DNA of 64,000 nucleotides, from contig JAYQTA010000003.1 in the NCBI GenBank assembly GCA_038147155.1, positions 90,838 through 154,837 on the forward strand, given 5' to 3'. This DNA is from Candidatus Australimonas brisbanensis. GTDB taxonomy: Bacteria; Chloroflexota; Dehalococcoidia; Lucifugimonadales; Australimonadaceae. The position numbers were made by a program, and so were the translations under genes. Shown here in pieces: positions 1-64,000 of the stretch. How positions within the stretch are numbered: the first letter of the stretch is position 1; each line of letters starts with the position of its first letter. The notes beneath the pieces were generated by a model. The model saw only the letters and a list, made by a program, of their open reading frames with translations. It searched no databases and had not been told where the DNA came from.

Positions 1-979
1 CCGCGAACAGGGCGATGGACCCGGCCATGATGGCGTAGGAGAGCGCCATCACCTTCTGCACCGGCACCCGTTCGGCCCACACCCCCGCCACCAGCGAGAT
101 GGGGATGGCGACGAAGGGGGCGATGGACAGGCTCACCACCGCCGCCGCCGAGGAGACGCCCTCGCCGGTCAGGTAGGTGAACCAGTGGAAGTGCACCGCC
201 GTGGTCACGAACGACTGGATGCTCACCGCCGCGGTGATGAGGTAGAAGGCGGGGGCGCGCAGCGCCTGGCGTCCGTTGAAGGAGCGCTCCGCCAGCACCC
301 TGCCCGCGCGCCGGTCGGTCTCGGCCCGCGAGGCCGCTGTGGCGGGGTCCACCCCGTCGGGCAGCAGGCCCATGTCCTCCGGCCTGCGCCTCAGCAGCAG
401 CAGGGTGGGGGCCAGGGCGACGGCCCAGACGGTGAGGCCCATGGCCCACCAGCCCGTGCGCCAGGAGCCCGTGAGCAGGATGCGCTCCGCCATGACAGGG
501 AAGGTGATCTGCCCCACCCGTTGGCCCAGGTTCGCCAGGGCGATGGCGCGTCCGCGCATCGCCACGAACCACTTGGGGATCACCACGCCCACCACCATGA
601 AGAAGGTGGAGGCGATGACCGTCCGGCCCACCAGTTGGAGGACGAAGTGCTGCCAGTAGGCCTGCACGGCGGCCATGAGCACGAAGGTGAGGCCCATGAG
701 CAGGATGGCGATGGTCATCACCATGCGCGCGCCGCGCCGATCCATGACGCGCCCCACCAGCAGGGAGGTGACCCCGCCCACGAAGGAGCCGATGGACATG
801 GGCAGCGTGTAGGTGACGCGGCTCCAGCCGAACTCGGCGGTCATGGGGCCCTGGAACACGCCCAGCACCGGGTTGGTCTCCACCCCTCCCGCGAAGGAGA
901 TGATGGAGACCACCAGGACGATGACCCATCCGTAGTAGCGCCTGCGCTGGGGTGCGGGAGAGCCGGGTTCGTCCGCCAT
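1..979 (-). CDS. MFS transporter (oxalate/formate-antiporter-like), C-terminal part runs off the left edge
   Basis: Not in the ORF track because it has no stop inside the window. Hand translation of the reverse strand from ATG 979..977 gives MADEPGSPAPQRRRYYGWVIVLVVSI..., the same R-x-YYGW N-terminus as the MFS paralogs at 12781, 53189 and 55727. The ATG shares one base with the TGA of the upstream gene (TGATG). Confidence 0.75.
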   Translation of the reverse strand, partial: MADEPGSPAPQRRRYYGWVIVLVVSIISFAGGVETNPVLGVFQGPMTAEFGWSRVTYTLPMSIGSFVGGVTSLLVGRVMDRRGARMVMTIAILLMGLTFVLMAAVQAYWQHFVLQLVGRTVIASTFFMVVGVVIPKWFVAMRGRAIALANLGQRVGQITFPVMAERILLTGSWRTGWWAMGLTVWAVALAPTLLLLRRRPEDMGLLPDGVDPATAASRAETDRRAGRVLAERSFNGRQALRAPAFYLITAAVSIQSFVTTAVHFHWFTYLTGEGVSSAAAVVSLSIAPFVAIPISLVAGVWAERVPVQKVMALSYAIMAGSIALFA

Positions 980-1983
980 CAGTCGATGGTGACGACGAAC
1001 TTGCCGAAGTGCTCGGAGCGCTCCATCTCGGCGTGGGCTTCGGCCAGCCCCTCCAGCCCCACGGTGCGGTGGATGGCGCTGGCCACCTTGCCGGCGCCCG
1101 CGGCCTCCACGATCTGGCTCAACTCCGTGTTGGTGCCCATGAACACCCCGTACACTCGCAGTTCCTTGGTGAACAGCTGGCCCAGGTGCAGGTTGGCCTT
1201 GTAGCCGGAGGTGACCCCGCAGATGCCGTAGCGTCCGCCGCGTGCCAGGGAGGCGTAGGCGTCCTCGAAGAACAGGGCCCCGGTGGAGTCCACCACCAGG
1301 TCAACGCCCTTCCCGCCGGTGAGCTCCTTGACCCGCTCGGCCAGCGCCTCGTCCTTGTAGTTGATGGTCTCGTCGGCGCCCAGCGCCCTGGCCGCGGCCA
1401 CCTTCTCCGGGGTGGAGGTGACGGCGATGCACCGCCCACCCACCACGCCCTTGACGATTTGGATCGCCGCCGTGCCCACGCCGCTGGAGGCGGAGAGCAC
1501 TAGCGCCGTCTCGCCCGCCTTCATCTGCCCCTCGCGCATGATGATGGACCAGGTGGGCAGGTAAACCGTGGGCAGCGCCGCCGCCTGCTCGTAGGAGAGG
1601 GAGTCGGGGATGGGCACCGCGTTGGCCGCGGGCACCACCACGTACTCGGCGTCGGAGCCGGGGGCGTGGGTGCCCACCATGTGCGGGTAGGGCACGTTGG
1701 TGATGAGCGGGTTCACCACCACCCGCTGACCGGTGCGCAGGCCCGCCACGCCCGCGCCCACGGCGCTGACCTCGCCCGCGCAGTCGCCGCCCAGCACGTG
1801 AGGCATCTTGTCTGCGGGCACCTGGGTGCCGCGCAGCCCAGCGCGGGTGTACAGGTCGAGCCGGTTCAGGGCGGCGGCGCGCACGCGCACCTGAACCTGC
1901 CCTTCGCCGGGTGCTGGCGTGGGCACCTCGCCCACCTCGATGACCTCGGGGCCGCCGTGCTGGCGGATGAACGCTGCTCTCAT
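979..1983 (-). CDS. NADPH:quinone oxidoreductase / zinc-type alcohol dehydrogenase (MDR) family
   Basis: 334-aa ORF. N-terminus MRAAFIRQHGGPEVIEVGEVPTPAPGEGQVQVRVRAAALNRLDL and a Rossmann segment LVLSASSGVGTAAIQ are typical of quinone oxidoreductases. Confidence 0.85.
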   Translation of the reverse strand: MRAAFIRQHGGPEVIEVGEVPTPAPGEGQVQVRVRAAALNRLDLYTRAGLRGTQVPADKMPHVLGGDCAGEVSAVGAGVAGLRTGQRVVVNPLITNVPYPHMVGTHAPGSDAEYVVVPAANAVPIPDSLSYEQAAALPTVYLPTWSIIMREGQMKAGETALVLSASSGVGTAAIQIVKGVVGGRCIAVTSTPEKVAAARALGADETINYKDEALAERVKELTGGKGVDLVVDSTGALFFEDAYASLARGGRYGICGVTSGYKANLHLGQLFTKELRVYGVFMGTNTELSQIVEAAGAGKVASAIHRTVGLEGLAEAHAEMERSEHFGKFVVTID

Positions 1984-1997
1984 CAGGGCCTCCGTCC

Positions 1998-3221
1998 TCA
2001 GTTGCTCGTGGCCAGCCGCCTGGCCAGCGCCAGCGCGCCACGGCGCGTGCGCACCCGCCCGTCCAGCGCCGCCTCGCGCACCCCGTGCAGAGCCCGTCCC
2101 AGCGCGGGGCCGGGGGGGATGCCCAGGGCCATCAGCGCCTCGGCGCTCACCTCGGGCAGCTCCGCCGTCAGGCGCTCTCGGTAGCGGGCCAGGGCACGGC
2201 GGGCGCGGGCATCATCCGCCACCACCGCCGCCGCCTGCACCACCGTGGGCGGCATGCCCGCCGCGATGGCGTCCACCGCGCCGGGGCTCGCCCCCGCCAG
2301 GGATGGCTCCTCCTCGGCGAGCCGCGTGGCGGCCTCGGCGACGCGCGCCTGCGGGCGGGTGGCTGCCAACCGGGCGCACACGGGACGCACCGAACGTGGG
2401 CCCACAGCATAGGCCACGGCCCCCCACAGCGCCAGGCCACACAGCCCGGCGCGTTCGGCGCGGGCCAGCGCCGCTGCCACGGCGGGGGCGCCCAGCGCGG
2501 GATGCAGCGCGCCCAGCAGCCCCAGCCGGTGCGCCTCCCGGAGCATGCGCGCGCCCTGCGGCTCGTCCAGCGTGCGCTCCAGCTCCCGGCGCACCCGTGC
2601 GGGGGAGATGGTCTGTAGGTAGCCCGCGTCCCGGCGCAGCCAGCGCAGCGTCCCCGGCTCGATGGTCAGGCCCAGCCGCACCGCGTAGCGCACCGCACGC
2701 AGCGTGCGGGTGGCATCGTCCCGGAACGAGTCCGGGTGCAGCACGCGCACCAGCCTGGCGCGAAGGTCGGCGTGCCCCCCGTGGGGGTCGGTCAGCGCCC
2801 CGAAGTCCCCCGGCGAGAGCGATGCCGCCAGGGCGTTCACGGTGAAGTCGCGCCGCGCCATGTCCTGGGCCAGCGTGGCGGGGAAGGCGACGGTGGGGAG
2901 GGCACCGGGCTTGGCATAGGACTCGGTGCGGGTCGTGGCCAGGTCCAGTGTGCGTCCGGCGAAGACCAGCTTCACCGTGCCGAACGCGGTGGGCGTACCC
3001 GCCCGCACCCCGCAGGCGCGCGCAAGCACCGGCGCCAGGTCTGCGGCGCACGTCTCGCTGGTCACGTCAGGGTCCAGCGCGGGGCGTTCCAGCAGCGCAT
3101 CGCGCACCGCACCACCCACCAACCACAGCGGTGCGCCCGCCTCGTTGGCCGCAGCGCCCAGGCGGCGCAGGAGGGCCAGCGCCTCCGGGCGGAGCGCCGC
3201 CTCCAGCGGGACGGTGTTCAT
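1998..3221 (-). CDS. cca: CCA-adding tRNA nucleotidyltransferase / poly(A) polymerase family
   Basis: Motifs LVGGAVRD, DLATTRTESY and RRDFTVNA. The track ORF (to 3800) is over-extended. ATG at 3221..3219 (MNTVPLEA) overlaps the upstream stop as ATGA, and the extension is Arg/Pro/Gly junk. Confidence 0.8.
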   Translation of the reverse strand: MNTVPLEAALRPEALALLRRLGAAANEAGAPLWLVGGAVRDALLERPALDPDVTSETCAADLAPVLARACGVRAGTPTAFGTVKLVFAGRTLDLATTRTESYAKPGALPTVAFPATLAQDMARRDFTVNALAASLSPGDFGALTDPHGGHADLRARLVRVLHPDSFRDDATRTLRAVRYAVRLGLTIEPGTLRWLRRDAGYLQTISPARVRRELERTLDEPQGARMLREAHRLGLLGALHPALGAPAVAAALARAERAGLCGLALWGAVAYAVGPRSVRPVCARLAATRPQARVAEAATRLAEEEPSLAGASPGAVDAIAAGMPPTVVQAAAVVADDARARRALARYRERLTAELPEVSAEALMALGIPPGPALGRALHGVREAALDGRVRTRRGALALARRLATSN

Positions 3222-3928
3222 CCCCACAGCGAGCCCAGCATCGTCCCTGCGGGCAGGGGCGGGTGCGCCTGGTGGAAGGACTCCTCCCGCCACTGGCCCG
3301 ACTCCAGGTACCCCGCCAACTGCTGCGCGTCCTCCTGGGAGCGGTAGGAACGCAGCGCCGCCACCTTCAGCGCCCAGTACCCCTCGGCCTCGACCACGAT
3401 GTTGGGGTTCGCCTCCATCCCATCCAGGTCCAGCGAGTAGGCCTCGATGACGTGGGCGGGCAGTGCGAAGTAGCACAGGCGCGCATCGGGCGCGTGCTCC
3501 TGGTAGCGTAGGAACGCGGCGGTGGCGGCGCGGTGCAGCGCCCGGTGGTCGGGGTGTCGGGAGATGCCGTGGGGGCCGAAGGTGAGCACCACGCTGGGGC
3601 GCACCCGGCGCATCACCTCCAGCAGCCGTGCCACCACCTCGGCTTCGGGCGCGTCCGCCAGATGGCCGTCCTCGTAGCCGAGCAGCACGGGTGGGTGTTG
3701 CACGCCGTAGGATGCGAGCACCGCCCGCAGCTCCGCCTCGCGCACCGCGGGCAGCTCCCCGCGGGTGAGCACCAGGCCGCCCGAGCCCAACGCTCCCCAC
3801 TCGCCGCGCGTTGCGGTGATGACGTGGACGTCGGCTCCCTCCTGCACGGCGCGCGCCATACTTGCGCCGGAGGCGGAGGTCTCACCGTCCGGGTGGGCCC
3901 AGATGCCCAGCAGGGTGCGGCGGGTCAT
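3218..3928 (-). CDS. PIG-L / LmbE-family N-acetylglucosaminyl deacetylase
   Basis: AHPDGE near the N-terminus and a later HPDH motif, 236 aa, typical LmbE-like layout. Confidence 0.8.
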   Translation of the reverse strand: MTRRTLLGIWAHPDGETSASGASMARAVQEGADVHVITATRGEWGALGSGGLVLTRGELPAVREAELRAVLASYGVQHPPVLLGYEDGHLADAPEAEVVARLLEVMRRVRPSVVLTFGPHGISRHPDHRALHRAATAAFLRYQEHAPDARLCYFALPAHVIEAYSLDLDGMEANPNIVVEAEGYWALKVAALRSYRSQEDAQQLAGYLESGQWREESFHQAHPPLPAGTMLGSLWG

Positions 3929-3968
3929 GGTGTCTCCTGTGCGAGTCTGCGCCCAGGATACCAGCCGT

Positions 3969-5753
3969 CTAGAAGCTGACGACCTGCGCCCCCTCCGGGC
4001 CGAAGACCACCAGCACCCGCTCCCCCGGCGCCTGGCGCACCCGCTCGGCCAGCGCGTCCAGCGCTACAGCGTCCAGGGTGGGGGCGCCCGCATCGTCGGT
4101 GCGCGTCCAACGCTCGGCGTGCACGCCCAGGCGCTCCTCCAGGCCTGCGGCCAGCGCCTCGGCCCCTGAGGGCAGCGCCAGCGTGAGCGCCTTGCCCAGC
4201 CGCTCCGGCCCCTCGGGCGCGGCGGCGCGGTCCTCGCGGAGCACCTGCGCGTAGTAGGCGGCCACGGCGCCGGCGGTGAGGGCGGCGGCCAGGGCCCACT
4301 TGCCGCCGTCCAGCACCCGGGCGGAGAAGGTGCCCTCCAGCAGGGGCTGGATCAGCATGAACAGGAAGGCGGAGAGCCCGCCCAGTGCGGCCAGCACCGA
4401 CGCCCCCAGCGCCAGGAACACCAGGAAGCGCCGGGAGGCAGCGGTCCGCTCGGCAGGGTCGGCCTCGGCGGCGCGCTGCTGGCGGAACCAGTAGGCCCAC
4501 CACACCGGCCCGCCCACGGCCAGCAGCGTGAGGGCCACGGACAGCGGCGTGTCCCACCAGGACGAGCCGGCGAAGGTGCGCTGCGCAGCGGGCACCAGCA
4601 GCCCCAGCAGGGTGCCCAGCAGCATGGCCAGGCCCAGGGAGGCGGTGGCCAGGCCCACGCCAGCGGAGAGGTAGTGGTGCGCGCGCAGAGCGGAGAGCCC
4701 GCGCCCCGGCACCTGAGCCGTCTCCCGCAGGTAGACCGAGGCGTGGTAGCCGAACACCCCGCCCGCCACCAACGCGACGGCGATGGCCGTGGGCACCCCG
4801 CTGAAGTGCGCGCCCGCGCCGGTGAACTGCGGCCGGACGATGACCCAATCCAGTACCGTGTGCAGCGCGACGGCGGCCGCGCTCACCGCAGTGACCAGAC
4901 CGCCGAAGATGCCCACCACCGCGGCCACCCCCTGTCGCAGCAGCGATGCGGCATCGTCTGCCGCCGTGCGGTGCCAGTGGAACCACCACCACGCCGCGCC
5001 CACCGCCGCTGAGCCCAGCGCACCGCGCAGGCCCGAGCCCCACAGGCCGGCGCTCCCGCCCACCAGGGGGGTGCCCACCAGCGCGTCGTAGGCTGCGCCC
5101 AGGAGCGTTGCCAGGGCGATCGCCACCCCGAAGGCCATCAGTACCAACCCATACACCCCGTTGGCGTACACGTAGAGGCGGCGCACCGTCTGGGCCACGG
5201 GGGTGGGCTGGCCCTCCGCCCGCTCCCAGCGCCAGTGGACGGCCCACAGCCCGCCCCACACCAGCACCGTCGCCACCGAGTCGAACAGCCGCACGCTCCC
5301 TGCCAGCAGCTGCTGCACCACCTGGGTGAGCGCGCCCGCAGTCACCGTGGCGGCGATGCCCAGCACCAGGTAGAGGTACAGCTTGCGCCCGAAGGCGCCC
5401 CGCTCGGCGGGGAAGCGGGCGACGGAGTTCCCGGCAGCGCGCCAGAGCAGCGCCCACACCGGCGTGCCCACCAGCAGAGTGGAGATGCCGAAGGCCACCG
5501 GGAAGGAATCGCCGCGGATCACCGCGTCCAGGAACAGGGCGCCGATGATCTGATCCACCAGCAGCGTCGCGCCCAGGGTGGCGAGCATCTGGGCCACGAA
5601 GGCGAGGCCGTAGGTGAACAGGCGGCGTGTGCCGCCGATGCCAGGGGCGCTTGGCCCACCGCCCAGGCGGCGCAGCGCGGCGATGGCTCCCGCCACCAGC
5701 ACCGCCAGCACTGCCAGGCCCAGCAGCGTGGACAGACCCGCTCCGTACAGCAT
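3969..5753 (-). CDS. polytopic membrane protein with internally repeated two-helix modules, function unknown
   Basis: 594 aa, many hydrophobic helices. A recurring pattern of a Trp-rich helix end followed by R-R-x-Y-x-Y occurs 5-6 times. Soluble C-terminal tail. Confidence 0.6.
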   Translation of the reverse strand: MLYGAGLSTLLGLAVLAVLVAGAIAALRRLGGGPSAPGIGGTRRLFTYGLAFVAQMLATLGATLLVDQIIGALFLDAVIRGDSFPVAFGISTLLVGTPVWALLWRAAGNSVARFPAERGAFGRKLYLYLVLGIAATVTAGALTQVVQQLLAGSVRLFDSVATVLVWGGLWAVHWRWERAEGQPTPVAQTVRRLYVYANGVYGLVLMAFGVAIALATLLGAAYDALVGTPLVGGSAGLWGSGLRGALGSAAVGAAWWWFHWHRTAADDAASLLRQGVAAVVGIFGGLVTAVSAAAVALHTVLDWVIVRPQFTGAGAHFSGVPTAIAVALVAGGVFGYHASVYLRETAQVPGRGLSALRAHHYLSAGVGLATASLGLAMLLGTLLGLLVPAAQRTFAGSSWWDTPLSVALTLLAVGGPVWWAYWFRQQRAAEADPAERTAASRRFLVFLALGASVLAALGGLSAFLFMLIQPLLEGTFSARVLDGGKWALAAALTAGAVAAYYAQVLREDRAAAPEGPERLGKALTLALPSGAEALAAGLEERLGVHAERWTRTDDAGAPTLDAVALDALAERVRQAPGERVLVVFGPEGAQVVSF

Positions 5754-5776
5754 GTGCGTCCTCCTGGGGTGCGCGG

Positions 5777-6316
5777 CTAGGCCGCGGGCTCCGGCGTGGG
5801 GGTGGGGGTGGGCGTCGGCGTCGGGTCCGGCTTTTCGATGCGGTAGGCGCAGCCCCAGTAGGGCCAGGCCGCCTGGTCCAGGTACCAGTCCCCGTCCACG
5901 CGGGTCATCAGGTAGGAGGGGGTGAAGTTGGACTCGCTCAGGTCGAAGGGCGGGTTCCCGTAGAATTGGGTGATGCGCACGCGCACGTCGGCGGTGTCCT
6001 CGTCCAGGATGACCGCCTCGTCCAGCTGTACCCGGAAGTCCGAGGTCTCCTGGTAGAAGTAGCGCGACTCAGCCACGTAGTCGGTGTAGGAGCACACCTC
6101 GCGGATATCCGGCGAGAGGAGCGCGTAGGCCGAGGCGTGGTCCCGGTCCTTGATAGCCAACAGGTAGCGCTGCACCGCCTCCTCGGGGCTTCCGGGCTCC
6201 AGGCTCGCGGGTGCGCGGCCAGCGGCCAGCACGCTCACCAGCACGCTCACCAGCGCCAGGGCCACCACCGCCGCACCGATACCCACCAGCCAACGGCCCG
6301 ATCCATGCTGTGGCAT
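5777..6316 (-). CDS. membrane-anchored hypothetical protein with C-terminal (TP)n tail
   Basis: 179 aa, a single N-terminal hydrophobic helix, a small globular domain, C-terminal PDPTPTPTPTPTPEPAA. Codon usage is consistent with its neighbours. Confidence 0.5.
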   Translation of the reverse strand: MPQHGSGRWLVGIGAAVVALALVSVLVSVLAAGRAPASLEPGSPEEAVQRYLLAIKDRDHASAYALLSPDIREVCSYTDYVAESRYFYQETSDFRVQLDEAVILDEDTADVRVRITQFYGNPPFDLSESNFTPSYLMTRVDGDWYLDQAAWPYWGCAYRIEKPDPTPTPTPTPTPEPAA

Positions 6317-6380
6317 CTGCCACCTCCCTGGTCAACGCTACGCTCTGCGGGCAGGCCCTGCCAGCGTCCTGCGGTGCGGG

Positions 6381-8183
6381 CTAGGGCGCCGCCACCGCAG
6401 CGGAGAACGTCGCCCGCTCCCCGGTGCCGGGGGCCCACGCCCCCACCACCAGAATCGCCGGGCGCTCCACGGTGAAGGTGGCCGTATTGCCCGCGTCCAC
6501 GGTCACCGTGCGGACCGAGGCCGCCGCGCCGGTGCCCTCCACCAGCCGCAGCAGATAGCGCTGGCGCGCACCCGCCTCACCCACTCTGACGAAACCGGCG
6601 GCCTCCCAGTTCCCCTCGGTCTCCGCGTCGTCGAAGAAGCCCGCCTCCGGCACGGCGATATCGTCCACGCACCAGCCAGGCTGCTCCACCGCCTCGTCGG
6701 TCAGGTACTCGAAGCGCAGCAGCACCTGCGCCCCGGCGTAGGGGGTCAGGTCCACGCGCTGCTCGGCCCATCCATCGCTGTGCCCGGTGTACATCGGGCC
6801 CAGGTCCAGCCCCAAGGGGCTTGCCTCGCTGGTGCCCGTGCCCCCCAGCGCCTGCCAGGAGACGCCTGCGTCGGCGGAGACGGCCACGTGGCCGCCGTCG
6901 AAGCCGTCCTCGATGTCCTGCCAGCTCCAGAAGCGCAGCGTCGCGGAGCGCAGGCCCCGCAGGTCAAGCGCTCGCGTGAGGGTGGCATCGCGCCCCTCGC
7001 CGTTCCCCGACCACCAGCACGCCTGCCCGGAGGCCGCCCCGCCGGGGATGACGGGCGTGGTCGCGGTGCCGGTGAAGCGCACCGTCAGCGGCCCGTCCGC
7101 CGGGTCCAGGCCCAGGTACCAGCCGCCCGTCTGCTGCACCTCGCCTCGGCCCTCACCCTCGCCGGAGACCGTCTGGTTCACCGTCGCCGTGGGCGTGGTT
7201 TCCTGGTAGCCCAGGGGCCCCTGGCCCACCAGGTTGGCCACCAGCCAGCCTGCGTAGAGCGATTCGAAGTCGGCACCCGGCACGGCGGCCTCGATGCCCG
7301 CGAAGCCGTCGGCGGGCTCGGCCAGCAGCGCGGGCAGTGCCTCTGGTCCCACCTGCTCGGCCAGGAAGCGGGCGAACAGCGAGGCCGCGGCGTAGGAGGG
7401 GAGGGAATCGGCGATGGCGGGGGGCCAGACGGCCAGCCCCGCCTCCGGCTCGCGCAGGTAGGCATCGAAGGGCAGCGCCCCCAGCCCCAGCGCACGTGCC
7501 GCGTACTCGGCCTGCCCCTCGGTGACCCAGGTGGCCTCCGAGGGGTCGGCGCGCCACTGGAGCACGTGGGTGAACTCGTGGGCCAGCGTGCCCAGGAAAC
7601 CCGCCCCGCTCACCCCGCCCGCGCTGGCCATGAACACTCCCACCCGCTGGTTTGAACGGGCGTAGACCGACGTGGGCAGGGCGTCGGCGGCGCTGAAGTA
7701 GCCCGCCACGGCGGGGATGCGCCCGATGACGATGGCGATGCGCCCAGGAGGAGCCAGCCGTTCGCCAAACAGGGCCAGCACCTGGGAGTAGATACGCTCG
7801 TCGAAGGCGCGCGCCGTCTCGGCCAGCGCTGCCGGGTCCACCGTGATGTCCTCGGCCACGTACCAGAGGGCGTGCTCCCCCGCATGTGCCAGGCTGGTGG
7901 GCATGGGGAAGGTATCCAGCGCGTTCACGTCCACCACGTTGAAGGTGCGCGCCGAGCCCACCGGCTCCTCGGCGTACAGCACCGCGTCGGTCAGCGGGCC
8001 AGCGTCCACCCCCTTGAAGCGGCGCACCAGGTCGAAGGGGTCGCGCACCGGCGCGGTCGGCACCGCCTCCAGCACCCCCGGCGCCACCGGGGCGGGCGTG
8101 GGCGTGGGCGCGGCGGTGGGCGCAGGGCCAGCGCAGGCCGCCAGCGCCAGGGCGGCGAGCAGGAGCAGGAGCGCGCGGTGCAT
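6381..8183 (-). CDS. secreted/lipoprotein zinc metalloprotease (HExxH)
   Basis: Start trimmed to MHRALLLLLAALALAACAG (signal peptide with lipobox-like LAAC). The ATG shares one base with the pth stop. HEFTH followed by a downstream E (TEGQAEY) is a zincin signature. The longer track ORF would overlap pth. Confidence 0.65.
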   Translation of the reverse strand: MHRALLLLLAALALAACAGPAPTAAPTPTPAPVAPGVLEAVPTAPVRDPFDLVRRFKGVDAGPLTDAVLYAEEPVGSARTFNVVDVNALDTFPMPTSLAHAGEHALWYVAEDITVDPAALAETARAFDERIYSQVLALFGERLAPPGRIAIVIGRIPAVAGYFSAADALPTSVYARSNQRVGVFMASAGGVSGAGFLGTLAHEFTHVLQWRADPSEATWVTEGQAEYAARALGLGALPFDAYLREPEAGLAVWPPAIADSLPSYAAASLFARFLAEQVGPEALPALLAEPADGFAGIEAAVPGADFESLYAGWLVANLVGQGPLGYQETTPTATVNQTVSGEGEGRGEVQQTGGWYLGLDPADGPLTVRFTGTATTPVIPGGAASGQACWWSGNGEGRDATLTRALDLRGLRSATLRFWSWQDIEDGFDGGHVAVSADAGVSWQALGGTGTSEASPLGLDLGPMYTGHSDGWAEQRVDLTPYAGAQVLLRFEYLTDEAVEQPGWCVDDIAVPEAGFFDDAETEGNWEAAGFVRVGEAGARQRYLLRLVEGTGAAASVRTVTVDAGNTATFTVERPAILVVGAWAPGTGERATFSAAVAAP

Positions 8184-8758
8184 CAGTTGAACCGGTTCAT
8201 GGCGGCGTCGATCCCCTCGGTGAGCCACACCTCCACCGCCTCGGCGGCGCGGGCCAGCGCCTCGTCCACCACTGCCTGCTCCTCCCGGGAGAAGCGCGCC
8301 AGCACGTGCTCGATGGCCCCGCGGGCGGGGCGGCCGATGCCGATGCGCACGCGCGGGTAGGCGCTGGTGCCCACCTCGGCGTTGATGGAGTTGAGCCCAT
8401 TGTGTCCGCCCGATGAGCCCTGCGCGCGCACCCGCAGCGAGCCCAGCGGCAGGTCCATGTCGTCGTAGACCACCAGCATGCGCTCGGCCCGCACGCCGAA
8501 GCGATCCAGCAGGTAGCGCGCCGCCAGCCCGGAGGAGTTCATGAAGGTGCGGGGCTTGGCCAGCACCACCCGGGCCCCGGCGAGCGACCCCTCGCCGATG
8601 AGCGCGTGCTGACGCTTGTCGGCGAAGCGCACCCCCGCGCGCTCCGCAAGCAGGTCGAGGCACGCGAAGCCGACGTTGTGGCGCGTGCCATCGTAGCGCG
8701 GGCCGGGGTTGCCCAGGCCCACCACCAGGGAGCGGCCGTCTCGGGAAGGGGCGGTCAC
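8183..8758 (-). CDS. pth: peptidyl-tRNA hydrolase
   Basis: VVGLGNPGPRYDGTRHNVGF and GGHNGL motifs, 191 aa. Confidence 0.92.
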   Translation of the reverse strand: MTAPSRDGRSLVVGLGNPGPRYDGTRHNVGFACLDLLAERAGVRFADKRQHALIGEGSLAGARVVLAKPRTFMNSSGLAARYLLDRFGVRAERMLVVYDDMDLPLGSLRVRAQGSSGGHNGLNSINAEVGTSAYPRVRIGIGRPARGAIEHVLARFSREEQAVVDEALARAAEAVEVWLTEGIDAAMNRFN

Positions 8759-8761
8759 GGG

Positions 8762-12780
<4,019 letters not shown>

Positions 12781-14082
12781 CTAGGAACCCTGCGGGGCCA
12801 TATCAGGGTGGCGCGGCGGACGCGCCAGCGACATCAGCACCACGTTTAGGGCGAAGACCCCGCCGAAGATGAGGAACGCGGGTGTGTAGGAGCCGGTGGA
12901 GTCCTGGATGAACCCGGTGAGGGTGGGCCCCAGCGGGGCGAACAGGCGGAAGGGGGCGGTGAAGCCCCGGATCGCCCCCAGTGAGCGGCGGCCGAAGTAG
13001 TCGGCGTAGAGCATGTTCTCGATGACGGTCGAACCGCCCACCGCCAACCCGAAGGTGAGAGCGAAGGCCACCGCCAGCAGGTAGGAGTCGGCGATGATGA
13101 CTATGAGCATGGAGCAGAGCAGCAGGAAGCTCATGAGCATCGCTCCGTAGCGCACGTGGAGCCGGTCCAGCACCAGGCCCCAGGGCACCCCGGTGACGGC
13201 GGAGGTGGCGGCGAAGATGGAGAGCACGCTCACCGCAAGCGCGTCGGGCAGGCCCTTGTCGGAGAAGTTGCTCACCAGGTGCAGGTTGATGGCGCCCAGG
13301 GCGAAGCGGTCCACCGACATGTACGCCACCAGCAGCCAGAAGGCGCGCGTGCGCCGCGCTTGCGCCAGCGTCCAGGAGACGTCCTCCACGGTGCGGGCGA
13401 AGCGCGAGCCCCCTGCCCGGGGGGTTGCCTCGCGAGGCGCCGCATCGCCGTCGGGGTGGAGACCCAGGTCCTCCGGCCGCCGGCGCAGGTAGAGGGCACC
13501 GGGGACGATGATGGTGAGGGCGGTGAACCCCGCCAGCGCGGCGAAGGCCACCCGCCAGGACGAGGCGGCCATGATGGCGAAGATGACCATGGGGATGATG
13601 GCCTGGCCCGCACGCAGCCCCACGCTGCGCACCGCCACGGCGCGCCCCCGCTTGCGGACGAACCAGTTGGCGATGGTGACGCTGATGCCGATCTGGATGC
13701 CTGCCAGCGCCGACCCGCGTCCCACTCCGAACGCCAGCCAGAACTGCCAGGGCTCCTGCATCACCGACATACCCAGCATGGCCAGGGCGATGATGACCCC
13801 CGAGCACACCACGATGACCCGCGAGCCGTACCGGTCCAGCGCCTTGCCGAAGACGAAGGAGGAGACGTTGCCCGTCATGCTCCCCACGGTGAAGGCGAAG
13901 GAGATGGTGGCGCGCGACCAGCCCAGCTCCTCCTGCATGGGGGTGATGAACACCCCCAGCACCGGGCCGAACATGGGCACCATGCCGAAGGAGGCCACCA
14001 GCCCCGTGGCGACGATGGCCCAGCCGTAGTAGAGGCGCTTGAAGGGCCAGAGCCGAGGGATGGCGGGCGTCACGTCCTGCAC
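12781..14082 (-). CDS. MFS transporter (OFA-like)
   Basis: 433 aa, 12 predicted helices, N-terminus FKRLYYGWAIVATG as in the paralogs. Confidence 0.85.
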   Translation of the reverse strand: MQDVTPAIPRLWPFKRLYYGWAIVATGLVASFGMVPMFGPVLGVFITPMQEELGWSRATISFAFTVGSMTGNVSSFVFGKALDRYGSRVIVVCSGVIIALAMLGMSVMQEPWQFWLAFGVGRGSALAGIQIGISVTIANWFVRKRGRAVAVRSVGLRAGQAIIPMVIFAIMAASSWRVAFAALAGFTALTIIVPGALYLRRRPEDLGLHPDGDAAPREATPRAGGSRFARTVEDVSWTLAQARRTRAFWLLVAYMSVDRFALGAINLHLVSNFSDKGLPDALAVSVLSIFAATSAVTGVPWGLVLDRLHVRYGAMLMSFLLLCSMLIVIIADSYLLAVAFALTFGLAVGGSTVIENMLYADYFGRRSLGAIRGFTAPFRLFAPLGPTLTGFIQDSTGSYTPAFLIFGGVFALNVVLMSLARPPRHPDMAPQGS

Positions 14083-14136
14083 GTTCCGCTCCTGGGGCGG
14101 GATGGGGCCCGGTGATGATACGCCCCCGGGAGCGGG

Positions 14137-15468
14137 CTAGCGGGGGGCGTCGTCCAGGATGAGCCGGGCCACCTGGCGGCCCATGCGCACCGAGTAGTTG
14201 GTGCCCCGGTCCTCCGGGTAGATCTGGGTGGTGTTGGCCAGGTACAGCCCCGGCACCGGCGTGCGGTGGTTCGGCATGCGCTCGGCGTACCCACGCGTCA
14301 CCACCGGCTGCGCGGCGTCCACCCGGTGGTGGTGGTAGCGCGTGACCCAGGACGGCTCGAACGCCGGGTTCAGCGTCCGCAGGTGCGGCAGGTAGGCGTT
14401 GAACAGCTCCTCCGCACTCATGCGGTAGAGCGGGTCGTCCGTCTCCAGGTAGTTGGTGAGGTAGACCACGTGGGCCCCGCCGTACAGCGCGGGCGGGAGC
14501 ATGTTGGTGTGCTCGATGACGCCCAGGAAGGGCAGGGTCCTATCGCCCACGTATGTCCAGTAGAAGGGGGTGAGCGGCCGGTCGAGTTCGAGCACCACCA
14601 GCACGGCGGCCAGGTAGGTCTGGGACGCCAGTTGATCCAGGTAGCCCTGCGGCAGGGGCGGGGCGATGCGCGGGAGTACGAAGGAGGGCACCGTGGCCAG
14701 CACCGCATCGAACTCGTGCGTGGCGGGCTCGGCGTCCGGCGCGCCCACCTCCAGCCCCACGGCGCGCCCCCCTCGTTCGACCACCCGGCGCACTGGGGTG
14801 GAGAGGGTTATCTCCCCGCCGCGCTCACGGATGCGCTGGGCCAATACGTCGAACACCTCACCGAAGGAGCCCATGGGGTAGCCCAGCTGCTCGCGGGCCA
14901 TCCCGCGCAGCCCCTTGCCCCTCGATGCGGTGCGCAGGGCGAACTTGTTCCACAGCCAGGACATGGTGACCTGGTCGTAGTGGCGGCCGAACTTGCCCCG
15001 GAGCATGGGCTCGAAGATCACCTCGGCCACGCGGCGACCGCCCACACGCCGCACCCACTCGAGGGCGGTCTGTGATTCGAGGGAGTGCCACTCCCGGCGG
15101 CGCTGGAGCGCGAGGGTCATGAGCCCGGCGCGGATGCGGTCGAGCGGGGGCAGGGGGCCGAAGCGCAGCAGGTGCAGCGGGGTGGTGAAGGGCCACAGCC
15201 GCCCCTGGGCGAAGTAGCCCACCTTGGAGTCGAACCACGCCAGTCGCTCGCCCAGACCCAGCTCCTCCATGAGGGCGGCCATGGCGGTGTCGGAGCGGAA
15301 CAGGTGGTGGTAGCCGCGCTCCAGGGGCGTCCCGTTCACGGGGAAGGTGGAGGCCTGCCCGCCCAGGAAGGGCGCGCCCTCGAACACCGCCACCTGGTGT
15401 CCGGCGTTCGTCAGGTCGTAGGCGGCGGCGAGGCCCGCGGCTCCCGCGCCGATGATGCCAACCCTCAC
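14137..15468 (-). CDS. FAD/NAD(P)-binding oxidoreductase (amine-oxidase / phytoene-desaturase fold)
   Basis: N-terminal MRVGIIGAGAAGLAAAYDL...VAVFE dinucleotide fold. 443 aa. Overlaps the upstream gene by 4 nt. Confidence 0.8.
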   Translation of the reverse strand: MRVGIIGAGAAGLAAAYDLTNAGHQVAVFEGAPFLGGQASTFPVNGTPLERGYHHLFRSDTAMAALMEELGLGERLAWFDSKVGYFAQGRLWPFTTPLHLLRFGPLPPLDRIRAGLMTLALQRRREWHSLESQTALEWVRRVGGRRVAEVIFEPMLRGKFGRHYDQVTMSWLWNKFALRTASRGKGLRGMAREQLGYPMGSFGEVFDVLAQRIRERGGEITLSTPVRRVVERGGRAVGLEVGAPDAEPATHEFDAVLATVPSFVLPRIAPPLPQGYLDQLASQTYLAAVLVVLELDRPLTPFYWTYVGDRTLPFLGVIEHTNMLPPALYGGAHVVYLTNYLETDDPLYRMSAEELFNAYLPHLRTLNPAFEPSWVTRYHHHRVDAAQPVVTRGYAERMPNHRTPVPGLYLANTTQIYPEDRGTNYSVRMGRQVARLILDDAPR

Positions 15469-16508
15469 TCGCCACCTCTCGTGCCCGTCCTCACCAGCTC
15501 ACCCAGCCGCACGTGGGCCACGGCCAGCGCCACCAGCCCCCCGACGATCACCGGGGCCAGCAGCGCGGCGTGCAGCACAACGGCGTAGGCGGCGGCAGGC
15601 CCTGCCGCAACGCCCAGGGCGGACAGGCCCAGCGCGGCGAACAGTTCGAAGGGCCCCACGCTGCCCTGCGAGGAGGGCAGGGCCGTGGCCAGGTTGGAGA
15701 GGGCCACCACCACCACCGTCGCCCCCAACAGCCCACCCAGCCCGCCCAGGGGCTCCTGGAGGCCGAAGCCCAGGGCGACGATGAAGTACATCACCCCCTC
15801 CATGACCCAGATGGGCAGGGAGAGGGCGGCGAGCGCCGCCAGGCGCCCCGGCCGGTGCAGGCCCGCGAACCCGGCTAGGAACCGCTCGGCCAGGCCGTCG
15901 ACCCGCGCGCCCAGCCGGCCGGGGAGCAGGTGGGTGAGGCGGCGGGTGATGCGGATGAACGCCTCCGGCCAGCCTGCCGCCGCCAGCATGGCCCCCAGCA
16001 CGGCGGCGAAGGGCGCGGTCAGCAGCGCGCCCACCGCCCAGCCGGGTAGCCCCGCCGTCTCGGCCATCCGTCCGCCCAGCCCGCTGGCGGGCAGCGCCAG
16101 CAGGGCACCGGCGAGCAGGGCCAGCAGCAGCAGCCCGTCCAACACCCGTTCCACCAAGATCGTGGCCAGGGCCGTGCTTCCCCGCACCGGCTCGCGGGTC
16201 GAGAGGTAGTACGAGCGCACCAACTCCCCCAGCCGCAGGGGCAGCAGGTTATTGGCGGCATACCCCACCAGCACCACGGGGTAGAGGCGGCGCACACGTG
16301 TGGGCGCGAAGGGCGCCAGCAGCACCTTCCAGCGCAGGGAGCGGAAGAGGAGGGAGACGAAGTAGACCGTTACGGCGGGGGCCAGGGTGAGGTAGTTGGC
16401 CGAGGCCAGCGCCTCCCCCATGGCGGACAGGTCCGCCCGCCACAGCAGCAGCGCGATGAATAGGGCGCTCGCCGCGATGCCGAGCCAGATGCGCCGGTCC
16501 GCCAGCAC
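15465..16508 (-). CDS. UPF0104 / LPG-synthase-TM (flippase-like) membrane protein
   Basis: Start trimmed to GTG 16508..16506 (VLADRRIWLGIAASALF...), preceded by GGAGG 4 nt upstream. The track extension is Arg/Pro/Trp junk. Polytopic membrane protein. Confidence 0.72.
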   Translation of the reverse strand: MLADRRIWLGIAASALFIALLLWRADLSAMGEALASANYLTLAPAVTVYFVSLLFRSLRWKVLLAPFAPTRVRRLYPVVLVGYAANNLLPLRLGELVRSYYLSTREPVRGSTALATILVERVLDGLLLLALLAGALLALPASGLGGRMAETAGLPGWAVGALLTAPFAAVLGAMLAAAGWPEAFIRITRRLTHLLPGRLGARVDGLAERFLAGFAGLHRPGRLAALAALSLPIWVMEGVMYFIVALGFGLQEPLGGLGGLLGATVVVVALSNLATALPSSQGSVGPFELFAALGLSALGVAAGPAAAYAVVLHAALLAPVIVGGLVALAVAHVRLGELVRTGTRGGE

Positions 16509-16569
16509 GGGGCCTCCGGGGTTGGGGTGGGGCTGCGGCAGGGGCCGCCGGGCCAGTATAGCGGGCCGC

Positions 16570-18861
16570 TCACTCCTCCCGCGCGGCACGCAGCGCGGAG
16601 CACCCCTGCGCCAGGGGGGCCAGGGCGTCCGCCACGAACACCACGCCCTGGGAACGCTGCATGTAGGAAGGAGCGAGGTGGGTCGTGCGCCGCCCGAAGA
16701 CGTAACGCGCCAGGGTATCCCACGCGCTGGCATCGCGGGCGCTGGCCCACAGCACCGAGGGGGAGAGGGTGTTGTAGGCGTAGTTGGGGAACCACCACAG
16801 GTGGAACAGCGAGCCCACCTCGGTGAAGCCCACCAGCCCGTCCGCGTTGCGCGGGACGACCCACCGGCTGGAGAGCACCACGTCGGCGGGGGGCGGGAAG
16901 CCCATGGGGGAGGCGTTCAGGTCTTGGTAACTCACCTGCGGGTACGCACGCAGGTACCAGCGCCACTGCCACTGGAAGTTGTCGGAGGTGTCCACCAGGA
17001 TGCGCAGCGTCTGGGGGGTGAATCCGGGGCTCACGGCCAGCCGCCCGATGCACTCGGCGGCGTAGGTGGTCTCCTGCCCGGTCTGGGAGAAGACCAGCAG
17101 TTCGGTGGGGCGCTCCAGCCCCGCGACGTCGTAGGATGCGCGCCAGGCGGTGAATGAGGTGAACGCGGCGAGCACCGCCAGTGCCCCCAGCGCCACCGCA
17201 GCCCACGCGGGCGCCTGGGGTGAGCCCTCCCGCACCCCCAGCGCCGAGGCCGCCTGGTGCAGCACCTCTCCCGCCCCGTGGCGCAGCGCGGGCACCAGCG
17301 CCGCCACGCCCCCGGCGGCCAGCAGTACGCCGGTCCACAGCAGCGGGTCGCGCAGGGGGGTATCGGCCAGCAGCGCACGGGCAGCAACCAGGGGGATGCC
17401 CAGCGAGGGCAGGGCCCCGGCGGCGAGGGCCGGGAGGTTGAGCCGGGCGGTCGTGGTGCTACGGGCCAGCGCGTCCAGGGCGCGCGCGCCCACCAGCACC
17501 AGGGGCAGCGCCACGTCCACGGTGAGCCAGGGCATGCGCTCGCCCGCGTAGGCGAACAGCGCGGTGTTCAGCACCGCCCAACCCAGCAGGAAGCGGTCGA
17601 ACGCGCTCCGCCGCCGCCACACCAGCCACCCGGCCCCGGCCAGCGCGGCCACCACGGTGAGCGTCTCGTACAGACCCAGCGTGAGCCCGTAGTAGTACCA
17701 GGGTTGGCTGGCGCGCTCCACGCCGTGCTGGGCCATCCAGTAGCCCAGGGAGCCCCACAGGCCGGTGTAGAAGCCCTTGGCGTTGTGGAAGAGGGAGGTG
17801 TGCAGTGCCAGCCAGGGAGCCCAGAACAGCGCGGCCAACACCAGCCAGCGCCGCCCGTTCCAGCGCACCCCCATGGACAGCGCCAGCACAGCCAGCCCCA
17901 CCACCAGCGCCGCGGCGATGTACAGCCCACCCCCTGCCGGTGAGCCGGTGGGCACCGCGGCGCGGGTCAACTCCCCCGCGATGACGCGATGATCCGATGC
18001 GTCGGGGTTGGCCAGCACCAGCCCCAGCGGCCCCTGGGCCAGCGCGGCCAGCGGGGCCCACAGCGGCGCGGTGAGAGTCCCCAGCACCAGCAGCAGCGAA
18101 CCAGCGGGGGGCAATTGGGCCAGGGTGCGCCGGCCGCTCAGCCACGCCCACCAGCCGGGAGCGCTCCACAGCGCCAGAAGCAACCCGAAGGAGCCCGCCA
18201 GCATGAAGGCCGTCTCCTTGGTGGAGAAGGCTGCTGACCAGGCCAGGGCCCACACCACCAGGTGCCAGTGCCGAGGCGCGCGGGTGTGACGCCAGACCAA
18301 TGCCGCCAGCACCAGGGCGAAGAGCGACATGTACACGTCGTTGCGCAGGAAGCGCGCGAAGTAGAGGCCCGTGGGGGAGGTGAGGAGCAGGAGACCCGCG
18401 CCCAGCGCCCCCCAGCGGCCCAGCGCCCCGCGCAGCGCCAGGGGGAGCGCCACCACCGCCGCGCCCGCCAGCGCGGGCAGCAATCGTGCCGTCACGTCTG
18501 AGGAGCCCAGCAGCTTGAAGGTGCCCGCGGCCAGGTGGAACAGAAGCGGGCCGTGGGTGAGCGGGGTGTGGGTGTAGCCCATCCCCTCGGCGTAGCGCCA
18601 GGCGTACCAGGCGTGGAGCAGCTCGTCATAGTGCAGCGCACGTCCGCCCACATCCCACAGCCGGGTGGTCAGTGCCATGCCCGTCAGCGCGGCCCAGGCA
18701 CAGCGCTCCAGCCGTGACAGCCCGCCCCACCACGCCCATGCCCGGTGCGGCGCGGAGCGTGCCCACACCCGCGTGCGGGCCCATCGTTCACGCGCTCCGG
18801 CGCGTGCGCGGGCGAGTAGAGCGCGTGCGCGCTCGACCACCTGGCCCCAGCGCCGGCGCAT
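16570..18861 (-). CDS. GT-C-fold glycosyltransferase-like membrane protein (PMT_2 / TIGR03663-like)
   Basis: Start trimmed to ATG 18861..18859 (MRRRWGQV...), which shares one base with the upstream stop. HYDELLHAWYAWRY first-loop acidic motif followed by many helices. Confidence 0.72.
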   Translation of the reverse strand: MRRRWGQVVERARALLARARAGARERWARTRVWARSAPHRAWAWWGGLSRLERCAWAALTGMALTTRLWDVGGRALHYDELLHAWYAWRYAEGMGYTHTPLTHGPLLFHLAAGTFKLLGSSDVTARLLPALAGAAVVALPLALRGALGRWGALGAGLLLLTSPTGLYFARFLRNDVYMSLFALVLAALVWRHTRAPRHWHLVVWALAWSAAFSTKETAFMLAGSFGLLLALWSAPGWWAWLSGRRTLAQLPPAGSLLLVLGTLTAPLWAPLAALAQGPLGLVLANPDASDHRVIAGELTRAAVPTGSPAGGGLYIAAALVVGLAVLALSMGVRWNGRRWLVLAALFWAPWLALHTSLFHNAKGFYTGLWGSLGYWMAQHGVERASQPWYYYGLTLGLYETLTVVAALAGAGWLVWRRRSAFDRFLLGWAVLNTALFAYAGERMPWLTVDVALPLVLVGARALDALARSTTTARLNLPALAAGALPSLGIPLVAARALLADTPLRDPLLWTGVLLAAGGVAALVPALRHGAGEVLHQAASALGVREGSPQAPAWAAVALGALAVLAAFTSFTAWRASYDVAGLERPTELLVFSQTGQETTYAAECIGRLAVSPGFTPQTLRILVDTSDNFQWQWRWYLRAYPQVSYQDLNASPMGFPPPADVVLSSRWVVPRNADGLVGFTEVGSLFHLWWFPNYAYNTLSPSVLWASARDASAWDTLARYVFGRRTTHLAPSYMQRSQGVVFVADALAPLAQGCSALRAAREE

Positions 18862-21800
18862 CACGGGTTCACCTGGTAGACGATGAATCCGTTGGACACG
18901 AACGCCACTGTCCCCAGCGCCGCCACGCCCGCCCCGGCATCCGGGCCGTAGGCCCCCAGTTCGCGGGTGCCCACCACCACGTAGTCCGCGCCGTAGCGCG
19001 CCAGCAGAGGAGCGGCCTCCTCGGGGGTTGCGGCGCGGTAGATGGCGCGGGCGTCGGCACAGCGGGCATCGATGGCGGCCCCGTCCGAGCGCCACTGGCG
19101 CTCGCTGCCCGTCCAGGCCAGCACCGTGGCCCGTCCTGTCGCCGCGGCGATGCGCCCCGCCGTGGTGTAGGAGGAGTTGCCGCAGCCCGCATCGCGTGTG
19201 GACACCTCGGGCGCCTCCAGCACCACGGAATCGCGGGGGGTGTTCGTCCGCACCCACTCGATGACGGCGAGCTCACCGGGGGCGGACCGGGCCATGTCCG
19301 AGAGCCCGTCCAGGCTGAAGCGCCCGCCGCTCTCGGCGACCCGGCTGGCCACCGCCGCCGCCGGGTAGTAGGCGGTGAGGACCGCGCCCGCCACCAGCGC
19401 GCCCGTCCACACCGCTCGGCCCACCCGACCGGGCACGCCGTCGCGCCGCCACAGGCTGCCCACGTACCAGATGCCGAAGGCGCCCACCACCGCCAGCAGC
19501 TGCCAGGCCTGGTAGGTGAACTTGAAGTAGGTGTTCCAGCGCCGCAGGCCGCCGCCGAACACGTCCACCACGTGCCAGAGCTCCACGCCCATCACCAGCA
19601 TCAGCGCCATGCCCGTCACCATCAGCACCGCGGCCACCCCCCCCTCCTGGGGCTCGCGCCCGCCGCGCGCCCGCTCGCCGTCGCGGTGCGCCAGCGTCCA
19701 GGCCACGTAGAAGGCGAGGGTTGCGGCCGCGGCCAGCGGCAGCACCGTGAGCAGGCGCGCGATGGCGAGGGAGGGCAGGGGGGCCCCATCCGGCCCGTGC
19801 TCCGCGTAGACGATGCCGTTGTAGAGGAGCAGTCCGGCCAGCAGGGCTCCTGCCGCGAAGCGCGTGACGCCCGTGTTCAGGCTGAAGGAGCTCTCGTCCA
19901 GCGAGGTGAGCCGTACCCCGGCCCGGTGGAGCACCAGCAGCAGCGCGAACAGCGCATAGATGGGGAAGCCGTAGATGGGCTGGAGCCACAGGACGATGGG
20001 GGAGAAGGTGAGCCCCGAGACCAGGAGCAGCCTGCCCAGGTGGAACCCAGCCCTGGTCACCGACCGGCGAGCCGCCAGCACCAGGAGGGGGGCCACCAGA
20101 ACGGCCTGGCTCCCCCACAGGATAGCCAGGTGGACGGGGCGGGTGAGCAGGTCCTTCAGCGGCAGCACGCCCTGGGCTGCGGGCTCGAAGGTCGCAAGGA
20201 AGGGCCAGATCAGCGCCAGCGCGGCGCCGGTGAAGAGCCCCGCCGCCGTCAGCGCCCGCGCCAGGGTCCAGCGGCCCACCAGCTTGCGCACCGGGCGCCA
20301 GCGGTCCAGGCTGCGCCGGTAGGTGTAGGACGCACCTTGACCGGAGCCTGAGGCGCCCACGGCCAGCAGATCCCCATGCAGCGCCACCGCCGCGCCGAAG
20401 TCGCCCTGGGAGCCCGCATCGGCACCGGTCACGCGCGCGTGCGGCTGCCACCCATCGCCGCCCAGGTGGTACAGGTAGGCGGCGCCGGCGCGCTGCGCCC
20501 CCGCGTGCTCATGGGGCGAGGTGGCCGCGAGGTAGAGGCCGGAGACGGCCACCGCTGCCCCGAAGGAGCTGCGCGCCGTGGCCTCGCGCTCCCGCAGCTG
20601 CTCCATGGTGACCCATTCGCCGTCTTGCCAGTTGAACAGTTGCACCGCGCCCGCTCCGCCCACCACCAGGACGCGCCCATCGGCCGCCAGCGAGCGACCC
20701 ATCCCGGCGATGCCGGCGTCCTCCCGCGCCCGCAGCGGCTCCGCCGCCCGCCAGCCGTCGGACCAGCGCAGCCAGCGGTGCACCGCACCCATGCCGTCAG
20801 CGGGCGCGCCCGCCAGCAGTTCGGCCTCGTTGAGCACCACATTACGGCCGAATGACTCCCCCGCGCCGGGCGGGCTCACCTGCAGCGAGTGCGCCCACCG
20901 GCCCTCGGTGCGCTCGTACAGGTGCACCGTCCCCAGCGAGCCCACGGCGATGGTCGTCCCGTCTACCGCGACGGCGCGTCCGAAGCCTGTGGCGGGGTCC
21001 GGGGGACGCAGGGTGGTGCGCAGCGTCCAGCGCGTGCCCTCCTCATCGTCGCGGGTGTAGACCAGCACCAATCCGGTGCGCGCGGCGCCGGGCGCGCCCA
21101 CCACCAGCGTGCGCTCGTCCAGTGCCACCGCCGCGCCGAACCGTGCGCTGGCCTCCGGTGACGGGTGCCGGAGCCGCCCGGCCGAGCGCCACGCCCCGTC
21201 GACGTTGCGGAACAGGCGCACCTGCCCGGCGTAGGGGACGTCCTCCACCGGGGTGCCCGGCGCGCCGATCACCAGAACGCCGGCACGCAGCGCCACCGCT
21301 GCCCCCAGCTGGTCCGTGCGCGCGGAGCGCACCGCGTTGAGCAGGATCGCGCCCACCACCAGGGCCGCGCTCAGCGGCAGGTCCCACAGGTTGATTGCCC
21401 CCAGCGCACCGGCGCTGGTCAACGCCACCAGCACCAGCCCCCAGTGCTGGCGCAGCGCGCCACGGCGCAGCAGCCCCGGCTGGAGTACCAGCTGCACCGA
21501 CGCCGCCACCGCCAGCAGCAGGAACCCCAGGGAGAGCACGTGCGGGTGCAGGTCGCCCAGCACCAGGCTGAAGGCGGGGAACTCGGAGATGGCCCCCGGC
21601 ACCACCCGCGATGCCTTGAACCACCACCAGAAGCCGTCGGGGTGCCAGCCCGGCGCGGGGGCGTCGGCGCTCAACCCCTCGATGCCCACCCAGCCCCAGA
21701 AGCCCGCAGTGCCACCGCCCCCTGCCCGCAGCAGCTCCAGCACCCCCTCCAGGTTGGAGGCGATGAGGAGCAGGAACACCGCTGCAACCCCGGCCAGCGC

Positions 21801-22442
21801 CGCCCCGTCCTGGCTCCCGCGCGCCAGGCGAACTAGGGATGAGGCGAGCCCGAACGCCGCCACCGCGCCCAGCGCCCCCACCGTGGCCATGCCCAGGGTG
21901 TAGCCCACACCCACGCTTACCCCGGTGAGCAGGGTGAGGGCGCCGATGAACAGGTAGCCCAGGTAGTAGTAGGAGACGGGTTCACCCGCCATCCACGCGT
22001 CCGTGGGCGGGTAGTGGGGTGAGGTGGTGACGGCGCTGAGGAACATCAGGTCCGAGGTCTGCTCGGTGTGGCCGATACCGGGCACCGATGCGCGCAGCAA
22101 CGCCACTCCCACCAGCACCGAGACCAGCACCAATTCAGCGGTGAGCACCGGGCCAGAGTGTTCGCGCACCTGTGCCCACAACTCATGCAGCTGACGGCGC
22201 ACGGGCAGCCACGCTACCAGCGCCACCAGCGCGAGGGCCACCAGCACCGACCAGCGCGAGTTGGGGAGCGTGTGGGTGAGGCCGATGGCCCAGGTGGCGA
22301 GCCCCACCAGCAGCAGGCCCAGGGGTTTGGAGAACGCCCACCAGCCGGCGGGCATGCGGGAGAAGGCACGCCAGGCCAGCGGCGCGGCCACCAGTGCCAT
22401 CGCCTCCAGGGCCACCAGCCATAGGGCCAAGGTCAGCAGCAC
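18861..22442 (-). CDS. DUF2298 ('Chlor_Arch_YYY') membrane protein with inserted FG-GAP-type repeat block
   Basis: 1193 aa. GEPVSYYYLGYLF signature. Polytopic N- and C-terminal regions flank seven FG-GAP-like repeats (residues about 377-716). Confidence 0.75.
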   Translation of the reverse strand: MLLTLALWLVALEAMALVAAPLAWRAFSRMPAGWWAFSKPLGLLLVGLATWAIGLTHTLPNSRWSVLVALALVALVAWLPVRRQLHELWAQVREHSGPVLTAELVLVSVLVGVALLRASVPGIGHTEQTSDLMFLSAVTTSPHYPPTDAWMAGEPVSYYYLGYLFIGALTLLTGVSVGVGYTLGMATVGALGAVAAFGLASSLVRLARGSQDGAALAGVAAVFLLLIASNLEGVLELLRAGGGGTAGFWGWVGIEGLSADAPAPGWHPDGFWWWFKASRVVPGAISEFPAFSLVLGDLHPHVLSLGFLLLAVAASVQLVLQPGLLRRGALRQHWGLVLVALTSAGALGAINLWDLPLSAALVVGAILLNAVRSARTDQLGAAVALRAGVLVIGAPGTPVEDVPYAGQVRLFRNVDGAWRSAGRLRHPSPEASARFGAAVALDERTLVVGAPGAARTGLVLVYTRDDEEGTRWTLRTTLRPPDPATGFGRAVAVDGTTIAVGSLGTVHLYERTEGRWAHSLQVSPPGAGESFGRNVVLNEAELLAGAPADGMGAVHRWLRWSDGWRAAEPLRAREDAGIAGMGRSLAADGRVLVVGGAGAVQLFNWQDGEWVTMEQLREREATARSSFGAAVAVSGLYLAATSPHEHAGAQRAGAAYLYHLGGDGWQPHARVTGADAGSQGDFGAAVALHGDLLAVGASGSGQGASYTYRRSLDRWRPVRKLVGRWTLARALTAAGLFTGAALALIWPFLATFEPAAQGVLPLKDLLTRPVHLAILWGSQAVLVAPLLVLAARRSVTRAGFHLGRLLLVSGLTFSPIVLWLQPIYGFPIYALFALLLVLHRAGVRLTSLDESSFSLNTGVTRFAAGALLAGLLLYNGIVYAEHGPDGAPLPSLAIARLLTVLPLAAAATLAFYVAWTLAHRDGERARGGREPQEGGVAAVLMVTGMALMLVMGVELWHVVDVFGGGLRRWNTYFKFTYQAWQLLAVVGAFGIWYVGSLWRRDGVPGRVGRAVWTGALVAGAVLTAYYPAAAVASRVAESGGRFSLDGLSDMARSAPGELAVIEWVRTNTPRDSVVLEAPEVSTRDAGCGNSSYTTAGRIAAATGRATVLAWTGSERQWRSDGAAIDARCADARAIYRAATPEEAAPLLARYGADYVVVGTRELGAYGPDAGAGVAALGTVAFVSNGFIVYQVNP

Positions 22443-22472
22443 GCGCTCTCCCTGCTCAACTCTGCGGGCATC

Positions 22473-23450
22473 CTATCTCCCGGCGGCGGGCTCGTCCCCG
22501 AACAGCGCGTCCACGAAGTCATCGGTGTCGAAGAGCGAGAGGTCGTTCTGCCCCTCCCCGGTGCCGATGAACAGCACAGGTAGGCCCAGCTCCTGGGCTA
22601 TCGCCACGGTGATGCCGCCCTTGGCAGTGCCGTCCAACTTGGCCAGCAGCACCCCGCTCACGCCCACCGCCTCCTTGAACACCCGCGCTTGCTCCAGACC
22701 GTTGTGCCCGGTGGTGGCGTCCACCACCAGGAGCGTCTGCTGGGGCGCGGAGGGTTCCAGGCGCTCTAGCACCCGGCGCACCTTGCGCAGTTCCTCGATC
22801 AGCGGGGTCTTGTTCTGGAGGCGTCCCGCCGTGTCCAGGATCATCACGTCCACCCCGCGCGCCACCGCTGCCTGGTAGGCATCGTAGGCCACCGCGCCGG
22901 GGTCGGAGCCCTGCTGGTGGGCAACCACCTCAGCGCTCAGGCGCTCACCCCACACCTGCAGCTGCTCGATGGCCGCGGCCCGGAAGGTATCGCCTGCGCC
23001 CACCAGCACCGAGAGGCCGAGGGCGTGGTAGTGGGCCACCAGCTTGGCGATGGAGGTGGTCTTGCCTGCCCCGTTCACCCCCACCACCATGAGCACGAAG
23101 GGCTTGGCCGGCAGACGCTCCTGGTCGTACCAGTCCCAGATGGTCTTGTCGGGCGGGTCCAGCAGCAGCGCCAGTTCTTCCTTGAACAGTTCCGGCACCT
23201 CGGCCGGGTCGCTGATGCCCTCATCCCGCACCCGCTCCCGTACCCGGTTCACCAGGGCGAGGCCCGTGTCCACGCCCACGTCGGCGGACAGGAGCGCGTC
23301 CTCCACCTCCTCCCACAGCGCCTCGTTGGAGAGCACCGCGCCCTGGAAGAGGGCACCGAGGCCCCCACCCCACCCCTTGCGGGTGCGGGCCAGGGCCTGG
23401 GAGGTCTGCTGCTTGCGGCGGAAGGGGTTGAAGGGCAAGGGGAGCCTCAC
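22473..23450 (-). CDS. ftsY: signal recognition particle receptor
   Basis: GVNGAGKTT, DTAGR and the TKLD-equivalent AKLDGTAKGG. Confidence 0.92.
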   Translation of the reverse strand: MRLPLPFNPFRRKQQTSQALARTRKGWGGGLGALFQGAVLSNEALWEEVEDALLSADVGVDTGLALVNRVRERVRDEGISDPAEVPELFKEELALLLDPPDKTIWDWYDQERLPAKPFVLMVVGVNGAGKTTSIAKLVAHYHALGLSVLVGAGDTFRAAAIEQLQVWGERLSAEVVAHQQGSDPGAVAYDAYQAAVARGVDVMILDTAGRLQNKTPLIEELRKVRRVLERLEPSAPQQTLLVVDATTGHNGLEQARVFKEAVGVSGVLLAKLDGTAKGGITVAIAQELGLPVLFIGTGEGQNDLSLFDTDDFVDALFGDEPAAGR

Positions 23451-23516
23451 TGCGCGGGGGCGCGTTCGCCTAGCCTAGCGTGCGCGGGCGGGTGAGTCCA
23501 AGGTGGCGCGCGGGCA

Positions 23517-24227
23517 CTAGGTGCCCAGGGCCGCCAGCGCCTCGGCGGCGGCGGCCTGCTCGGCGTCCGCCTTGCGGGGGCCGTTGCCCCGCCCGGCCGC
23601 CACTCCCGCCACCAGCACCTCGACGGTGAACACCCGGGCGTGGGCCGGCCCCTCGGTGCTCACCAGCCGGTAGGCGGGTAGCCCCTGGCCGGAGGCCTGC
23701 AGGTGTTCCTGGAGCGCGGACTTGGCATCGCGGGGTGCCCCTGTCTGCCCCACGCGGGTCAACCCCGCCTCGAGCCAACCCAGCGCCACGCACCGGGCGG
23801 CCTGCTCGCCGCCGTCCAGCAGCACCGCGGCGAGGACAGCCTCCAGTGCCTGAGCAAGGTTGGTGGGGCGTTCGCGCCCGCCGCCCGCCTCCTCCCCCGA
23901 CCCCAGCGCGAGGTAGTCGCCCAGGCCCAGCCGGCGCGCGATGACGGCCAGCGCCTTGCCCTGCACCAGCGATGCGCGTGCACGGGAGAGCGCACCCTCG
24001 TCCATGCCAGGCTGGCGCTGGTAGAGGGCCTCGGCCGCCACCCAGCCCAGGAAGGCATCGCCCAGGAACTCCAGACGCTCGTAGGAGGCGTGGCCCGGAT
24101 GCTCGTTCAGGTAGGAGCGATGCACCAACGCCTGCTGAAGCAGGCCCCGGTCGGTGAACCCCACGCCCAGGGCCTGCTCCAGCGCGTCCCAGTCCAGACC
24201 CTTGGGCCAGGGGCTGGGGTTAGTCAA
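23517..24227 (-). CDS. rnc: ribonuclease III
   Basis: ERLEFLGDAFL signature plus a C-terminal dsRBD. Confidence 0.92.
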   Translation of the reverse strand: MTNPSPWPKGLDWDALEQALGVGFTDRGLLQQALVHRSYLNEHPGHASYERLEFLGDAFLGWVAAEALYQRQPGMDEGALSRARASLVQGKALAVIARRLGLGDYLALGSGEEAGGGRERPTNLAQALEAVLAAVLLDGGEQAARCVALGWLEAGLTRVGQTGAPRDAKSALQEHLQASGQGLPAYRLVSTEGPAHARVFTVEVLVAGVAAGRGNGPRKADAEQAAAAEALAALGT

Positions 24228-24852
24228 AGATGCCCTTCGGCCACGGGGGCTGGGGGCGCTTCACCTCAGCCACGAAGGTGAGGCCACCGATGAGCCCCTT
24301 CACGCCCTCCCAGGCGGCAGCGGCCTCCTCCCCCGTGCGGGGACGGATCATCTTGAGGAACACGGGGTAGCCACCCTCGGCAACGATGGTGGGCGTACCG
24401 AACACGCCCGCCTCCCGCGCCTCGGCGTGGGAGGCGGCGATCTCATCCAGGGTGGAGCGGTCGGCCAGGTCCGCCTCGAAGCGGGCAACGTCGAGCCCCG
24501 CCTCCTCGGCCAGGGCACGCAGCCCTGCGGCATCGTTCAGCTCCATGCGCCGCTCGTGGCGTGCCTTCAGCAGCAGCGGCAGGAAGGCCCGCAGCGCCTC
24601 CGGGCCCTGGCGGCCCGCCGCAACGCCCGCGCGCAGCCCCCACAGGCTGGGGTTCAGCGCCTCGTCCGGCTCGGCCCAGGCGTGGTAGTCCGGCCCCTCC
24701 TTCTGGTTCACCTGCTCCAGGGAGAAGGGCTTCCAGGTGATTTCCAGGGGCATCTCGCCCGTCGCCTCACGCACCTGATCCAGCCAACCGGCCAGATTGA
24801 AGACATACGGTCAGCGGAAGTCGAAGTAGACGTCAGCCTTGATGGCGGCCAT
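24220..24852 (-). CDS. DsbA/FrnE-like thioredoxin-fold protein with in-frame UGA (candidate selenocysteine) at the first active-site position
   Basis: The track ORF starts at GTG 24774. Hand translation from ATG 24852 (AAAGGAGG 4 nt upstream) gives MAAIKADVYFDFR-TGA-PYVFNLAGWLDQVREATGEM..., in frame with the track ORF. The TGA (24813..24811) falls where DsbA-family proteins carry D-F-x-C-P-x-C-Y. GVFGTPT occurs later. Confidence 0.7.
24778..24797 (-). promoter_or_regulatory. SECIS-like hairpin downstream of UGA 24813..24811
   Basis: mRNA AUCUGGCC-GGUU-GGCUGGAU: 8-bp stem (two G-U pairs) with a GGUU apical loop beginning 21 nt after the UGA. Confidence 0.4.
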
Positions 24853-24917
24853 GGGGCCTCCTTTCGCACCTCGCACTGCCCCGCCGGTGGGGCACGCCGA
24901 TTCTACGCACCGGCGCA

Positions 24918-25100
24918 AGCCCCCGCCCACTGCGCGGGCTCGATGGAAGGGGGGCTCCCCCTTCGGCCCTCAAGGGCCTACCCCCGTCTCCGCTCGCTCG
25001 GCGCTCGCTCATGGCAGCGAGCAGCCGCCGGCATCTCTCGCTCACTCCGTCCACTGCGTGGGCTCGATGGAAGGGGGGCTCCCCCTTCGGCGCTCCGCGC
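24918..25100. repeat. two tandem left-end fragments of the hairpin-rich repeat family
   Basis: GGCTCGATGGAAGGGGGGCTCCCCCTTCGGC occurs twice in direct orientation (about 24938 and 25059). The first copy continues as in 26447..26515. Confidence 0.8.
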
Positions 25101-26378
<1,278 letters not shown>

Positions 26379-26407
26379 GGAGCGCACTCCTGGGGTGGGG
26401 TGCGGCC

Positions 26408-26413
26408 AGTATA
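26408..26413 (-). promoter_or_regulatory. candidate -10 box (TATACT) for the DUF1015 gene
   Basis: The reverse strand reads TATACT 30 nt upstream of GTG 26378. No convincing -35. Confidence 0.3.
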
Positions 26414-26420
26414 GCGGGCA

Positions 26421-26707
26421 TTCCCCGCTCACTTCGTTCGCTCGATGGAAGGGGGGCTCCCCCTTCGGCCCTGAATGGCCTACCCCCGTCTCCGCTCGCT
26501 CGGCGCTCGCTCATGGAAGCAGGCGCGTGGCCAGCACGCATAGTGCGGTGTTTGGAATGGGGCGCAGCCCCGAGAGGGCAAATAACCCACGATAGTCCGG
26601 GCTAGGGGGGGGGCAGTGGGGGAGTGCAACTCCCCCCGCCGGGGGTTCGGCGCGCAGCGCCCAGGGGGTGTCCCCCTTGAAACAAGGCTGCCGCAGGCAG
26701 CGGGGAA
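26421..26707. repeat. full-length copy of the MITE/REP-like hairpin-rich repeat
   Basis: Ends TTCCCCGCTC...GAAGGGGGGCTCCCCCTT and CCCCCTTGAAAC..GGCTGCCGCAGGCAGCGGGGAA are imperfect inverted repeats. Internal CTAG-GGGGGGGCAGTGGGGGAGTGCAACTCCCCCC module. Confidence 0.8.
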
Positions 26708-26729
26708 GCATGCTGTGAGCGCTTTGCGC

Positions 26730-27767
26730 TCAATGCATGCTGGAGCGCACGGCGTCCTCGGTGGGGTCGGTGTGGTGCTCGGCCAGGTACTCGGGCGTGG
26801 CCATCCCGCGCCGGTGGAAGGGGGCCAGCCCCCCGCGCACGGGCCTGCACTGGCCGCGCACCGTGAGCAGCCCGGCGGCGCGGGTGCGCTGCAGCTCGGC
26901 CGATACCTCTGCGCCCACCACCAGGATGATGGACACCACGTAGAACCAGAACATCAGCACCACGACCGTGGCGGCACCGCCGTAGATGCGCTCGTAGTTG
27001 GCGAAACTGGACAGGTAGATGACGAAGCCCTGCTTGGCGGCCTCGAACAGCCCGCCAGCGATGATGGCCCCTGGCAGCACGGTGAACCAACCCACCCGCA
27101 CGTCGGTGACGAAGCGGTAGACGAACCCGAACACCAGCGCCGAGAGCAGGAAGGGGAGCAGGGCCAATACCCCGTCGAAGAGCCCGCGTACCAGCGCGTT
27201 CTGCAACAGTTGGTTCGCCTCGTTGGTCACTACGCTGCCCACGATGGACATGCCCGTGGTGAGCAGGAACATGAGGCCGATGGACACGCCCACGCCCAGT
27301 TGGCTCATCTGCTGGGTGATGAAGTGCGAGGGCTCCGGCAGCTTCCATGCCCGGTTCACCACCCGGTGCACCGCACCCAGCACGGCGCGGCCCGACCAGA
27401 ACAGCGCCACGATGGACACCAGACCGATGGTCCCACGCGCCTTGACCACGCCAGAGATGTTATCGCGCAGGAACTCGCTGGAGCCCAGGCCCGGCACCTC
27501 GCGCGCCAGGAAGTCCAGCAGACGGGCCTGCGCCTCGTCGGAGGAGATGAAGAAACCCGCCACGGCCACGGTGCCCAGCACCAGGGGGAAGAGGGAGAAG
27601 AAGGCGTAGTAGGCCACGCCCGCCGCCATGTGGGTGCCGTCGTCCCGGAAGAAGTTGCGCACCACCCGCGCCAGCAGGTCGGCCAGCGAGCGCGTCAGCG
27701 GCGGGATGGGCAGCGTGTAGCCCCACTCGCGCACACCGACCGCGACCCTCTTGAGTGTGGTGAGCAT
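26730..27767 (-). CDS. YihY/BrkB-family membrane protein
   Basis: Start trimmed to MLTTLKRV. AAGVAYYAFFSLFPLVL motif, six helices. Confidence 0.78.
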   Translation of the reverse strand: MLTTLKRVAVGVREWGYTLPIPPLTRSLADLLARVVRNFFRDDGTHMAAGVAYYAFFSLFPLVLGTVAVAGFFISSDEAQARLLDFLAREVPGLGSSEFLRDNISGVVKARGTIGLVSIVALFWSGRAVLGAVHRVVNRAWKLPEPSHFITQQMSQLGVGVSIGLMFLLTTGMSIVGSVVTNEANQLLQNALVRGLFDGVLALLPFLLSALVFGFVYRFVTDVRVGWFTVLPGAIIAGGLFEAAKQGFVIYLSSFANYERIYGGAATVVVLMFWFYVVSIILVVGAEVSAELQRTRAAGLLTVRGQCRPVRGGLAPFHRRGMATPEYLAEHHTDPTEDAVRSSMH

Positions 27768-27865
27768 CCCGGAGCCGCGCGCCTTCCCGCTGCACAGATA
27801 GCGCTCATTGTAGGGCTGGGGGAGGGCGGGCCGAGGGGGTTCCGGCTGCGGGTTGCGGGCGCGAC

Positions 27866-28720
27866 CTAACCCCGGTAGTTGGAGGCGCGCCAGGGGGTGG
27901 TGGCGGTGCGCTCCATGAACACGGCATGCAGCGCCGGGCCCGCCGATACGATGGCCCCCGACTCCGGCATGCACCGCCCGCCGCGCAGGTCGGTGACCAC
28001 GCCGCCCGCCTCGCGCACCAGCAGCAGGCCGGGCGCGATGTCCCACGGCTGCACCAGGTGGTGGGCGTAGATGCCGAAACGCCCCGCCGCGGTGTAGGCC
28101 ACGCCCAGGGCCGCGGAGCCCATCATGCGCACCGACTGCATCTGGGGCCACAGGTCGTGAATCATCTCCAGCAGCAGGTGGCCGCCGGGGCCGGAGTAGC
28201 CCATGTCGAAACCGAACACGGCCCCCTCAGGGTTCGCCACGTCCTGCACGCGCATCGGCTCCCCGTTCAGCGTGGCCCCGTGGCCCGCCTCGGCACTGAA
28301 GCACTCGTCGCGCACCGGGTCGTAGGTCACGCCGATGACGGGCTCATCGCCGTCCAGCAGCGCCACGTTCACCGCCACCTGGGGGATGCCGGAGGCGAAG
28401 TTGCGGGTGCCGTCCAGCGGGTCCACCATCCAGGTGAGGGAGCCCTGCCCGTCGTGGCGGCCCGACTCCTCGGCGATGACGCCCCAGGTGGGCGCCCCCG
28501 CGCGCAGCACGTCGAGCACCGCGTCCTCGGCGGCGCGGTCTACGGCGGTGACCAGGTTGTTCCACCCGTCCTTGAGCTCCAGGCCGATGCGGGCCGCAGC
28601 CTCAGGGCTCGCGGGGTTGGTGGGCAGGCGCGCGGTGATGATGGCCCCCGCAGCGCGGGCCGCGCGCTCGGCCACGTCCAGCGCTCCCTCGCCGGAGGGG
28701 GTGCACAGGCGCTGGCTCAC
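27866..28720 (-). CDS. inositol monophosphatase family protein
   Basis: WMVDPLDGTRNF and WDIAPG motifs. GTG 28720..28718 overlaps the trpS stop (GTGA). Confidence 0.85.
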   Translation of the reverse strand: MSQRLCTPSGEGALDVAERAARAAGAIITARLPTNPASPEAAARIGLELKDGWNNLVTAVDRAAEDAVLDVLRAGAPTWGVIAEESGRHDGQGSLTWMVDPLDGTRNFASGIPQVAVNVALLDGDEPVIGVTYDPVRDECFSAEAGHGATLNGEPMRVQDVANPEGAVFGFDMGYSGPGGHLLLEMIHDLWPQMQSVRMMGSAALGVAYTAAGRFGIYAHHLVQPWDIAPGLLLVREAGGVVTDLRGGRCMPESGAIVSAGPALHAVFMERTATTPWRASNYRG

Positions 28721-29709
28721 GAGAGCCCCATCCGGTGGTACACCTCGGCCAGCGTGGCCTCGGCCACGGCCCTGCCGCGCGATGCGCCGTAGGCGAGCAC
28801 CTCCCGCACCCGCTCGGGGTTCTCGGCAAGCTCGCGCCGGCGCTCCCGGAAGGCGCGCAGGTGCTCGTTGATGCCGCCTGCCAGCAGCTTCTTGCAGTCC
28901 ACGCAGCCGATGGCCGCGCTGGTGCACTCGGCCTCGATGCGCCCGGTCTCGGCGGGGTTGAACAGCTTGTGTAGGCTGAACACGTTGCACACCTGGGGGC
29001 GGCCCGGGTCGGTGCGGCGGGCGCGCTGCGGGTCGGTCACCATGCCGCGCACGCGCTTGTCCGTCTCCTCCTCGGAGGAGGCGAGTTCTATCTGGTTGTC
29101 CAGGCTCTTCGACATCTTGTCCTGCCCGTCAGTGCCCCTGATGGACGGGGCCTCGGTGAGCAGCGGCTGGGGCTCCGGGAACGTCTCCCCGTATAGGCGG
29201 TTGAAGCGGCGGGCTATCTCCCGCGCTATCTCGATGTGCGGCACCTGGTCTATCCCCACCGGCACCCGGTCGGCCTTGAAGAGGATGACGTCGGCGGTCT
29301 GGAGCACCGGGTAGCCCACCAGCCCGTAGGCCACGTGCTCCTCGTCCTCGCCCAGCTGGCGCACCTTCTCCTTAAAGGTGGGCACGCGCATCAGCCACCC
29401 CAGCGGCGTGGTCATGGACAGGAGGGTGTGCAACGACATCACCTCCGGCACCTGGCTCTGGACGAATAGCACGCTGCGCTCGGGGTCGAGGCCCGCCGCC
29501 AGCCAGTCCAGCACCATCTCATGGGTGTTGCGGCCGATCTCCCCCACCTGCTCGGTGCCCTGCAGGGTGGTGAGGGCGTGGATGTCGGCCACGCCGAAGA
29601 AGCACTCGTGCTCGTCCTGGAGGGTCACCCAGTTGCGCAGGGCGCCGAAGTAGTTGCCCAGGTGCAAACGCCCGGAGGGGCGCATGGCGGAGTAGACGCG
29701 GTGAGCCAC
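28717..29709 (-). CDS. trpS: tryptophan--tRNA ligase
   Basis: HLGNY (HIGH) and KMSKS motifs, 330 aa. Confidence 0.95.
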   Translation of the reverse strand: MAHRVYSAMRPSGRLHLGNYFGALRNWVTLQDEHECFFGVADIHALTTLQGTEQVGEIGRNTHEMVLDWLAAGLDPERSVLFVQSQVPEVMSLHTLLSMTTPLGWLMRVPTFKEKVRQLGEDEEHVAYGLVGYPVLQTADVILFKADRVPVGIDQVPHIEIAREIARRFNRLYGETFPEPQPLLTEAPSIRGTDGQDKMSKSLDNQIELASSEEETDKRVRGMVTDPQRARRTDPGRPQVCNVFSLHKLFNPAETGRIEAECTSAAIGCVDCKKLLAGGINEHLRAFRERRRELAENPERVREVLAYGASRGRAVAEATLAEVYHRMGLS

Positions 29710-29770
29710 GGGTGGACGACCTCTCAGAGGGGGTGGCGTGAGTCTAGCACGCGGGCCCGGCGCTGCCGGA

Positions 29771-30703
29771 CTAGCCCTGGGCGCGCTTGCGGGCCAGGCG
29801 CTGGTAGTAGGTGACGTAGGCGCGCACCGTGGGCAGGTAGGAGCGGTCGGCCTTCTCGGGCTTGGCGAACATGTAGGTGCGCACGGCCACGTCCATCTCC
29901 TGTTCGCTCTTGCCTGCTGCCATCGCCTCCTGGATCAGCTCGCCCAGTTCGATGGTCACGCGCTCCACCGCGTCCAGCGCGTAGCGCGGGTTGGTGGGTA
30001 GGAATCCCGTGTGCACCGGCAGCAGGTAGCGCGGATCGAGTTCGCGCATGCGCCGGATGGACGCCAGCGCCGCCTCCACGTCGAAGTAGGGCAGCGTCAT
30101 GGGGGTGTCGGGCATGAAGCGCGGGGGCAGGTAGTTGCCCGCCCCATGTCCCGAATAGAGCGCCCGGTTCTCCACGTCCAGCACGCCGATGTGGTCCAGG
30201 GAGTGACCCGGCAGGAAGACGGTCTGGTAGGGCCGCCCGCCCAGCTCGAAGTCGTCCACGTCGTCCACCACCACCAGCCGCTCCTGGGGCACCGGGAGCA
30301 GCGCGCCGAAGATGGACTCCCACTCCGGGCCGAACACCGCGCGGGTGCCGTCGGCCAGGCGCGAGACGTCGGTTATGTAGGGTGCGCCCCGGCGCTGGAA
30401 CACCGCCTTGGCCCTGGGCAACTGCTGCACCAGCCAGCCCGCCCCGCCCGCGTGGTCCACGTGGATGTGGGAGGGGATGACGTACTCGATTTCGTCCACG
30501 TCGTGGCCCATGCCCGCGATGGCCCGGAGCGCGCCCTCGGCCACCACCGTGGGGCCGGGGTCCAGCAGCGCGGCGTGGGGGCCGGGGATGTACCAGACGG
30601 CGTGGGGGAAGGCCCCATCGGTGAACAGCCCGGCGGTATCGCGCCCGTAACTGGTGCGCATCTCGAAGACGCCGGCGAACACCTCTTCGGTGGTGAAGTC
30701 CAT
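29771..30703 (-). CDS. MBL-fold metallo-hydrolase
   Basis: SHIHVDHAGG (HxHxDH) motif, 310 aa. Confidence 0.8.
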   Translation of the reverse strand: MDFTTEEVFAGVFEMRTSYGRDTAGLFTDGAFPHAVWYIPGPHAALLDPGPTVVAEGALRAIAGMGHDVDEIEYVIPSHIHVDHAGGAGWLVQQLPRAKAVFQRRGAPYITDVSRLADGTRAVFGPEWESIFGALLPVPQERLVVVDDVDDFELGGRPYQTVFLPGHSLDHIGVLDVENRALYSGHGAGNYLPPRFMPDTPMTLPYFDVEAALASIRRMRELDPRYLLPVHTGFLPTNPRYALDAVERVTIELGELIQEAMAAGKSEQEMDVAVRTYMFAKPEKADRSYLPTVRAYVTYYQRLARKRAQG

Positions 30704-30715
30704 GTCTGCCTCCCG

Positions 30716-32119
30716 CTACCCCTTCCCGTGCAGGTCGCGCTGGTCGATGACGCGCTTGGCCTTGAACTGCGTGCGCTCCAGTTCGCCGGGGCCCTTCAGT
30801 TCCACCGCCGCCCGTATCCCCAGCGTGGCCTGGAGCGCGTGGGCCAGGCGCTCGCGGGTGCCGGTCAGGTCACCGGCGGCCTCGGCGGAGTGCTCAGCCA
30901 GCACGGTGAGTTCGTCCATGATGCGCTCGCGGGTGACGACCATGCGGAATTCGCCCGTGAGGCCCGTCGTCGCTCGCACCACGTTCTCCACGGCGGAGGG
31001 GTACACGTTCTCCCCCCGGATCGTCACCATGTCGTCCACCCGCCCGTACACCCCGCGCGGCATGCGTGGGTAGGTGCGCCCGCAGGGGCACGGGTCGTCC
31101 GTCCAGGAGGCCAGGTCACCCGACCAGAACCGTATGAGCGGCTGCGAGGTGCGCTCGAGGTGGGTGTAGACCGGCGTCCCCTCGGCTCCGTAGGGGGCCA
31201 CCTGCCGGGTGGCTGGGTCCAGCAGCTCGGTGTAGACGATGTCCTGCCACAGGTGCATGCCGGGGGCGTGGGCGCACCCGCCGTTGGACATCCACGGGCT
31301 CATCTCCCCCGTGGAGCCGGAGTCCACCACCACCGCCCCGTACGCATCCTCCAGGGCCTTGCGCGTTGCGGGGATGGACGCGCCGGGCTCGCCGGAGAAG
31401 AGGAGCACCCGGAAGCCGATGCTGCGCGGGTCGAGCCCCTCCTCCCGTGCCACCTCGGCCAGGTAGAGGGCGTAGGAGGGCGTGCCGTAGAACACCGTGG
31501 GCCGGGCCGCCTGCACCCAGCGCACCGCCATGCGCGTCTGGCCCGACGCCCCGGCCCCGAAGGGGAAGCAGCGCGCGCGCATGCGTTCGGCCCCCACCAG
31601 CGCGCCCCACGAGCCCATGTACAGGGTGAAGGGGGAGGCGATGAACACCATGTCGTCGGGCCGGATGCCCCCTGCCCACATCACGCGAGCGTGGGCATTG
31701 CCGATGCGCGCCCAGTCATCGCGCGAGATGGTGAGCACCGTGGGGATGCCCGTGGTGCCGGAGGAGCCGTGGATGCGCTCGATGGAGGACCAGTCGTCGC
31801 AGATGTTGGACCCGAAGGGCGGGTTCTCCAGCAGGTCCGCCCGCAGGTCCTCCTTGGTGATGGTGGGGATGCGGTGGAACCCGTCCAGGTCCAGGCTGGC
31901 CAGGTCGCCTGCGGTGATGCCCGCCGCGCCCCAGATGCGCCGGTAGAAGGGGGAGCGCTCCCACGCCCAGCCCAACTGCGCGCGCAACTTGCCCAGGATG
32001 ATGTCCATGCGCCTGGCCGGGTCCATCGTCTCCAGCTCCGGGAACCAGTAGGCCTGGTTCGGGGCGGGCAGGTAGGACTCGTCGTACCGGGGGGGCCACT
32101 CGGCCTGGGGGCTGCTCAC
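30716..32119 (-). CDS. phenylacetate-CoA ligase-like (PaaK / F390-synthetase family) adenylating enzyme
   Basis: HGSSGTTGIPT AMP-binding loop, overall PaaK-like N-terminus (FYRRIW...ITKEDLR). Confidence 0.8.
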   Translation of the reverse strand: MSSPQAEWPPRYDESYLPAPNQAYWFPELETMDPARRMDIILGKLRAQLGWAWERSPFYRRIWGAAGITAGDLASLDLDGFHRIPTITKEDLRADLLENPPFGSNICDDWSSIERIHGSSGTTGIPTVLTISRDDWARIGNAHARVMWAGGIRPDDMVFIASPFTLYMGSWGALVGAERMRARCFPFGAGASGQTRMAVRWVQAARPTVFYGTPSYALYLAEVAREEGLDPRSIGFRVLLFSGEPGASIPATRKALEDAYGAVVVDSGSTGEMSPWMSNGGCAHAPGMHLWQDIVYTELLDPATRQVAPYGAEGTPVYTHLERTSQPLIRFWSGDLASWTDDPCPCGRTYPRMPRGVYGRVDDMVTIRGENVYPSAVENVVRATTGLTGEFRMVVTRERIMDELTVLAEHSAEAAGDLTGTRERLAHALQATLGIRAAVELKGPGELERTQFKAKRVIDQRDLHGKG

Positions 32120-32151
32120 GCGCGTTCCTCCTGAGGTGGGTGGGCGTGGGG

Positions 32152-32589
32152 TCAGGAACGCTGGGGAACGTTCTCGCGGATGAACCGCTCGATGTCGGCG
32201 AGGGAGGAGCCCACGGGGAACACCGCGTCCACGCCCATCTCCTTCAGCGTGGCGACGTCCTTGTCGGGGATCGTCCCCCCCAGCAGGATCAGCGCCTCAC
32301 CACGCAGCTCGCGCCGGTCCACCTCGGCCATCAGCTTGTCCATCAACTGCTTGTGCGCGCCGGACAGCAGGCTCACGCCGATGACGTCGGCGCCCTCGCG
32401 CACAGCGGCGTCCACCGCGTCCTCCGGACTCACCCGCATGCCCAGGTACTCCACGTCCATCCCGGCGCGGGTGAGGCCCTGGGCCACCACCTTCACGCCC
32501 CGATCGTGCCCATCGAGGCCCAACTTCACCAGCAGCACCTTGATGGGCTTGCCGTCAGACGGGGTGGGGGACTGCTCGCTCATGCTCAC
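32152..32589 (-). CDS. acyl-CoA (methylmalonyl-CoA-type) mutase, B12-binding small subunit
   Basis: LDGHDRG (DxHxxG) cobalamin-binding motif, 145 aa. Confidence 0.88.
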   Translation of the reverse strand: MSMSEQSPTPSDGKPIKVLLVKLGLDGHDRGVKVVAQGLTRAGMDVEYLGMRVSPEDAVDAAVREGADVIGVSLLSGAHKQLMDKLMAEVDRRELRGEALILLGGTIPDKDVATLKEMGVDAVFPVGSSLADIERFIRENVPQRS

Positions 32590-32592
32590 TCC

Positions 32593-34314
32593 CTAGAAGA
32601 CGCCGGGGTCGGTGTGGTCGCCCAGCTCATCGCGCAGCACCCCCATCACCTCGCCCTCGGTGGCGTGGGCCTCCACCGCGGCGATGACCAGGGGCATCAG
32701 GTTCTCGTTCGTGTGGGCCGCGGCACGCATCGCGTCCAATCGCGCGGCCACGGCGGCGGCGTCCCGGTGGTGGATCACCGCCTCCAGCTGGGCCAGCTGG
32801 CGCTGCTCCTCCGCCGGGTCGTGCTCGTACAGCTCCGGGGGCGCGTCGTCGTCGTCCTCCGGCACGTTCAGCCCGAGCACCTGGTAGTCCTTGCGCTCGA
32901 TGCGGTCCTGATATTCGAAGGCCGCCTGGGAAATCTCCCGCTCGATGACCCCGGACTCGATGGCCGCGAACATCCCCTCCACCATGGATCCGCCGCCCAT
33001 CTGCCGGATGCGCTCGATGATGGCCAGGGCCCCTGCCTCCACGTCCGAGGTGAGCTTCTCCACGAAGAAGGAGCCCCCCAGCGGGTCGATGGTGGAGGTG
33101 ACGCCCGTCTCCGTGGCGAGGATGCGTTGGGTGTTCAGCGAGAGGCGCATGGCGTGCTCGGAGGGGATGTCGTGCGCCTCGTCGTAGCCGGAGACGTGCA
33201 GCGACTGCGTGCCCCCCAGCACCGCCGAGAGCGCCTGGGTGGTCCCGCGCACCAAGTTGTTGAGCGCGCCCGCCCGTATCAGCGTCGAACCCAGCGTCTG
33301 CGTGTGGAAGCGGCAGAGCATGGCGCGCGGGTCGGTTGCCCCGAACTGCTCCCTGGTGATGCGCGCCCACAGCCGCCGTGCCGCGCGCAGCTTGGCCACC
33401 TCCTCGAAGAAGTCCATGTGGACGCCGAAGAAGAAGGAGAGGCGCGGGGCGAACCCGTTCACGTCCATCCCGCGGGCCACCCCCGCCTCCAGGTAGGCCA
33501 TGCCCTGGGCCAGGGTGAAGCCCAGCTCCTGCACGGCGGTGGAGCCCGCCTCGCGGGTGTGGTAACCGGAGATGGAGATGGTGTTCCAGCCCGGCACATG
33601 CCGGGTGCAGAACTCCACCACATCCATGGTCAGGCGGAACCCGCCGCGTGGGCCCAGCGCGTAGGTCTTCTGGCCGAAGAACTCCTTGAGCGCATCGTTC
33701 TGCACCGTCCCGCGCAGCCGCTCCCAGGGCACGCCCCGCTCCTTCGCGTGGGCCAGCAGCATGGAGAGGAGCACGATGGCCGGGTGGTTGATGGTGAGCG
33801 AGATGCTCACCTCATCCAGCGCTATCCCCTCGTACAGGTCCGCCATGTCCGCCAGCGTGTCGATGGCCACGCCCAACCGGCCCACCTCACCCTCCGCCAG
33901 GGGGTGGGCCGAGTCGTAGCCGGTGAGGGTGGGGTGGTCGAAGTCCGTGGACAGGCCCGTCTGGCCGTGGGCCAGCAGGTACTTGTAGCGCGCGTTGGTG
34001 GACTTGGCCGTGCCGAACCCGGCGATCTGCCGCCGGGTCCACTCGCGGCCCCGGTACATGGTGGGGTAGACCCCGCGGGTGAAGGGGTAGACGCCGGGCT
34101 CGCCCAGATCGTTCCCGTAGTCGAGCCCCGCCACGTCCTGGGGGGTGTAGAGGCGCTCCACCGGCAGGCCGGAGATGGTCTCGAACCGCTCGCGGGATTC
34201 GGGCGTGCGCTCCACCGTGCGCTTGAGGGGGCCGTGCTCCCACTCCTGGCGCCGGCGTCGCGCCTCATCCAGCCCCTTCTCGTCGTACAGGCTCACCGCT
34301 TCCTCCTGATACAC
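32593..34314 (-). CDS. acyl-CoA (methylmalonyl-CoA-type) mutase, catalytic large subunit
   Basis: 573 aa. FTRGVYPTMYRGREWTRRQIAGFG and TIQNDALKEF-like (TVQNDALKEF) signatures. Confidence 0.9.
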   Translation of the reverse strand: MYQEEAVSLYDEKGLDEARRRRQEWEHGPLKRTVERTPESRERFETISGLPVERLYTPQDVAGLDYGNDLGEPGVYPFTRGVYPTMYRGREWTRRQIAGFGTAKSTNARYKYLLAHGQTGLSTDFDHPTLTGYDSAHPLAEGEVGRLGVAIDTLADMADLYEGIALDEVSISLTINHPAIVLLSMLLAHAKERGVPWERLRGTVQNDALKEFFGQKTYALGPRGGFRLTMDVVEFCTRHVPGWNTISISGYHTREAGSTAVQELGFTLAQGMAYLEAGVARGMDVNGFAPRLSFFFGVHMDFFEEVAKLRAARRLWARITREQFGATDPRAMLCRFHTQTLGSTLIRAGALNNLVRGTTQALSAVLGGTQSLHVSGYDEAHDIPSEHAMRLSLNTQRILATETGVTSTIDPLGGSFFVEKLTSDVEAGALAIIERIRQMGGGSMVEGMFAAIESGVIEREISQAAFEYQDRIERKDYQVLGLNVPEDDDDAPPELYEHDPAEEQRQLAQLEAVIHHRDAAAVAARLDAMRAAAHTNENLMPLVIAAVEAHATEGEVMGVLRDELGDHTDPGVF

Positions 34315-34412
34315 GCTGGGGCCGCACCTGGGCCGGGGCGCAGGGGGCCCGACGATGGTAGCGCATCAGGATGTGGGGCGCACCAACGGTTTGTGAAGCC
34401 GCGCACATGCGG

Positions 34413-34442
34413 TTGAACCCGCCCGCGCCCTTCTTCTATACT
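34413..34442 (+). promoter_or_regulatory. candidate sigma-70 promoter (TTGAAC-18 nt-TATACT)
   Basis: TTGAAC at 34413..34418 and TATACT at 34437..34442, about 65 nt upstream of the aminotransferase start. Confidence 0.4.
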
Positions 34443-34505
34443 CTGAGGCAATGGCCGGGGGGCCCCGCCTCCCGTGCTTCCCACCCGTACCCACACCTGG
34501 AGGCG

Positions 34506-35615
34506 ATGATGGCCAACCTTCGGCTGCCCGGGCCGACCCCCGTACCCCCCGACGTCGTCGAGGCGATGACCAAGGACATGATCGACCACCGGGGGGTGGA
34601 GTTCGCAGCGCTGATCCGGCGCATCAACGAGAACCTGAAGACGGCCTTCGTCACCAAGAACGACGTGCTCGTCCTCACCTCCTCGGGCACCGGGGCCATG
34701 GAGGCCTCCATCGTCAACACCCTCTCGCCGGGGGACCGGGTGCTCGCCGTCACCGTGGGCAACTTCGGCGACCGCTACGCCAAGATCGCCGAGGCGTACG
34801 GAGCGTCGGTGAACGTGCTCAAGTTCCCGGACGGGGAGGCCGCCGACCCCGAGGCGATCCGCCAGGCGCTCAAGGATGACCCCGCCGTGAAGGCGGTGCT
34901 CGTCACCCACAACGAGACCTCCACGGGCATCACCAACGACCTGAAGACCATCGCCGGCATCGTCAAGGGCGAGTTCGACAAGCTGCTCCTGGTGGACGCC
35001 ATCTCCTCCCTCGGCTCCATCGAGCTGCCCATGGACGCGTGGGACCTGGACGTGGTGCTGGCCGGCTCGCAGAAGGGTTGGATGTGCCCGCCGGGCCTGG
35101 CGATGATCTCCTTCTCCGAGCGTGCGCTGAAGGCGGCGGAGACCTCCAAGATGCCGAAGTTCTACTTCTCAGTCGCGGAGGCTCGCAAGTCGCTCAAGAA
35201 CGGGCAGACGCCCTGGACCCCGGCCGTGTCCATCATGTATGGCCTCGACTTCGCCCTGCGCAAGATGCTGGACGGGCGCGACATGCAGGCGGTCTACGCC
35301 TTCCACAAGGAGATCGCCGGCTACACCCGCGCCGGGCTGATTAAGATGGGCCTCAACCTGGTGGCCAAGAACGAGAAGCAGGCCTCCAACACGGTGACGG
35401 CCGCCTTCGTGCCCGAGGGCATCACCGACGAGGCGCTGCTGACCATGCTGCGCGAGCAGTACGACATCATCGCCGCCGAGGGCCGCGGCCTGCTGGCCGG
35501 GCGGGTATTCCGCATCGGCCACATGGGCTATGTGACCAAGGACGACATCGACGGCGTGTTCGCGGCGCTGCGCGAGGCGCTGCCCAATTTGGGCTTCACC
35601 CCGCCCGCCGCCTAG
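34506..35615 (+). CDS. class-V aminotransferase (serine-pyruvate / phosphoserine aminotransferase-like)
   Basis: Start trimmed to MMANLRLPGPTPVP after GGAGG. PLP lysine context AGSQKG. Confidence 0.85.
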   Translation: MMANLRLPGPTPVPPDVVEAMTKDMIDHRGVEFAALIRRINENLKTAFVTKNDVLVLTSSGTGAMEASIVNTLSPGDRVLAVTVGNFGDRYAKIAEAYGASVNVLKFPDGEAADPEAIRQALKDDPAVKAVLVTHNETSTGITNDLKTIAGIVKGEFDKLLLVDAISSLGSIELPMDAWDLDVVLAGSQKGWMCPPGLAMISFSERALKAAETSKMPKFYFSVAEARKSLKNGQTPWTPAVSIMYGLDFALRKMLDGRDMQAVYAFHKEIAGYTRAGLIKMGLNLVAKNEKQASNTVTAAFVPEGITDEALLTMLREQYDIIAAEGRGLLAGRVFRIGHMGYVTKDDIDGVFAALREALPNLGFTPPAA

Positions 35616-35679
35616 ACCTGACGGCACCAACGGGCCCCGCCACCTGGCGGGGCCCGCACTCTTCGCAGGGAGCAACTCC

Positions 35680-37263
35680 ATGGCGCGCATCCTCGTGTCC
35701 GACCCCATCGACCAGGCCGGTATCGACCGGCTCAAGGCTGCCGGGCACGACGTGGATGTGAAGACCGGCCTCAAGCCGGAGGAATTGGAGTCCATCATCG
35801 GTGGGTACGACGCCCTGGTGGTGCGCTCCGAGACCAAGGTCACGGCAGCCGTCCTGGCCAGGGCCGCTGGCCTGCAGGTGGTGGGTCGCGCCGGGGTGGG
35901 TGTGGACAACATCGACCTGGACGCCGCCACCGCCAAGGGCGTGGCCGTGGTCAACGCCCCCACGGGCAACACCCTGGCCGCCGCCGAACACGCCTTCGCG
36001 CTGATGATGGCGCTCTCGCGCAACATCCCCGCGGCCGATGCCTCCATGCGCCGGGGCGAGTGGACGCGGGGCAAGTTCACGGGCGTTGAGCTGCGCAACA
36101 AGACCCTGGGCGTCATCGGCCTGGGCAAGGTGGGCTCCGAGGTTGCCCGGCGCGCCGTCGCCTTCCAGATGAAGGTGCTGGCCTTCGACCCTTACGTCTC
36201 CAAGGACCTGGCCGCCTCCATCGGCGCCGAGGTGGTGGAGATGGATCGGCTGCTGGCCGGGTCGGATTACATCACGATCCACACCCCGCTGGCCCCCGGC
36301 GCCAAGGCGCTGATCGGGGCACCGGAGTTCCCCAAGCTCAAGAAGGGCGTGCGCATCATCAACGCGGCGCGTGGCGGTCTGGTGGACGAGGGGCTGCTCA
36401 AGGCGGCGCTGGAGTCCGGCGCCGTGGCGGGCGCAGGGCTGGACGTGTTCACCTCCGAGCCCCTCAAGGACCACTCCCTCCTGGACGCCCCGCACCTGGT
36501 GGTCACTCCGCACCTGGGGGCCTCCACCGAGGAGGCGCAGGTGGAGGTGGCCAAGGAGGTGGTGGAGCAGGTGCTCGCCATCCTGCGCGGCGAGGCGGCA
36601 CAGTACACCATCAACGTGCCCTTCGTGCCCGCCGGGGTGCGCGCGGCGCTTGCCCCGTTCATCCCCGTGGCCTCGGCCATGGGCCGCATCGCCATCCAGC
36701 TCGCCGAGGGCCAGCTGGAGTCGGTGACGCTGCGGGTGGCGGGGGAGATCGCCGAGTACGACGCGGGCATCCTGGCCTCCGCCGCGCTGGTGGGCGTGCT
36801 GGGCGCCGCGTCCGAGGTGAAGGTGAACCTCATCAACGCTCCCCGGTTCGCCAAGGAGCGCGGGCTCAACGTGGTGCAGGAGCGGGACCCGGATGGGGCA
36901 GGGCAGTACGTGAACCTGGTGGGCGTCGAGGTGAAGGCGGGCGGGCGCACGGCCTACGTCGCGGGCTCGACCGTCAACGGGCGCGTCCACCTGCTGCGCC
37001 TCAACGACTTCTTCCTCGACATGGAGCCCTCCGCCCCCTACATGCTCTTCACCTCCCAGACCGACCAGCCCGGCATGATCGGGAAGGTGGGCACCATCGC
37101 GGGGGCGCACGATAGGAACATCTCCTTCATGGAGGTGGGGCGCGATGCCCCGCGCGGCAAGGCGACCATGATCGTGGGCTTCGACGACCCGCTCACCGAG
37201 GCGATGCTGGCCGAGATCCGCGCCATCCCCGGCATGGTCAGCGTCACCGTCGTCACCCAGTAG
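35680..37263 (+). CDS. serA: D-3-phosphoglycerate dehydrogenase
   Basis: 527 aa. GVIGLGKVG NAD fold, catalytic R/E/H region, C-terminal ACT domain. Confidence 0.92.
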   Translation: MARILVSDPIDQAGIDRLKAAGHDVDVKTGLKPEELESIIGGYDALVVRSETKVTAAVLARAAGLQVVGRAGVGVDNIDLDAATAKGVAVVNAPTGNTLAAAEHAFALMMALSRNIPAADASMRRGEWTRGKFTGVELRNKTLGVIGLGKVGSEVARRAVAFQMKVLAFDPYVSKDLAASIGAEVVEMDRLLAGSDYITIHTPLAPGAKALIGAPEFPKLKKGVRIINAARGGLVDEGLLKAALESGAVAGAGLDVFTSEPLKDHSLLDAPHLVVTPHLGASTEEAQVEVAKEVVEQVLAILRGEAAQYTINVPFVPAGVRAALAPFIPVASAMGRIAIQLAEGQLESVTLRVAGEIAEYDAGILASAALVGVLGAASEVKVNLINAPRFAKERGLNVVQERDPDGAGQYVNLVGVEVKAGGRTAYVAGSTVNGRVHLLRLNDFFLDMEPSAPYMLFTSQTDQPGMIGKVGTIAGAHDRNISFMEVGRDAPRGKATMIVGFDDPLTEAMLAEIRAIPGMVSVTVVTQ

Positions 37264-37365
37264 CCGGTTCACCCGCCTCCCTGTTGTTCTCCTTGTTGGC
37301 TCAGGGGGTGCGTGCTACCATGCGGCGGTGATTCGTTCGGAAAATCACGAACCACCGAGGCGGCG

Positions 37366-38370
37366 ATGACCCCCACCCCCCCGCAGCACCAAGCCGGGCT
37401 GACCGCGGACACCGCGACGCTGCGCGAGCGGGCGCGCCGGGCCATCGCGGAGCAGCCCGCCAAGACGGTCACGGTGCTCTCCTGCCTGCTGGCCGCCCAC
37501 CATGAGTTGGGCTGGCTGCCCGCTGAGGCCCTGGACGAGGTCGCTCAGCGCATGGACACCTCGGCCAGCGCCGTCTGGTCCATCGCCTCTTTCTACCCCA
37601 ACTTCCGCTTCACCCCGCCCAACCGGCACGTGGTGGAGGTGTGCTGGGGCCCCACCTGCCACGTCATGGGCGCGCAGCCGTTGCTCCAGGGCCTGCTGAC
37701 CCACCTGGGGTTGGAGGGCGAGGGCGAGACGGATGACGGGGCCATCTCCCTCAAGTACAACCCGTGCCTGGGCGTGTGCCCGCACGGACCGGCCATGTCC
37801 TTCGACCACCAGCTGGCGGGGCGCGTCTCGCTGACCGAGGCTGAGCGGCGCATCGCGCTGCTGCGCGTGGCGGACGAGGAGGCAGCCAAGGAGGCCCGGC
37901 TGGGCGAGGAGTCGGAGCGCGAGGCCGCCGAGCGGCGCGAGCGCTCCTCCCGTGCGGCGGTGGACCGCAACGCGACCCGGGCGCGTGCCCAGCGCGAGGA
38001 CGCGGTGGCCTCGGCCATCGCCGACCTGTACGCGCCGCGTGAGTCCAAGGTGACCATGCCCGTTGACCGCGTGCCCGGTGAGAGCGCGCCCGTGGCGGAG
38101 GCCCCGAAGCCTGCTCTCCGTGAGGAGAGCGCCGAGGAGCGCGCCGCACGCGTCGCGAGCATCGAGGCGGCCATCGCGGGGCTGTCGGGCAAGCCTGCCG
38201 CCGAGGCGCCCGCCAACGAGGCCGTCGCGGAGCCGGAGGCGAAACCCGCTGCCACGGCCAAGGCGAAGCCCGTTAAGGCCAAGGCGGCGCCCGAGAAGTG
38301 GGCCGCCAAGAAGCCCGCGAAGAAGCCGGCCAAGAAGAAGAACGCCAAAGGCGATGGGGGTAAGGCGTGA
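37366..38370 (+). CDS. NuoE-like [2Fe-2S] subunit with long charged / Lys-Ala-Pro-rich C-terminal extension
   Basis: CWGPTC...CLGVC Cys ligands. Start at ATG 37366 after GAGG. The last roughly 165 aa are low complexity, ending AKKPAKKPAKKKNAKG. Confidence 0.8.
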   Translation: MTPTPPQHQAGLTADTATLRERARRAIAEQPAKTVTVLSCLLAAHHELGWLPAEALDEVAQRMDTSASAVWSIASFYPNFRFTPPNRHVVEVCWGPTCHVMGAQPLLQGLLTHLGLEGEGETDDGAISLKYNPCLGVCPHGPAMSFDHQLAGRVSLTEAERRIALLRVADEEAAKEARLGEESEREAAERRERSSRAAVDRNATRARAQREDAVASAIADLYAPRESKVTMPVDRVPGESAPVAEAPKPALREESAEERAARVASIEAAIAGLSGKPAAEAPANEAVAEPEAKPAATAKAKPVKAKAAPEKWAAKKPAKKPAKKKNAKGDGGKA

Positions 38371-40148
38371 GCGAGGCGTACGAGGCGCTCTCCCAGCGCG
38401 CCGCTGACCATGTGGCCGATCTCGCCGCGCGCCCGTGGGTGCGGGTGGGCACGGGACTCATGGGCCTGGCATCCGGTGCGCGCGATACGCTGGGCGCGCT
38501 GCGGCACGACATCGCCCGCACCGGTGTGGACGCGACCATCTCCGAGGTGGGCACCCTGGGCCTGTGCTACGCCGAGCCCCTGGTGGACATCCAGGCGCCC
38601 GGCGGCCCGCGCGTGCTCTACGGCAACGTGGGCCCGGAGGACGTGCCGGAACTGGTGGCTGAACACGTGACGGGCGGACGGCCCGTCGCCTCGCGGGCGC
38701 TGGCGGTGATCGAGGGCGCCGTGCCCGGCGTCCCCGCCCTGGACGACCTGCCCATGATGGTGAAGCAGGTGCGGGTGGCGCTGCGCAACGCGGGCCATAT
38801 CGACCCCTCGGACATCCTCCAGTACATCGCTCGTGGCGGCTACGCGGGGCTCGACCGGGCCCTGGGCATGGAGCGCACCGCCCTGGTGGACGAGGTGAAG
38901 CGCTCCAACCTGCGTGGGCGGGGCGGAGCCGCCTTCTCCACGGGCACCAAGTGGAGCTTCCTTGCGGGCAACCCCTCGCCGGTCAAGTACATCCTGTGCA
39001 ACTGCGAGGAGGGCGACCCGGGCGCCTTCAACGACAAGACCATCCTGGACTCGGACCCCTACACCCTGGTGGAGGGGTGCACCATCGCGGGCTTCGCCTG
39101 CGGGGCATCCAATGGCATCGTCTTCATCCGCGACGGCCACGAGGCGCCCATCGAGCGCACCCGCGCGGCGATCGAGGCGGCCTACGAGCACGGCCTGCTG
39201 GGGGAGGACATCCTCGGCTCCGGCTTCACCTTCCACATGGAGGTGGCCCTGGTGGGCGAGTCGTACGTGGCGGGTGAGGAGACGGCGCTGATGGAGGCCA
39301 TCGAGGGCCGCCGCTCCATGCCCCGCTTCCGTCCGCCCTTCCCTGCGGCCTACGGCGTGTGGGGCAAGCCCTCCAACATCAACAACATCAAGACGCTCTC
39401 TTACGCACCGGAGATCGTGCGCCGGGGGGCCGACTGGTTCCTGTCCATCGGCACCGAGAAGTCGCCCGGCACCGCCATCGCGTGCCTCTCGGGCGACATC
39501 CGCTACCCCGGGCTGGTGGAGGTGCCCTTCGGCCTGACCATGCGTCAGGTGGTGGAGGAGCTGGGCGGCGGGGACCCGGACGGCCGGCCCATCAAGTTCC
39601 TTCAGACGGGCGGGCCCCTGGGAGGGGTGCTGCCGGCGGACCAGCTGGACATCGTCCTGGACTTCGATGCCATGGTGGCGGCGGGGGCCATGTTCGGCTC
39701 CGGCGGGCTCATCGTGTGCAACGAGGGGCGTTCGGTGGTGGACCTGATCCGCGTGCTGGTGGCCTTCGACCAGCTGGAGTCGTGCGGCAAGTGCTTCCCG
39801 TGCCGGTTGGGTTCTTCCCACCTGCTGGAGGTGCTGGAGCGGCTGTGCGCCGGGGAGGGGCGTCCGGGTGACTGGGCGCTGATGGAGCGGGTGGGCAACA
39901 ACATGCGCGCCGGTTCCCTGTGCGGCCACGGGCAGCTGGGCTACAACCCGGTGGCCTCGGCGCTGCGCTTCTTCAAGGAGGAGTTCGAGGCGCAGGCCTC
40001 TGGCCAGGGGCCCATCCCCATCGGCCGGTTCGTGGGCCCGCGCAACACCCGCCGGGGCGCGCAGCTGGAGGGCGAGACGCCCACCGCCGCCGTCAGGGCT
40101 GACTTCGTGGCTCGTCCGCGCCCCATCGGCGCTGGCGCGGGGGAGTAG
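38367..40148 (+). CDS. NuoF-like NAD(H)/FMN-binding, [4Fe-4S] subunit with N-terminal thioredoxin-like domain
   Basis: GRGGAAFSTGTKW, FMN/NADH glycine loops and ESCGKCFPCR cluster motif. GTG start overlaps the upstream stop. Confidence 0.88.
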   Translation: MSEAYEALSQRAADHVADLAARPWVRVGTGLMGLASGARDTLGALRHDIARTGVDATISEVGTLGLCYAEPLVDIQAPGGPRVLYGNVGPEDVPELVAEHVTGGRPVASRALAVIEGAVPGVPALDDLPMMVKQVRVALRNAGHIDPSDILQYIARGGYAGLDRALGMERTALVDEVKRSNLRGRGGAAFSTGTKWSFLAGNPSPVKYILCNCEEGDPGAFNDKTILDSDPYTLVEGCTIAGFACGASNGIVFIRDGHEAPIERTRAAIEAAYEHGLLGEDILGSGFTFHMEVALVGESYVAGEETALMEAIEGRRSMPRFRPPFPAAYGVWGKPSNINNIKTLSYAPEIVRRGADWFLSIGTEKSPGTAIACLSGDIRYPGLVEVPFGLTMRQVVEELGGGDPDGRPIKFLQTGGPLGGVLPADQLDIVLDFDAMVAAGAMFGSGGLIVCNEGRSVVDLIRVLVAFDQLESCGKCFPCRLGSSHLLEVLERLCAGEGRPGDWALMERVGNNMRAGSLCGHGQLGYNPVASALRFFKEEFEAQASGQGPIPIGRFVGPRNTRRGAQLEGETPTAAVRADFVARPRPIGAGAGE

Positions 40149-40151
40149 ACT

Positions 40152-42947
40152 ATGTCTGACCCGGTCAAGCTGACCATCAACGGGGTCGAGGTCGAGACCA
40201 CCCCCGACAAGATGCTGATCCAGGCTGCCAACGAGGCCGGGGTCTACATCCCCTACCTTTGCTACCACCCCGGCATGAAGCCCTATGGGGCATGCCGCAT
40301 GTGCGTGGTGGAGGTGGAGGGCCAGCGTGGCACCCCCGCCGCCTGCACCCTGCCGGTGCGCGATGGCATGGTGGTGAACACCGTAGCCGCCCCCGCCGAG
40401 GGCGTGCGCTCCACCACGCTGGACCTGCTGCTCTCCGAGCACCCCCATGGGTGCCTCACCTGTCACCGCATCGACCTGTGCGGGCCGCAGGACGTGTGCC
40501 TGCGCCACGTGGACGTGCTGGACCGGTGCGTCACCTGCCCCAAGAACGAGCGGTGCGAGCTCAAGGACACCACCCGCTTCCACCCGCAGCCGCAGGTCTC
40601 CCCGCTGACCTTCCAGTACCGGGGCCTCCAGGTGGAGACCAAGGACCCCTTCTACGACCGCGACTACAACCTGTGCATCGTGTGTGCGCGGTGCGTGCGC
40701 GCCTGCGATGAGCTGCGGGGCGACGTGGCCCTGGGCATGACCGAGCGCGCCGGCCAGGTGCTGGTGGGCACGGTGCTGGGCGAATCGCTGCTGGAGGCGG
40801 GGTGCGAGTTCTGCGGGGCGTGCCTGGACGTGTGCCCCGTGGGCGCTCTCACCGAGACGGACAACAAGTGGGAGCGCGCCACCCGCACGGTGCAGTCGGT
40901 GTGCGGGGAGTGCCCCGTGGGCTGCACCATGACCTACGAGGTGAACAGGCAGGGCAGGGTGGTGCGGGCCATCCCTGAGCTCAACTCCCCGGTGAACAAG
41001 GGGCAGGCGTGCTTCCGGGGCAAGTTCGGCTACACCTACGTCAACGACAAGCGCCGCCTGCGCACCCCGCTGGTGCGCCGCGACGGCGTGCTCACCGAGG
41101 CCACCTGGGAGGAGGCGATCGCCGCCGCCGCCGAGGGGTTGGCCCCGCACAAGGGCGCCTTTGCCCTGCTCACCGGCGGGCGCGAGACCAACGAGGAGCT
41201 GTACGCGGCGCAGAAGTTCGCCCGCGCGGTCATGGGCTCCAACTCCGTGGACATGGCCTCCAACGACCGCCCCGGCGTGGCCGAGGGCATCCAGGACGTG
41301 TTCAGCGTCTTCGCGGGCACCCTCTCCGTGCAGGAGCTGCGCTCCTCCAAGGTGGTGCTGGCCGTGAGCGCCAACCCCACCGAGGACCAGAACGTGGTGG
41401 CGGTGCCCATCAAGCAAGCGGTGCGCGCGGGCACCCAGAAGCTCATCGTGGTGGACGCTCGCGAGGTGGAGCTCACCCGCTACGCCGCCCTGTGGCTGCG
41501 CCCGTACCCCGGCACCGAGGGCGCTGTGGTGGGTGGGATGCTCAAGGCGGTGCTGGACCTGGGCCTGGCCGACCCCGCCGAGGTTGCGGGCCGCGCCGAC
41601 GGGTTCGACGACCTGGCCGCCTCCCTGGAGGCGTTCACCCCGGAGGCCGTCGAGGACGTGACCGGCGTGCCTGCCGAGCAGCTGCGCGCCGCCGCCGAGC
41701 TGTACGCCACCGGCGGCCCGGCGGCCACCCTCTACGCCGCCGACTCCACCGCCCACGGCACCCGGCGCAACCTGGGCCGCGCCGCCACGGCCCTGGCTGT
41801 GGTGACGGGCAACGTGGGCGTCCCCGGAGCGGGGCTCATGCCGCTGATGGCCGGAGCCAACGTGCAGGGCGCATGGGACATGGGCGTGTGGTCCATGTCG
41901 CTGCCCGGCCACAGTTTCGTGCGCGACGGTGCGGCCCGCGAGCGGCTGGGCGCACTGTGGGGCGTGAGCCTGCCCACCGCCGAGGGGCGGGGCAACGTGA
42001 ACATCGTGCGCGGGGCCTCAGACGGGACGGTGCGGGCGATGCTGGTGCTGGGCACCCACGCCGCCATGGCCGACGGCTCTCTGGGCGATGTGGCCGGGGC
42101 CTTCGCCAACCTTCAGTTCCTGGCCGTGTCCGATGCCTTCCCCTCGGCCATCACCGAGCAGGCCGACGTGGTCTTCCCCGCCACCGTCTGGGCGGAGAAG
42201 ACCGGCACCTACACCAACCTTGAACGCCGCGTGCAGGCGCTGGTGCCGGTGGTGTGCCCGCACAACTCCCAGGCCCGCTCTGACGTGGCGCTCATCGGTG
42301 ACCTGGCCACGGCCATGGGGGCGCGCGGATTCAGCTGGGCCGGACCGGAGACGGTGCTGGAGGAAATAGCCCAGGCGGTGCCGCAGTACGCGGGCATCAC
42401 CTACGCGGGCCTGCTGGACGATACCGTCCGGTCGGCCAAGCCCGACACCTCCAACCCCCAGCCCACCCAGGTGCTCTACTCCGAGGACGTGCGCCAGGGC
42501 ACCCGCTGGCCCTACCCGGACACCCGCCCGGTGCTGGCCCCGCTCACCCTCTACGCGCGCCCCGAGCGCACCAGCGATGAGTTCCCGCTGATGCTGGCCC
42601 ACGGTCGGGTGCTGGTGCAGCCGGGGCGCGATGCGGGCGTCGCCTCCGACGGGAAGCGCAACCGGGTGGCCCGCGCCGAGGAGTTCGTCCTGCACCCGGC
42701 GGACGCCGAGCGCGCGGGGCTCACCGACGGAGAGCACGTGTGGGCAGTTGCCGATTCCGGCTGGCGCCAGGGTGGGTACGTGCGCATCAGCGATGAGACG
42801 CTGGAGGGGGTCGTCTCCCTCACCAGCCTGTTCGGGGCCCTGGCCGTGGAGGCCGACGCCTCTGCCGACCCCGACCCCATGAACCGCATACCCCGGCTCG
42901 ACGCGCGCCCCGTGCGCATCGAGCGCGAGCAGGGGGCCCAGGCATGA
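40152..42947 (+). CDS. NuoG / formate-dehydrogenase-alpha-like molybdopterin-fold subunit
   Basis: N-terminal 2Fe-2S motif (CYHP...CRMC), H-x3-C-x2-C-x5-C, two CxxCxxCxxxCP clusters, CGECPVGC MopB cluster, C-terminal MopB_CT-like domain. Confidence 0.85.
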   Translation: MSDPVKLTINGVEVETTPDKMLIQAANEAGVYIPYLCYHPGMKPYGACRMCVVEVEGQRGTPAACTLPVRDGMVVNTVAAPAEGVRSTTLDLLLSEHPHGCLTCHRIDLCGPQDVCLRHVDVLDRCVTCPKNERCELKDTTRFHPQPQVSPLTFQYRGLQVETKDPFYDRDYNLCIVCARCVRACDELRGDVALGMTERAGQVLVGTVLGESLLEAGCEFCGACLDVCPVGALTETDNKWERATRTVQSVCGECPVGCTMTYEVNRQGRVVRAIPELNSPVNKGQACFRGKFGYTYVNDKRRLRTPLVRRDGVLTEATWEEAIAAAAEGLAPHKGAFALLTGGRETNEELYAAQKFARAVMGSNSVDMASNDRPGVAEGIQDVFSVFAGTLSVQELRSSKVVLAVSANPTEDQNVVAVPIKQAVRAGTQKLIVVDAREVELTRYAALWLRPYPGTEGAVVGGMLKAVLDLGLADPAEVAGRADGFDDLAASLEAFTPEAVEDVTGVPAEQLRAAAELYATGGPAATLYAADSTAHGTRRNLGRAATALAVVTGNVGVPGAGLMPLMAGANVQGAWDMGVWSMSLPGHSFVRDGAARERLGALWGVSLPTAEGRGNVNIVRGASDGTVRAMLVLGTHAAMADGSLGDVAGAFANLQFLAVSDAFPSAITEQADVVFPATVWAEKTGTYTNLERRVQALVPVVCPHNSQARSDVALIGDLATAMGARGFSWAGPETVLEEIAQAVPQYAGITYAGLLDDTVRSAKPDTSNPQPTQVLYSEDVRQGTRWPYPDTRPVLAPLTLYARPERTSDEFPLMLAHGRVLVQPGRDAGVASDGKRNRVARAEEFVLHPADAERAGLTDGEHVWAVADSGWRQGGYVRISDETLEGVVSLTSLFGALAVEADASADPDPMNRIPRLDARPVRIEREQGAQA

Positions 42948-43711
42948 CCATGCAGGAAGGCACCCCCGAGGCGCAGGCGCGGCTGGAGCAGCTGCCCAAG
43001 GCGTGGATCGTCAAGAAGCAGGAGGTGGCCGAGGATCTGTTCCTCATCTGGCTCAAGCCCGACGAGCCCTTCCGCTTCAAGCCGGGCCAGTACATCACCA
43101 TCGGCAAGGCGGGCATCGAGCGCCCCTACTCCATCGCCTCGGCCCCCTACGAGCACCGCATCGAGCTGTTCATCGAGTACGTGCTCCCGGAGTACGGCGG
43201 CAAGCTCACCCCGGTGCTGTGGAACCTGCACGTGGGTGACTACGTCTCCTACCGGCCCAAGGCCAAGGGCATCTTCACCTTCAACCCCAAGTACCACCAC
43301 CACGTGATGGTGGGCACGGTGACGGGCGTCGCGCCCTTCATCAGCATGGTGCGCCAGGCGCAGAAGGACAACGTGCGCGGCCACCACTTCTACGTGCTGG
43401 AGGGCGCCAGCCACCAGGACGAGTTCGTGTACGAAACGGAGTTCGAGCGCCTGGCCGAGCGCCGCCCGGAGCTGGTGACCTTCGTCGCCACCGTCTCGCG
43501 TCCGCAGGCCGAGCGCAACCACGGCTGGACGGGCCCCACGGGCCGCGTGAACACCATCCTGGACGAGTACCTGGACAAGTGGTCGCTGCCCAAGGACGAC
43601 ACGCTGATCTACCTGTGCGGCAACCCCGGCATGATCGAGGACATCAAGACGCGGCTGGGCGGTGCGGGGTGGAACGTGCTGGACGAGCGGTTCTGGAAGT
43701 CGGAGGACTGA
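42944..43711 (+). CDS. ferredoxin-NADP reductase-type FAD/NAD(P)-binding oxidoreductase
   Basis: RPYSIAS FAD motif and [12 protein letters not shown](P) motif. 4-nt overlap with the upstream gene. Confidence 0.8.
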
Positions 43712-43731
43712 GTCCGTATGCGCAACGTCCG

Positions 43732-45332
43732 TGGCTAGTGCTCCCGCTCCCCACGACGACCTGCTTTATGGCGGCCTGACCCACCGAGCCAAGATGGTGG
43801 TGCTGGCCGCCGTTCTGCTGGGGCTGTTCATGGCCGCCCTGGACCAGACCATCGTCGCCACGGCCCTCCCCCGCGTGGTGGCCGAACTGGGTGGTTTCGC
43901 CCACTTCTCCTGGGTGGTCACGGCATACCTGCTGGCCTCCACGGCAGGGGTGCCCATCGCCGGCAAGTTGTCGGACCTGTACGGGCGTAAGTGGCTCTTC
44001 GCGGCGGGCCTGGTCATCTTCACCGTGGGCTCGGTGCTCTCGGGCCTGGCCGTCTCCATGGCCCAGCTCATCGCCTTCCGTGGCGTGCAGGGCCTGGGCG
44101 CCGCTGTGCTCATGGGCAACGCCTTCGCCGTCATCGCCGACCTGTTCCCGCCCCGCGAGCGCGGGCGCTGGCAGGGATTGTTCGGGGCAACCTTCGGCCT
44201 GGCTTCGGTCGTCGGCCCGCTGGCGGGCGGCTTCCTCACCGACAACCTCTCCTGGCGCTGGGTGTTCTTCATCAACGTGCCCGTGGCCGCCGCAGCTCTG
44301 ACCGTACTGATGGCGGGTATGCCGGGCACCCGCCGTCACCAGGGCCGCCCCTCCATCGACTGGCTGGGCGCTGGAGTGTTGGTGGGGGCCGTCGTCGTGC
44401 TGATGCTCGCGTTCACCTGGGCTGGCTCCACCTACGCGTGGGGCTCGGCCCAGATCATTGGCATGCTGACGGGCGCGCTGGCGCTCATCGCGCTGTTCCT
44501 GTTCGTCGAGAGGCGCGCCGCTGAGCCCATCCTGCCCCTCTGGCTCTTCACCAACCCGGTCTACCCCGTGGCGGTGGGCATCGTGTTCCTCACGGGCATC
44601 GCCATGTTCGGCGGCATCGTCTTCCTTCCCCTGTTCATCCAGGGGGTTTCCGGCGCCTCGGCCACCAACTCCGGCGCGGTGCTCATCCCCATGAGCCTGT
44701 CCATCGTGGCCGCCAGCGCCCTGGGCGGGCAGGTCATCTCCCGCACCGGGCGCTACAAGCTGTCCGCCGTGGGGGGCCTGGCCGTCATGACGGGTGGCAT
44801 GTTCCTGCTCACCCGCATGGGCGTCGGCACACCGCATCGGGACGTTATCCGCAACATGGTCATCATGGGTGCGGGGCTGGGCATCAGCTTCCCCACCTTC
44901 ATCATCGCCGTGCAGAACGCCTTCCCCCAGCGGGTAGTGGGCGTGGTCACGGCCTCGGTGCAGTTCTTCCGCTCCATCGGAGGCACCATCGGCGTGGCGG
45001 TGATGGGTTCGCTGATGGGCGCCGCCGTTGGGCGAGCCATGGCCCCGGCGCTGGAGGGTCTGCCACCCGCTGCTCAGGCGCTGCTGGCCGACCCGCAGGC
45101 GCTGGTGAACCCCCAGGCACGCGAGGCGGCGCTGTCGGCCCTAGAGGGCACGCCCGACCCCGCAGGGACGCTGACGGGAGTGTTCACCGCCATGCGGGAG
45201 GCGCTGGCTTCCGGCGTGCACCAGGTGTTCGTGGTGGCGCTGGTCATCGCCCTGACGGGGTTGGCGCTCTCCCTGGTGCTGCGGGAGATACCGCTGCGCG
45301 GGCGGCGAGTGGGCCCGCCGCCCGCGGCCTAG
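43732..45332 (+). CDS. MFS transporter, DHA2 (EmrB/QacA-like, 14-TMS) family
   Basis: [13 protein letters not shown] and [10 protein letters not shown] motifs. Start uncertain (GTG 43732 or ATG 43794). Confidence 0.8.
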
Positions 45333-45345
45333 CCGCGGGCTTGGC

Positions 45346-45648
45346 TTCCCGGCTGCCTGCGGCAGCCTTGATAAAGGGGGGCTCCCCCTTCGGCGCTGGC
45401 GCGCCTACCCCCGTCTACGCGCCCTGCCGGGCGCTCAACGTGGGGCCTGCGGCCCCGCTCGCTGGGCGATCGCATACCTCGGGACTTGTAGTGAGGCGCA
45501 GCCTCAAGAACGTCCATTGCCAGGGATAATTCGGGCTAGAGGGGTGCAGTGGGAGAGGGCACCTCTCCCCGCCGGGGGTTCGGCGCCCGCAGGGCGCCCA
45601 GGGGGTGTCCCCCTTCAATCGAGCCCGGCGTAGCCGGGCGGGGACTCC
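45346..45648. repeat. full-length copy of the MITE/REP-like hairpin-rich repeat
   Basis: Left end TTCCC-GGCTGCCTGCGGCAGCC-TTGATAAAGGGGGGCTCCCCCTTCGGCGC, right end GGCGCCCAGGGGGTGTCCCCCTTCAATCGA-GCCCGGCGTAGCCGGGC-GGGGAC. Internal CTAGAGGGGTGCAGTGGGAGAGGGCACCTCTCCCC module. Reverse complement of the copy at 52856. Confidence 0.85.
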
Positions 45649-45665
45649 CCCGCTAGAATCGGCCC

Positions 45666-48314
45666 GTGCCTACGCCGGTCCGCACGCAGTACCTGGAGAT
45701 GAAGGCGCGCCACCCCGGCGCGCTCCTCCTCTTCCGCATGGGCGACTTCTACGAGACGTTCGATGAGGACGCGCGCATCGCCGCGCGCGACCTGGAGATC
45801 GTCCTCACCCAGCGCGACATGGGCGGCGGGGAGGTGGTGCCCCTGGCGGGCATCCCCTACCACGCCCTCGACGCCTACCTGGGCCGCCTGATCCGCAAGG
45901 GCCATCGGGTGGCCATCTGCGAGCAGGTGTCCGAGCCCGACGGCAAGCGGCTGGTGGAGCGCGATGTGGTGCGGGTGGTCACCCCCGGCACGGTGCTGGA
46001 GCCGGGGCTGGTGGAGGAGGCGGCCAACACGTACCTGGCCGCCGTGGCACTGGACGGGGAGCGCGCGGGCGTGGCCCACGCGGACGTGTCCACCGGCGAG
46101 TTCGCCGTTACGGAGGTTGCGCTGGAGGACATGGCCCGCGAGCTGGCGCGCCTGGACCCACGCGAGGTGCTGGTGGCGGTGAGCGGGGTGGGTGAGGTGC
46201 CGGTGGATGCGGAGGCGATGACGCTCACGCCGTTGCCCGACGCGGCCTTCGCTCCCCGTGAGGCGCGCAGGCGTCTGCTGGCCCACTTCGGGGTGAGCAG
46301 CCTGGACGCCTACGGGTGCGAATCGATGCCCCTGGCGACGGCCGCTGCCGCCGCCATCGTGGACTACCTGGGCGAGACGCACCGTGCGGCTCTGGCCCTG
46401 CTCACGGGCCTGCGCACCTATGCGACGGGCGCGTTCATGGCGCTAGACCCCCAGACCCGGCGCAACCTGGAGCTGTTCGAGGCGGGCCGTTGGGGGGCGC
46501 GTACCGGCACGCTGCTCTCGGTGCTGGACCGCACGCGTACCCCCATGGGCGCGCGGACGCTGCGCCGGTGGCTCGGCCAGCCGCTGCTGAATCTGGGCGC
46601 ACTGGCCCAGCGCCAGGATGCGGTGGCGTGGCTTCACGCCTCCAGTCTGCGCCGCGAGGGCCTGCGGGACCTGCTGGCCGAGGTGACGGACATGGAGCGC
46701 GCCGTAGGCCGTGCGGGCGCGGGCGCCGCCGCCCCCCGTGAGTTGGCGGCGCTGCGCCGCTCCCTCCAGCGGGTGCCGGCCATCCGTGAGGCGGTGGCCG
46801 AGGCGGGCGATGCCCTGGGCTGGCTCGCGGGGGACCTGGACCCGTGCGCCGCGACGCTGGCGCTGCTCACCGACGCGCTGGAGGAGGAACCCCAGGGAGA
46901 GGTGGGTGGCGGGAAGGTGGTGCGCGCGGGCTTCAACCCGGAGATGGACGAGCTGCGCGATGCGGCGCGCGATGCCCGCTCCTACATCGCGGGGCTGGAG
47001 CGGCGCGAGCGCGAACGCACGGGCATCGCCTCCCTCAAGGTGGGCTACAACCGGGTGTTCGGCTACTACCTGGAGGTCACCAACGCCCACCGGGACGCGG
47101 TGCCGGAGGATTACATCCGCCGCCAGACCCTGGCCAACGCCGAGCGCTACTACACCCCGGAGCTGAAGGAGCACGAATCACGCGTGCTCAACGCCGGCGA
47201 ACGCATGGAGGAGTTGGAGCAGGCCCTCTACCGCCAGCTGTGCCGCCAGGTGGCGGACGACGCGTCGCGTGTCCGGCGCACCGCCGGTGCCGTGGCTGCG
47301 CTGGACGTATTCACCGCCCTGGCCGATGCCGCCAGCCGCTTCGGCTACGTGCGGCCCACCCTGGATGAGGGCGACGCGCTCATCATCCGCAACGGGCGCC
47401 ACCCCGTGGTGGAGCGGATGCTGCCGGAGGGGGCCTTCGTGCCCAACGACACGGCGCTGCGCGCCGCTCCCCAGGGCAGAGCCGTAGCGGACGATGGGCC
47501 GGACGCAGGGCAGGTCATCATCCTCACGGGGCCCAACATGGCGGGTAAGTCCACCTACATGCGCCAGGTGGCGCTCATCGTTCTGCTGGCCCAGGTGGGC
47601 TCCTTCGTCCCAGCGGACGCCGCGCACGTGGGCCTCGCCGACCGCATCTTCACCCGCGTGGGGTTGCAGGACGACCTGGCTGCGGGCCAATCCACCTTCA
47701 TGGTGGAGATGGTGGAGACGGCCAGCATCCTCCACCACGCCACCCGCCGCTCCCTGGTGGTGCTGGACGAGATAGGGCGCGGCACCTCCACCTACGACGG
47801 CCTCTCCATCGCCCAGGCCGTGGCCGAGCACCTGCACAACGACCCGCGCCTGGGCTCCCGCACCCTCTTCGCCACCCACTACCACGAACTGACCGCCCTG
47901 GCCGGGCGCCTGCCCCGCGTGCGCAACCACTCCGTTGCCGTGGCCGAGGAGGACGGCGGCGTGGTGTTCCTCCACCGCATCGTCCCCGGTGGGGCCGACC
48001 GCTCCTACGGTGTCCACGTGGCCCAGCTGGCGGGGCTCCCGCGCCCCGTGGTGGCGCGCGCCTGGGAACTGCTGGCGCACCACGAGCAGGGCAACGGGAC
48101 TGGGCGCAAGAAGCGCCTGCCCGGCGAGCATGCCGCCCAGCTGGGCCTCCCCGGTCTGATACCAGGAGGGCAACCCCAGCCGTCAGCGGTGGAGGAGGCG
48201 CTGCGGGCGCTGGACGTGAACGGCCTCACCCCCCTGGAGGCGCTGAACCGCCTCTACGAGCTCCAGCAGCAGGCGCGGGGCGAGCAGGGCGGGGCCAACG
48301 GGAGGGGCGGCTAG
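45666..48314 (+). CDS. mutS: DNA mismatch repair protein MutS
   Basis: N-terminal TPVRTQYLEMK...FRMGDFYETF and Walker A GPNMAGKST. 882 aa. Confidence 0.95.
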   Translation: MPTPVRTQYLEMKARHPGALLLFRMGDFYETFDEDARIAARDLEIVLTQRDMGGGEVVPLAGIPYHALDAYLGRLIRKGHRVAICEQVSEPDGKRLVERDVVRVVTPGTVLEPGLVEEAANTYLAAVALDGERAGVAHADVSTGEFAVTEVALEDMARELARLDPREVLVAVSGVGEVPVDAEAMTLTPLPDAAFAPREARRRLLAHFGVSSLDAYGCESMPLATAAAAAIVDYLGETHRAALALLTGLRTYATGAFMALDPQTRRNLELFEAGRWGARTGTLLSVLDRTRTPMGARTLRRWLGQPLLNLGALAQRQDAVAWLHASSLRREGLRDLLAEVTDMERAVGRAGAGAAAPRELAALRRSLQRVPAIREAVAEAGDALGWLAGDLDPCAATLALLTDALEEEPQGEVGGGKVVRAGFNPEMDELRDAARDARSYIAGLERRERERTGIASLKVGYNRVFGYYLEVTNAHRDAVPEDYIRRQTLANAERYYTPELKEHESRVLNAGERMEELEQALYRQLCRQVADDASRVRRTAGAVAALDVFTALADAASRFGYVRPTLDEGDALIIRNGRHPVVERMLPEGAFVPNDTALRAAPQGRAVADDGPDAGQVIILTGPNMAGKSTYMRQVALIVLLAQVGSFVPADAAHVGLADRIFTRVGLQDDLAAGQSTFMVEMVETASILHHATRRSLVVLDEIGRGTSTYDGLSIAQAVAEHLHNDPRLGSRTLFATHYHELTALAGRLPRVRNHSVAVAEEDGGVVFLHRIVPGGADRSYGVHVAQLAGLPRPVVARAWELLAHHEQGNGTGRKKRLPGEHAAQLGLPGLIPGGQPQPSAVEEALRALDVNGLTPLEALNRLYELQQQARGEQGGANGRGG

Positions 48315-48315
48315 C

Positions 48316-49167
48316 GTGGAGCCCATCGTTGCGGTGATCTGCGACTGTGACGGCACCCTGGCGCCGGACACCACCGATTTCGCCCTGCGCGAGATGGGCG
48401 TGGACACGGCGGCCTTCTGGCGTGAGCAGGACCGGCTGGTGGGGGAGGGGTGGGACCCGCCCCTCGCGTACCTCTCCCGCATCGTCGCCCACGCCCGCGC
48501 CAACGGTGGCCCCACCCGCGATGGGCTGCGGGCCATCGGGGAGCGCGTGGGCCTCTTCCCCGGCCTGCCTGCCATGTTCGATGAGGTGCGCGCCGCGATC
48601 AAGGCTGAGCCGCGCTTCGCCGACGCGGGGGTGCGCGTGGAGTTCTACGTCATCTCGGCGGGCATGCGTGACGTGTTGGAGGGCACCGCGCTGGCAGGGG
48701 CGGTGGATGGTATCTACGCGTGCGACCTGGCGTATGACGATGAAGGGCTGCCCACGGGCGTCAAGGCGTCCGTGACGTTCACCGAGAAGACCAAGTTCAT
48801 CTACGCCATCAACAAGGGGATAGGCCCGCTGGAGCTGCGCCGCACCCCGTATGCCGTGAACGATGCCATTGCCCCGGAGGAGCGCCGGGTGGCACTGGCC
48901 AACATGGTCTACATCGGTGACGGCCCCTCGGACATCCCGTGCATGTCCGTCATCAAGTCCGCGGGCGGGCAGGCCCTGGGCGTGGCCGAAAAGGCGCGCA
49001 AGGGGTACGAACTGGCGCGCGGTTCGCGCCTGACCATGGGGCCGTACTCACCCAACTTCGCCCCCGGCTCCGACATGCGCCGCATGCTTGAGCAGGCCGT
49101 GGAGTACGCCGCCGAGGGCATCGTCCTGCGCCGTCAGCAGACCCGCCGCCAGGGGCCGGGGCACTAG
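48316..49167 (+). CDS. HAD-superfamily hydrolase
   Basis: DxD motif VICDCDGT and motif IV GDGPSD. GTG start 1 nt after the mutS stop. Confidence 0.7.
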   Translation: MEPIVAVICDCDGTLAPDTTDFALREMGVDTAAFWREQDRLVGEGWDPPLAYLSRIVAHARANGGPTRDGLRAIGERVGLFPGLPAMFDEVRAAIKAEPRFADAGVRVEFYVISAGMRDVLEGTALAGAVDGIYACDLAYDDEGLPTGVKASVTFTEKTKFIYAINKGIGPLELRRTPYAVNDAIAPEERRVALANMVYIGDGPSDIPCMSVIKSAGGQALGVAEKARKGYELARGSRLTMGPYSPNFAPGSDMRRMLEQAVEYAAEGIVLRRQQTRRQGPGH

Positions 49168-49171
49168 GCCC

Positions 49172-49750
49172 CTACTTCAGGCTGAACGGCGGGTACTTGT
49201 CGGTAAGCAGGAAGGCGTAGGCGATCACGCGCCAGCTCCACCGGTTGAGCCCCATGAGGAACTCGAACAGCCCGGCGGGGTAGCGCCCGGTGAACAGCAC
49301 CACGACGGCGGCGATGAGCGCCAGCAACTGGATCAGGTCGGAGAAGATGCTGACGATCCAGAACTGTGGGAGGGCCAGCACCCACTTGATGCGCACCAGG
49401 CCCCGGTGCATCCGCTCCGGGTACTCCACCGCCAGGTCGGCGGGGTACCCGCCCTCCTTCATGGTGAAGGGCGGGTAAGCGTCGGTGGCGAAGGTGCCCG
49501 CCGTATAGAACGAGACGCGCCACCCCCAGCGCAGCACGCCCACGTTGAAGTCGAACAGCAGGCGCGGGTAGCGCCCGGTGAACTGTACCGCGAAGGAGGC
49601 CAGCACCACGAACAGCATGGCGATGCATCCCAGCACCGCGAGCACGATGATGTGGGGGATGACCAGGATGACCTTCACCAACCAGAGCCAGCGGGAGAGC
49701 GGCTCGGTAAGGGTACCGGTGACCTGGACGGGGTAGGCGCTGGATTGCAT
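49172..49750 (-). CDS. DUF4389-family membrane protein
   Basis: SRWLWLVKVILVIPHIIVL and FTGRYP repeats characteristic of DUF4389. Confidence 0.7.
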   Translation of the reverse strand: MQSSAYPVQVTGTLTEPLSRWLWLVKVILVIPHIIVLAVLGCIAMLFVVLASFAVQFTGRYPRLLFDFNVGVLRWGWRVSFYTAGTFATDAYPPFTMKEGGYPADLAVEYPERMHRGLVRIKWVLALPQFWIVSIFSDLIQLLALIAAVVVLFTGRYPAGLFEFLMGLNRWSWRVIAYAFLLTDKYPPFSLK

Positions 49751-49776
49751 GGGTGCCTCCTGCGGCGAGGGTGGCC

Positions 49777-51087
49777 CTAGTCTGCGCCGGTTTCCATCTC
49801 CTCTTCAAGGACAGCGCGTGCGTATCTCGTCAGTTCGGCCTCGCGTTCGGTGCTGACGTTGCGCGCGGCGAGGTAGCGCCCCAGCGCCTCCAGCGGCCCC
49901 ATGCCCGAGGCCTCGCCAGAGGAGAGGCGTGCCCGTGAGCCGCGCTCCACGGCCCGCTCCACCCCCGCCACGTGGAAGCACGCGCCCGCCAGCGCCCGGC
50001 GCACATCGGCCTCCCGGAAGCCGGGCTCGGCCTCCGCCTCCATCTCCACCCGCATGCGCACGATGGCCCGCGCCAGCTCATCAGCATCCTCGCGCTCGAT
50101 GGCCGCCAGCGCGGCGGCCGTGGGCTCGGCGCCGGAGGCCACGCGCACGGCGAGGGTGCGCATGGGCCGCGCGTCCACGGGCACCAGATGCCACTCGCTC
50201 ACCCGCTCGCCCTGCGGGCGGGCCGGGTCCAGCTCGACGATGACGAACCCCTTGTCCTCAGACTCCTCGGAGAAGTCCACCCGCTCGATGGAGCCGGGGT
50301 AGACCACGGGGGGACGTTGGGCCAGCACCTGGTGCTTGTGGATGTTGCCCAGGGCCACGTAGTCGAAGGCCGGTATCGCCACGGTGCCCAGGCCCAGCAC
50401 GTGGTCGTTGCCCAGCATCATGGAGCGCTCCGACGCGGCCGTAGCCCCGGCGATGTTCACGTGGGCGCACAGGGCTGCGGGGAGCGCCGGGTCCAGGCGT
50501 GCCACCTCCTCGGCCAGGAAGTGGGCGAGGCGCTCCTCCACCTGCTGGCGCACCTGCTCCAGCGTGAGCCCGCGCGTCTCCTCCCGCGCCATGAAGGAGC
50601 CGATGCGCACCCACGGCACGCTGACCACCTGGAGCGGCCCGGAGCGCGTGGAGATGACGTGGGTTTCGACGCTGGCCCCCACGGTGACGTTGGCCACGTC
50701 CAGGGTGGGGAAGATCTCCAGCGCCGTGGCGCGCCCAGCAACGTGGGGCAGGTCGTGGTTGCCGACGGTCAGATGGACGGGCACCCCCGCCGCCGAGAGG
50801 CGTGCGATGCGCCGGGCGAACTCGCGCTGGTGGGTCTGGGACGGGTCGCGCGAGCGGTAGGCGTCGCCCGCGAACAGCACCGCGTCCACCCCGTTGTCCA
50901 GGGCGTAGGCCACGGCCTCGTCCAGCGCGCACAGGAAGTCCAGCAGGCGTGTGGGCATGCCCAGGTAGGCCGAGCGCTCCGCCCCCGGCGCGAAGTGCGC
51001 GGGCAACGCTTCGATGTCGGCCTCCGTCGCCGGGTGGCCGTAGCGCTCCACGCCGATGTGCACGTCCGCCAGGTGCAGCACTCGCAT
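49777..51087 (-). CDS. sbcD: Mre11/SbcD-type DNA repair exonuclease
   Basis: LHLADVHIG, AGDAY and GNHD phosphoesterase motifs. Confidence 0.85.
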   Translation of the reverse strand: MRVLHLADVHIGVERYGHPATEADIEALPAHFAPGAERSAYLGMPTRLLDFLCALDEAVAYALDNGVDAVLFAGDAYRSRDPSQTHQREFARRIARLSAAGVPVHLTVGNHDLPHVAGRATALEIFPTLDVANVTVGASVETHVISTRSGPLQVVSVPWVRIGSFMAREETRGLTLEQVRQQVEERLAHFLAEEVARLDPALPAALCAHVNIAGATAASERSMMLGNDHVLGLGTVAIPAFDYVALGNIHKHQVLAQRPPVVYPGSIERVDFSEESEDKGFVIVELDPARPQGERVSEWHLVPVDARPMRTLAVRVASGAEPTAAALAAIEREDADELARAIVRMRVEMEAEAEPGFREADVRRALAGACFHVAGVERAVERGSRARLSSGEASGMGPLEALGRYLAARNVSTEREAELTRYARAVLEEEMETGAD

Positions 51088-51113
51088 GGGGCTAGGCTAG
51101 CACGCGGGGGGCC

Positions 51114-51371
51114 CTAGGCAGCAGGCCCGCTGTCTGCGTCCGGCCCGTGCCCCGCGTCCCGGTGGGGCAGACGCCAGGCCGCCAGCACTGCGGCGGCGGC
51201 GGAGAGTCCCGAGCCGGTGAGGGTGGCTACGCCCATGCCGGAGATGAAGGCTGACTGGGCGGCCGCCGCCAGCGCCGCGCCCGCGGGGGCGGGGAGCGAA
51301 GCAGCGATGTGCATCGCCGCGCCCACGGAGTCGGTGACCACTGCGGGCAGGCCCGCCGCCGCATCGGCCAT
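51114..51371 (-). pseudogene. possible C-terminal remnant of an MFS (DHA2-type) transporter gene
   Basis: The 85-aa ORF resembles the last two helices and tail of drug-efflux MFS proteins (…AQSAFISGMGVATLTGSGLSAAAAVLAAWRLP). No upstream body of the gene exists. Confidence 0.3.
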
Positions 51372-51416
51372 CTGCGCCCCGCAGGCGCTCCGGTGTACGT
51401 CGGCATGCTCCTCCCG

Positions 51417-52739
<1,323 letters not shown>

Positions 52740-52821
52740 GTCCACCTGCTCCAGGTGGCGGGCGGGAGTGGTCACGGGGGGCCTCCGTCGCATGAGGGTC
52801 GGGCGCGTGCGCCGCACGCGC

Positions 52822-52827
52822 AGTATA
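52822..52827 (-). promoter_or_regulatory. candidate -10 box (TATACT) upstream of glyQS
   Basis: The reverse strand reads TATACT about 83 nt upstream of ATG 52739, just outside the repeat end. Confidence 0.25.
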
Positions 52828-52855
52828 GAGGAAGAGGCTGGTGCAGGCGCATGGG

Positions 52856-53172
52856 TTCCCCGCTCGCTACGCGCTCGCTCGAACGGAGGGGGACACCCCC
52901 TCGGCCCGCGCTGACGCGCTGGGCCTACCCCCGGCGGGCAGAGGTGCCCTCTCCCACTGCACCCCTCTAGCCCGGACAATCGCTGGCCTTCGGCGCTCTT
53001 GGGGCTGCGCCCCACTACAGCTTCCGAACTATGCGGGCTGCTCTGTGCAAGCGCAGCGAGCGGGGCTGCAGGCCCCACGTTGAGCGCCCGGCAGGGCGCG
53101 TAGACGGGGGTTCGGCGCGCAGCGCCCAGGGGGTATCCCCCTTGAGACGAGCGACCGAAGGGAGCGGGGAGT
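52856..53172. repeat. full-length copy of the MITE/REP-like repeat (inverted relative to 45346)
   Basis: The reverse complement of 53060..53115 matches 45411..45470 almost base for base. Ends TTCCCCGCTCGCT...GGAGGGGGACACCCCC and GGGGGTATCCCCCTTGAGACGAGCG...GAGCGGGGAG. Confidence 0.85.
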
Positions 53173-53188
53173 ATTATGACCCCGTACC

Positions 53189-54466
53189 TTGAGCGCCCCC
53201 ACCCTCAACCCCATCGCCCGCGCCATCGCGCGCGGGTCCTTCTACTACGGCTGGGCCGTTTCTGCCTCCGTCTCGCTGACGGTGCTGGCGGCCATGACCT
53301 ACGCTGTTTCCACCTTCTCCGCCTTCGTTGAGCCCCTCTCCCGTGAGCACGGCTGGTCGCGCACGGCCATCAGCGCCGCCATCTCCTTCGGCACCGTGGG
53401 CGCGGCGGCGGCGGGCCCGCTCTTCGGACGGCTGACGGACCGCTACGGGGCGCGCTGGCTCTTCACACTGGGCACGGTGTTCATGGGTCTGGGCCTGCTG
53501 GGCATGGCCAACATGGGCAGCCTGTTCGCCTTCTACGTCTTCTACGCCATGGGCCGCACGATGATGATGAACTTCGAGCACCTGGTGGGCCCCACTGTGG
53601 TGGCCAACTGGTTCATCGCACGCCGCGCCACGGCCACCGCGCTGATGCTGGCGGCATCGCGGGTGGGGCTGGGCCTCTGGCCCGCGCTGGCGGGGGTGCT
53701 CATCGCCGTCTCCGGCTGGAAACTCGCGGCCACCGTGATGGGCATCGCGGTGCTGGCGACGGCGGTGGTGCCGCTGCTGGTGGTGGTGGCCCGGCGGCCC
53801 GAGGACGTGGGCATGGAGCCCGACGGACGCAGACCCGCCGAGGGGACGCCGGCAGAACCGGAGTGGACGGCGCGCCAGGCATTGGGCACCCAGGCGTTCT
53901 GGGCGCTGATGATGGCCTCGGCGCTGGGCCTGTTCGCAGGGGGCGGCATGGGGCTGCACCGCATCCCCTTCTTCACCGAGCGGGGCCTGAGCCCGGTGTG
54001 GGTGGGGCCGATTCTCATGGGGTTCGGCGCGGGCATGGCGGTGGGCGGGTTCGTGGCAGCGCGCATGCACCGGCGCATGGGCGCGCGCGCCGTCACGGGG
54101 GCGTTCATGGTGTATGGTGCCGCCGTCATGGCCGTTGCCCTCATCACGCCCCCCAACGGGTGGTCTGTGGTGTACGGGCTGGCCGACGGAGCGGTGTTCG
54201 GCGGCATGTTCACGTTGCAGCCGGTGATCTACGCGGGCTTCTACGGGCGGCGCTCGGTGGGCACCATCCGCGGCCTAGCGCACCCGGCGCTGATGCTGGG
54301 CAACGCTGCGGGTGCGCTCTTCGGCGGCGTGCTGTATGACTTCACCGGCGGTTCCTACACCCTGGTGTTCCTCACCTTCAGCGTCCTGCTCCTGGCGGCG
54401 GCGGGGCTGGTGGCCCTGGCTCGCCACCCTGGCGCATCGCCCGCCACGGACGCCGCCCATGCCTAG
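53189..54466 (+). CDS. MFS transporter (OFA-like)
   Basis: [15 protein letters not shown]-terminus, 12 helices. TTG start is uncertain. Confidence 0.8.
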
Positions 54467-55724
54467 CCCGGCCGCAGCACTGCGGGCGGTGCGTGAGCGC
54501 CCACTGGTGCGCCAGCTCATCCTGCTCTACACCGCCACGGTGCTGGTGGGGGCGGGGCAGGGGACGCTGGTGCCCACGATCCCGGCGCTGGACGATGCCT
54601 TTGGGGTCTCGGCGGGCGCGGCGGCGCAGGTCATCACCGCCTACGGCATCGGCCGCTTCGGCGGCATGGTGGTGGGCGGGATGGTGGTGGACCGGTTCGG
54701 CCCACGCCTGGCGGTGACCGTCGGCCCCGTGGTGCTGGCGCTCTCCGCCCTGGGTGCGCTGCTCACCCCCTGGTTCGTCGTGCTACTGGGCATCGTGTTC
54801 GTCCTGGGCGTGGGCGATGCCTTCTGGCAGATGGGGCGAGAGATCACGGGCGTGGAGCTGGTGCGCTCCGACCAGCGCGGCCGGTTGCTATCGGGCTTCA
54901 TGGGTTTCCACGCCGTGGGCCAGTCCACGGGCGCGGTGGTGGGTGGGCTCATCACCGACGGATTCGGCTATCGGGGCGTGTTCGTCTTCTACCTGGCGGT
55001 GGCGCTGGTGGTGCTGGTGCTGGGGCGGATGATGACCACCCCACCGCACCACCGCCACGAGGCCCCCGCGCGCACGGGCCCCGCTCGGCGAGGCCCCCTG
55101 GGATGGGTGAGCGGGCTGCGCGAGATATTCCTCGCCATCGACCCGGCCCTGCGCCTCTCCTACGCCATCTTCGTCTTCGCCACCCTGTCCATGATGACCT
55201 ACCGGATGGTCTACCAGGCCATCATGCCGGTGTACGCCGCTGATGAACTGGGCATGTCCTCCACCCAGGTGGGGCTGGTCTTCTCCATCATCGGCGTGTT
55301 CTCTCTGCTGATGATCGTCCCCTCCGGCCTGCTCTCGGACAAGAAGGGGCGCAAGTGGGCCACCGTGCCCTCAACGCTGATCCCGGGCGTGGCCTTCATG
55401 CTGCTGCCGTTGAGCAGCGTGCCGCTGCACATGGTGTTCATCGGCGCGGGCATCGGCATCGCCAACGGCCTCTCGCTGGGCTCCATCGCCACCTCCACCT
55501 ACGACGTCTCGCCGCCCCACGTGCGCGGCCGGTTGCAGGCGGTGCGGCGCACCGTGGCCGAGGTGGGCGGCATCGGCGGGCCCATGCTGGGCGGGTACCT
55601 GACCAACGTCCACGGGCCGGGCATGGCGTTCTGGGCCACGGGGCCATTGGCGCTGGTGGCAGCGGTGCTCCTGTTCTTCGTGGCCAAGGAAACGCTGACG
55701 CGCCAGCGGCGGGAGGTGGGCTAG
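54459..55724 (+). CDS. MFS transporter (different subfamily)
   Basis: Start trimmed to ATG 54459 ([11 protein letters not shown]...), overlapping the upstream stop by 8 nt. 12 helices. Confidence 0.78.
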   Translation: MPSPAAALRAVRERPLVRQLILLYTATVLVGAGQGTLVPTIPALDDAFGVSAGAAAQVITAYGIGRFGGMVVGGMVVDRFGPRLAVTVGPVVLALSALGALLTPWFVVLLGIVFVLGVGDAFWQMGREITGVELVRSDQRGRLLSGFMGFHAVGQSTGAVVGGLITDGFGYRGVFVFYLAVALVVLVLGRMMTTPPHHRHEAPARTGPARRGPLGWVSGLREIFLAIDPALRLSYAIFVFATLSMMTYRMVYQAIMPVYAADELGMSSTQVGLVFSIIGVFSLLMIVPSGLLSDKKGRKWATVPSTLIPGVAFMLLPLSSVPLHMVFIGAGIGIANGLSLGSIATSTYDVSPPHVRGRLQAVRRTVAEVGGIGGPMLGGYLTNVHGPGMAFWATGPLALVAAVLLFFVAKETLTRQRREVG

Positions 55725-55726
55725 CC

Positions 55727-57004
55727 GTGTGGCTGGTGCGGCGCACCCCCTTCTACTACGGGTGGGTGGTGGCGGGGGCCGCCTCAGCCACCATGATGCT
55801 CACGGGCACCTTCGCAGCGCCCATCTTCGGCGTGTTCATCGAGCCGTGGACGGCGGAGTTTGGCTGGTCTCGCACGGCCATCTCCGGCGGCTTCTCCTTC
55901 GCCACCGTGGTGGCGGCCCTGGTGGGCCCGCTGGCCGGGCGGGGGCTCGACCGCTACGGCGGGCGCCTGTTCCTGGGGGGCGGCGCGCTGGTGATGGCGG
56001 GATCACTCCTGGTGCTCTCGCGGGTGAGCAGCCTGCTGGCGCTCTACCTGGTCTTCTCCGTGGGCCGTTCGGCCATGATGACCATCCAGAACCTGGCCGC
56101 CCACACCTTGGTGGCCAACTGGTTCGTGCGCCGCCGCGCCTTCGCCTCTGCCCTGGCGCTCAACGGCTCGCGGGTGGGGCTGGCCGTCTGGCCGCTGGTG
56201 GCCGCAGGGGTCAGCGCCGCCGCGGGCTGGCGCACGGCCATGGTGGTGATGGGCGTGAGCATCGGCATCCTGTCTTTGATACCGCTGGTGCTGGTGGTGG
56301 CTCGGCGGCCGGAGCAGGTGGGCCTGCTGCCCGACGGCGCCTCCGCAACGCCCGCGGCGGGTGGTGTGCTCCGGCACGCCCCGGAGCAGCGCCAGTGGAC
56401 CCCCCGTGAGGCGCTGCGCACCCGCGCCTTCTGGCTGCTCATGTCGGCTCACATGGCGGCCATGGTGGCGGGGGGCGGCATGGGCGTGCATCGCATCCCC
56501 TACTTCGTCGCCAAGGGGCTCGATGAAGCGCTGGTGGGGCTGTTCATCGTCGCCTTCGCCGTGGGCATGGGCATCGGCGGCTTCTTCGCCGCAGCCGCGG
56601 TGCGGTGGGTGCCCGTGCGCCGCGTCATCGGCCTCTCCCTGGCGGGCGCGGCGGGCAGCACGGCGCTCATCCTGCTGGTGCCGGGCAACGCCCTGGCGGT
56701 GGGCTACGGCTTCCTGGACGGGCTGTTCGCGGGGGGCATGTTCGCCCTGCTGCCGGTGGTGTACGCCGACTACTACGGGCGCAACGCCATCGGCACCATC
56801 CGGGGCATCACCCACCCCGCCGTGGTCACGGCCAACGCTGCCGGGCCCCTGGTGGCCGGGGTGGTGTTCGATGTGCTGGGCGGCTACACCTTCGCCTTCT
56901 TCGCCTTCGGCATCGTCCTGGTGGCGGGGGCGAGCGCCTCGTGGCTGGCCGCTCCGCCCGCCGTTGACAGCGCTCCGGTCTCCCCACAGACTGACGCCAC
57001 CTAG
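55727..57004 (+). CDS. MFS transporter (OFA-like)
   Basis: GTG 55727 (VWLVRRTPFYYGWVVAG...) lies 2 nt after the upstream stop. Paralog of 53189. Confidence 0.8.
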   Translation: MWLVRRTPFYYGWVVAGAASATMMLTGTFAAPIFGVFIEPWTAEFGWSRTAISGGFSFATVVAALVGPLAGRGLDRYGGRLFLGGGALVMAGSLLVLSRVSSLLALYLVFSVGRSAMMTIQNLAAHTLVANWFVRRRAFASALALNGSRVGLAVWPLVAAGVSAAAGWRTAMVVMGVSIGILSLIPLVLVVARRPEQVGLLPDGASATPAAGGVLRHAPEQRQWTPREALRTRAFWLLMSAHMAAMVAGGGMGVHRIPYFVAKGLDEALVGLFIVAFAVGMGIGGFFAAAAVRWVPVRRVIGLSLAGAAGSTALILLVPGNALAVGYGFLDGLFAGGMFALLPVVYADYYGRNAIGTIRGITHPAVVTANAAGPLVAGVVFDVLGGYTFAFFAFGIVLVAGASASWLAAPPAVDSAPVSPQTDAT

Positions 57005-57023
57005 CGCACGCGAGGAGGCGGTC

Positions 57024-57857
57024 ATGGCAACCGACGGCGGCTACGCACATCCCGAGCACCTGGTGGACCCTGCCTGGCTCCAGGCGCACCTGAACGATGG
57101 GGACCTGGTCATCGTGGAGGTGGGCGCCCAGCCCGACCCCTTCGCCGCCGGGCACATCCCCGGCGCCATCCCGTGCGCTGACTGGCACATCAAGGACAGG
57201 GCCAACCCCGCGCTGGTGGCCCCGCCCGCCGAGGCTGCCGCCATGCTGGAGGCGCTGGGCATCGGCGACGGCACGCGCGTGGTCGCCTACGACCGCACCC
57301 GCAACCGCGACGCCTCCCGCCTGTGGTGGGTGCTGCGCTACTACGGCCACACCAACGTGCAGGTGCTGGACGGCGGGTGGAAGCACTGGGGCATCGTCGG
57401 CGGGCCGGTGGAGCAGGGGGCGGGCAGCGCCCCCCGCGCCGGGGCGCGCTTCACCCCCCGCGTGGACGCCGCGCACCTGTGCACCGTGGACAGCCTGAAG
57501 GCGGCCATCGGCGATGGGCGCTCCGTCATCTGGGACGCGCGCGGGGAGGACGAGTACACCGGCGCCAACGACCGGGGCAACAAGCGCAAAGGCCACGTGC
57601 CGGGGGCGCGCCACCTGGAGTGGACGAACCTGGTGAACGAGGCCGACCACACCTTCAAGCCCGCCGCCGAGCTGCGAGCGCTGGTGGCCAGCATCGGCAT
57701 CAGCCCCGAGACACCCGTCCACGTCTACTGACAGGGGGGTGTCCGTGCGGCGCACGGCACACTGGCCCTCAGCCTCCTGGGCTACGAGAAGGCGTACATG
57801 TACGACGGGTCCATGGGTGAGTGGGCCAATCGGGACGACACTCCCCTGGAGATGTAG
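57024..57857 (+). CDS. two-domain rhodanese sulfurtransferase with in-frame UGA (candidate selenocysteine) replacing the catalytic Cys
   Basis: ATG 57024 after GAGGAGG. The track ORF stops at TGA 57729..57731 (…TPVHVY*). The same frame continues QGGVRAAHGTLALSLLGYEKAYMYDGSMGEWANRDDTPLEM to TAG 57855..57857, completing the C-x-G-x-R active-site loop and the YDGSxxEW motif. Confidence 0.75.
57739..57762 (+). promoter_or_regulatory. SECIS-like hairpin downstream of UGA 57729..57731
   Basis: GUGU-CCGUGC-GGC-GCACGG-(C)-ACAC: 6-bp and 4-bp stems with one bulged C. The G-rich apical loop starts at 57749, 17 nt after the last base of the UGA. Confidence 0.4.
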
Positions 57858-57878
57858 CGGCCTCGCCGGCGGATGAGC

Positions 57879-57958
57879 CTAGAGGGGTGCAGGGGAGAGG
57901 GGACCTCTCCCTGCCGGGGGTAGACGCGAAGCGTCACAGGGGGTGTCCCCCTGCCGTC
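57879..57958. repeat. right-end module of the repeat family (copy a)
   Basis: CTAGAGGGGTGCAGGGGAGAGGGGACCTCTCCCTGCCGGGGGTAGACGCG..GGGGGTGTCCCCCTGCCGTC. Confidence 0.75.
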
Positions 57959-57982
57959 GAACCCGCGAAGAGGGTGGAGAAC

Positions 57983-58016
57983 GCAGAGGCCCCGCGAGTC
58001 ATCGCGGGGCCTCTGC
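57983..58016. terminator. bidirectional terminator-like hairpin between convergent genes
   Basis: Perfect 15-bp stem GCAGAGGCCCCGCGA / TCGCGGGGCCTCTGC with a 4-nt loop. Only a weak T tract (TTCG) follows on the + strand. Confidence 0.5.
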
Positions 58017-58077
58017 TTCGAGAGGGCGGGCCTGGGGAGTGGACGGGGCCAGAGGGGAAGGGGCTCCGTCCGTCAGT

Positions 58078-58159
58078 CCCGAGGGGGATGCAAGGGGGAA
58101 TGGAAGTCCCCCTGCCGGGGGTAGTGCCTCCCGCGCGCGGGGGGTGTCCCCCTGCCGTC
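58078..58159. repeat. right-end module of the repeat family (copy b, direct repeat of 57879)
   Basis: …GGGGGAATGGAAGTCCCCCTGCCGGGGGTAGTGCC..GGGGGGTGTCCCCCTGCCGTC. The 3' half is the same as in copy a, and the stem sequence differs in a compensatory way. Confidence 0.7.
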
Positions 58160-58175
58160 AGAGCAGTCCCGCGTC

Positions 58176-59015
58176 CTAGTTGATGTCGAACACCGCCTGG
58201 ATCGTCACGCTCACGGTCAACTCGTCCGCCGAGATGATGGTGGGCGTCGCCTCGCCGATGGCCGCGTCGGCCGCCGCGAAGGCCCGCTCGTCCAGCGTCT
58301 TGGGGTAGGCGGAGTAGGAGGACTCAGCCACGTATGCCAGCTGCCCGCGCTGCACGCCCAGGCCCTGGGCGTAGGTGTCCGCCCTTCCCAGCACGTCGGC
58401 CAGCGCCAGCTCACGCGCCTGCTGCTCGGCGGCAGCGCCGTCCTCAAGGCTGAAGGAGATGCCGTTCACGCGGGCGTTGTCGCCACCGGCCAGGGCCGCG
58501 GCGTCAACCACGCTGCCCACCTCGTCCAGGTCGCGCACCTTGGCCGTCACCTGGTTGCTCACGCGGTAGCCCACCAGCACCGACTCGCCACCGAAGGTGG
58601 AGGAGCGGTACTCGTACTGAGGCTGGACGGAGAAGTACCGCGTGGCGATGTCCCTGTCCGCCACGCCCGCCGCGTGCAGCGCCGCGACCACCGCGCTCAT
58701 GGCGCGGGCGGCTTCCTCGCGCGCCTCGGCCACCGACTTGGCCGTCGCCTCGACGCCCAGGCTCACCACCGCCAGATCCGGCTGGGCCTTGACCACGCCG
58801 GTGCCCGTCACGTGGATGCCCGTGCCCGAGTAGGACGTCTGCGTAGTGATGCCGATGCCCTTGCCCAGCGCCTCCAGCTGCGCCGTGGACAGGTCTCCCA
58901 GCGCCGAGCCCCGCACCGTCGCGTCCGGGGAGCATGCCGCTCCCATCAGGCCCAGCGCCGCGAGCGCACCCACCAGCGCGAGCCTCCCACCACCCATCCG
59001 CCACATCCTGCCCAT
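58176..59015 (-). CDS. SIMPL-domain (DUF541, YggE-like) secreted/lipoprotein
   Basis: Signal peptide ending LMGAAC. GTGVVKAQPDLAVVSLGVE...YFSVQPQY matches the SIMPL architecture. Confidence 0.78.
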   Translation of the reverse strand: MGRMWRMGGGRLALVGALAALGLMGAACSPDATVRGSALGDLSTAQLEALGKGIGITTQTSYSGTGIHVTGTGVVKAQPDLAVVSLGVEATAKSVAEAREEAARAMSAVVAALHAAGVADRDIATRYFSVQPQYEYRSSTFGGESVLVGYRVSNQVTAKVRDLDEVGSVVDAAALAGGDNARVNGISFSLEDGAAAEQQARELALADVLGRADTYAQGLGVQRGQLAYVAESSYSAYPKTLDERAFAAADAAIGEATPTIISADELTVSVTIQAVFDIN

Positions 59016-59095
59016 GTCACGCCTCCTGCATTCGATGCCGGGGTCATCGCCCCGTTCAACAGGTTAGACGCGAGAAGCCGGGATGAAGTTCCCGG

Positions 59096-59779
59096 CTAGC
59101 GCAGGCGGCGGCCGACGGCGGTGAGCGCCACCGTGCCCAGGGCCAGCAGCGCCGTGGCGAGGCCTGCGGCTATCTGCGCCCATTCCAACGCGCCGCGGCC
59201 CGTGGGCTCCGGCGCGGGCTCGGCGATAGGCGCGGTCACGTCCTCGGCCAGCGCGCCGTCACCCGCCTCCGGCGCCAGCGCCGTCATGCCCAGCGCGCCA
59301 TCGTCCGGCGCGGGCGTCGGCTCCGGGGCCAGCGCCATCTCCGTCTGGCCGTCGGCGCCAGCGTCCGCCGCCGTCTTGAACGACTCGCTCACCGGGGCCG
59401 TCGCCTCCAGCGCAACCGTGGGGGATGAGCCCACCCCGGTGATGTCCGCGCCGATCAGCGCCACCAGCGCCAGCGATGCAGCCACCGTGGCCGCCTGGGC
59501 CCAGCGCAGCAGGCCGCCGCCCGCCGGTGCAGGGCGCACCGGCGCGGGTTCGAGGGCGTGGCGCAGGGCGAAGGAGCGGGGCGCGCGGGCAGGGGGCTGC
59601 GCGCGCAGCAGGCGCACGGACGCTTCCAGTTCACGCACCTGCGCGGCGCGGGCCGGGTCCGCCGTAAGCAGCGCGTCCAGCCGCTCGCGGCCAGCGGCAT
59701 CCAGCGCACCGTCCAGGTGCTCCGTCACCAACGCCTCGTAGGCGCGCCGCTCCCTGTTGAACAGTCCCAGCATCCTCAC
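59096..59779 (-). CDS. anti-sigma factor (single-pass membrane)
   Basis: 4-nt overlap with the ECF sigma gene. N-terminal helical anti-sigma-like domain, Pro/Ala linker, one C-terminal helix. No HxxxCxxC zinc motif. Confidence 0.6.
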   Translation of the reverse strand: MRMLGLFNRERRAYEALVTEHLDGALDAAGRERLDALLTADPARAAQVRELEASVRLLRAQPPARAPRSFALRHALEPAPVRPAPAGGGLLRWAQAATVAASLALVALIGADITGVGSSPTVALEATAPVSESFKTAADAGADGQTEMALAPEPTPAPDDGALGMTALAPEAGDGALAEDVTAPIAEPAPEPTGRGALEWAQIAAGLATALLALGTVALTAVGRRLR

Positions 59780-60405
59780 CCCTCCGCCTCACCGGTGGGA
59801 CGCGGTAAGGCCCCCTGGAGTTCCGGCGCATCGCGCAGCAGGTCGCGCAGGCGGGCGCGCGCCCGGAACAGGCGCGACTTCACCGTGCCCAGCGCCACCC
59901 CCGCCACCGCCGCAGCCTCTTGGTAGTCCAGCCCCTCCAGGTCCACCAGCCCCACCAGCAGGCGCTGGTCGACGGGCAGCCGGGCCACGGCGGCGTGCAC
60001 GATGCGCGCCGTCTCCGCCTGCTCCGCCGCCCGCTCCGGCAGCGGGTCAGCCGAGGCCCACGTCCCGCCGGGGTCCGTCCCCTCCAGGTGGCGCTCCAGC
60101 GAGGTGGTGCGACTGCGGGCCGGGGAGCGCAGCGCATCTCGCGCACCGTTGGCCACGATGGTCAGCACCCACGAGCGCACGCTCCCGCCCCGGAAGCGCG
60201 CCAGCGCCCGGTAGGCCGAGAAGAACGCCTCCTGCGTCACGTCCTCCGCCGCGGCCGGGTCGCGCAGCATCCGCAGCGCCAGCCCGTAGGCCGCGTCCTG
60301 GTGGCGCTCCACCAACGCGTTGAACGATGCCAGGTTGCCCCCCTGGGCCTGGCGCATCCACTCCAGCTCCTGCTGGGCTCGTTCGGCGGGATACGTGCAG
60401 CTCAC
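59776..60405 (-). CDS. ECF-type RNA polymerase sigma factor
   Basis: Region 2 (AEDVTQEAFFSAYRAL) and region 4 (LDYQEAAAVAGVALGTVKSRLFRAR) signatures. Confidence 0.88.
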   Translation of the reverse strand: MSCTYPAERAQQELEWMRQAQGGNLASFNALVERHQDAAYGLALRMLRDPAAAEDVTQEAFFSAYRALARFRGGSVRSWVLTIVANGARDALRSPARSRTTSLERHLEGTDPGGTWASADPLPERAAEQAETARIVHAAVARLPVDQRLLVGLVDLEGLDYQEAAAVAGVALGTVKSRLFRARARLRDLLRDAPELQGALPRPTGEAEG

Positions 60406-60465
60406 GCCGCCATCCTACCCAGCGCGGCCCGCCGCCTGATAGTGGCCGGGCGCGCGCGCTCCCCT

Positions 60466-60474
60466 TGGTATACT
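60466..60474 (+). promoter_or_regulatory. candidate extended -10 promoter (TGGTATACT) for lepB
   Basis: TGG then TATACT at 60469..60474, 22 nt upstream of ATG 60496, with GAGG in between. Confidence 0.35.
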
Positions 60475-60495
60475 GGATGCGAGGCGCACCCACCC

Positions 60496-61086
60496 ATGAA
60501 CACCGCCACCCGCGAAGCCATCGAGACCATCGCCCTCGCGGTGTTCCTCATCCTGCTGCTCCAGGTCACCATCCAGAACTTCCGGGTGGAGGGCCCCAGC
60601 ATGGACCCGCGCCTCATCAATAACGACCGCGTCCTGGTGGCCAAGGCCTCCTACCTGGAGGTGGACGCCGCGCGCCTCGCCCAGTGGATACCCGGCCTCA
60701 GCGCCCAGGAGGGCGAGACGTGGTACCCCTTCGGCTCACCGCAGCGGGGCGACGTCATCGTCTTCCGCTGGCCGCGGGACCCCTCGCAGAACTTCGTCAA
60801 GCGCATCATCGGCATCCCCGGTGATACCGTGCAGATCAACCGGGGCACCGTCATCGTCAACGGGGATCCCGTGGACGAGCCGTATATCCTGCACGAGTCC
60901 AACGAGACCCTCGGCCCCCGCGTCATCGGCGAGGGCGAGTACTACGTCCTGGGCGACAACCGCCTCCAGTCGGACGACTCGCGGCACTGGGGCATCGTGC
61001 CAGCGGGTAACATCATCGGTAAGGTGTGGTTGGACTACTGGCCCCTGGACCACCTGGCCACCCTCTTCACCCGCCTGGCCCTCTAG
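60496..61086 (+). CDS. lepB: signal peptidase I
   Basis: Start trimmed to MNTATREAIET. GPSMDP (Ser), KRIIGIPGD (Lys) and GDNRLQSDDSRHWG boxes. Confidence 0.9.
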   Translation: MNTATREAIETIALAVFLILLLQVTIQNFRVEGPSMDPRLINNDRVLVAKASYLEVDAARLAQWIPGLSAQEGETWYPFGSPQRGDVIVFRWPRDPSQNFVKRIIGIPGDTVQINRGTVIVNGDPVDEPYILHESNETLGPRVIGEGEYYVLGDNRLQSDDSRHWGIVPAGNIIGKVWLDYWPLDHLATLFTRLAL

Positions 61087-61125
61087 GCCCCGCCCCGCGC
61101 AGCGGCCCCCGGCCCCTGGCCCCCT

Positions 61126-61200
61126 GACCCGGTAGCTCAACGGCAGAGCGTCGGACTTTTAATCCGAGCGTTGTGGGTTCAAATCCCACCCGGGTCACCA
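61126..61200 (+). tRNA. tRNA-Lys (anticodon UUU), CCA encoded
   Basis: Hand-folded cloverleaf: acceptor GACCCGG/CCGGGTC, D stem GCTC/GAGC, anticodon stem TCGGA/TCCGA with loop CTTTTAA, T arm GTGGG-TTCAAAT-CCCAC, discriminator A, CCA. Confidence 0.9.
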
Positions 61201-61800
61201 GGGGGGCTATAGGTATACGAACGACTGCGGCGGGCGAACCCCTAGCGCTTGAATCAGAGTCGGTGACTCATACTGCCTCACATCGCCGATCTGCAGCGCA
61301 TAGCCCTTTTCAAGTCCACTGAAGTACGCGAAAAACCTGTCACGCGAAATGCCGCCGTAGTGCTTGGTCTGCTCCCAAAGCGCCTCGATCGTGGTATGCA
61401 CGTAGCCTGCAAGGTCGAACTCACCAAGCACTAGCTTGATAGGGGCCGATACATAAACGACAACAATGTCAACTTCTCGGGCAAAATAATTCCGCCGGAA
61501 TTCGAACTTCTTTTTGCCGGTGAATATGGCATGAGCGAATTCAGGTCTAATTGACAATAATGCGCGCGTCGGTTTTGGAGAGTTCAATAATGGTGCGAAA
61601 TTGGGCGTCAGTGATTGAGGTGAAGCCTCGTGGTGCAGATTCAACATCTCGTATGACCCCCGCATCAATAAGCATTTTCATATTTGGGCGCTTCGGGAAA
61701 GAATATGAGTAGAGAAACTCAACAATGAATGGACGGAGTCGTGGGTTCCAGTCCCATTGCTCCTTAAGTTCATCGTCTCAAAAGACACTGCGTTGCCCCG
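61201..61800. mobile_element. low-GC islet abutting the tRNA-Lys 3' end (possible integrated-element remnant)
   Basis: Hand counts give 28/60 and 23/60 G+C in 61441..61500 and 61501..61560, against 41/60 in 61861..61920. A degenerate T-arm-like repeat lies at 61738..61757 in the same orientation as the tRNA. No integrase is present. Confidence 0.4.
61207..61668 (-). CDS. ASCH (PUA-like fold) domain protein
   Basis: ALLSIRPEFAHAIFTGKKKFEFRR resembles the ASCH N-terminal core. AT-rich codon usage is unlike the host. The true start may be the internal TTG at 61557. Confidence 0.6.
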   Translation of the reverse strand: MMRGSYEMLNLHHEASPQSLTPNFAPLLNSPKPTRALLSIRPEFAHAIFTGKKKFEFRRNYFAREVDIVVVYVSAPIKLVLGEFDLAGYVHTTIEALWEQTKHYGGISRDRFFAYFSGLEKGYALQIGDVRQYESPTLIQALGVRPPQSFVYL

Positions 61801-61802
61801 GC

Positions 61803-62306
61803 CTACCAGGGGCTCTCGGCATCCTCCAGGTAGGCGTCGCGCACGTCCGCCCCGCGCAGGTTCACGTCGATGAGCCGCACCTGACGCAGCCACGCGCCCA
61901 CCAGGCACGCCCCTTCAAGCCACGCCCCGGCCAGCCGGGCGCGGGTGAGGTTGGCCCCACGCAGGTTGGCCCCACGCAGGTCGGCCCCGCGCAGGTCGGC
62001 CCCGGTGAGCACCGCCTCCTCCAGGCGCGCCCCGCGCAGGTTGGCGTTGCGCGCCCGCGCGCCCAGCATGTCCGCGCCACCCAGGTTGGCCCCGGCCAGG
62101 TTGGCCCCGCGCAGGTCGATATCCTCCAGACGGGCGCGGAACAGCCGCGCAGCCGCCAGGTTGGCACCGGACAGCTTCACCCCGCGCAGGTCGACACCCG
62201 GCAGGTAGGTGAGCGAGAGGTCGGCGCACAGGCCGCCCGGCTCACCACGCAGCCACGCCTGGTGGGCATCGACGATGGCAGCCAACTGCTTGGGGGTGTA
62301 GTCCAC
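61803..62306 (-). CDS. pentapeptide-repeat protein
   Basis: About 25 consecutive A(D/N)LxG-type pentapeptides (ANLRGANLTRARLAGAWLEGACL...). Confidence 0.85.
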   Translation of the reverse strand: MDYTPKQLAAIVDAHQAWLRGEPGGLCADLSLTYLPGVDLRGVKLSGANLAAARLFRARLEDIDLRGANLAGANLGGADMLGARARNANLRGARLEEAVLTGADLRGADLRGANLRGANLTRARLAGAWLEGACLVGAWLRQVRLIDVNLRGADVRDAYLEDAESPW

Positions 62307-62385
62307 ACGCCCAGGATACGCATCGGTTCGCGCGGGTTCGATGGCTTCCGCGTGCGCCTGCGGGCCTAGCGGATGCCAAGCCCGC

Positions 62386-62709
62386 CTAGCGGATATCAGA
62401 GAACGCCGTGCCCACCCAGATGCGGTTGTTGATACGGGCCACCAGCGGGCCGTTCTCCTCGGACTTGGCGAAGGCCTCGATGCGCTCCGGGTCCTTGCGG
62501 AACTCCTCCCACTTGGCCAGGCGCTCGGCGTCGTTCTCCCAGGCCAGCATGTAGTGGAGCAGGGTGTTGTCGCCGATGGACTCGGTCCAGTAGCCCACGG
62601 GCCGGAAGCCGTACTTGCGGAACAGCCGGTCGGTGGTGTTGGCGAAGCGGGCGACGATGTCGCGTATGCGGCCGGGCATGGCCTCGTAGGTGCGCATCTC
62701 GTAGATCAT
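62386..62709 (-). CDS. NIPSNAP-family protein
   Basis: MIYEMRTYEAMPGR...WENDAERLAKWEEF pattern, 107 aa. Confidence 0.78.
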   Translation of the reverse strand: MIYEMRTYEAMPGRIRDIVARFANTTDRLFRKYGFRPVGYWTESIGDNTLLHYMLAWENDAERLAKWEEFRKDPERIEAFAKSEENGPLVARINNRIWVGTAFSDIR

Positions 62710-62741
62710 GGGGGCTCCTTGGGGGGCTGGGTGCAGGGTAG

Positions 62742-62747
62742 TCTATA
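62742..62747 (-). promoter_or_regulatory. candidate -10 box (TATAGA) for the NIPSNAP gene
   Basis: The reverse strand reads TATAGA 33 nt upstream of ATG 62709 and 8 nt from the repeat end. Confidence 0.25.
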
Positions 62748-62755
62748 CGGCCACG

Positions 62756-62974
62756 TTCCCCGCTCGCTGCGCTCGCTCGTCTGAAGGGGGACACCCCCTT
62801 GGGCGCTGCGCGCCGAACCCCCGGCGGAGGGAGTTACACTCCCACACTGCACCCCCCTAGCCCGGACAACCGTTGCTGGTAAGCATGCTTGGGGCTGCGC
62901 CCCACTCCAAACACCGCACTACGCGTGCTCGCCACGCGCCGGCTGCCATGAGCGAGCGCCACGCGAGCGGGGCC
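62756..62974. repeat. shorter variant of the MITE/REP-like repeat (inverted orientation)
   Basis: Starts TTCCCCGCTCGCTGCGCTCGCTCG and ends GAGCGAGCGCCACGCGAGCGGGG. The interior is collinear with the reverse complement of 26505..26707. Confidence 0.8.
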
Positions 62975-63032
62975 GCATGTATCCTGGGCGCACCGGGCGC
63001 ATCCCATACCTGTCCGGTGCATGAGGTGTGCT

Positions 63033-63329
63033 ATGGCGGCCTACTGTCTGGTGGACGTGCGCGAGGTGATGGACCCGGCCGGTTGGGCGGACTATCGCTC
63101 TAAGGTGGGGGCGACGGTGGCGGCTCACGGCGGGCGCACCATCGTGGTGGATGCCAACCCCCAGGTCATCGAGGGCGACTGGCGACCGCGCCAGATCATC
63201 CACCTAGAGTTCCCGAGCCGCGAGGCGATGCAGACCTGGTGGGACAGCCCGCAGTACCGGGCCATCGTCCCCATCCGCACGGCATCGGCCAGGGTGGACG
63301 TGGTGTTCGCCAACGGCGTGCAGGCCTAG
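63033..63329 (+). CDS. DUF1330-family protein
   Basis: MAAYCLVDVREVMDPAGWADY...IEFPSREAMQTWWDSPQY-like pattern. An alternative start is at 63021. Confidence 0.72.
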   Translation: MAAYCLVDVREVMDPAGWADYRSKVGATVAAHGGRTIVVDANPQVIEGDWRPRQIIHLEFPSREAMQTWWDSPQYRAIVPIRTASARVDVVFANGVQA

Positions 63330-63360
63330 GGCCAGCCAGGAGAGGGATAGGAGGCAGCCG

Positions 63361-63807
63361 ATGGAAGTGAAGGAACTGGGACACGTGGTGCTGTTCGTGT
63401 CGGACCTGGCACGCTCGCGCCACTTCTACGAGGACATCCTGGGCTGGAAGGTGGGCGCGGACATGTCGCCCCGCGGGGTGATGTTCACCACGGGCCGCAC
63501 GCACCACGAGCTGCTGCTGCTGGCGGTGGGCCACGATGCCCAGCCGATCCCCGCAGGCCGGCGGGTGGGCATGTACCACATCGGCGTGAAGGTGGGCACC
63601 ACGGACGATGAGCTGCGTGAGGCGTTGGAGACGGTGCTGGAGCACCAGGTGCCCATCGTGGGCAGCGCCGACCACACCGTGACCCACTCCCTCTACATCC
63701 AGGACCCGGACGGGAACGAGGTGGAGCTGTACATCGACGTGCAGCCCGAGGTGTGGCGGGAGAACCCTGCCGCCGTGGCCACCCCCACCCGCCCGCTCTA
63801 CCTGTAG
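63361..63807 (+). CDS. VOC-family (glyoxalase / extradiol dioxygenase-like) protein
   Basis: LGHVVLFVSDLARSRHFYEDILG and HSLYIQDPDGNEVELY motifs. Confidence 0.85.
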   Translation: MEVKELGHVVLFVSDLARSRHFYEDILGWKVGADMSPRGVMFTTGRTHHELLLLAVGHDAQPIPAGRRVGMYHIGVKVGTTDDELREALETVLEHQVPIVGSADHTVTHSLYIQDPDGNEVELYIDVQPEVWRENPAAVATPTRPLYL

Positions 63808-63851
63808 CCGTGGCCCGCGTGCCGCTGCCCACGCCCACCAGCCCGCTGGGG

Positions 63852-64000
63852 ATGGCGAACCTGGCGCTGTGCCTGCTGCTGGAGATGGCCGCCCTGGCGG
63901 CCCTTGCCGCAGGCCCGCTGCTGGCGCTCGACGGCCTGGCAGCCTGGGCACTGGCCATCGTCCTGCCTGCGGCGGGCGCGACGGCGTGGGGCACCTTCGG
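63852..64000 (+). CDS. small membrane protein (DUF2568/YrdB-like), partial at right edge
   Basis: MANLALCLLLEMAALAALA...AWGTF resembles DUF2568. Truncated by the window end. Start is uncertain (a GTG at 63810 is in frame). Confidence 0.35.
   Translation, partial: MANLALCLLLEMAALAALAAGPLLALDGLAAWALAIVLPAAGATAWGTF

Follow-up and report, generated by a model that had tools for sequence, protein, structure and literature searches.

Gene organization at the locus

The window (the whole 64-kb stretch of DNA that was analyzed) contains a gene for a DsbA-like protein of the thioredoxin fold that is interrupted near its 5' end by an in-frame TGA and that, with a probability of roughly 0.9, is a genuine bacterial selenoprotein gene truncated by ordinary open reading frame (ORF) calling. 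The gene and its neighbors comprise the following features:

24857..24864, minus strand: Shine-Dalgarno sequence AAAGGAGG, read directly, with the 4-nt spacer CCCC before the ATG
24850..24852, minus strand: true start ATG of the full-length gene, from direct reading and translation and from the start codon located 13 codons 5' of the TGA in orthologs
24220..24852, minus strand: full-length DsbA-like (DR2335-type) gene, read as a selenoprotein gene, from translation, Pfam DSBA, and the PDB 7DK9 profile match
24811..24813, minus strand: in-frame TGA, read as Sec14 in the motif D-F-R-U-P-Y-V, from the column of the sole Cys in Cys homologs and the ortholog codons
24778..24797, minus strand: candidate bacterial SECIS hairpin AUCUGGCC-GGUU-GGCUGGAU, with its apical loop at 24789..24786
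24772..24774, minus strand: GTG taken as the start by mechanical ORF calling (ORF list), really the internal codon Val27
24222..24220, minus strand: TAA stop of the selenoprotein gene
23517..24227, minus strand: RNase III gene rnc, directly downstream of the selenoprotein gene, with a TTG start overlapping the selenoprotein stop (TTGACTAA)
22473..23450: ftsY, after rnc
18861..22442: gene for a DUF2298-like membrane protein, after ftsY

The reading frame from ATG 24852 translates as MAAIKADVYFDFR*PYVFNLAGWLDQVREATGEM... and the full-length product comprises 210 sense codons with the UGA counted in as Sec14, compared to the mechanically called ORF of 184 aa (24220..24774). The original prediction had placed a Shine-Dalgarno sequence with a 4-nt spacer before an ATG at 24852, a TGA at 24813..24811, and the start of the listed ORF at GTG 24774, and all of these coordinates were recovered on the minus strand. 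Translation likewise agreed with its statement that Val takes the place of Cys at the second motif position (U-P-Y-V). The gene order dsbA-like, rnc, ftsY, DUF2298 was the same around Cys and Sec orthologs, and the selenoprotein gene leads a dsbA-like - rnc - ftsY cluster that is conserved in the Dehalococcoidia and SAR202. The orthologous selenoprotein gene usually abuts or overlaps rnc.

Conservation of the TGA codon and its reading frame

Orthologs were compared at 80 loci, one genome per species, all of which belonged to Dehalococcoidia, SAR202, or other Chloroflexota. The TGA codon was kept in 79 of these species-level loci and replaced by TGC in a single one. That it occupies the nucleophilic Cys position, as had been proposed, was supported by alignment with five full-length Cys homologs (P0037, P0082, P0109, P0114, and P0117), in which it fell exactly on their only Cys within the motif D-[FY]-R-C-P-F-V. 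Two of these Cys homologs (L081 and L084) are positional orthologs and have the same rnc-ftsY-DUF2298 neighbors.

Coding conservation with purifying selection was found on both sides of the TGA across the 80 loci and no other disruption was present. The 13 codons preceding it keep their amino acids via synonymous changes, including the stretch K-A-D-V-Y-[YF]-D-F-R and an invariant Asp at -3 that is encoded by GAC in 60 orthologs and GAT in 20. At -13 relative to the TGA, 75 of the 80 orthologs have a start codon (ATG in 70, GTG in three, and TTG in two), with a GGAGG-type site in the matching upstream position among the orthologous loci listed.

A pseudogene, or a sequencing or assembly error at 24811..24813 in place of TGC or TGT, would require just one base change. 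However, the TGA recurs in 79 of 80 independently assembled genomes within a frame that is otherwise undisrupted and under selection on both sides, and in the closest relatives (88-97% identity, from other assemblies) the gene is likewise called truncated. These shared truncated calls in independent assemblies argue against the sequencing error that the original prediction had itself raised, and the probability of decay or error is practically negligible.

The conservation data also bear on a reading in which the UGA is a genuine stop that closes a 13-codon leader ORF, followed by a separate truncated DsbA-like gene from GTG 24774 or nearby, with the downstream hairpin serving re-initiation or regulation. 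Mechanical ORF calling and most database calls do begin downstream of the TGA, and the window revealed no Sec machinery. Of the 120 protein clusters closest to it in the database, 114 lack the N-terminus, which is the outcome that gene calling halted by a UGA would produce. The called starts of the homologs are inconsistent with one another (MFNLAGW, MWLDQV, MVKDA, MGGE, and others). The 13 upstream codons are conserved as protein and collinear with the Cys homologs that are read through without interruption, and truncation would strip the DSBA fold of its first beta-strand and its active-site residue. In addition, the Pfam match begins at residue 7 (DSBA PF01323: 63.8 bits versus a cut-off of 25.6; residues 7-161 aligned to profile positions 3-175 of 191), such that the 13 upstream codons belong to the domain, and the PDB profile alignment begins at position 6. 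The concern that orthologs might start at the downstream GTG and lack the N-terminal strand was therefore answered by start codons kept 13 codons upstream of the TGA and by upstream codons lying within the DSBA domain. A leader peptide is highly improbable and was rejected on the conservation data together with the pseudogene and sequencing error.

The downstream hairpin and proposed decoding of the UGA

Folding confirmed the hairpin noted at 24797..24778, which has eight base pairs, two of them G-U, and a GGUU apical loop that begins 21 nt after the UGA, with an energy of -9.5 kcal/mol. These values satisfy the published constraints of the bacterial SECIS (bSECIS) model, namely a loop of 3-9 nt, a stem of 4-16 bp, a G at loop position 1 or 2, a spacing of 16-37 nt, and a minimum free energy of -7.5 kcal/mol or lower. 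The energy limit was passed by 74 of 76 Sec forms in the hairpin segment and the core stem CAGCC/GGCUG is conserved among orthologs. Their loops were GUGU in 48 cases and AUGU in 12, the latter failing the G rule because neither of these positions is a G. In five Cys forms the conserved hairpin is missing and the segment folds at -4.6 to -7.4 kcal/mol, compared to a mean of -9.6 kcal/mol.

The hairpin also stood out at synonymous sites. When 65 fourfold-degenerate codon columns were ranked by third-position entropy, codons +6, +7, +8, and +10 after the Sec, all inside the hairpin, took four of the five lowest places, and codon -1 took the remaining one (the fourth lowest). Ala at +6 is encoded by GCA in 63 of 72 sequences, a codon otherwise uncommon at Ala positions of the selenoprotein gene. 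The SECIS-like character first suggested from the one sequence held up on three counts: the published constraints, the conserved synonymous sites, and its absence from Cys orthologs. Covariation was weak, with double changes in two pairs only and shuffles not clearly beaten on these measures, owing to a 5-bp core that is almost invariant and a lower stem of the 8-bp hairpin that shifts register between clades. The single-sequence fold was not exceptional against shuffles (z = -1.2 in a sequence of 71.6% GC) and the significance of the hairpin derives from the comparative data. No Rfam SECIS or tRNA-Sec family matched the whole window at gathering thresholds or the segment 24720..24870 at E-values up to 10.

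The candidate resembles the Escherichia coli fdhF-type SECIS and the consensus bSECIS in being a stem-loop immediately 3' of the UGA within the coding sequence and in its small apical loop, which opens with G then G or U. It differs from the fdhF element in having neither sequence similarity to it nor the bulged U, and the fdhF apical loop begins 3 nt nearer to the UGA.

Genes for selA, selB, selD, or tRNA-Sec were not detected in the 64-kb window or in approximately 1 Mb of related loci. ARAGORN found no tRNA-Sec in the window or any of the loci, tblastn with approximate E. coli SelD, SelA, and SelB queries found no sel gene in the window and 80 loci, and none emerged when 30 window ORFs were scanned against Pfam. 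The sole tblastn match, in locus L015, was rejected as it corresponds to EF-Tu. We infer the Sec machinery of the source organism from the codon conservation and from literature describing selenoprotein-rich Dehalococcoidia, as Dehalococcoidia metagenome-assembled genomes carry 46-49 selenoprotein genes (PMC13326102) and SelD/SelA/SelB occur in several Chloroflexi (PMC5029168 supplement).

A genome-wide reassignment of UGA was rejected because many of the high-GC3 window genes end in TGA as an ordinary stop. The original prediction had also pointed to a second window gene with a UGA at a redox Cys, and this was verified as a rhodanese gene at 57024..57857 with its TGA (57729..57731) at the catalytic Cys position in the context VHVY-U-QGGVRA. 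A further reading is that the UGA is recoded as Cys or Trp by a near-cognate or suppressor tRNA while the hairpin does no more than delay termination, in favor of which are the equivalence of the codon to Cys in homologs and the indirect nature of the case for Sec machinery in the source genome. Against it, the hairpin matches SelB-dependent bacterial SECIS elements in its spacing, its loop size, and its G-rich loop, other genes of the window terminate normally at TGA, the DsbA-like family and the second UGA gene are both catalogued kinds of selenoprotein, and the Dehalococcoidia are reported to be selenoprotein-rich. Recoding to Cys or Trp is highly improbable.

In the selenocysteine reading, translation would begin at ATG 24852 and reach the UGA at 24813..24811, where the hairpin would work as a bacterial SECIS through its G-rich 4-nt apical loop 21 nt downstream. 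This element is predicted to recruit SelB-GTP-Sec-tRNA(Sec), resulting in insertion of Sec instead of termination.

Fold, active site, and relation to known proteins

The selenoprotein belongs to the DR2335/Rv2466c-like branch of DsbA-like thioredoxin-fold proteins. Its profile match to PDB 7DK9 (DR2335) covered profile positions 6-203 at an E-value of 1.2e-26 and aligned Cys24 of 7DK9 with the Sec, and the Pfam Rv2466c-like family was matched barely past its threshold (29.1 versus 27 bits). The AlphaFold2 model of the Cys ortholog P0037 (pLDDT 91.7) places the Cys immediately before a helix at residues 20-35. The best Foldseek matches in the PDB were native DR2335 and its C24S mutant (TM 0.79), followed by Rv2466c (TM 0.67-0.71). 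Membership of NCBIfam NF041057 (Rcas_1661 thioredoxin-like (seleno)lipoprotein, "DsbG-like") was not indicated, as a partial match gave 28.4 bits versus a cut-off of 190. The product is probably cytoplasmic, as the protein begins directly in the first beta-strand, and, judging from DsbA-family proteins, a conserved G-T-P-T motif is probably the cis-proline loop beside Sec14.

The active-site motif is U-P-Y-V in the window protein and U-P-[FY]-V in its orthologs. The C-x-x-C (or form-1 U-x-x-C) motif of the classical DsbA/FrnE dithiol oxidoreductases is absent from the window protein and the orthologs, and the translated window protein contains no Cys over its full length, making Sec its only redox-active residue. 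With no second Cys in the motif or elsewhere in the protein, dithiol or selenol-thiol exchange within the motif is impossible. Instead, Sec14 would cap the N-terminus of helix alpha-1 and would have to act by mono-selenol chemistry, attacking a disulfide, an S-thiolated substrate, or an electrophile to form a selenenyl-sulfide intermediate. An external thiol, either a low-molecular-weight thiol or a partner protein, would then resolve this intermediate by analogy with the mycothiol-dependent Rv2466c.

The repeated occupation of this position by Sec makes it almost certainly the catalytic redox nucleophile in DR2335-type single-Cys DsbA-like proteins, which provides a strong hint for the uncharacterized members of this type. 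The group also clearly exemplifies a selenoprotein family that has Sec rather than Cys as the norm across a whole bacterial class. It further exposes a mis-annotation, as the window ORF and approximately 95% of its closest database homologs are called without the active-site strand, and functional or structural inference from such entries thus misses the catalytic residue. The understanding of Sec decoding itself is unchanged by this gene.

Descriptions of selenoproteins of the DsbA-like and COG2897 rhodanese kinds date back to 2005 (PMC1088965), and the present gene is a further member of an already catalogued kind. The Sargasso Sea selenoproteome (PMC1088965) includes a DsbA-like "form 1" (COG2761/FrnE-type, U-x-x-C), which shares the DSBA fold, a Sec at the first (nucleophilic) motif position, and a bacterial SECIS immediately 3' of the UGA, but retains the resolving Cys where the selenoprotein described here has Val. 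The 2026 prokaryotic selenoprotein catalogue lists a "DsbA-like form 2" assigned to PF01323 with the motif DxxUP and the representative MDP6049977.1 (PMC13188914). Its motif fits the D-F-R-U-P of the window protein, and it has a single Sec with no CxxC partner listed; this correspondence is by domain and motif description only, and form 2 may be another DSBA sub-branch such as the HCCA-isomerase-like proteins. It is possible, if rather doubtful, that the orthologous group is distinct from form 2 and constitutes an uncatalogued DR2335-type subfamily characterized by a single selenol in U-P-x-V, an otherwise Cys-free sequence, an invariant KRPQPPWP tail at the C-terminus, Sec by default at the active site (79 of 80 species), and a position abutting or overlapping rnc at the head of the cluster. 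Such a subfamily would point to a predicted housekeeping mono-selenol reductase.

Among characterized structures, DR2335 of Deinococcus radiodurans (7DK9; C24S mutant, 7DKA) is the closest counterpart, being both the best profile match, aligned end to end, and the best structural match, with a single Cys (C-P-Y-A) at the Sec position and a related C-terminal RRPVP tail. It differs in having Cys instead of Sec, an identity of approximately 25%, and no tail matching the invariant KRPQPPWP of the orthologous group, and the paper on DR2335 reports no function (PMC8945050). Rv2466c of Mycobacterium tuberculosis (PF22234), the second-best structural neighbor, has the same DsbA-like fold and is a cytoplasmic DsbA-like reductase dependent on the low-molecular-weight thiol mycothiol, but carries a CPWC dithiol motif in contrast to the U-P-Y-V of the selenoprotein.

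Gene structure and conservation of the in-frame TGA

The minus-strand reading (GCGAAAGGAGGCCCC-ATG-GCC...GAC TTC CGC TGA CCG TAT GTC TTC AAT CTG GCC GGT TGG CTG GAT CAG GTG) agreed in all coordinates and sequence details with the original prediction of a selenocysteine (Sec) codon, covering its Shine-Dalgarno site, ATG, TGA, hairpin, and downstream GTG.

Features of the gene at 24220..24852 (minus strand)
24864..24857, minus: Shine-Dalgarno site AAAGGAGG, read in the sequence
24852..24850, minus: ATG start, read in the sequence
24813..24811, minus: in-frame TGA, read in the sequence
24797..24778, minus: hairpin AUCUGGCC-GGUU-GGCUGGAU, 8 bp including two G-U pairs, -9.5 kcal/mol
24774..24772, minus: annotated GTG, from the mechanical ORF listing
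24222..24220, minus: TAA stop, read in the sequence

The mechanical listing held only 24220..24774 (184 aa), and translation from the ATG gave 210 sense codons with one internal stop, between MAAIKADVYFDFR and PYVFNLAGWLDQVREATGEM..., and no Cys residues. Reassignment of TGA in the genetic code was ruled out since TGA terminates many well-supported genes within the window. With the stop replaced by Cys, residues 7-161 matched Pfam DSBA (PF01323; 63.8 bits versus a cut-off of 25.6), so the 13 codons preceding the TGA belong to the DSBA domain. Weaker Pfam matches were to Rv2466c-like, Thioredoxin_4, and Thioredoxin_5, and the NCBIfam search gave no more than a partial match, below threshold, to the Rcas_1661 (seleno)lipoprotein family.

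Among 5.8 billion proteins searched, 497 were relatives. Among the best 120 clusters, 114 covered only 66-92% of the query, with assorted starts downstream of the stop (MFNLAGW..., MWLDQV..., MVKDA..., MGGE...), and five were full length with the motif D-[FY]-[RH]-C-P-F-V-[YW]-N. In the alignment against Cys homologues that had been proposed as a check, the window stop coincided with their active-site Cys, in a C-P-x-V motif rather than C-x-x-C. The database homologue P0111 had an aberrant N-terminus (MTYSYTTLWDVTAVPCVYN...) and seems to be no true Cys form but a gene call that entered 5' of the UGA from a different frame, illustrating the need to check full-length database matches.

Scanning one genome per species (GTDB) yielded 80 orthologous loci, all from Dehalococcoidia, SAR202, or other Chloroflexota MAGs, with tblastn matches running from residue 1 to 206-210 through the stop in 75. 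As to whether relatives carry TGC or TGA, 79 sequences had TGA and locus L042 alone had TGC; this count includes the window and omits a locus truncated at its contig end. A start codon lay 13 codons 5' of the TGA in 75/80 (ATG 70, GTG 3, TTG 2), preceded by a GGAGG-type site in the loci printed. Codons upstream of the TGA kept their amino acids through synonymous changes, including an invariant Asp at -3 from Sec (GAC 60, GAT 20), Phe or Tyr at -2, and Tyr or Phe at -4 (78/80) and -5 (80/80). This shared TGA, together with the conserved start and upstream residues, excluded a sequencing error at the TGA, a pseudogene, and a separate gene beginning at the downstream GTG.

Candidate SECIS hairpin

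The hairpin loop starts 21 nt past the UGA. Its fold alone was unremarkable against shuffles (z = -1.2) at the window GC content of 71.6%, and the question of chance was therefore taken to a comparison with other genomes. Orthologues shared a 5-bp core (CAGCC-GUGU-GGCUG) downstream of the UGA that encodes N-A-A-V-W-L-D. The lower stem was clade-dependent, with a G.G mismatch flanked by A-U/U-A in most orthologues and full pairing in the window (C-G) and loci L008 (U.G), L031 (U-A), and L018, while a distant clade had a bulged 7-bp stem. Over the orthologues, 74.6% of cells were paired versus 15-52% with the partner slid; strict covariation was weak because the core hardly varies, with double changes at two pairs only. 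The stronger test is that of synonymous sites, in which third-position entropy was computed over the whole gene for the 65 codon columns belonging to fourfold-degenerate families. Four of the five lowest values lay inside the hairpin and the other at codon -1, and the fourfold sites just beyond the hairpin (Pro +1 and Val +3) varied freely.

Codons with the five lowest third-position entropies, in ascending order (numbered from Sec)
+7, GCC: C in 76/78
+10, CUG: G in 65/76
+6, GCA: A in 63/72, A being rare to uncommon at the gene's other Ala codons
-1: CGY only
+8, GUG: G in 50/63

Five Cys forms, two of them positional orthologues with the same neighbours, lacked the conserved hairpin; over the corresponding 30 nt their folding energies were -4.6 to -7.4 kcal/mol, compared with an average of -9.6 kcal/mol in 76 Sec forms. 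In the published bacterial SECIS consensus (PMC13188914), the loop has 3-9 nt with a G among its first two nucleotides, the stem 4-16 bp, the spacing is 16-37 nt, and the MFE <= -7.5 kcal/mol. The window hairpin agrees with this on every point and is a candidate SECIS. The energy limit was passed by 74/76 orthologues; loops among the orthologues were GUGU (48), AUGU (12, without the required G), GUUU (7), and further types. Rfam searches at the hairpin and over the window matched no family to the hairpin, as is usual for bacterial SECIS elements. The TGA in 79 sequences, the Cys alignment, and the hairpin uphold the predicted gene, and 24220..24852 (minus strand) is very probably a real selenoprotein gene (probability about 0.9).

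Probable selenocysteine use and gene neighbourhood

The window encoded tRNA-Lys as its only tRNA gene and no tRNA-Sec, Pfam scans of 30 further window ORFs contained no SelA, SelB, or SelD, and ~1 Mb of related loci held no tRNA-Sec. Approximate E. coli SelD/SelA/SelB queries gave a single tblastn match in the related loci, which was EF-Tu and not Sec machinery. A second candidate selenoprotein is a two-domain rhodanese (SseA/COG2897-like) at 57024..57857 (plus strand), whose TGA (57729..57731) occupies the place of the catalytic Cys (VHVY-U-QGGVRA). It also has a GAGGAGG Shine-Dalgarno site and a hairpin with a GGC loop beginning 17 nt past the UGA; judged by sequence, it agrees with the UxxG selenoproteins catalogued as "rhodanese-related sulfurtransferase". 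SelD/SelA/SelB are reported in several Chloroflexi (PMC5029168 supplement) and Dehalococcoidia MAGs with 46-49 selenoprotein genes are among the richest known (PMC13326102). The TGA kept in 79 species, the UGA rhodanese, and these reports point indirectly to Sec machinery in this organism, which appears to use Sec. The window also contained an NAD-dependent formate-dehydrogenase-like or NuoEFG-like operon (37264..42947, plus strand) whose products are a thioredoxin-like 2Fe-2S subunit, an FMN subunit of Nuo51 type, and a molybdopterin oxidoreductase of 932 aa; the oxidoreductase gene had no in-frame TGA and its product, if FdhA, is therefore not a Sec form.

The selenoprotein gene heads a stretch (18861..24852, minus strand) that continues with rnc, ftsY, and a gene for a membrane protein of DUF2298 type, an order kept across Dehalococcoidia and SAR202. 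The rnc TTG start at 24227 overlaps the selenoprotein stop, an overlap frequent in orthologues (TTGACTAA). An rnc homologue was found in 80/84 loci, with ftsY next in 62, and rnc lay directly 3' of the selenoprotein gene in all loci listed, abutting or overlapping in most. The conserved order and overlap suggest translational coupling with housekeeping genes.

In the window and its closest relative (L001) only, the region 24190..24260 (minus strand) carries an imperfect duplication of the selenoprotein gene's 3' end (PQPPWPKGIFD), where the copy in another frame forms the RNase III N-terminus (NPSPWPKGLDWD); the pattern resembles a tandem duplication of ~33 nt specific to this lineage. Just upstream of the gene, three copies (one partial) of a ~100-nt intergenic repeat (24921..25018, 25045..25142, and 26423..26520) flank a DUF1015 gene, with none expected by chance. 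The repeat has an exact 29-nt palindromic core (CTCGATGGAAGGGGGGCTCCCCCTTCGGC) and may be REP- or MITE-like.

Protein fold and known DsbA-like selenoproteins

The family profile (positions 6-203) matched PDB entries 7DK9 and 7DKA (E = 1.2e-26) of DR2335, a single-Cys DsbA-like protein of Deinococcus radiodurans, whose only Cys (D-F-L-C-P-Y-A in 7DK9; mutated to Ser in 7DKA) aligns in the Sec column. The AlphaFold2 model of the Cys orthologue P0037 (mean pLDDT 91.7) puts the Cys after strand 9-15 and before helix 20-35, at the canonical active-site position of the thioredoxin fold. Foldseek with this model ranked DR2335 (7DK9, 7DKA) top (TM 0.77-0.79) and Rv2466c second (TM 0.67-0.71), then FrnE, kappa-class GSTs, and HCCA isomerase. 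According to a review of thiol reductases in Deinococcus, functional data do not exist for the DR2335 type (PMC8945050). As Sec is the only chalcogen nucleophile of the window protein, a mono-selenol cycle is proposed in which Sec would attack the substrate and an external thiol would resolve the selenenyl-sulfide.

A 2005 study of the Sargasso Sea (PMC1088965) described DsbA-like (UxxC, COG2761) selenoproteins as well as rhodanese ones of COG2897. The catalogue of 2026 (PMC13188914) separates a "DsbA-like form 1" (UxxC) from a "form 2" (PF01323, DxxUP), whose representative is named as a crotonase-family protein. The window motif D-F-R-U-P does not fit form 1 but fits form 2, and the window gene may belong to the same orthologous group as that representative. 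The window gene is of a selenoprotein kind already known, and its group is Sec-dominant, Cys-free, and rnc-linked.

Follow-up and report, generated by a model that had tools for sequence, protein, structure and literature searches.

The window analysed here (the whole 64-kb stretch of DNA, 70-75% GC) carries related, hairpin-rich sequences in the spacers between ordinary genes, namely those for DsbA-like, DUF1015, BrkB/YihY, MFS transporter, MutS, class II aminoacyl-tRNA synthetase, rhodanese, SIMPL, NIPSNAP and DUF1330 proteins. Re-reading of the sequence recovered all six loci that a preliminary description had reported, at the same coordinates, and these loci span tandem, convergent and divergent gene arrangements. 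The sequences are built from a conserved unit of about 100 nt, the S module, which occurs also alone. The full element of about 300 nt consists of a left arm (an inverted partial S module), a conserved middle of about 120 nt and a complete S module.

Three copies are full length. Copy A (26421..26707, plus strand, 287 nt, nhmmer 275 bits) comprises a left arm at about 26421-26492, the middle part and an S module at about 26602-26707. Copy B (45346..45648, plus strand, about 300 nt, 285 bits) occupies the spacer between an MFS transporter gene and mutS, and copy C (52856..53172, minus strand, 317 nt, 265 bits) lies between divergent class II aminoacyl-tRNA synthetase and MFS genes. Copy D (62756..62974, minus strand), between divergent NIPSNAP and DUF1330 genes, is 5'-truncated, has no left arm and matches model positions 61-309 with 207 bits. 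With the covariance model, the S core was placed at 26603-26684 in A (67.3 bits), 45536-45621 in B (68.5 bits), 52880-52970 in C (60.7 bits) and 62778-62860 in D (63.2 bits), and the inverted arm at 26443-26498 in A, 45368-45426 in B and 53092-53149 in C (29.9 bits).

The other two loci belong to the family as had been proposed, but neither is the single element it had been taken for. Locus E (24918..25100, plus strand) holds two direct copies of the left-arm module, at 24921-25018 and 25045-25100 (24941-24996 and 25065-25149 by the covariance model), without an S module. The locus at 57879-58159 consists of two stand-alone S modules on the plus strand, F1 (57879..57981, about 103 nt, 62.3 bits) and the more diverged F2 (58083..58164, 66.2 bits), which abuts the stop codon of the SIMPL gene. 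Between them lies an older terminator-like hairpin that is also present in the Chloroflexota MAG JAYNIL01 (GCA_038109085.1; hereafter JAYNIL). The junction in F1 and F2 reads GCAG-G...CTGCCGGGGG, and not GCAGT...CCGCCGGGGG.

Copies A, B, C and D are collinear over about 220-310 nt, with a mean column identity of 73%. Copies of the family differ from one another by 16-33%. BLAST and nhmmer E-values ranged from 1e-26 to 1e-85, and matches within the window fell at the six loci only. The pattern GCCGGGGGT-N12-30-GGGGGTGTCCCCCT gave 6 matches versus 0 in 100 shuffles, and AGGGGGNNNCCCCCT gave 10 matches versus 0.04 expected from shuffles. An unfiltered covariance-model search of both strands of the 64 kb recovered six full modules, which scored 60.7-68.5 bits, and five partial arms in inverted orientation, at 19-30 bits. 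Every one of these falls inside the six loci; the search found no further family copies in the window, and what it returned elsewhere was noise in coding sequence. BLAST and covariance-model searches had been suggested as a check on the family; the similarity proved to be collinear and extends beyond the window.

The elements are 103-317 nt long, which is below the MITE size bound of about 500 bp, and are non-coding. The ORFs inside them are mechanical only (48-76 aa, unconserved among copies); 45329..45517 and 62834..63022, already suspected to be artefacts, are mutually dissimilar minus-strand ORFs of 62 aa. Long DUF1015 and class II aminoacyl-tRNA synthetase ORFs extend into elements A and C, but their homologues have 425 aa and 440-452 aa, respectively, so the true starts lie outside the elements. 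No hairpin-plus-T-run was found in 45250-45750 or 57700-58250, the element hairpins being trailed by at most TT, and no sigma-70-like promoter was found in B or F. None of the RNA sequencing runs contained the window sequence. Copy B is sense to its neighbours and copy A antisense. The account of a non-coding, hairpin-rich, modular and intergenic family of MITE/REP-like kind is supported by these data.

Genes for a mobilising enzyme were sought around the copies. No transposase, RAYT or Y1 gene was found in 30 ORFs scanned individually, and no transposase or Y1 family was among the 25 most frequent Pfam families of the window and the fetched loci. Beside the copies (144 ORFs at 36 loci, 34 + 20 window ORFs and 20 further neighbours), the matches listed were all housekeeping proteins, with no transposase among them. 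The neighbours at the 36 loci are diverse housekeeping genes, and the copies lie in both orientations relative to them. Neither the window nor the fetched loci yielded a longer element enclosed by the ends of this family.

Module structure and stem covariation

The S module begins with (CTAG)RGGGGTGCAG, followed by hairpin P1, whose sequence is variable, (C)TGCCGGGGGT and a second variable hairpin; it continues with the invariant hairpin GGGGG-TGT-CCCCC, (GCCGT)TCGA or TCAAnCGA, a third variable hairpin and GGGGAA. Its core is made up of (C)GGGGGTGCAG, a hairpin, CTGCCGGGGGT, a spacer and GGGGGTGTCCCCC. Both the motif order and the stem pairs of the preliminary description (GGGAGAGG/CCTCTCCC, GGGGGAGT/ACTCCCCC and GGGAGT/ACTCCC) were correct. 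Because the left arm is an inverted partial S module, the ends of the full element form imperfect inverted repeats of about 70-75 nt with three hairpins each. Gapped alignment of these ends gave identities of 49/76, 52/79 and 54/84 in A, B and C (64-66%) and scores of 20-27 versus 6-7 for shuffles (sd 2, maximum 16), so the inverted ends reported for the full copies are real. An ungapped inverted-repeat search of the elements found almost nothing, and gapped alignment is required. The inverted copy of the S module is more complete in B and C than in A.

Other forms depart from this plan. Stand-alone S modules without inverted ends are represented by F1, F2 and the JAYNIL loci L008, L011, L005 and L010. 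Copies D, E, L113 and L114 are truncated or rearranged, with tandem arms at locus E and an extra tandem arm in L114. In a profile search the S-side end was constant among the copies compared, and the opposite boundary fell at model positions 2-9, 61, 117, 152, 196-199 (recurrent, the S-only form) or 237.

Stem covariation was counted on 51 distinct copies in an alignment fitted to the covariance model. In helix P1, 7/9 pairs had changes on both sides. Paired cells amounted to 94.1% versus 86.8% in shuffles, none of 500 shuffles reaching the observed value, and slid controls with the partners moved by 1-3 columns gave 59-74%. The invariant columns are the unpaired G-rich flanks (GGGGTGCAG and CTGCCGGGGGT) together with GGGGGTGTCCCCC. 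The compensatory stem changes noted earlier are upheld on this larger set; since the copies are related and the alignment was fitted to a model, the counts support the hairpin and do not prove selection. The compensation may reflect selection for structure, and it could also arise by templated correction within quasi-palindromes. RNAalifold on a MAFFT alignment of the S core missed P1 because two subfamilies were aligned two columns out of register, and the model-based alignment was used in its place.

Folding of copy B gave z values of about -4.6 and -4.9, one per strand; that both strands fold far better than shuffles is expected for inverted repeats. In 50/54 copies the folding energy of the G-rich strand is about 4 kcal/mol better than that of the complementary strand. 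This difference is expected from G+T richness alone, so the strand folding test is uninformative. The P1 stems contain too few wobble pairs for a comparison of G:U with A:C.

Orthologous sites and insertion junctions

The proteins closest to those of the window come from JAYNIL and from JGI estuary contigs (DUF1015 87-96% and MutS 93-94% identical). The next relatives are about 60-70% identical, and the few that are named are Dehalococcoidia or Chloroflexi MAGs. We compared orthologous sites on the syntenic contigs of relatives, L109 (JAYNIL), L110, L111, L112 and L114. At site A, the BrkB-DUF1015 spacer measures 351 nt in the window, with copy A, and 65-67 nt in L110, L111 and L112, where it is empty; the DUF1015 proteins of these three contigs are 87-96% identical to that of the window. 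JAYNIL L109 (90% identity) has a copy in this spacer too, but in the opposite orientation and displaced by about 25 nt. L114 lacks an element at site B, where JAYNIL has a different copy that is inverted, truncated and further upstream. At site C the JAYNIL spacer is 114 nt long and empty, and L114 has, at the same point, a 5'-truncated copy in the opposite orientation with the extra arm. Site E is absent from L112 and present in JAYNIL with an identical right junction. F1 is missing from the orthologous rhodanese-SIMPL spacer of JAYNIL, and F2 is common to JAYNIL, with an 8-nt deletion there. Over 22.6 kb of JAYNIL syntenic with 36-58 kb of the window, a profile search found one copy versus four in the window.

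These comparisons show present or past mobility of the elements. Within the clade, orthologous sites between genes have gained or lost copies, insertion takes place in either orientation and has reached the same spacers more than once, and the family is multi-copy. In principle, the empty sites could be deletions between short direct repeats instead of ancestral states.

The junctions were read where empty and filled alleles are available. At site A the empty allele is ..ATGC-TTCCCCGCT-ATACTGG and the filled allele ..ATGC-TTCCCCGCT[element]GCGGGGAA-TGCCCGCT-ATACTGG; at site B the corresponding sequences are CTCGCCCGGCT-AGAATCG and TTCCCGGCT[element]GGGGA-CTCCCCCGCT-AGAATCG. The copy in L001 (3294-3580) has the variant left terminus TTCCTCGCT, and its right flank contains CCTCGCGT. 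Imperfect TTCCCCGCT-like repeats of 8-9 nt thus flank A, B and the L001 copy, and a single TTCCCCGCT-like sequence is present in the empty A and B alleles. It follows from the three junctions that the target already has a 9-mer reverse-complementary to the element end, which stands on either side of the element once the site is filled. Such imperfect direct repeats occur in only about 3/8 assessable copies, with none visible at C, D, L003 or the S-only copies. The junctions fit either a preferred target of which about 9 bp are duplicated or insertion beside a terminus-like sequence. Insertion would prefer TTCCCCGCT-like sequences; TTCCCCGCT is reverse-complementary to the end of the element itself, AGCGGGGAA.

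Copy number, distribution and origin of the family

Four metagenome runs from the estuary contain sequence near-identical to that of the window. In Logan assemblies the contigs are interrupted at the elements, and the loose ends carry diverse flanking sequence. In the estuary runs, word depth was 125-156 over copy A and about 285-430 over the core versus about 12-15 over the flanks, an excess of about 20-30-fold for the conserved core. On metagenome contigs with at least 88% likeness, the element depth was about 10-30 times that of the flanks, which points to tens of copies at no less than 88% identity. No population-level empty alleles were seen in the four estuary runs, the joints found there being chimeras between copies.

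Among the sequences searched, the long form is confined to the clade of the window, with full copies also in JAYNIL; the species-representative genomes scanned did not include the window's own genome. The core module extends further, as a dispersed repeat in other Chloroflexota-like sequences: a Chloroflexi groundwater MAG (L006) and dozens of metagenome contigs, including about 30 from freshwater sediment. A compact core of 50 nt, without the second hairpin, was found in L095, L099, L100, L058, L055 and the IMG/VR contig L202. Core-bearing contigs have 55-70% GC. Two copies within a few kb are common on them, and the adjacent genes are housekeeping genes of unrelated kinds. The SmpB protein of one sediment contig is 75% identical to that of a Dehalococcoidia MAG, the closest among named proteins. 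Viral contigs gave 160 pattern matches, of which one (L202) is a true compact core, the others being chance matches or unrelated GGGGGTGTCCCCC tandem repeats.

We consider it quite probable that the loci are members and fragments of one non-autonomous mobile DNA family in an uncultured high-GC Chloroflexota lineage. This family of mobile, non-autonomous repeats between genes, modular in the manner of REPINs and BIMEs, is previously undescribed. An enzyme encoded elsewhere in the genome would read the conserved G-rich single-stranded motifs and the hairpins and move the elements, which would explain why the stems change only when compensated and the flanks are fixed. This enzyme may be a hairpin-recognising HUH/Y1 protein (RAYT/TIRYT-like) acting on single-stranded DNA, a plausible if tentative assignment. 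A DDE transposase is a candidate of only slightly lower probability; it would act on the inverted ends and duplicate about 9 bp of the target. The remaining probability falls to an enzyme of neither type. The S modules without inverted ends are awkward for a DDE cut-and-paste model, as are the long inverted ends and the possible 9-bp duplication for a model of the IS200/IS605 type. It is conceivable, though unlikely, that a hairpin-reading enzyme system not yet described (e.g. TIRYT-type Y1/HUH), inherited vertically across much of Chloroflexota, recognises the S core as its site, in which case the system may be related to the Clostridiales-2 motif of Firmicutes. If true, this would establish a new REP-like element class, without the GTAG tag and with multi-hairpin modules.

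Other origins have to be weighed against mobility. The copies might be immobile REP-like relics, retained or domesticated, with relatives differing by deletion, inversion and recombination among old copies. This would agree with the mutual differences of 16-33%, which imply that no copy is very recent, with the truncated or rearranged copies and imperfect junction repeats, with the lack of a transposase in the window and fetched loci, and with the persistence of the S core across divergent lineages. However, at site A the window and JAYNIL copies differ in both position and orientation while three relatives are empty, so loss alone is insufficient, and site B shows the same pattern; moreover, the 10-30-fold depth at no less than 88% likeness implies many fairly similar copies. 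We judge such relics to be quite unlikely. Still less probable is an RNA function, in which each S module would serve its neighbouring gene as a structured RNA, either as a small RNA or in cis, for example as a transcript stabiliser, attenuator or processing site, with the compensatory stems and fixed unpaired nucleotides reflecting selection on RNA folding. Conserved unpaired motifs with covarying stems are typical of functional RNAs, the sediment copies show sub-threshold matches to the Rfam family RF02937, the G-rich strand folds better in most copies, and crude gene calls indicate a mild excess of copies antisense to their neighbours. Yet those matches remain far from the gathering threshold and do not extend to the window copies, the strand energy difference needs only G+T richness, neither orientation nor gene context (tandem, convergent or divergent) is uniform among the copies, which lie beside unrelated genes, and the copies come and go among close relatives.

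That the shared motifs arose by chance in a genome of 71% GC, or are only GC-rich terminator hairpins of a generic kind, has next to no likelihood. A genome of 70-75% GC makes short G/C palindromes common, and GGGGGTGTCCCCC-type hairpins also occur in unrelated repeats elsewhere. Nevertheless, the collinearity of the copies extends over about 300 nt, with E-values as low as 1e-85, so they are not generic terminator hairpins; the motif patterns do not occur in shuffles, no hairpin-plus-T-run was detected in the elements, and the terminator-like hairpin at locus F sits between the modules and is ancestral.

For annotation, the mobile family explains assembly breaks, spurious ORFs and over-extended gene starts in the lineage, and for strain typing it offers markers for an uncultured estuarine Chloroflexota clade. 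Effects on neighbouring genes, such as on transcript stability or read-through, are possible. The G-rich unpaired motifs stay fixed from 55% to 71% GC genomes while the stems change only when compensated. Nearly all REP/RAYT work has been done in Proteobacteria, and the family is a test case for hairpin-recognising enzymes that maintain non-autonomous repeats outside this phylum. Should the enzyme that moves the family be identified, it would have a defined substrate in the compact 50-nt core.

Comparison with known systems

At the gathering threshold, an Rfam scan of the whole window reported only a tRNA, and no family was reached for the elements. Permissive scans of B and F gave noise, and the window copies had no match to RF02937 (Clostridiales-2 RNA) at E-values up to 10. 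The sediment copies scored 30.1, 27.9 and 23.8 bits against this family (E 1e-3 to 7e-2; gathering threshold 58.6 bits). They share with its 5' part GGGgGUGCAG, a hairpin of about 8 bp with covarying sequence and CUGCCG, whereas the 3' halves are not comparable. RF02937 is recorded as a candidate small RNA of Clostridiales and not as a dispersed repeat. In the literature searched, we found neither the core sequence nor a discussion of the Clostridiales-2 motif. On inspection of the sequence alone, a CRISPR array (no regular spacing), an integron attC site (no cassette context) and a Tn3-type inverted repeat (wrong terminal sequence) were rejected; an IS200/IS605-style element with an element-borne target copy at the right end was also rejected, the sequence after GGGGAA being not constant.

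BOX elements of Streptococcus pneumoniae and SNRs of Deinococcus radiodurans are dispersed, intergenic, modular repeats with stable secondary structures. The present family is like them in using a few modules in varying combinations, but the hosts differ and no sequence relationship is known.

Bacterial MITEs include Correia/NEMIS of Neisseria, ERIC, RUP and Nezha (PMC3733652). Like these, the elements are 100-320 nt long, non-coding, intergenic and multi-copy, have terminal inverted repeats and fold into a long stem-loop, differ in presence or absence among relatives and possibly duplicate their target. Typical MITEs end in plain repeats of 15-30 bp, whereas the ends here are about 70 nt long, about 65% matched and contain three local hairpins; furthermore, the one-ended S module seems to insert, the stems covary, the core is common to divergent lineages, and a parent IS for this family was not found among the fetched loci. 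The repeats that flank TIRYT genes (TIRs; TnpA_Y1 subclass 2.1) share the consensus GGGG[AT][CG]A[CG] (PMC3733652; PMC6006769). They too are long inverted repeats rather than GTAG palindromes, are partly self-complementary in some cases and are found singly, as dimers or in groups. The invariant hairpin GGGGGTGTCCCCC, which is GGGGACAC on the other strand (the complement of GTGTCCCC), fits this consensus, whereas the left-arm hairpin GGGGAGCC does not. The resemblance consists of an 8-nt motif and is best taken as a lead from sequence comparison.

Close parallels exist with the REP, BIME and REPIN sequences of RAYT (TnpA_REP, HUH-Y1) systems in E. coli and Pseudomonas, whose general properties have been described (PMC3733652, PMC6006769, PMC3116915). 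The family shares with them short, intergenic, non-coding hairpin units with compensated stems and fixed flanking nucleotides, which occur in both orientations as singles, as inverted doublets foldable into a long hairpin and as mosaic clusters, and which persist over long evolutionary distances. The forms of a REPIN-type system all occur here, namely the full element as the inverted doublet, the singlets F1, F2, L008 and L011, and the tandem arms of E and L114. There are differences too: a REP is one palindrome of 20-40 nt, whereas the unit here is about 100 nt long with three or four hairpins, and, unlike a REPIN, the doublet here is about 300 nt long with a conserved middle of about 120 nt and imperfect repeats of about 9 nt at some junctions. 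Classical REPs carry a GT[AG]G tag (PMC3733652, PMC6006769), which is not conserved here; the position after CGGGGGT... reads GTAG, GTTC, GTTG, GTTT or GTCG, and in the sediment copies a GTA lies in a hairpin loop and varies. Also unlike REP systems, no RAYT gene was seen in the window or the fetched loci. The modular build resembles a REPIN doublet or a mosaic BIME more closely than a typical MITE, and only one feature, the deeply conserved S core, could lift the family beyond the known REP and MITE kinds.

Surroundings of copy B and locus F

Copy B, the full-length element lying between an MFS transporter gene and mutS, was found to be inserted immediately upstream of the conserved stretch CCCCG(C/G)TAGAATCG. 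This stretch, which includes a -10-like TAGAAT, directly precedes mutS and is kept in all three relatives (window 45650-45665, L113 and L114). The MFS gene preceding mutS is present in the window and in JAYNIL, the Chloroflexota MAG of a relative, and is missing in L114, the syntenic relative without a copy at this site.

At locus F, two stand-alone S modules occupy the spacer on which the rhodanese and SIMPL genes converge, and a perfect 15-bp hairpin was detected in this spacer at 57977-58016 (GCAGAGGCCCCGCGA-GTCA-TCGCGGGGCCTCTGC). JAYNIL also keeps this hairpin, which is probably an ancestral bidirectional terminator. It was not called in the terminator scan because it has no T run, and its Rfam matches, sodF sRNA and F6, were weak and sub-threshold.

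Repeats within genes of the window

Three MFS transporter paralogues in tandem, together with the rhodanese gene, span 53189-57731 and contain the direct repeats D5 and D9 (71-77% identity, spacing 2511 nt). The mechanically called ORFs in this region overlap one another heavily and are too long compared with the JAYNIL genes (425, 421, 421 and 235 aa). Repeat families D1 and D7 represent the 15-nt periodicity of a pentapeptide-repeat protein gene (61803-62306, minus strand), beside which lies a tRNA gene (61126-61197, plus strand).

Repeats in metagenome contigs

A separate repeat family with the consensus ..GGCGCCGAAGGCGCCGA-CGGGGGTGGGGTnTGGGGA-GGGGGTATCCCCC-TCCCCAGTGGGG.. was observed in metagenome contigs (L013, L015, L021, L024, L025, L028, L029, L033, L034, L037, L039, L041, L044, L051, L079, L080, L084, L094 and L102). 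Its palindromes are nested and its flanks AT-richer, and it was caught by the search only because it has CGGGGGT...GGGGGTRTCCCCC in common with the family studied. Digester and activated-sludge contigs (L019, L035, L047, L056, L068, L069, L097, L098 and L108) carry a conserved stretch, CGGGGGTCCGGGAC-CGGAGGTCCTGGCGGGGTCCAGGGGGTATCCCCCTGGCAGGA..GCATTTGCATATGCAAATGC, with the same sequence returning in many samples. Tandem arrays built from short units such as CGGGGGT(CA)GGGGGTGTCCCCC(TTATG) were present in unrelated contigs (L042, L067, L090, L223, L229, L264 and L273), several of which are low in GC (0.38-0.44) and labelled in IMG/VR as giant-virus MAGs. The arrays appear to be a type of hairpin repeat that recurs and has no relation to the family studied.

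Sediment-type elements, the S-core repeats of freshwater-sediment contigs, possess an extra conserved 3' stretch, ..GGGCGGGTGGGTGGGAAG..ACGCCCATGTT(A/G)CGGCGACCACGCCGACGCCGCCCA.., downstream of the S core, the conserved core of the S module (L043, L074, L023, L089, L106, L031, L018 and L055). They are longer on the 3' side because of this added stretch, which is absent from the window family, and may thus have an architecture of their own.

Follow-up and report, generated by a model that had tools for sequence, protein, structure and literature searches.

The 64,000-nt stretch of DNA analyzed here (hereafter the window) very probably contains a selenoprotein gene. Positions 57024..57857 on the forward strand read as one gene for a 277-residue, two-domain SseA/COG2897-like rhodanese, with a UGA-encoded selenocysteine (Sec) at residue 236. 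This reading is strongly supported, at the level of sequence, by comparison with other genomes. On this basis we infer that Sec is the residue inserted in the source organism and that its insertion depends on SelB, and the chemistry and substrate discussed below are proposed in the same sense.

Gene structure and the position of the UGA codon

The gene begins with an ATG at 57024, 5 nt downstream of a Shine-Dalgarno-like GAGGAGG (57012..57018), and all of its parts lie on the forward strand. The first 235 sense codons (57024..57728), the last of which read ...ISPETPVHVY, span the N-terminal rhodanese domain and the greater part of the catalytic C-terminal domain, as defined by two PF00581 stretches and by alignment with 1UAR. 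The sequence-only reading of this region had described an ORF (57024..57731) that ends at a TGA (57729..57731) and can be followed in the same frame to a TAG (57855..57857), giving 277 aa, and the sequence bears this out. Past the TGA the frame reads QGGVRAAHGTLALSLLGYEKAYMYDGSMGEWANRDDTPLEM up to the TAG, which would be the true stop; the final 41 codons (57732..57854) encode the remainder of the active-site loop (QGGVRA) and then the C-terminal YDGSMGEWANRDDTPLEM, so that 235 + 1 + 41 codons make up the full-length protein. Pfam detects two Rhodanese (PF00581) stretches (E 4e-37), residues 6-275 of the protein align with the Thermus thermophilus rhodanese 1UAR (E 2.4e-40), and end-to-end alignments were also obtained with 1URH and 1E0C. 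Thus, the protein has the organization of a two-domain rhodanese, with tandem PF00581 domains and the nucleophile position opening the six-residue loop of the C-terminal domain. The N-terminal domain appears to be inactive, as its translation has Asp at the Cys-equivalent position (...VVAYD...).

Immediately upstream, on the same strand, lies a gene for an MFS transporter (55355..57004), whose TAG (57002-57004) is located 20 nt before the rhodanese ATG and whose start probably lies downstream of 55355. It resembles the SfMCT/oxalate-formate type, with scores under the curated cut-offs. The two genes probably share one operon. In the Pfam tables of loci L004-L006 and L207 the same adjacency recurs; a systematic tblastn test of this adjacency returned no matches at the thresholds used. 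Downstream, a convergent SIMPL/DUF541 gene (YggE-like) occupies 58176..59015 on the reverse strand. This gene is a conserved neighbor in the nearest clade of the window gene, and 11 loci have it downstream on the opposite strand. A scan of 56900-58300 for intrinsic terminators found none.

The TGA at 57729-57731 occupies the same alignment column as the catalytic Cys in full-length homologs (Y-C-Q-G-G-[IV]-R-A-A-H) and in 1UAR, and the earlier suggestion that the UGA takes the place of the catalytic Cys therefore holds. The result is a Sec/Cys pair, in which an in-frame UGA stands opposite a conserved, essential Cys of nearly all full-length homologs. Among the best 120 protein homologs, the full-length ones (271-289 aa) almost all have Y-C-Q-[GA]-G-[IV]-R-A-A-H at the catalytic site, and 53 are proteins of 231-240 aa, every one of which ends one residue short of the catalytic Cys. 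At the DNA level, in GTDB species representatives and metagenome contigs, the catalytic column is occupied by TGA in 85 genes (82 loci) and by TGC in two. The TGA-carrying homologs belong mostly to Dehalococcoidia/SAR202 MAGs, and after their TGA the same frame invariably continues as Q-[GA]-G-[IVL]-R-...-W-[AG]-N-R-[DE]-D, with a true stop about 40 codons further on. The same TGA is present in two independent assemblies, namely a JGI contig (L001) that is identical over the compared stretch and a Logan contig (L207) with 91.5% nucleotide identity. Over the 58 nt that follow the TGA, the latter differs at four sites, each of them a third-codon position, and those three differences that fall in complete codons are synonymous.

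Within the window, TGA is the ordinary stop of genes that are Pfam-verified or readily recognizable, such as those for DNA ligase, tRNA-synt_1b and an ECF sigma factor, which indicates that the genetic code has not been reassigned. The TGA at 57729-57731 is the only one on both strands of the 64 kb that combines GC3 > 0.85 with an open frame on both sides, and no second in-frame TGA gene was found in the window. An FdhA-like gene at 40149-42947 is uninterrupted.

Constraint and RNA structure downstream of the UGA codon

Across the family, the median dN/dS is 0.20-0.22 over the 40 codons past the UGA, compared with 0.35 over the 120 codons before it. The codons past the UGA thus evolve under purifying selection and, hence, are translated. 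This pattern bears on the idea that termination at the UGA is dominant, with the 235-aa dead fragment being the functional product (e.g., with a regulatory or binding role) and read-through a minor event. Sec insertion competes with RF2 in bacterial Sec decoding, and a truncated product is expected to build up under selenium limitation, both of which speak for such an arrangement. However, the strongest purifying selection on the gene falls after the UGA, the fragment would be devoid of the catalytic loop and also of the final helix that the rhodanese fold has in 1UAR, and the Cys-form relatives are always full length. Dominant termination is therefore regarded as extremely unlikely.

Constraint is also visible at synonymous sites. 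In 83 distinct TGA genes with 159 scorable codon columns, only four columns have a normalized synonymous entropy below 0.15, and these are the consecutive codons +5 to +8, which are frozen as CGT (81/83), GCG (76/79), GCG (69/69) and CAC (76/76). In contrast, Arg at +34 is encoded by CGT in only 3 of the same 83 genes.

The frozen codons coincide with a hairpin. Its core, CCGUGC-GGC-GCACGG (57743..57757, forward strand), is encoded by ..C CGT GCG GCG CAC GG and consists of a 6-bp stem (57743-57748 paired with 57752-57757) that begins 11 nt past the UGA and closes a GGC loop (57749-57751), the first G of which lies 17 nt past the A of the UGA (-8.0 kcal/mol). The stem can be extended to 11 bp (57738..57763, forward strand) with a bulged C at 57758 (-14.7 kcal/mol, z -2.3), and the outer pairs of this extension are only partially conserved across the family. 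The model of bacterial SECIS (bSECIS) elements allows a loop of 3-9 nt with G as its first or second nucleotide, a stem of 4-16 bp, a distance of 16-37 nt from the UGA to the loop and a minimum free energy at or below -7.5 kcal/mol. All four constraints are satisfied by the window hairpin (GGC loop; 6-bp stem, 11 bp when extended; 17 nt; -8.0/-14.7 kcal/mol). The G-rich loop 17 nt past the UGA that had been pointed out in the sequence-only reading is thus real and fits the published model.

Folding of a single sequence was rejected as stand-alone evidence. The 65-nt context (57726-57790) folds no better than shuffled sequences (z -0.9), which makes folding energy alone weak evidence in DNA of 71.6% GC, and Cys-form loci fold GC hairpins too, with the genomic loci L073 and L086 forming stable hairpins in other registers. 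RNAalifold applied to alignment A2 recovered the inner 4 bp only, with a covariation term of zero; as the pairs are too conserved for this score, they were counted explicitly instead. The hairpin columns (18-23/27-32) are paired in 97.4% of cases, versus 17-62% when the partner is slid, and contain 13 double-change cells (C:G to G:C or A:U; G:C to U:A), a number matched by none of 500 shuffles. Given the strong conservation of the stem, covariation is confined to two of the six core pairs. TGA forms were also compared with Cys forms: the full hairpin is present in 74 of 79 TGA forms and in 2 of 75 distinct Cys-form genes for the same peptide (Y-C-Q-[GA]-G-I-R-A-A-H), and the RAAH codons differ freely among these Cys-form genes. 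CGTGCGGCGCAC is used by all 54 TGA forms that have the peptide of the compared Cys forms. The hairpin is therefore under selection at the RNA level, and its fixed synonymous sites, its covariation and its absence from Cys forms agree with the role as a SECIS element that had been proposed for it.

These data also bear on the possibility of a pseudogene, or of an error in assembly or sequencing, in which a TGC or TGT was mutated or misread to TGA and only a dead 235-aa fragment is left. Such an origin would be in line with gene callers and databases giving the window gene and 53 homolog clusters as 231-240-aa proteins, and with the merely sub-threshold SseA match obtained with the curated NCBIfam models. 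However, the TGA recurs in independent assemblies, one of them 8.5% diverged, and in 85 genes of separate species, dN/dS is ~0.2 past the TGA, and the hairpin combines frozen synonymous sites with compensatory changes. This explanation, to which we attach next to no probability, is effectively refuted already.

Probable Sec decoding and its proposed mechanism

Neither selA, selB, selD nor tRNA-Sec was found within the 64-kb window, and we therefore infer Sec decoding in the source organism. An Rfam scan of the window at the gathering threshold yielded tRNA-Lys alone; neither a SECIS family nor tRNA-Sec was among the matches. For the sel protein genes, approximate Escherichia coli SelA, SelB and SelD probes were used in tblastn searches against the window and all fetched loci, and none of these genes was found in ~1.6 Mb of flanking sequence of the related loci. 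The only two matches, both to the SelB probe, were rejected since NCBIfam identified them as LepA (L019) and TypA (L203). A tRNA-Sec (RF01852, 74-75 bits) was detected within 8 kb of the rhodanese gene in two related loci, L075 and L078, and that of L075 has a UCA anticodon, an 8-bp acceptor stem and G73. The genes beside these two tRNAs are not sel genes (LutA/LutB-like and an RlmD/Maf fusion).

A further possibility is that the UGA is recoded via the hairpin, with a residue other than Sec being inserted: either Cys, delivered by a Sec-like tRNA and a SelB-like factor, or a near-cognate Trp or Cys. In that case, an unusual route would yield a conventional rhodanese with Cys or Trp. Cys-recoding tRNAs resembling tRNA-Sec have been described in some bacteria, the Sec machinery is not found within the window, and the record of one JGI homolog (P0047) has W at the catalytic column. 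On the other hand, Rfam scores identify the tRNAs of L075 and L078 as tRNA-Sec, and that of L075 shows the Ser-type discriminator G73 together with the 8-bp acceptor stem of bacterial tRNA-Sec. Moreover, the hairpin fits a SelB-type bSECIS model, and Chloroflexi are on record as Sec users. A Cys codon would be a far cheaper way to the same product, yet TGA and hairpin have been kept in 85 genes, and an enzyme with Trp as the catalytic nucleophile would be inactive. Taken together, insertion of a residue other than Sec is considered very unlikely.

Under the preferred reading, in which Sec is inserted at residue 236, the hairpin at 57743-57757 (extended, 57738-57763) would act as a bacterial SECIS element as the ribosome nears the UGA and would recruit SelB-GTP-Sec-tRNA(Sec). 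Sec would then be inserted in competition with RF2, and translation would run for another 41 codons to the TAG at 57855. The hairpin is made of the codons of the active-site loop themselves (I/V-R-A-A-H-G), so that their synonymous sites are fixed and amino acid changes occur in combinations that preserve base pairing. In catalysis, sulfane sulfur from thiosulfate, 3-mercaptopyruvate or a persulfide is expected to move onto the selenolate, and the resulting Se-S intermediate would hand the sulfur to an acceptor.

A more specialized reading, improbable in our estimation, joins two ideas: the protein would be a dedicated selenium/sulfane carrier and not a general sulfurtransferase, and the SECIS stem would dictate residues of the loop. 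As a carrier, Sec might form a Se-Se (perselenide) or Se-S adduct, e.g., to feed selenide to SelD, or the protein might process a thio- or seleno-monocarboxylate imported by the co-transcribed MFS transporter. As for the loop, the changes from R-A-A-H to R-S-A-N or R-S-S-N may have been shaped by upkeep of the SECIS stem. If true, the first idea would make this a selenoprotein that serves selenium trafficking itself, and under the second, residues of a catalytic loop would be dictated by RNA structure.

Relationship to known rhodaneses and implications

Apart from the predicted Sec, the window protein is organized like Cys-type rhodaneses and 3-mercaptopyruvate sulfurtransferases, with tandem domains, of which the N-terminal one is inactive and the C-terminal one carries the catalytic loop; the nucleophile in those enzymes is Cys. 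Solved Cys-type relatives include 1UAR, E. coli SseA (1URH), Mycobacterium tuberculosis SseA/CysA (3HZU/3AAX), Azotobacter vinelandii RhdA (1E0C) and bovine rhodanese (1RHD). The window loop has the C-Q-x-x-x-R-[AS] flavor of RhdA-like enzymes, and its Q-G-G-[IV]-R-A sets it apart from both the TST type (CRKGVTA) and the MST type (CG[ST]GVTA). The protein scores 129.4 bits with the NCBIfam SseA equivalog NF008557, far under its 250-bit cut-off, and a substrate is therefore not assignable. Judging from the sequence, the enzyme probably works like SseA-type enzymes; membership in SseA at the substrate level is unsupported.

Sec-containing proteins with a rhodanese fold also include the single-domain COG0607 forms 1-3 (e.g., NF041203, rhodanese_LYCAU, CxU) and TsoB, a rhodanese/DsbD fusion, all with Sec in or beside the active-site loop. 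Unlike the window protein with its U-Q-G-G, these are single-domain or fusion proteins with other motifs. Assignment of the window protein to these forms was rejected: the NF041203 match reaches 30.3 bits against a cut-off of 115 and lies in the N-terminal domain, and the motif is U-Q-G-G rather than CxU.

The window gene belongs, by its sequence, to a Sec-containing 'rhodanese-related sulfurtransferase' family (COG2897 / cd01449) that is not new, having been reported from the Sargasso Sea (Zhang, Fomenko & Gladyshev 2005, PMC1088965) and again from GOS (Zhang & Gladyshev 2008, PMC2398784). The remark in the sequence-only reading that metagenome surveys had already yielded Sec-rhodaneses was thus right, and the 2005 proteins prove to be of the same family. 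The window protein and the Sargasso forms agree in domain family, in Sec position and in the motif Y-U-Q-[AG]-G-[VI]-R-A-A-H ... YDGSMGEWAN.EDTPL. AACY01016424 reads YTYuQAGVRAAHANF...YDGSMGEWANLEDTPLVK and is 49% identical to the window protein over 67 aa (BLASTP, E 1e-24), and AACY01314374 reads Y-u-QGGIRAAH. They also share the SECIS core CGUGC-GGC-GCACG at an equal distance from the UGA: as in alignment A2, codons +5 to +8 of both Sargasso DNAs read CGT GCG GCG CA[CT] and are bordered by complementary flanks, and the G...C outer-pair variant of the Sargasso SECIS is present in L003 and L009 as well. Whereas the Sargasso sequences are short marine fragments (74-aa ORFs), one of them from AT-rich DNA, the window gene is full length, comes from a genome of 71.6% GC and has a visible gene neighborhood.

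The window hairpin is similar to the E. coli fdhF/fdnG-type SECIS in lying inside the coding region directly after the UGA and in presenting an upper stem-loop, and, as in the bSECISearch consensus, G opens the loop and is followed by G or U. Compared with the fdhF/fdnG type, the loop of the window family is very small (GGC; GUC or GGG in variants) and has no evident bulged U.

The selenoprotein reviews consulted carry these Sec-rhodanese forms solely as computational predictions, and in them we found neither a biochemical study nor protein-level evidence for any member of the family. The window family is presumably 'form 4' (MCY3690685.1) of one review, going by the UxxG motif and by the reference given for this entry, which is shared with the other Sargasso-listed families of that review and is presumably the 2005 paper. 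Among the papers listed by a literature search for links between SAR202 and selenoproteins, none was relevant.

The expectation that gene callers would annotate such a gene as truncated was confirmed on a larger scale, as 53 of the 120 closest homolog clusters (more than 40%) are stored as catalytically dead fragments of 231-240 aa, and NCBIfam has no model that rescues the two-domain Sec form. Sulfur-metabolism inventories of Dehalococcoidia/SAR202 genomes therefore probably miss this enzyme or mislabel it as truncated. A Sec-rhodanese gene also marks a Sec-decoding organism. Finally, with dozens of Sec and Cys versions interleaved in the tree and the SECIS lying on the active-site codons, the family is an exceptionally clean natural experiment, which could show what Sec buys a persulfide-forming enzyme.

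The rhodanese gene and its in-frame TGA

The rhodanese gene starts at ATG 57024 on the forward strand, after a Shine-Dalgarno-like GAGGAGG (57012-57018, +), and its 235 sense codons (ending in ISPETPVHVY) run directly into an in-frame TGA at 57729-57731 (+). Read directly from the sequence, the same frame continues as QGGVRAAHGTLALSLLGYEKAYMYDGSMGEWANRDDTPLEM up to a TAG at 57855-57857 (+), exactly as the sequence-only reading had described. The read-through product has 277 residues and two Pfam Rhodanese domains (E 4e-37). The GC content of the window is 71.6%, and real genes in such DNA are recognisable by very high third-position GC; among all TGA triplets on both strands of the window, this alone is flanked on each side by an open frame with GC3 > 0.85. 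TGA serves as the normal stop of other Pfam-verified or readily recognisable genes of the window, including the DNA ligase, tRNA-synt_1b, B12-binding protein and ECF sigma factor genes, and thus the genetic code is not reassigned.

In an alignment with the Thermus thermophilus rhodanese 1UAR, the closest solved structure (E 2.4e-40), the TGA falls on the catalytic Cys. Among the 120 best matches from a search against 5.8 billion proteins, 53 are only 231-240 aa long, all terminating at ...[HFY][VTIA]Y, one residue short of the catalytic Cys, and nearly all full-length homologs among these 120 (271-289 aa) have Y-C-Q-[GA]-G-[IV]-R-A-A-H at this column. Both the Sec/Cys pair and the truncated annotation that had been predicted are therefore borne out. 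A full-length JGI homolog of 275 aa (P0047) has Trp recorded at the same column (VYWQAGIRASH), probably a TGA read as Trp with a non-standard genetic code, or else a TGG codon.

In homolog DNA, taken from metagenome contigs and GTDB representatives (one genome per species), the catalytic-column codon is TGA in 85 genes and TGC in just 2, and every TGA is followed by ~40 conserved in-frame codons and a true stop. Carriers of the TGA form are mostly Dehalococcoidia/SAR202 MAGs, together with two Binatia and Entotheonella TSY1. An identical TGA is present on the JGI contig L001, which matches the window at 100% over the compared stretch. The Logan contig L207 (91.5% nucleotide identity to the window) also has it, and its 4 differences within 58 nt past the TGA are all at third codon positions, the 3 in complete codons being synonymous. 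Median pairwise dN/dS is 0.20-0.22 over the 40 codons after the UGA vs 0.35 over the 120 codons before it; thus, the stretch past the UGA is translated, and no other part of the protein is as constrained. That the gene is a pseudogene or a sequencing error is extremely improbable, given the recurrence of the TGA on L001, L207 and in the 85 genes, and the conservation and low dN/dS of the downstream codons. Termination at the UGA as the source of the main product is equally hard to credit. A 3.4-Mb Dehalococcoidia contig (L002) contains two tandem TGA-rhodanese paralogs at 9735 and 10703, each with the same SECIS core.

The hairpin downstream of the UGA

The hairpin core, CCGUGC-GGC-GCACGG, lies at 57743-57757 (+, -8.0 kcal/mol) and extends, with one bulged C, to 57738-57763 (+, -14.7 kcal/mol in the window). 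Its geometry agrees throughout with the published model for bacterial SECIS elements, as quoted in a 2026 review: a stem of 4-16 bp (6 bp here), a loop of 3-9 nt (3 nt), a UGA-to-loop distance of 16-37 nt (17 nt) and an MFE <= -7.5 kcal/mol (-8.0 for the core). The hairpin proposed at a SECIS-like distance is real. In its 65-nt context, folding is not stronger than for shuffled sequences. Of the 80 closest genomic loci, only L073 (5196) and L086 (10676) carry a Cys form (TGC); both have lost CGT-GCG-GCG-CAC (now CGC GCC GCG CAG and CGC GGC GCG CAC), and other, unrelated GC hairpins fold nearby. Because these Cys forms still fold hairpins without the SECIS codons, folding energy is uninformative here, and hairpin folding alone is little evidence in GC-rich DNA. 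The outer extension is only partially conserved, with pairs 17-34 and 14-37 kept in >93% of sequences and pairs 15-36 and 16-35 in about half.

On comparative grounds, the hairpin is a predicted SECIS element because of three tests, based on synonymous sites, pairing and a Cys-form control. When 159 codon columns were scored in 83 distinct TGA genes, synonymous variation was near zero in only four, the consecutive codons +5 to +8 that form the stem (+5 Arg, CGT in 81/83; +6 Ala, GCG in 76/79; +7 Ala, GCG in 69/69; +8 His, CAC in 76/76); outside them, the median normalised synonymous entropy is 0.70, and the control Arg codon +34 is CGT in 3/83. The six core pairs are present in 97.4% of cells, vs 17-62% after a shift of the 3' partner by 1-3 columns, and the 13 double-change cells in the core stem were matched by 0 of 500 shuffles. 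Eight distinct sequences, L003, L009-L013, L017 and L018 among them, have G:C in place of the outer pair C:G, and L083 has A:U there. In L021, L026, L071 and L084, a G:C to U:A change keeps the stem, with RSAN or RSSN instead of RAAH in the peptide. Two loci, L025 and L028 (about 10700-10740), have a re-registered SECIS, CGUGCUG-GUCA-CAGCACG, with 7 bp, a GU-containing loop and the peptide R-A-G-H-S-T. Core pairing is weak or absent in L020, L046 and L059 (peptide RAAN), which may use another structure.

As a control, 75 distinct Cys-form genes were retrieved with a degenerate pattern on the DNA encoding Y-C-Q-[GA]-G-I-R-A-A-H, in which the RAAH codons were left free. Their loop Arg codon is CGC in 32, CGG in 19 and CGT in 10, as against CGT in 81/83 TGA forms, and their loop His codon is CAC in 43 and CAT in 32, as against CAC in 76/76. 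The full set of six hairpin pairs occurs in 2/75 Cys forms and 74/79 TGA forms; among genes with the same peptide, CGTGCGGCGCAC occurs in at most 1 of 75 Cys forms and in 54/54 TGA forms. The hairpin is under selection at the RNA level. Recoding of the UGA to a residue other than Sec is very unlikely, and the window rhodanese is very probably a working selenoprotein gene; the sequence-only reading had both observed and interpreted it correctly. Sec insertion at this UGA would be SelB-dependent, and sulfane sulfur would be transferred by way of a Se-S intermediate formed on the selenolate.

Sec machinery and gene neighbourhood

Neither Pfam annotation of genes nor probe searches found SelA, SelB or SelD in the 64-kb window, and tRNA-Lys is the only tRNA there, with no tRNA-Sec found. 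Sec decoding is supported indirectly by two related Dehalococcoidia genomes, in which tRNA-Sec lies within 8 kb of the TGA-rhodanese, 5-8 kb downstream (L075, 17992-18088, -; L078, 15805-15900, -); these loci are syntenic and count as roughly one observation. Both tRNAs are ARAGORN calls scoring 74-75 bits with Rfam RF01852 (gathering score 47), and direct reading of that in L075 gives a UCA anticodon, an 8-bp acceptor stem and discriminator G73. LutA/LutB-like genes lie between tRNA-Sec and rhodanese in both, with an RlmD/Maf fusion beyond; sel protein genes were not found near either tRNA-Sec. Further indirect support is that Chloroflexi are recorded as Sec users (2006 survey). The window also has a NuoE-like/NuoF-like/FdhA-like trio (2Fe-2S, 4Fe-4S, molybdopterin) at 37264-42947 (+); a Sec-type formate dehydrogenase was rejected, the 932-aa molybdopterin subunit being uninterrupted.

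Upstream of the rhodanese gene, a co-oriented SfMCT/oxalate-formate-like MFS transporter gene (55355-57004, +) stops 20 nt before its start, a pairing also found in L004-L006 and L207. It is one of four such paralogs in the window (also 2-1300, -; 12781-14136, -; 53189-54466, +), and a fifth MFS gene, of drug-efflux type, lies at 54312-55724. Downstream, a SIMPL/YggE-like gene is convergent with the rhodanese and recurs at 11 loci of the nearest clade. In the spacer between them (57858-58175), an ~82-nt unit occurs twice at a distance of 201 nt (57878-57958 and 58079-58159), and between the copies a 15-bp perfect inverted repeat with a 4-nt loop (57983-57997/58002-58016) resembles a bidirectional terminator that lacks a U-tract. 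A palindromic core, AGGGGGTGTCCCCCT, has 9 copies in the window (24945, 25069, 26447, 26663, 45600, 52884, 57938, 58139 and 62782) vs 0.42 expected, an excess that suggests a REP-like element.

Family membership and evolution of Sec and Cys forms

The gene belongs to a selenoprotein family published in 2005, the 'rhodanese-related sulfurtransferase' (COG2897), one of 15 new Sargasso Sea families, for which a predicted SECIS was shown (Zhang, Fomenko and Gladyshev 2005, PMC1088965). In the supplement of that study, AACY01016424 reads ...TAT TGA CAG GCT GGA GTG CGT GCG GCG CAC GCA... (YTYuQAGVRAAHANF...YDGSMGEWANLEDTPLVK) and AACY01314374 reads TAC TGA CAA GGT GGC ATA CGT GCG GCG CAT GTA (PMC1088965). 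Motif, SECIS core and spacing are all the same as in the window gene, whose protein is 49% identical to that of AACY01016424 over 67 aa (BLASTP, E 1e-24); the sequence-only reading had rightly pointed to Sec-containing rhodaneses from metagenome surveys. The GOS survey listed 8 Sec vs 3,367 Cys sequences for cd01449 (PMC2398784), and the UxxG motif of PF00581 'form 4 (rhodanese-related sulfurtransferase)' in the 2026 review fits U-Q-G-G of the window protein. Membership of the single-domain Sec-rhodaneses was rejected (NF041203, 30 bits vs a cut-off of 115), and the protein scores 129 bits against the SseA equivalog cut-off of 250. None of the curated NCBIfam models rescues the two-domain Sec form, and this form is therefore systematically truncated in databases.

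In a crude NJ tree, rooted at the midpoint and built from 83 Sec and 65 Cys forms, the two interleave (pure-Sec clades of 57, 12, 7 and 3; pure-Cys clades of 46, 8, 5, 2 and 2), which implies several Sec/Cys switches. Since all Sec clades have a single SECIS core in common, including the AT-rich Sargasso sequence, we infer from this rough tree that Sec is probably old in the family and that Cys forms would have arisen repeatedly by loss. Outside Chloroflexota, the TGA form is also present, with the same SECIS, in Candidatus Binatia (L061, L064) and Candidatus Entotheonella TSY1 (L083), which suggests that the gene and its SECIS spread horizontally.

The window gene adds a full-length, high-GC member to a family known since 2005, and the kind itself is not new. 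Its value lies in the correction of annotation and in a natural set for comparing Sec and Cys forms.
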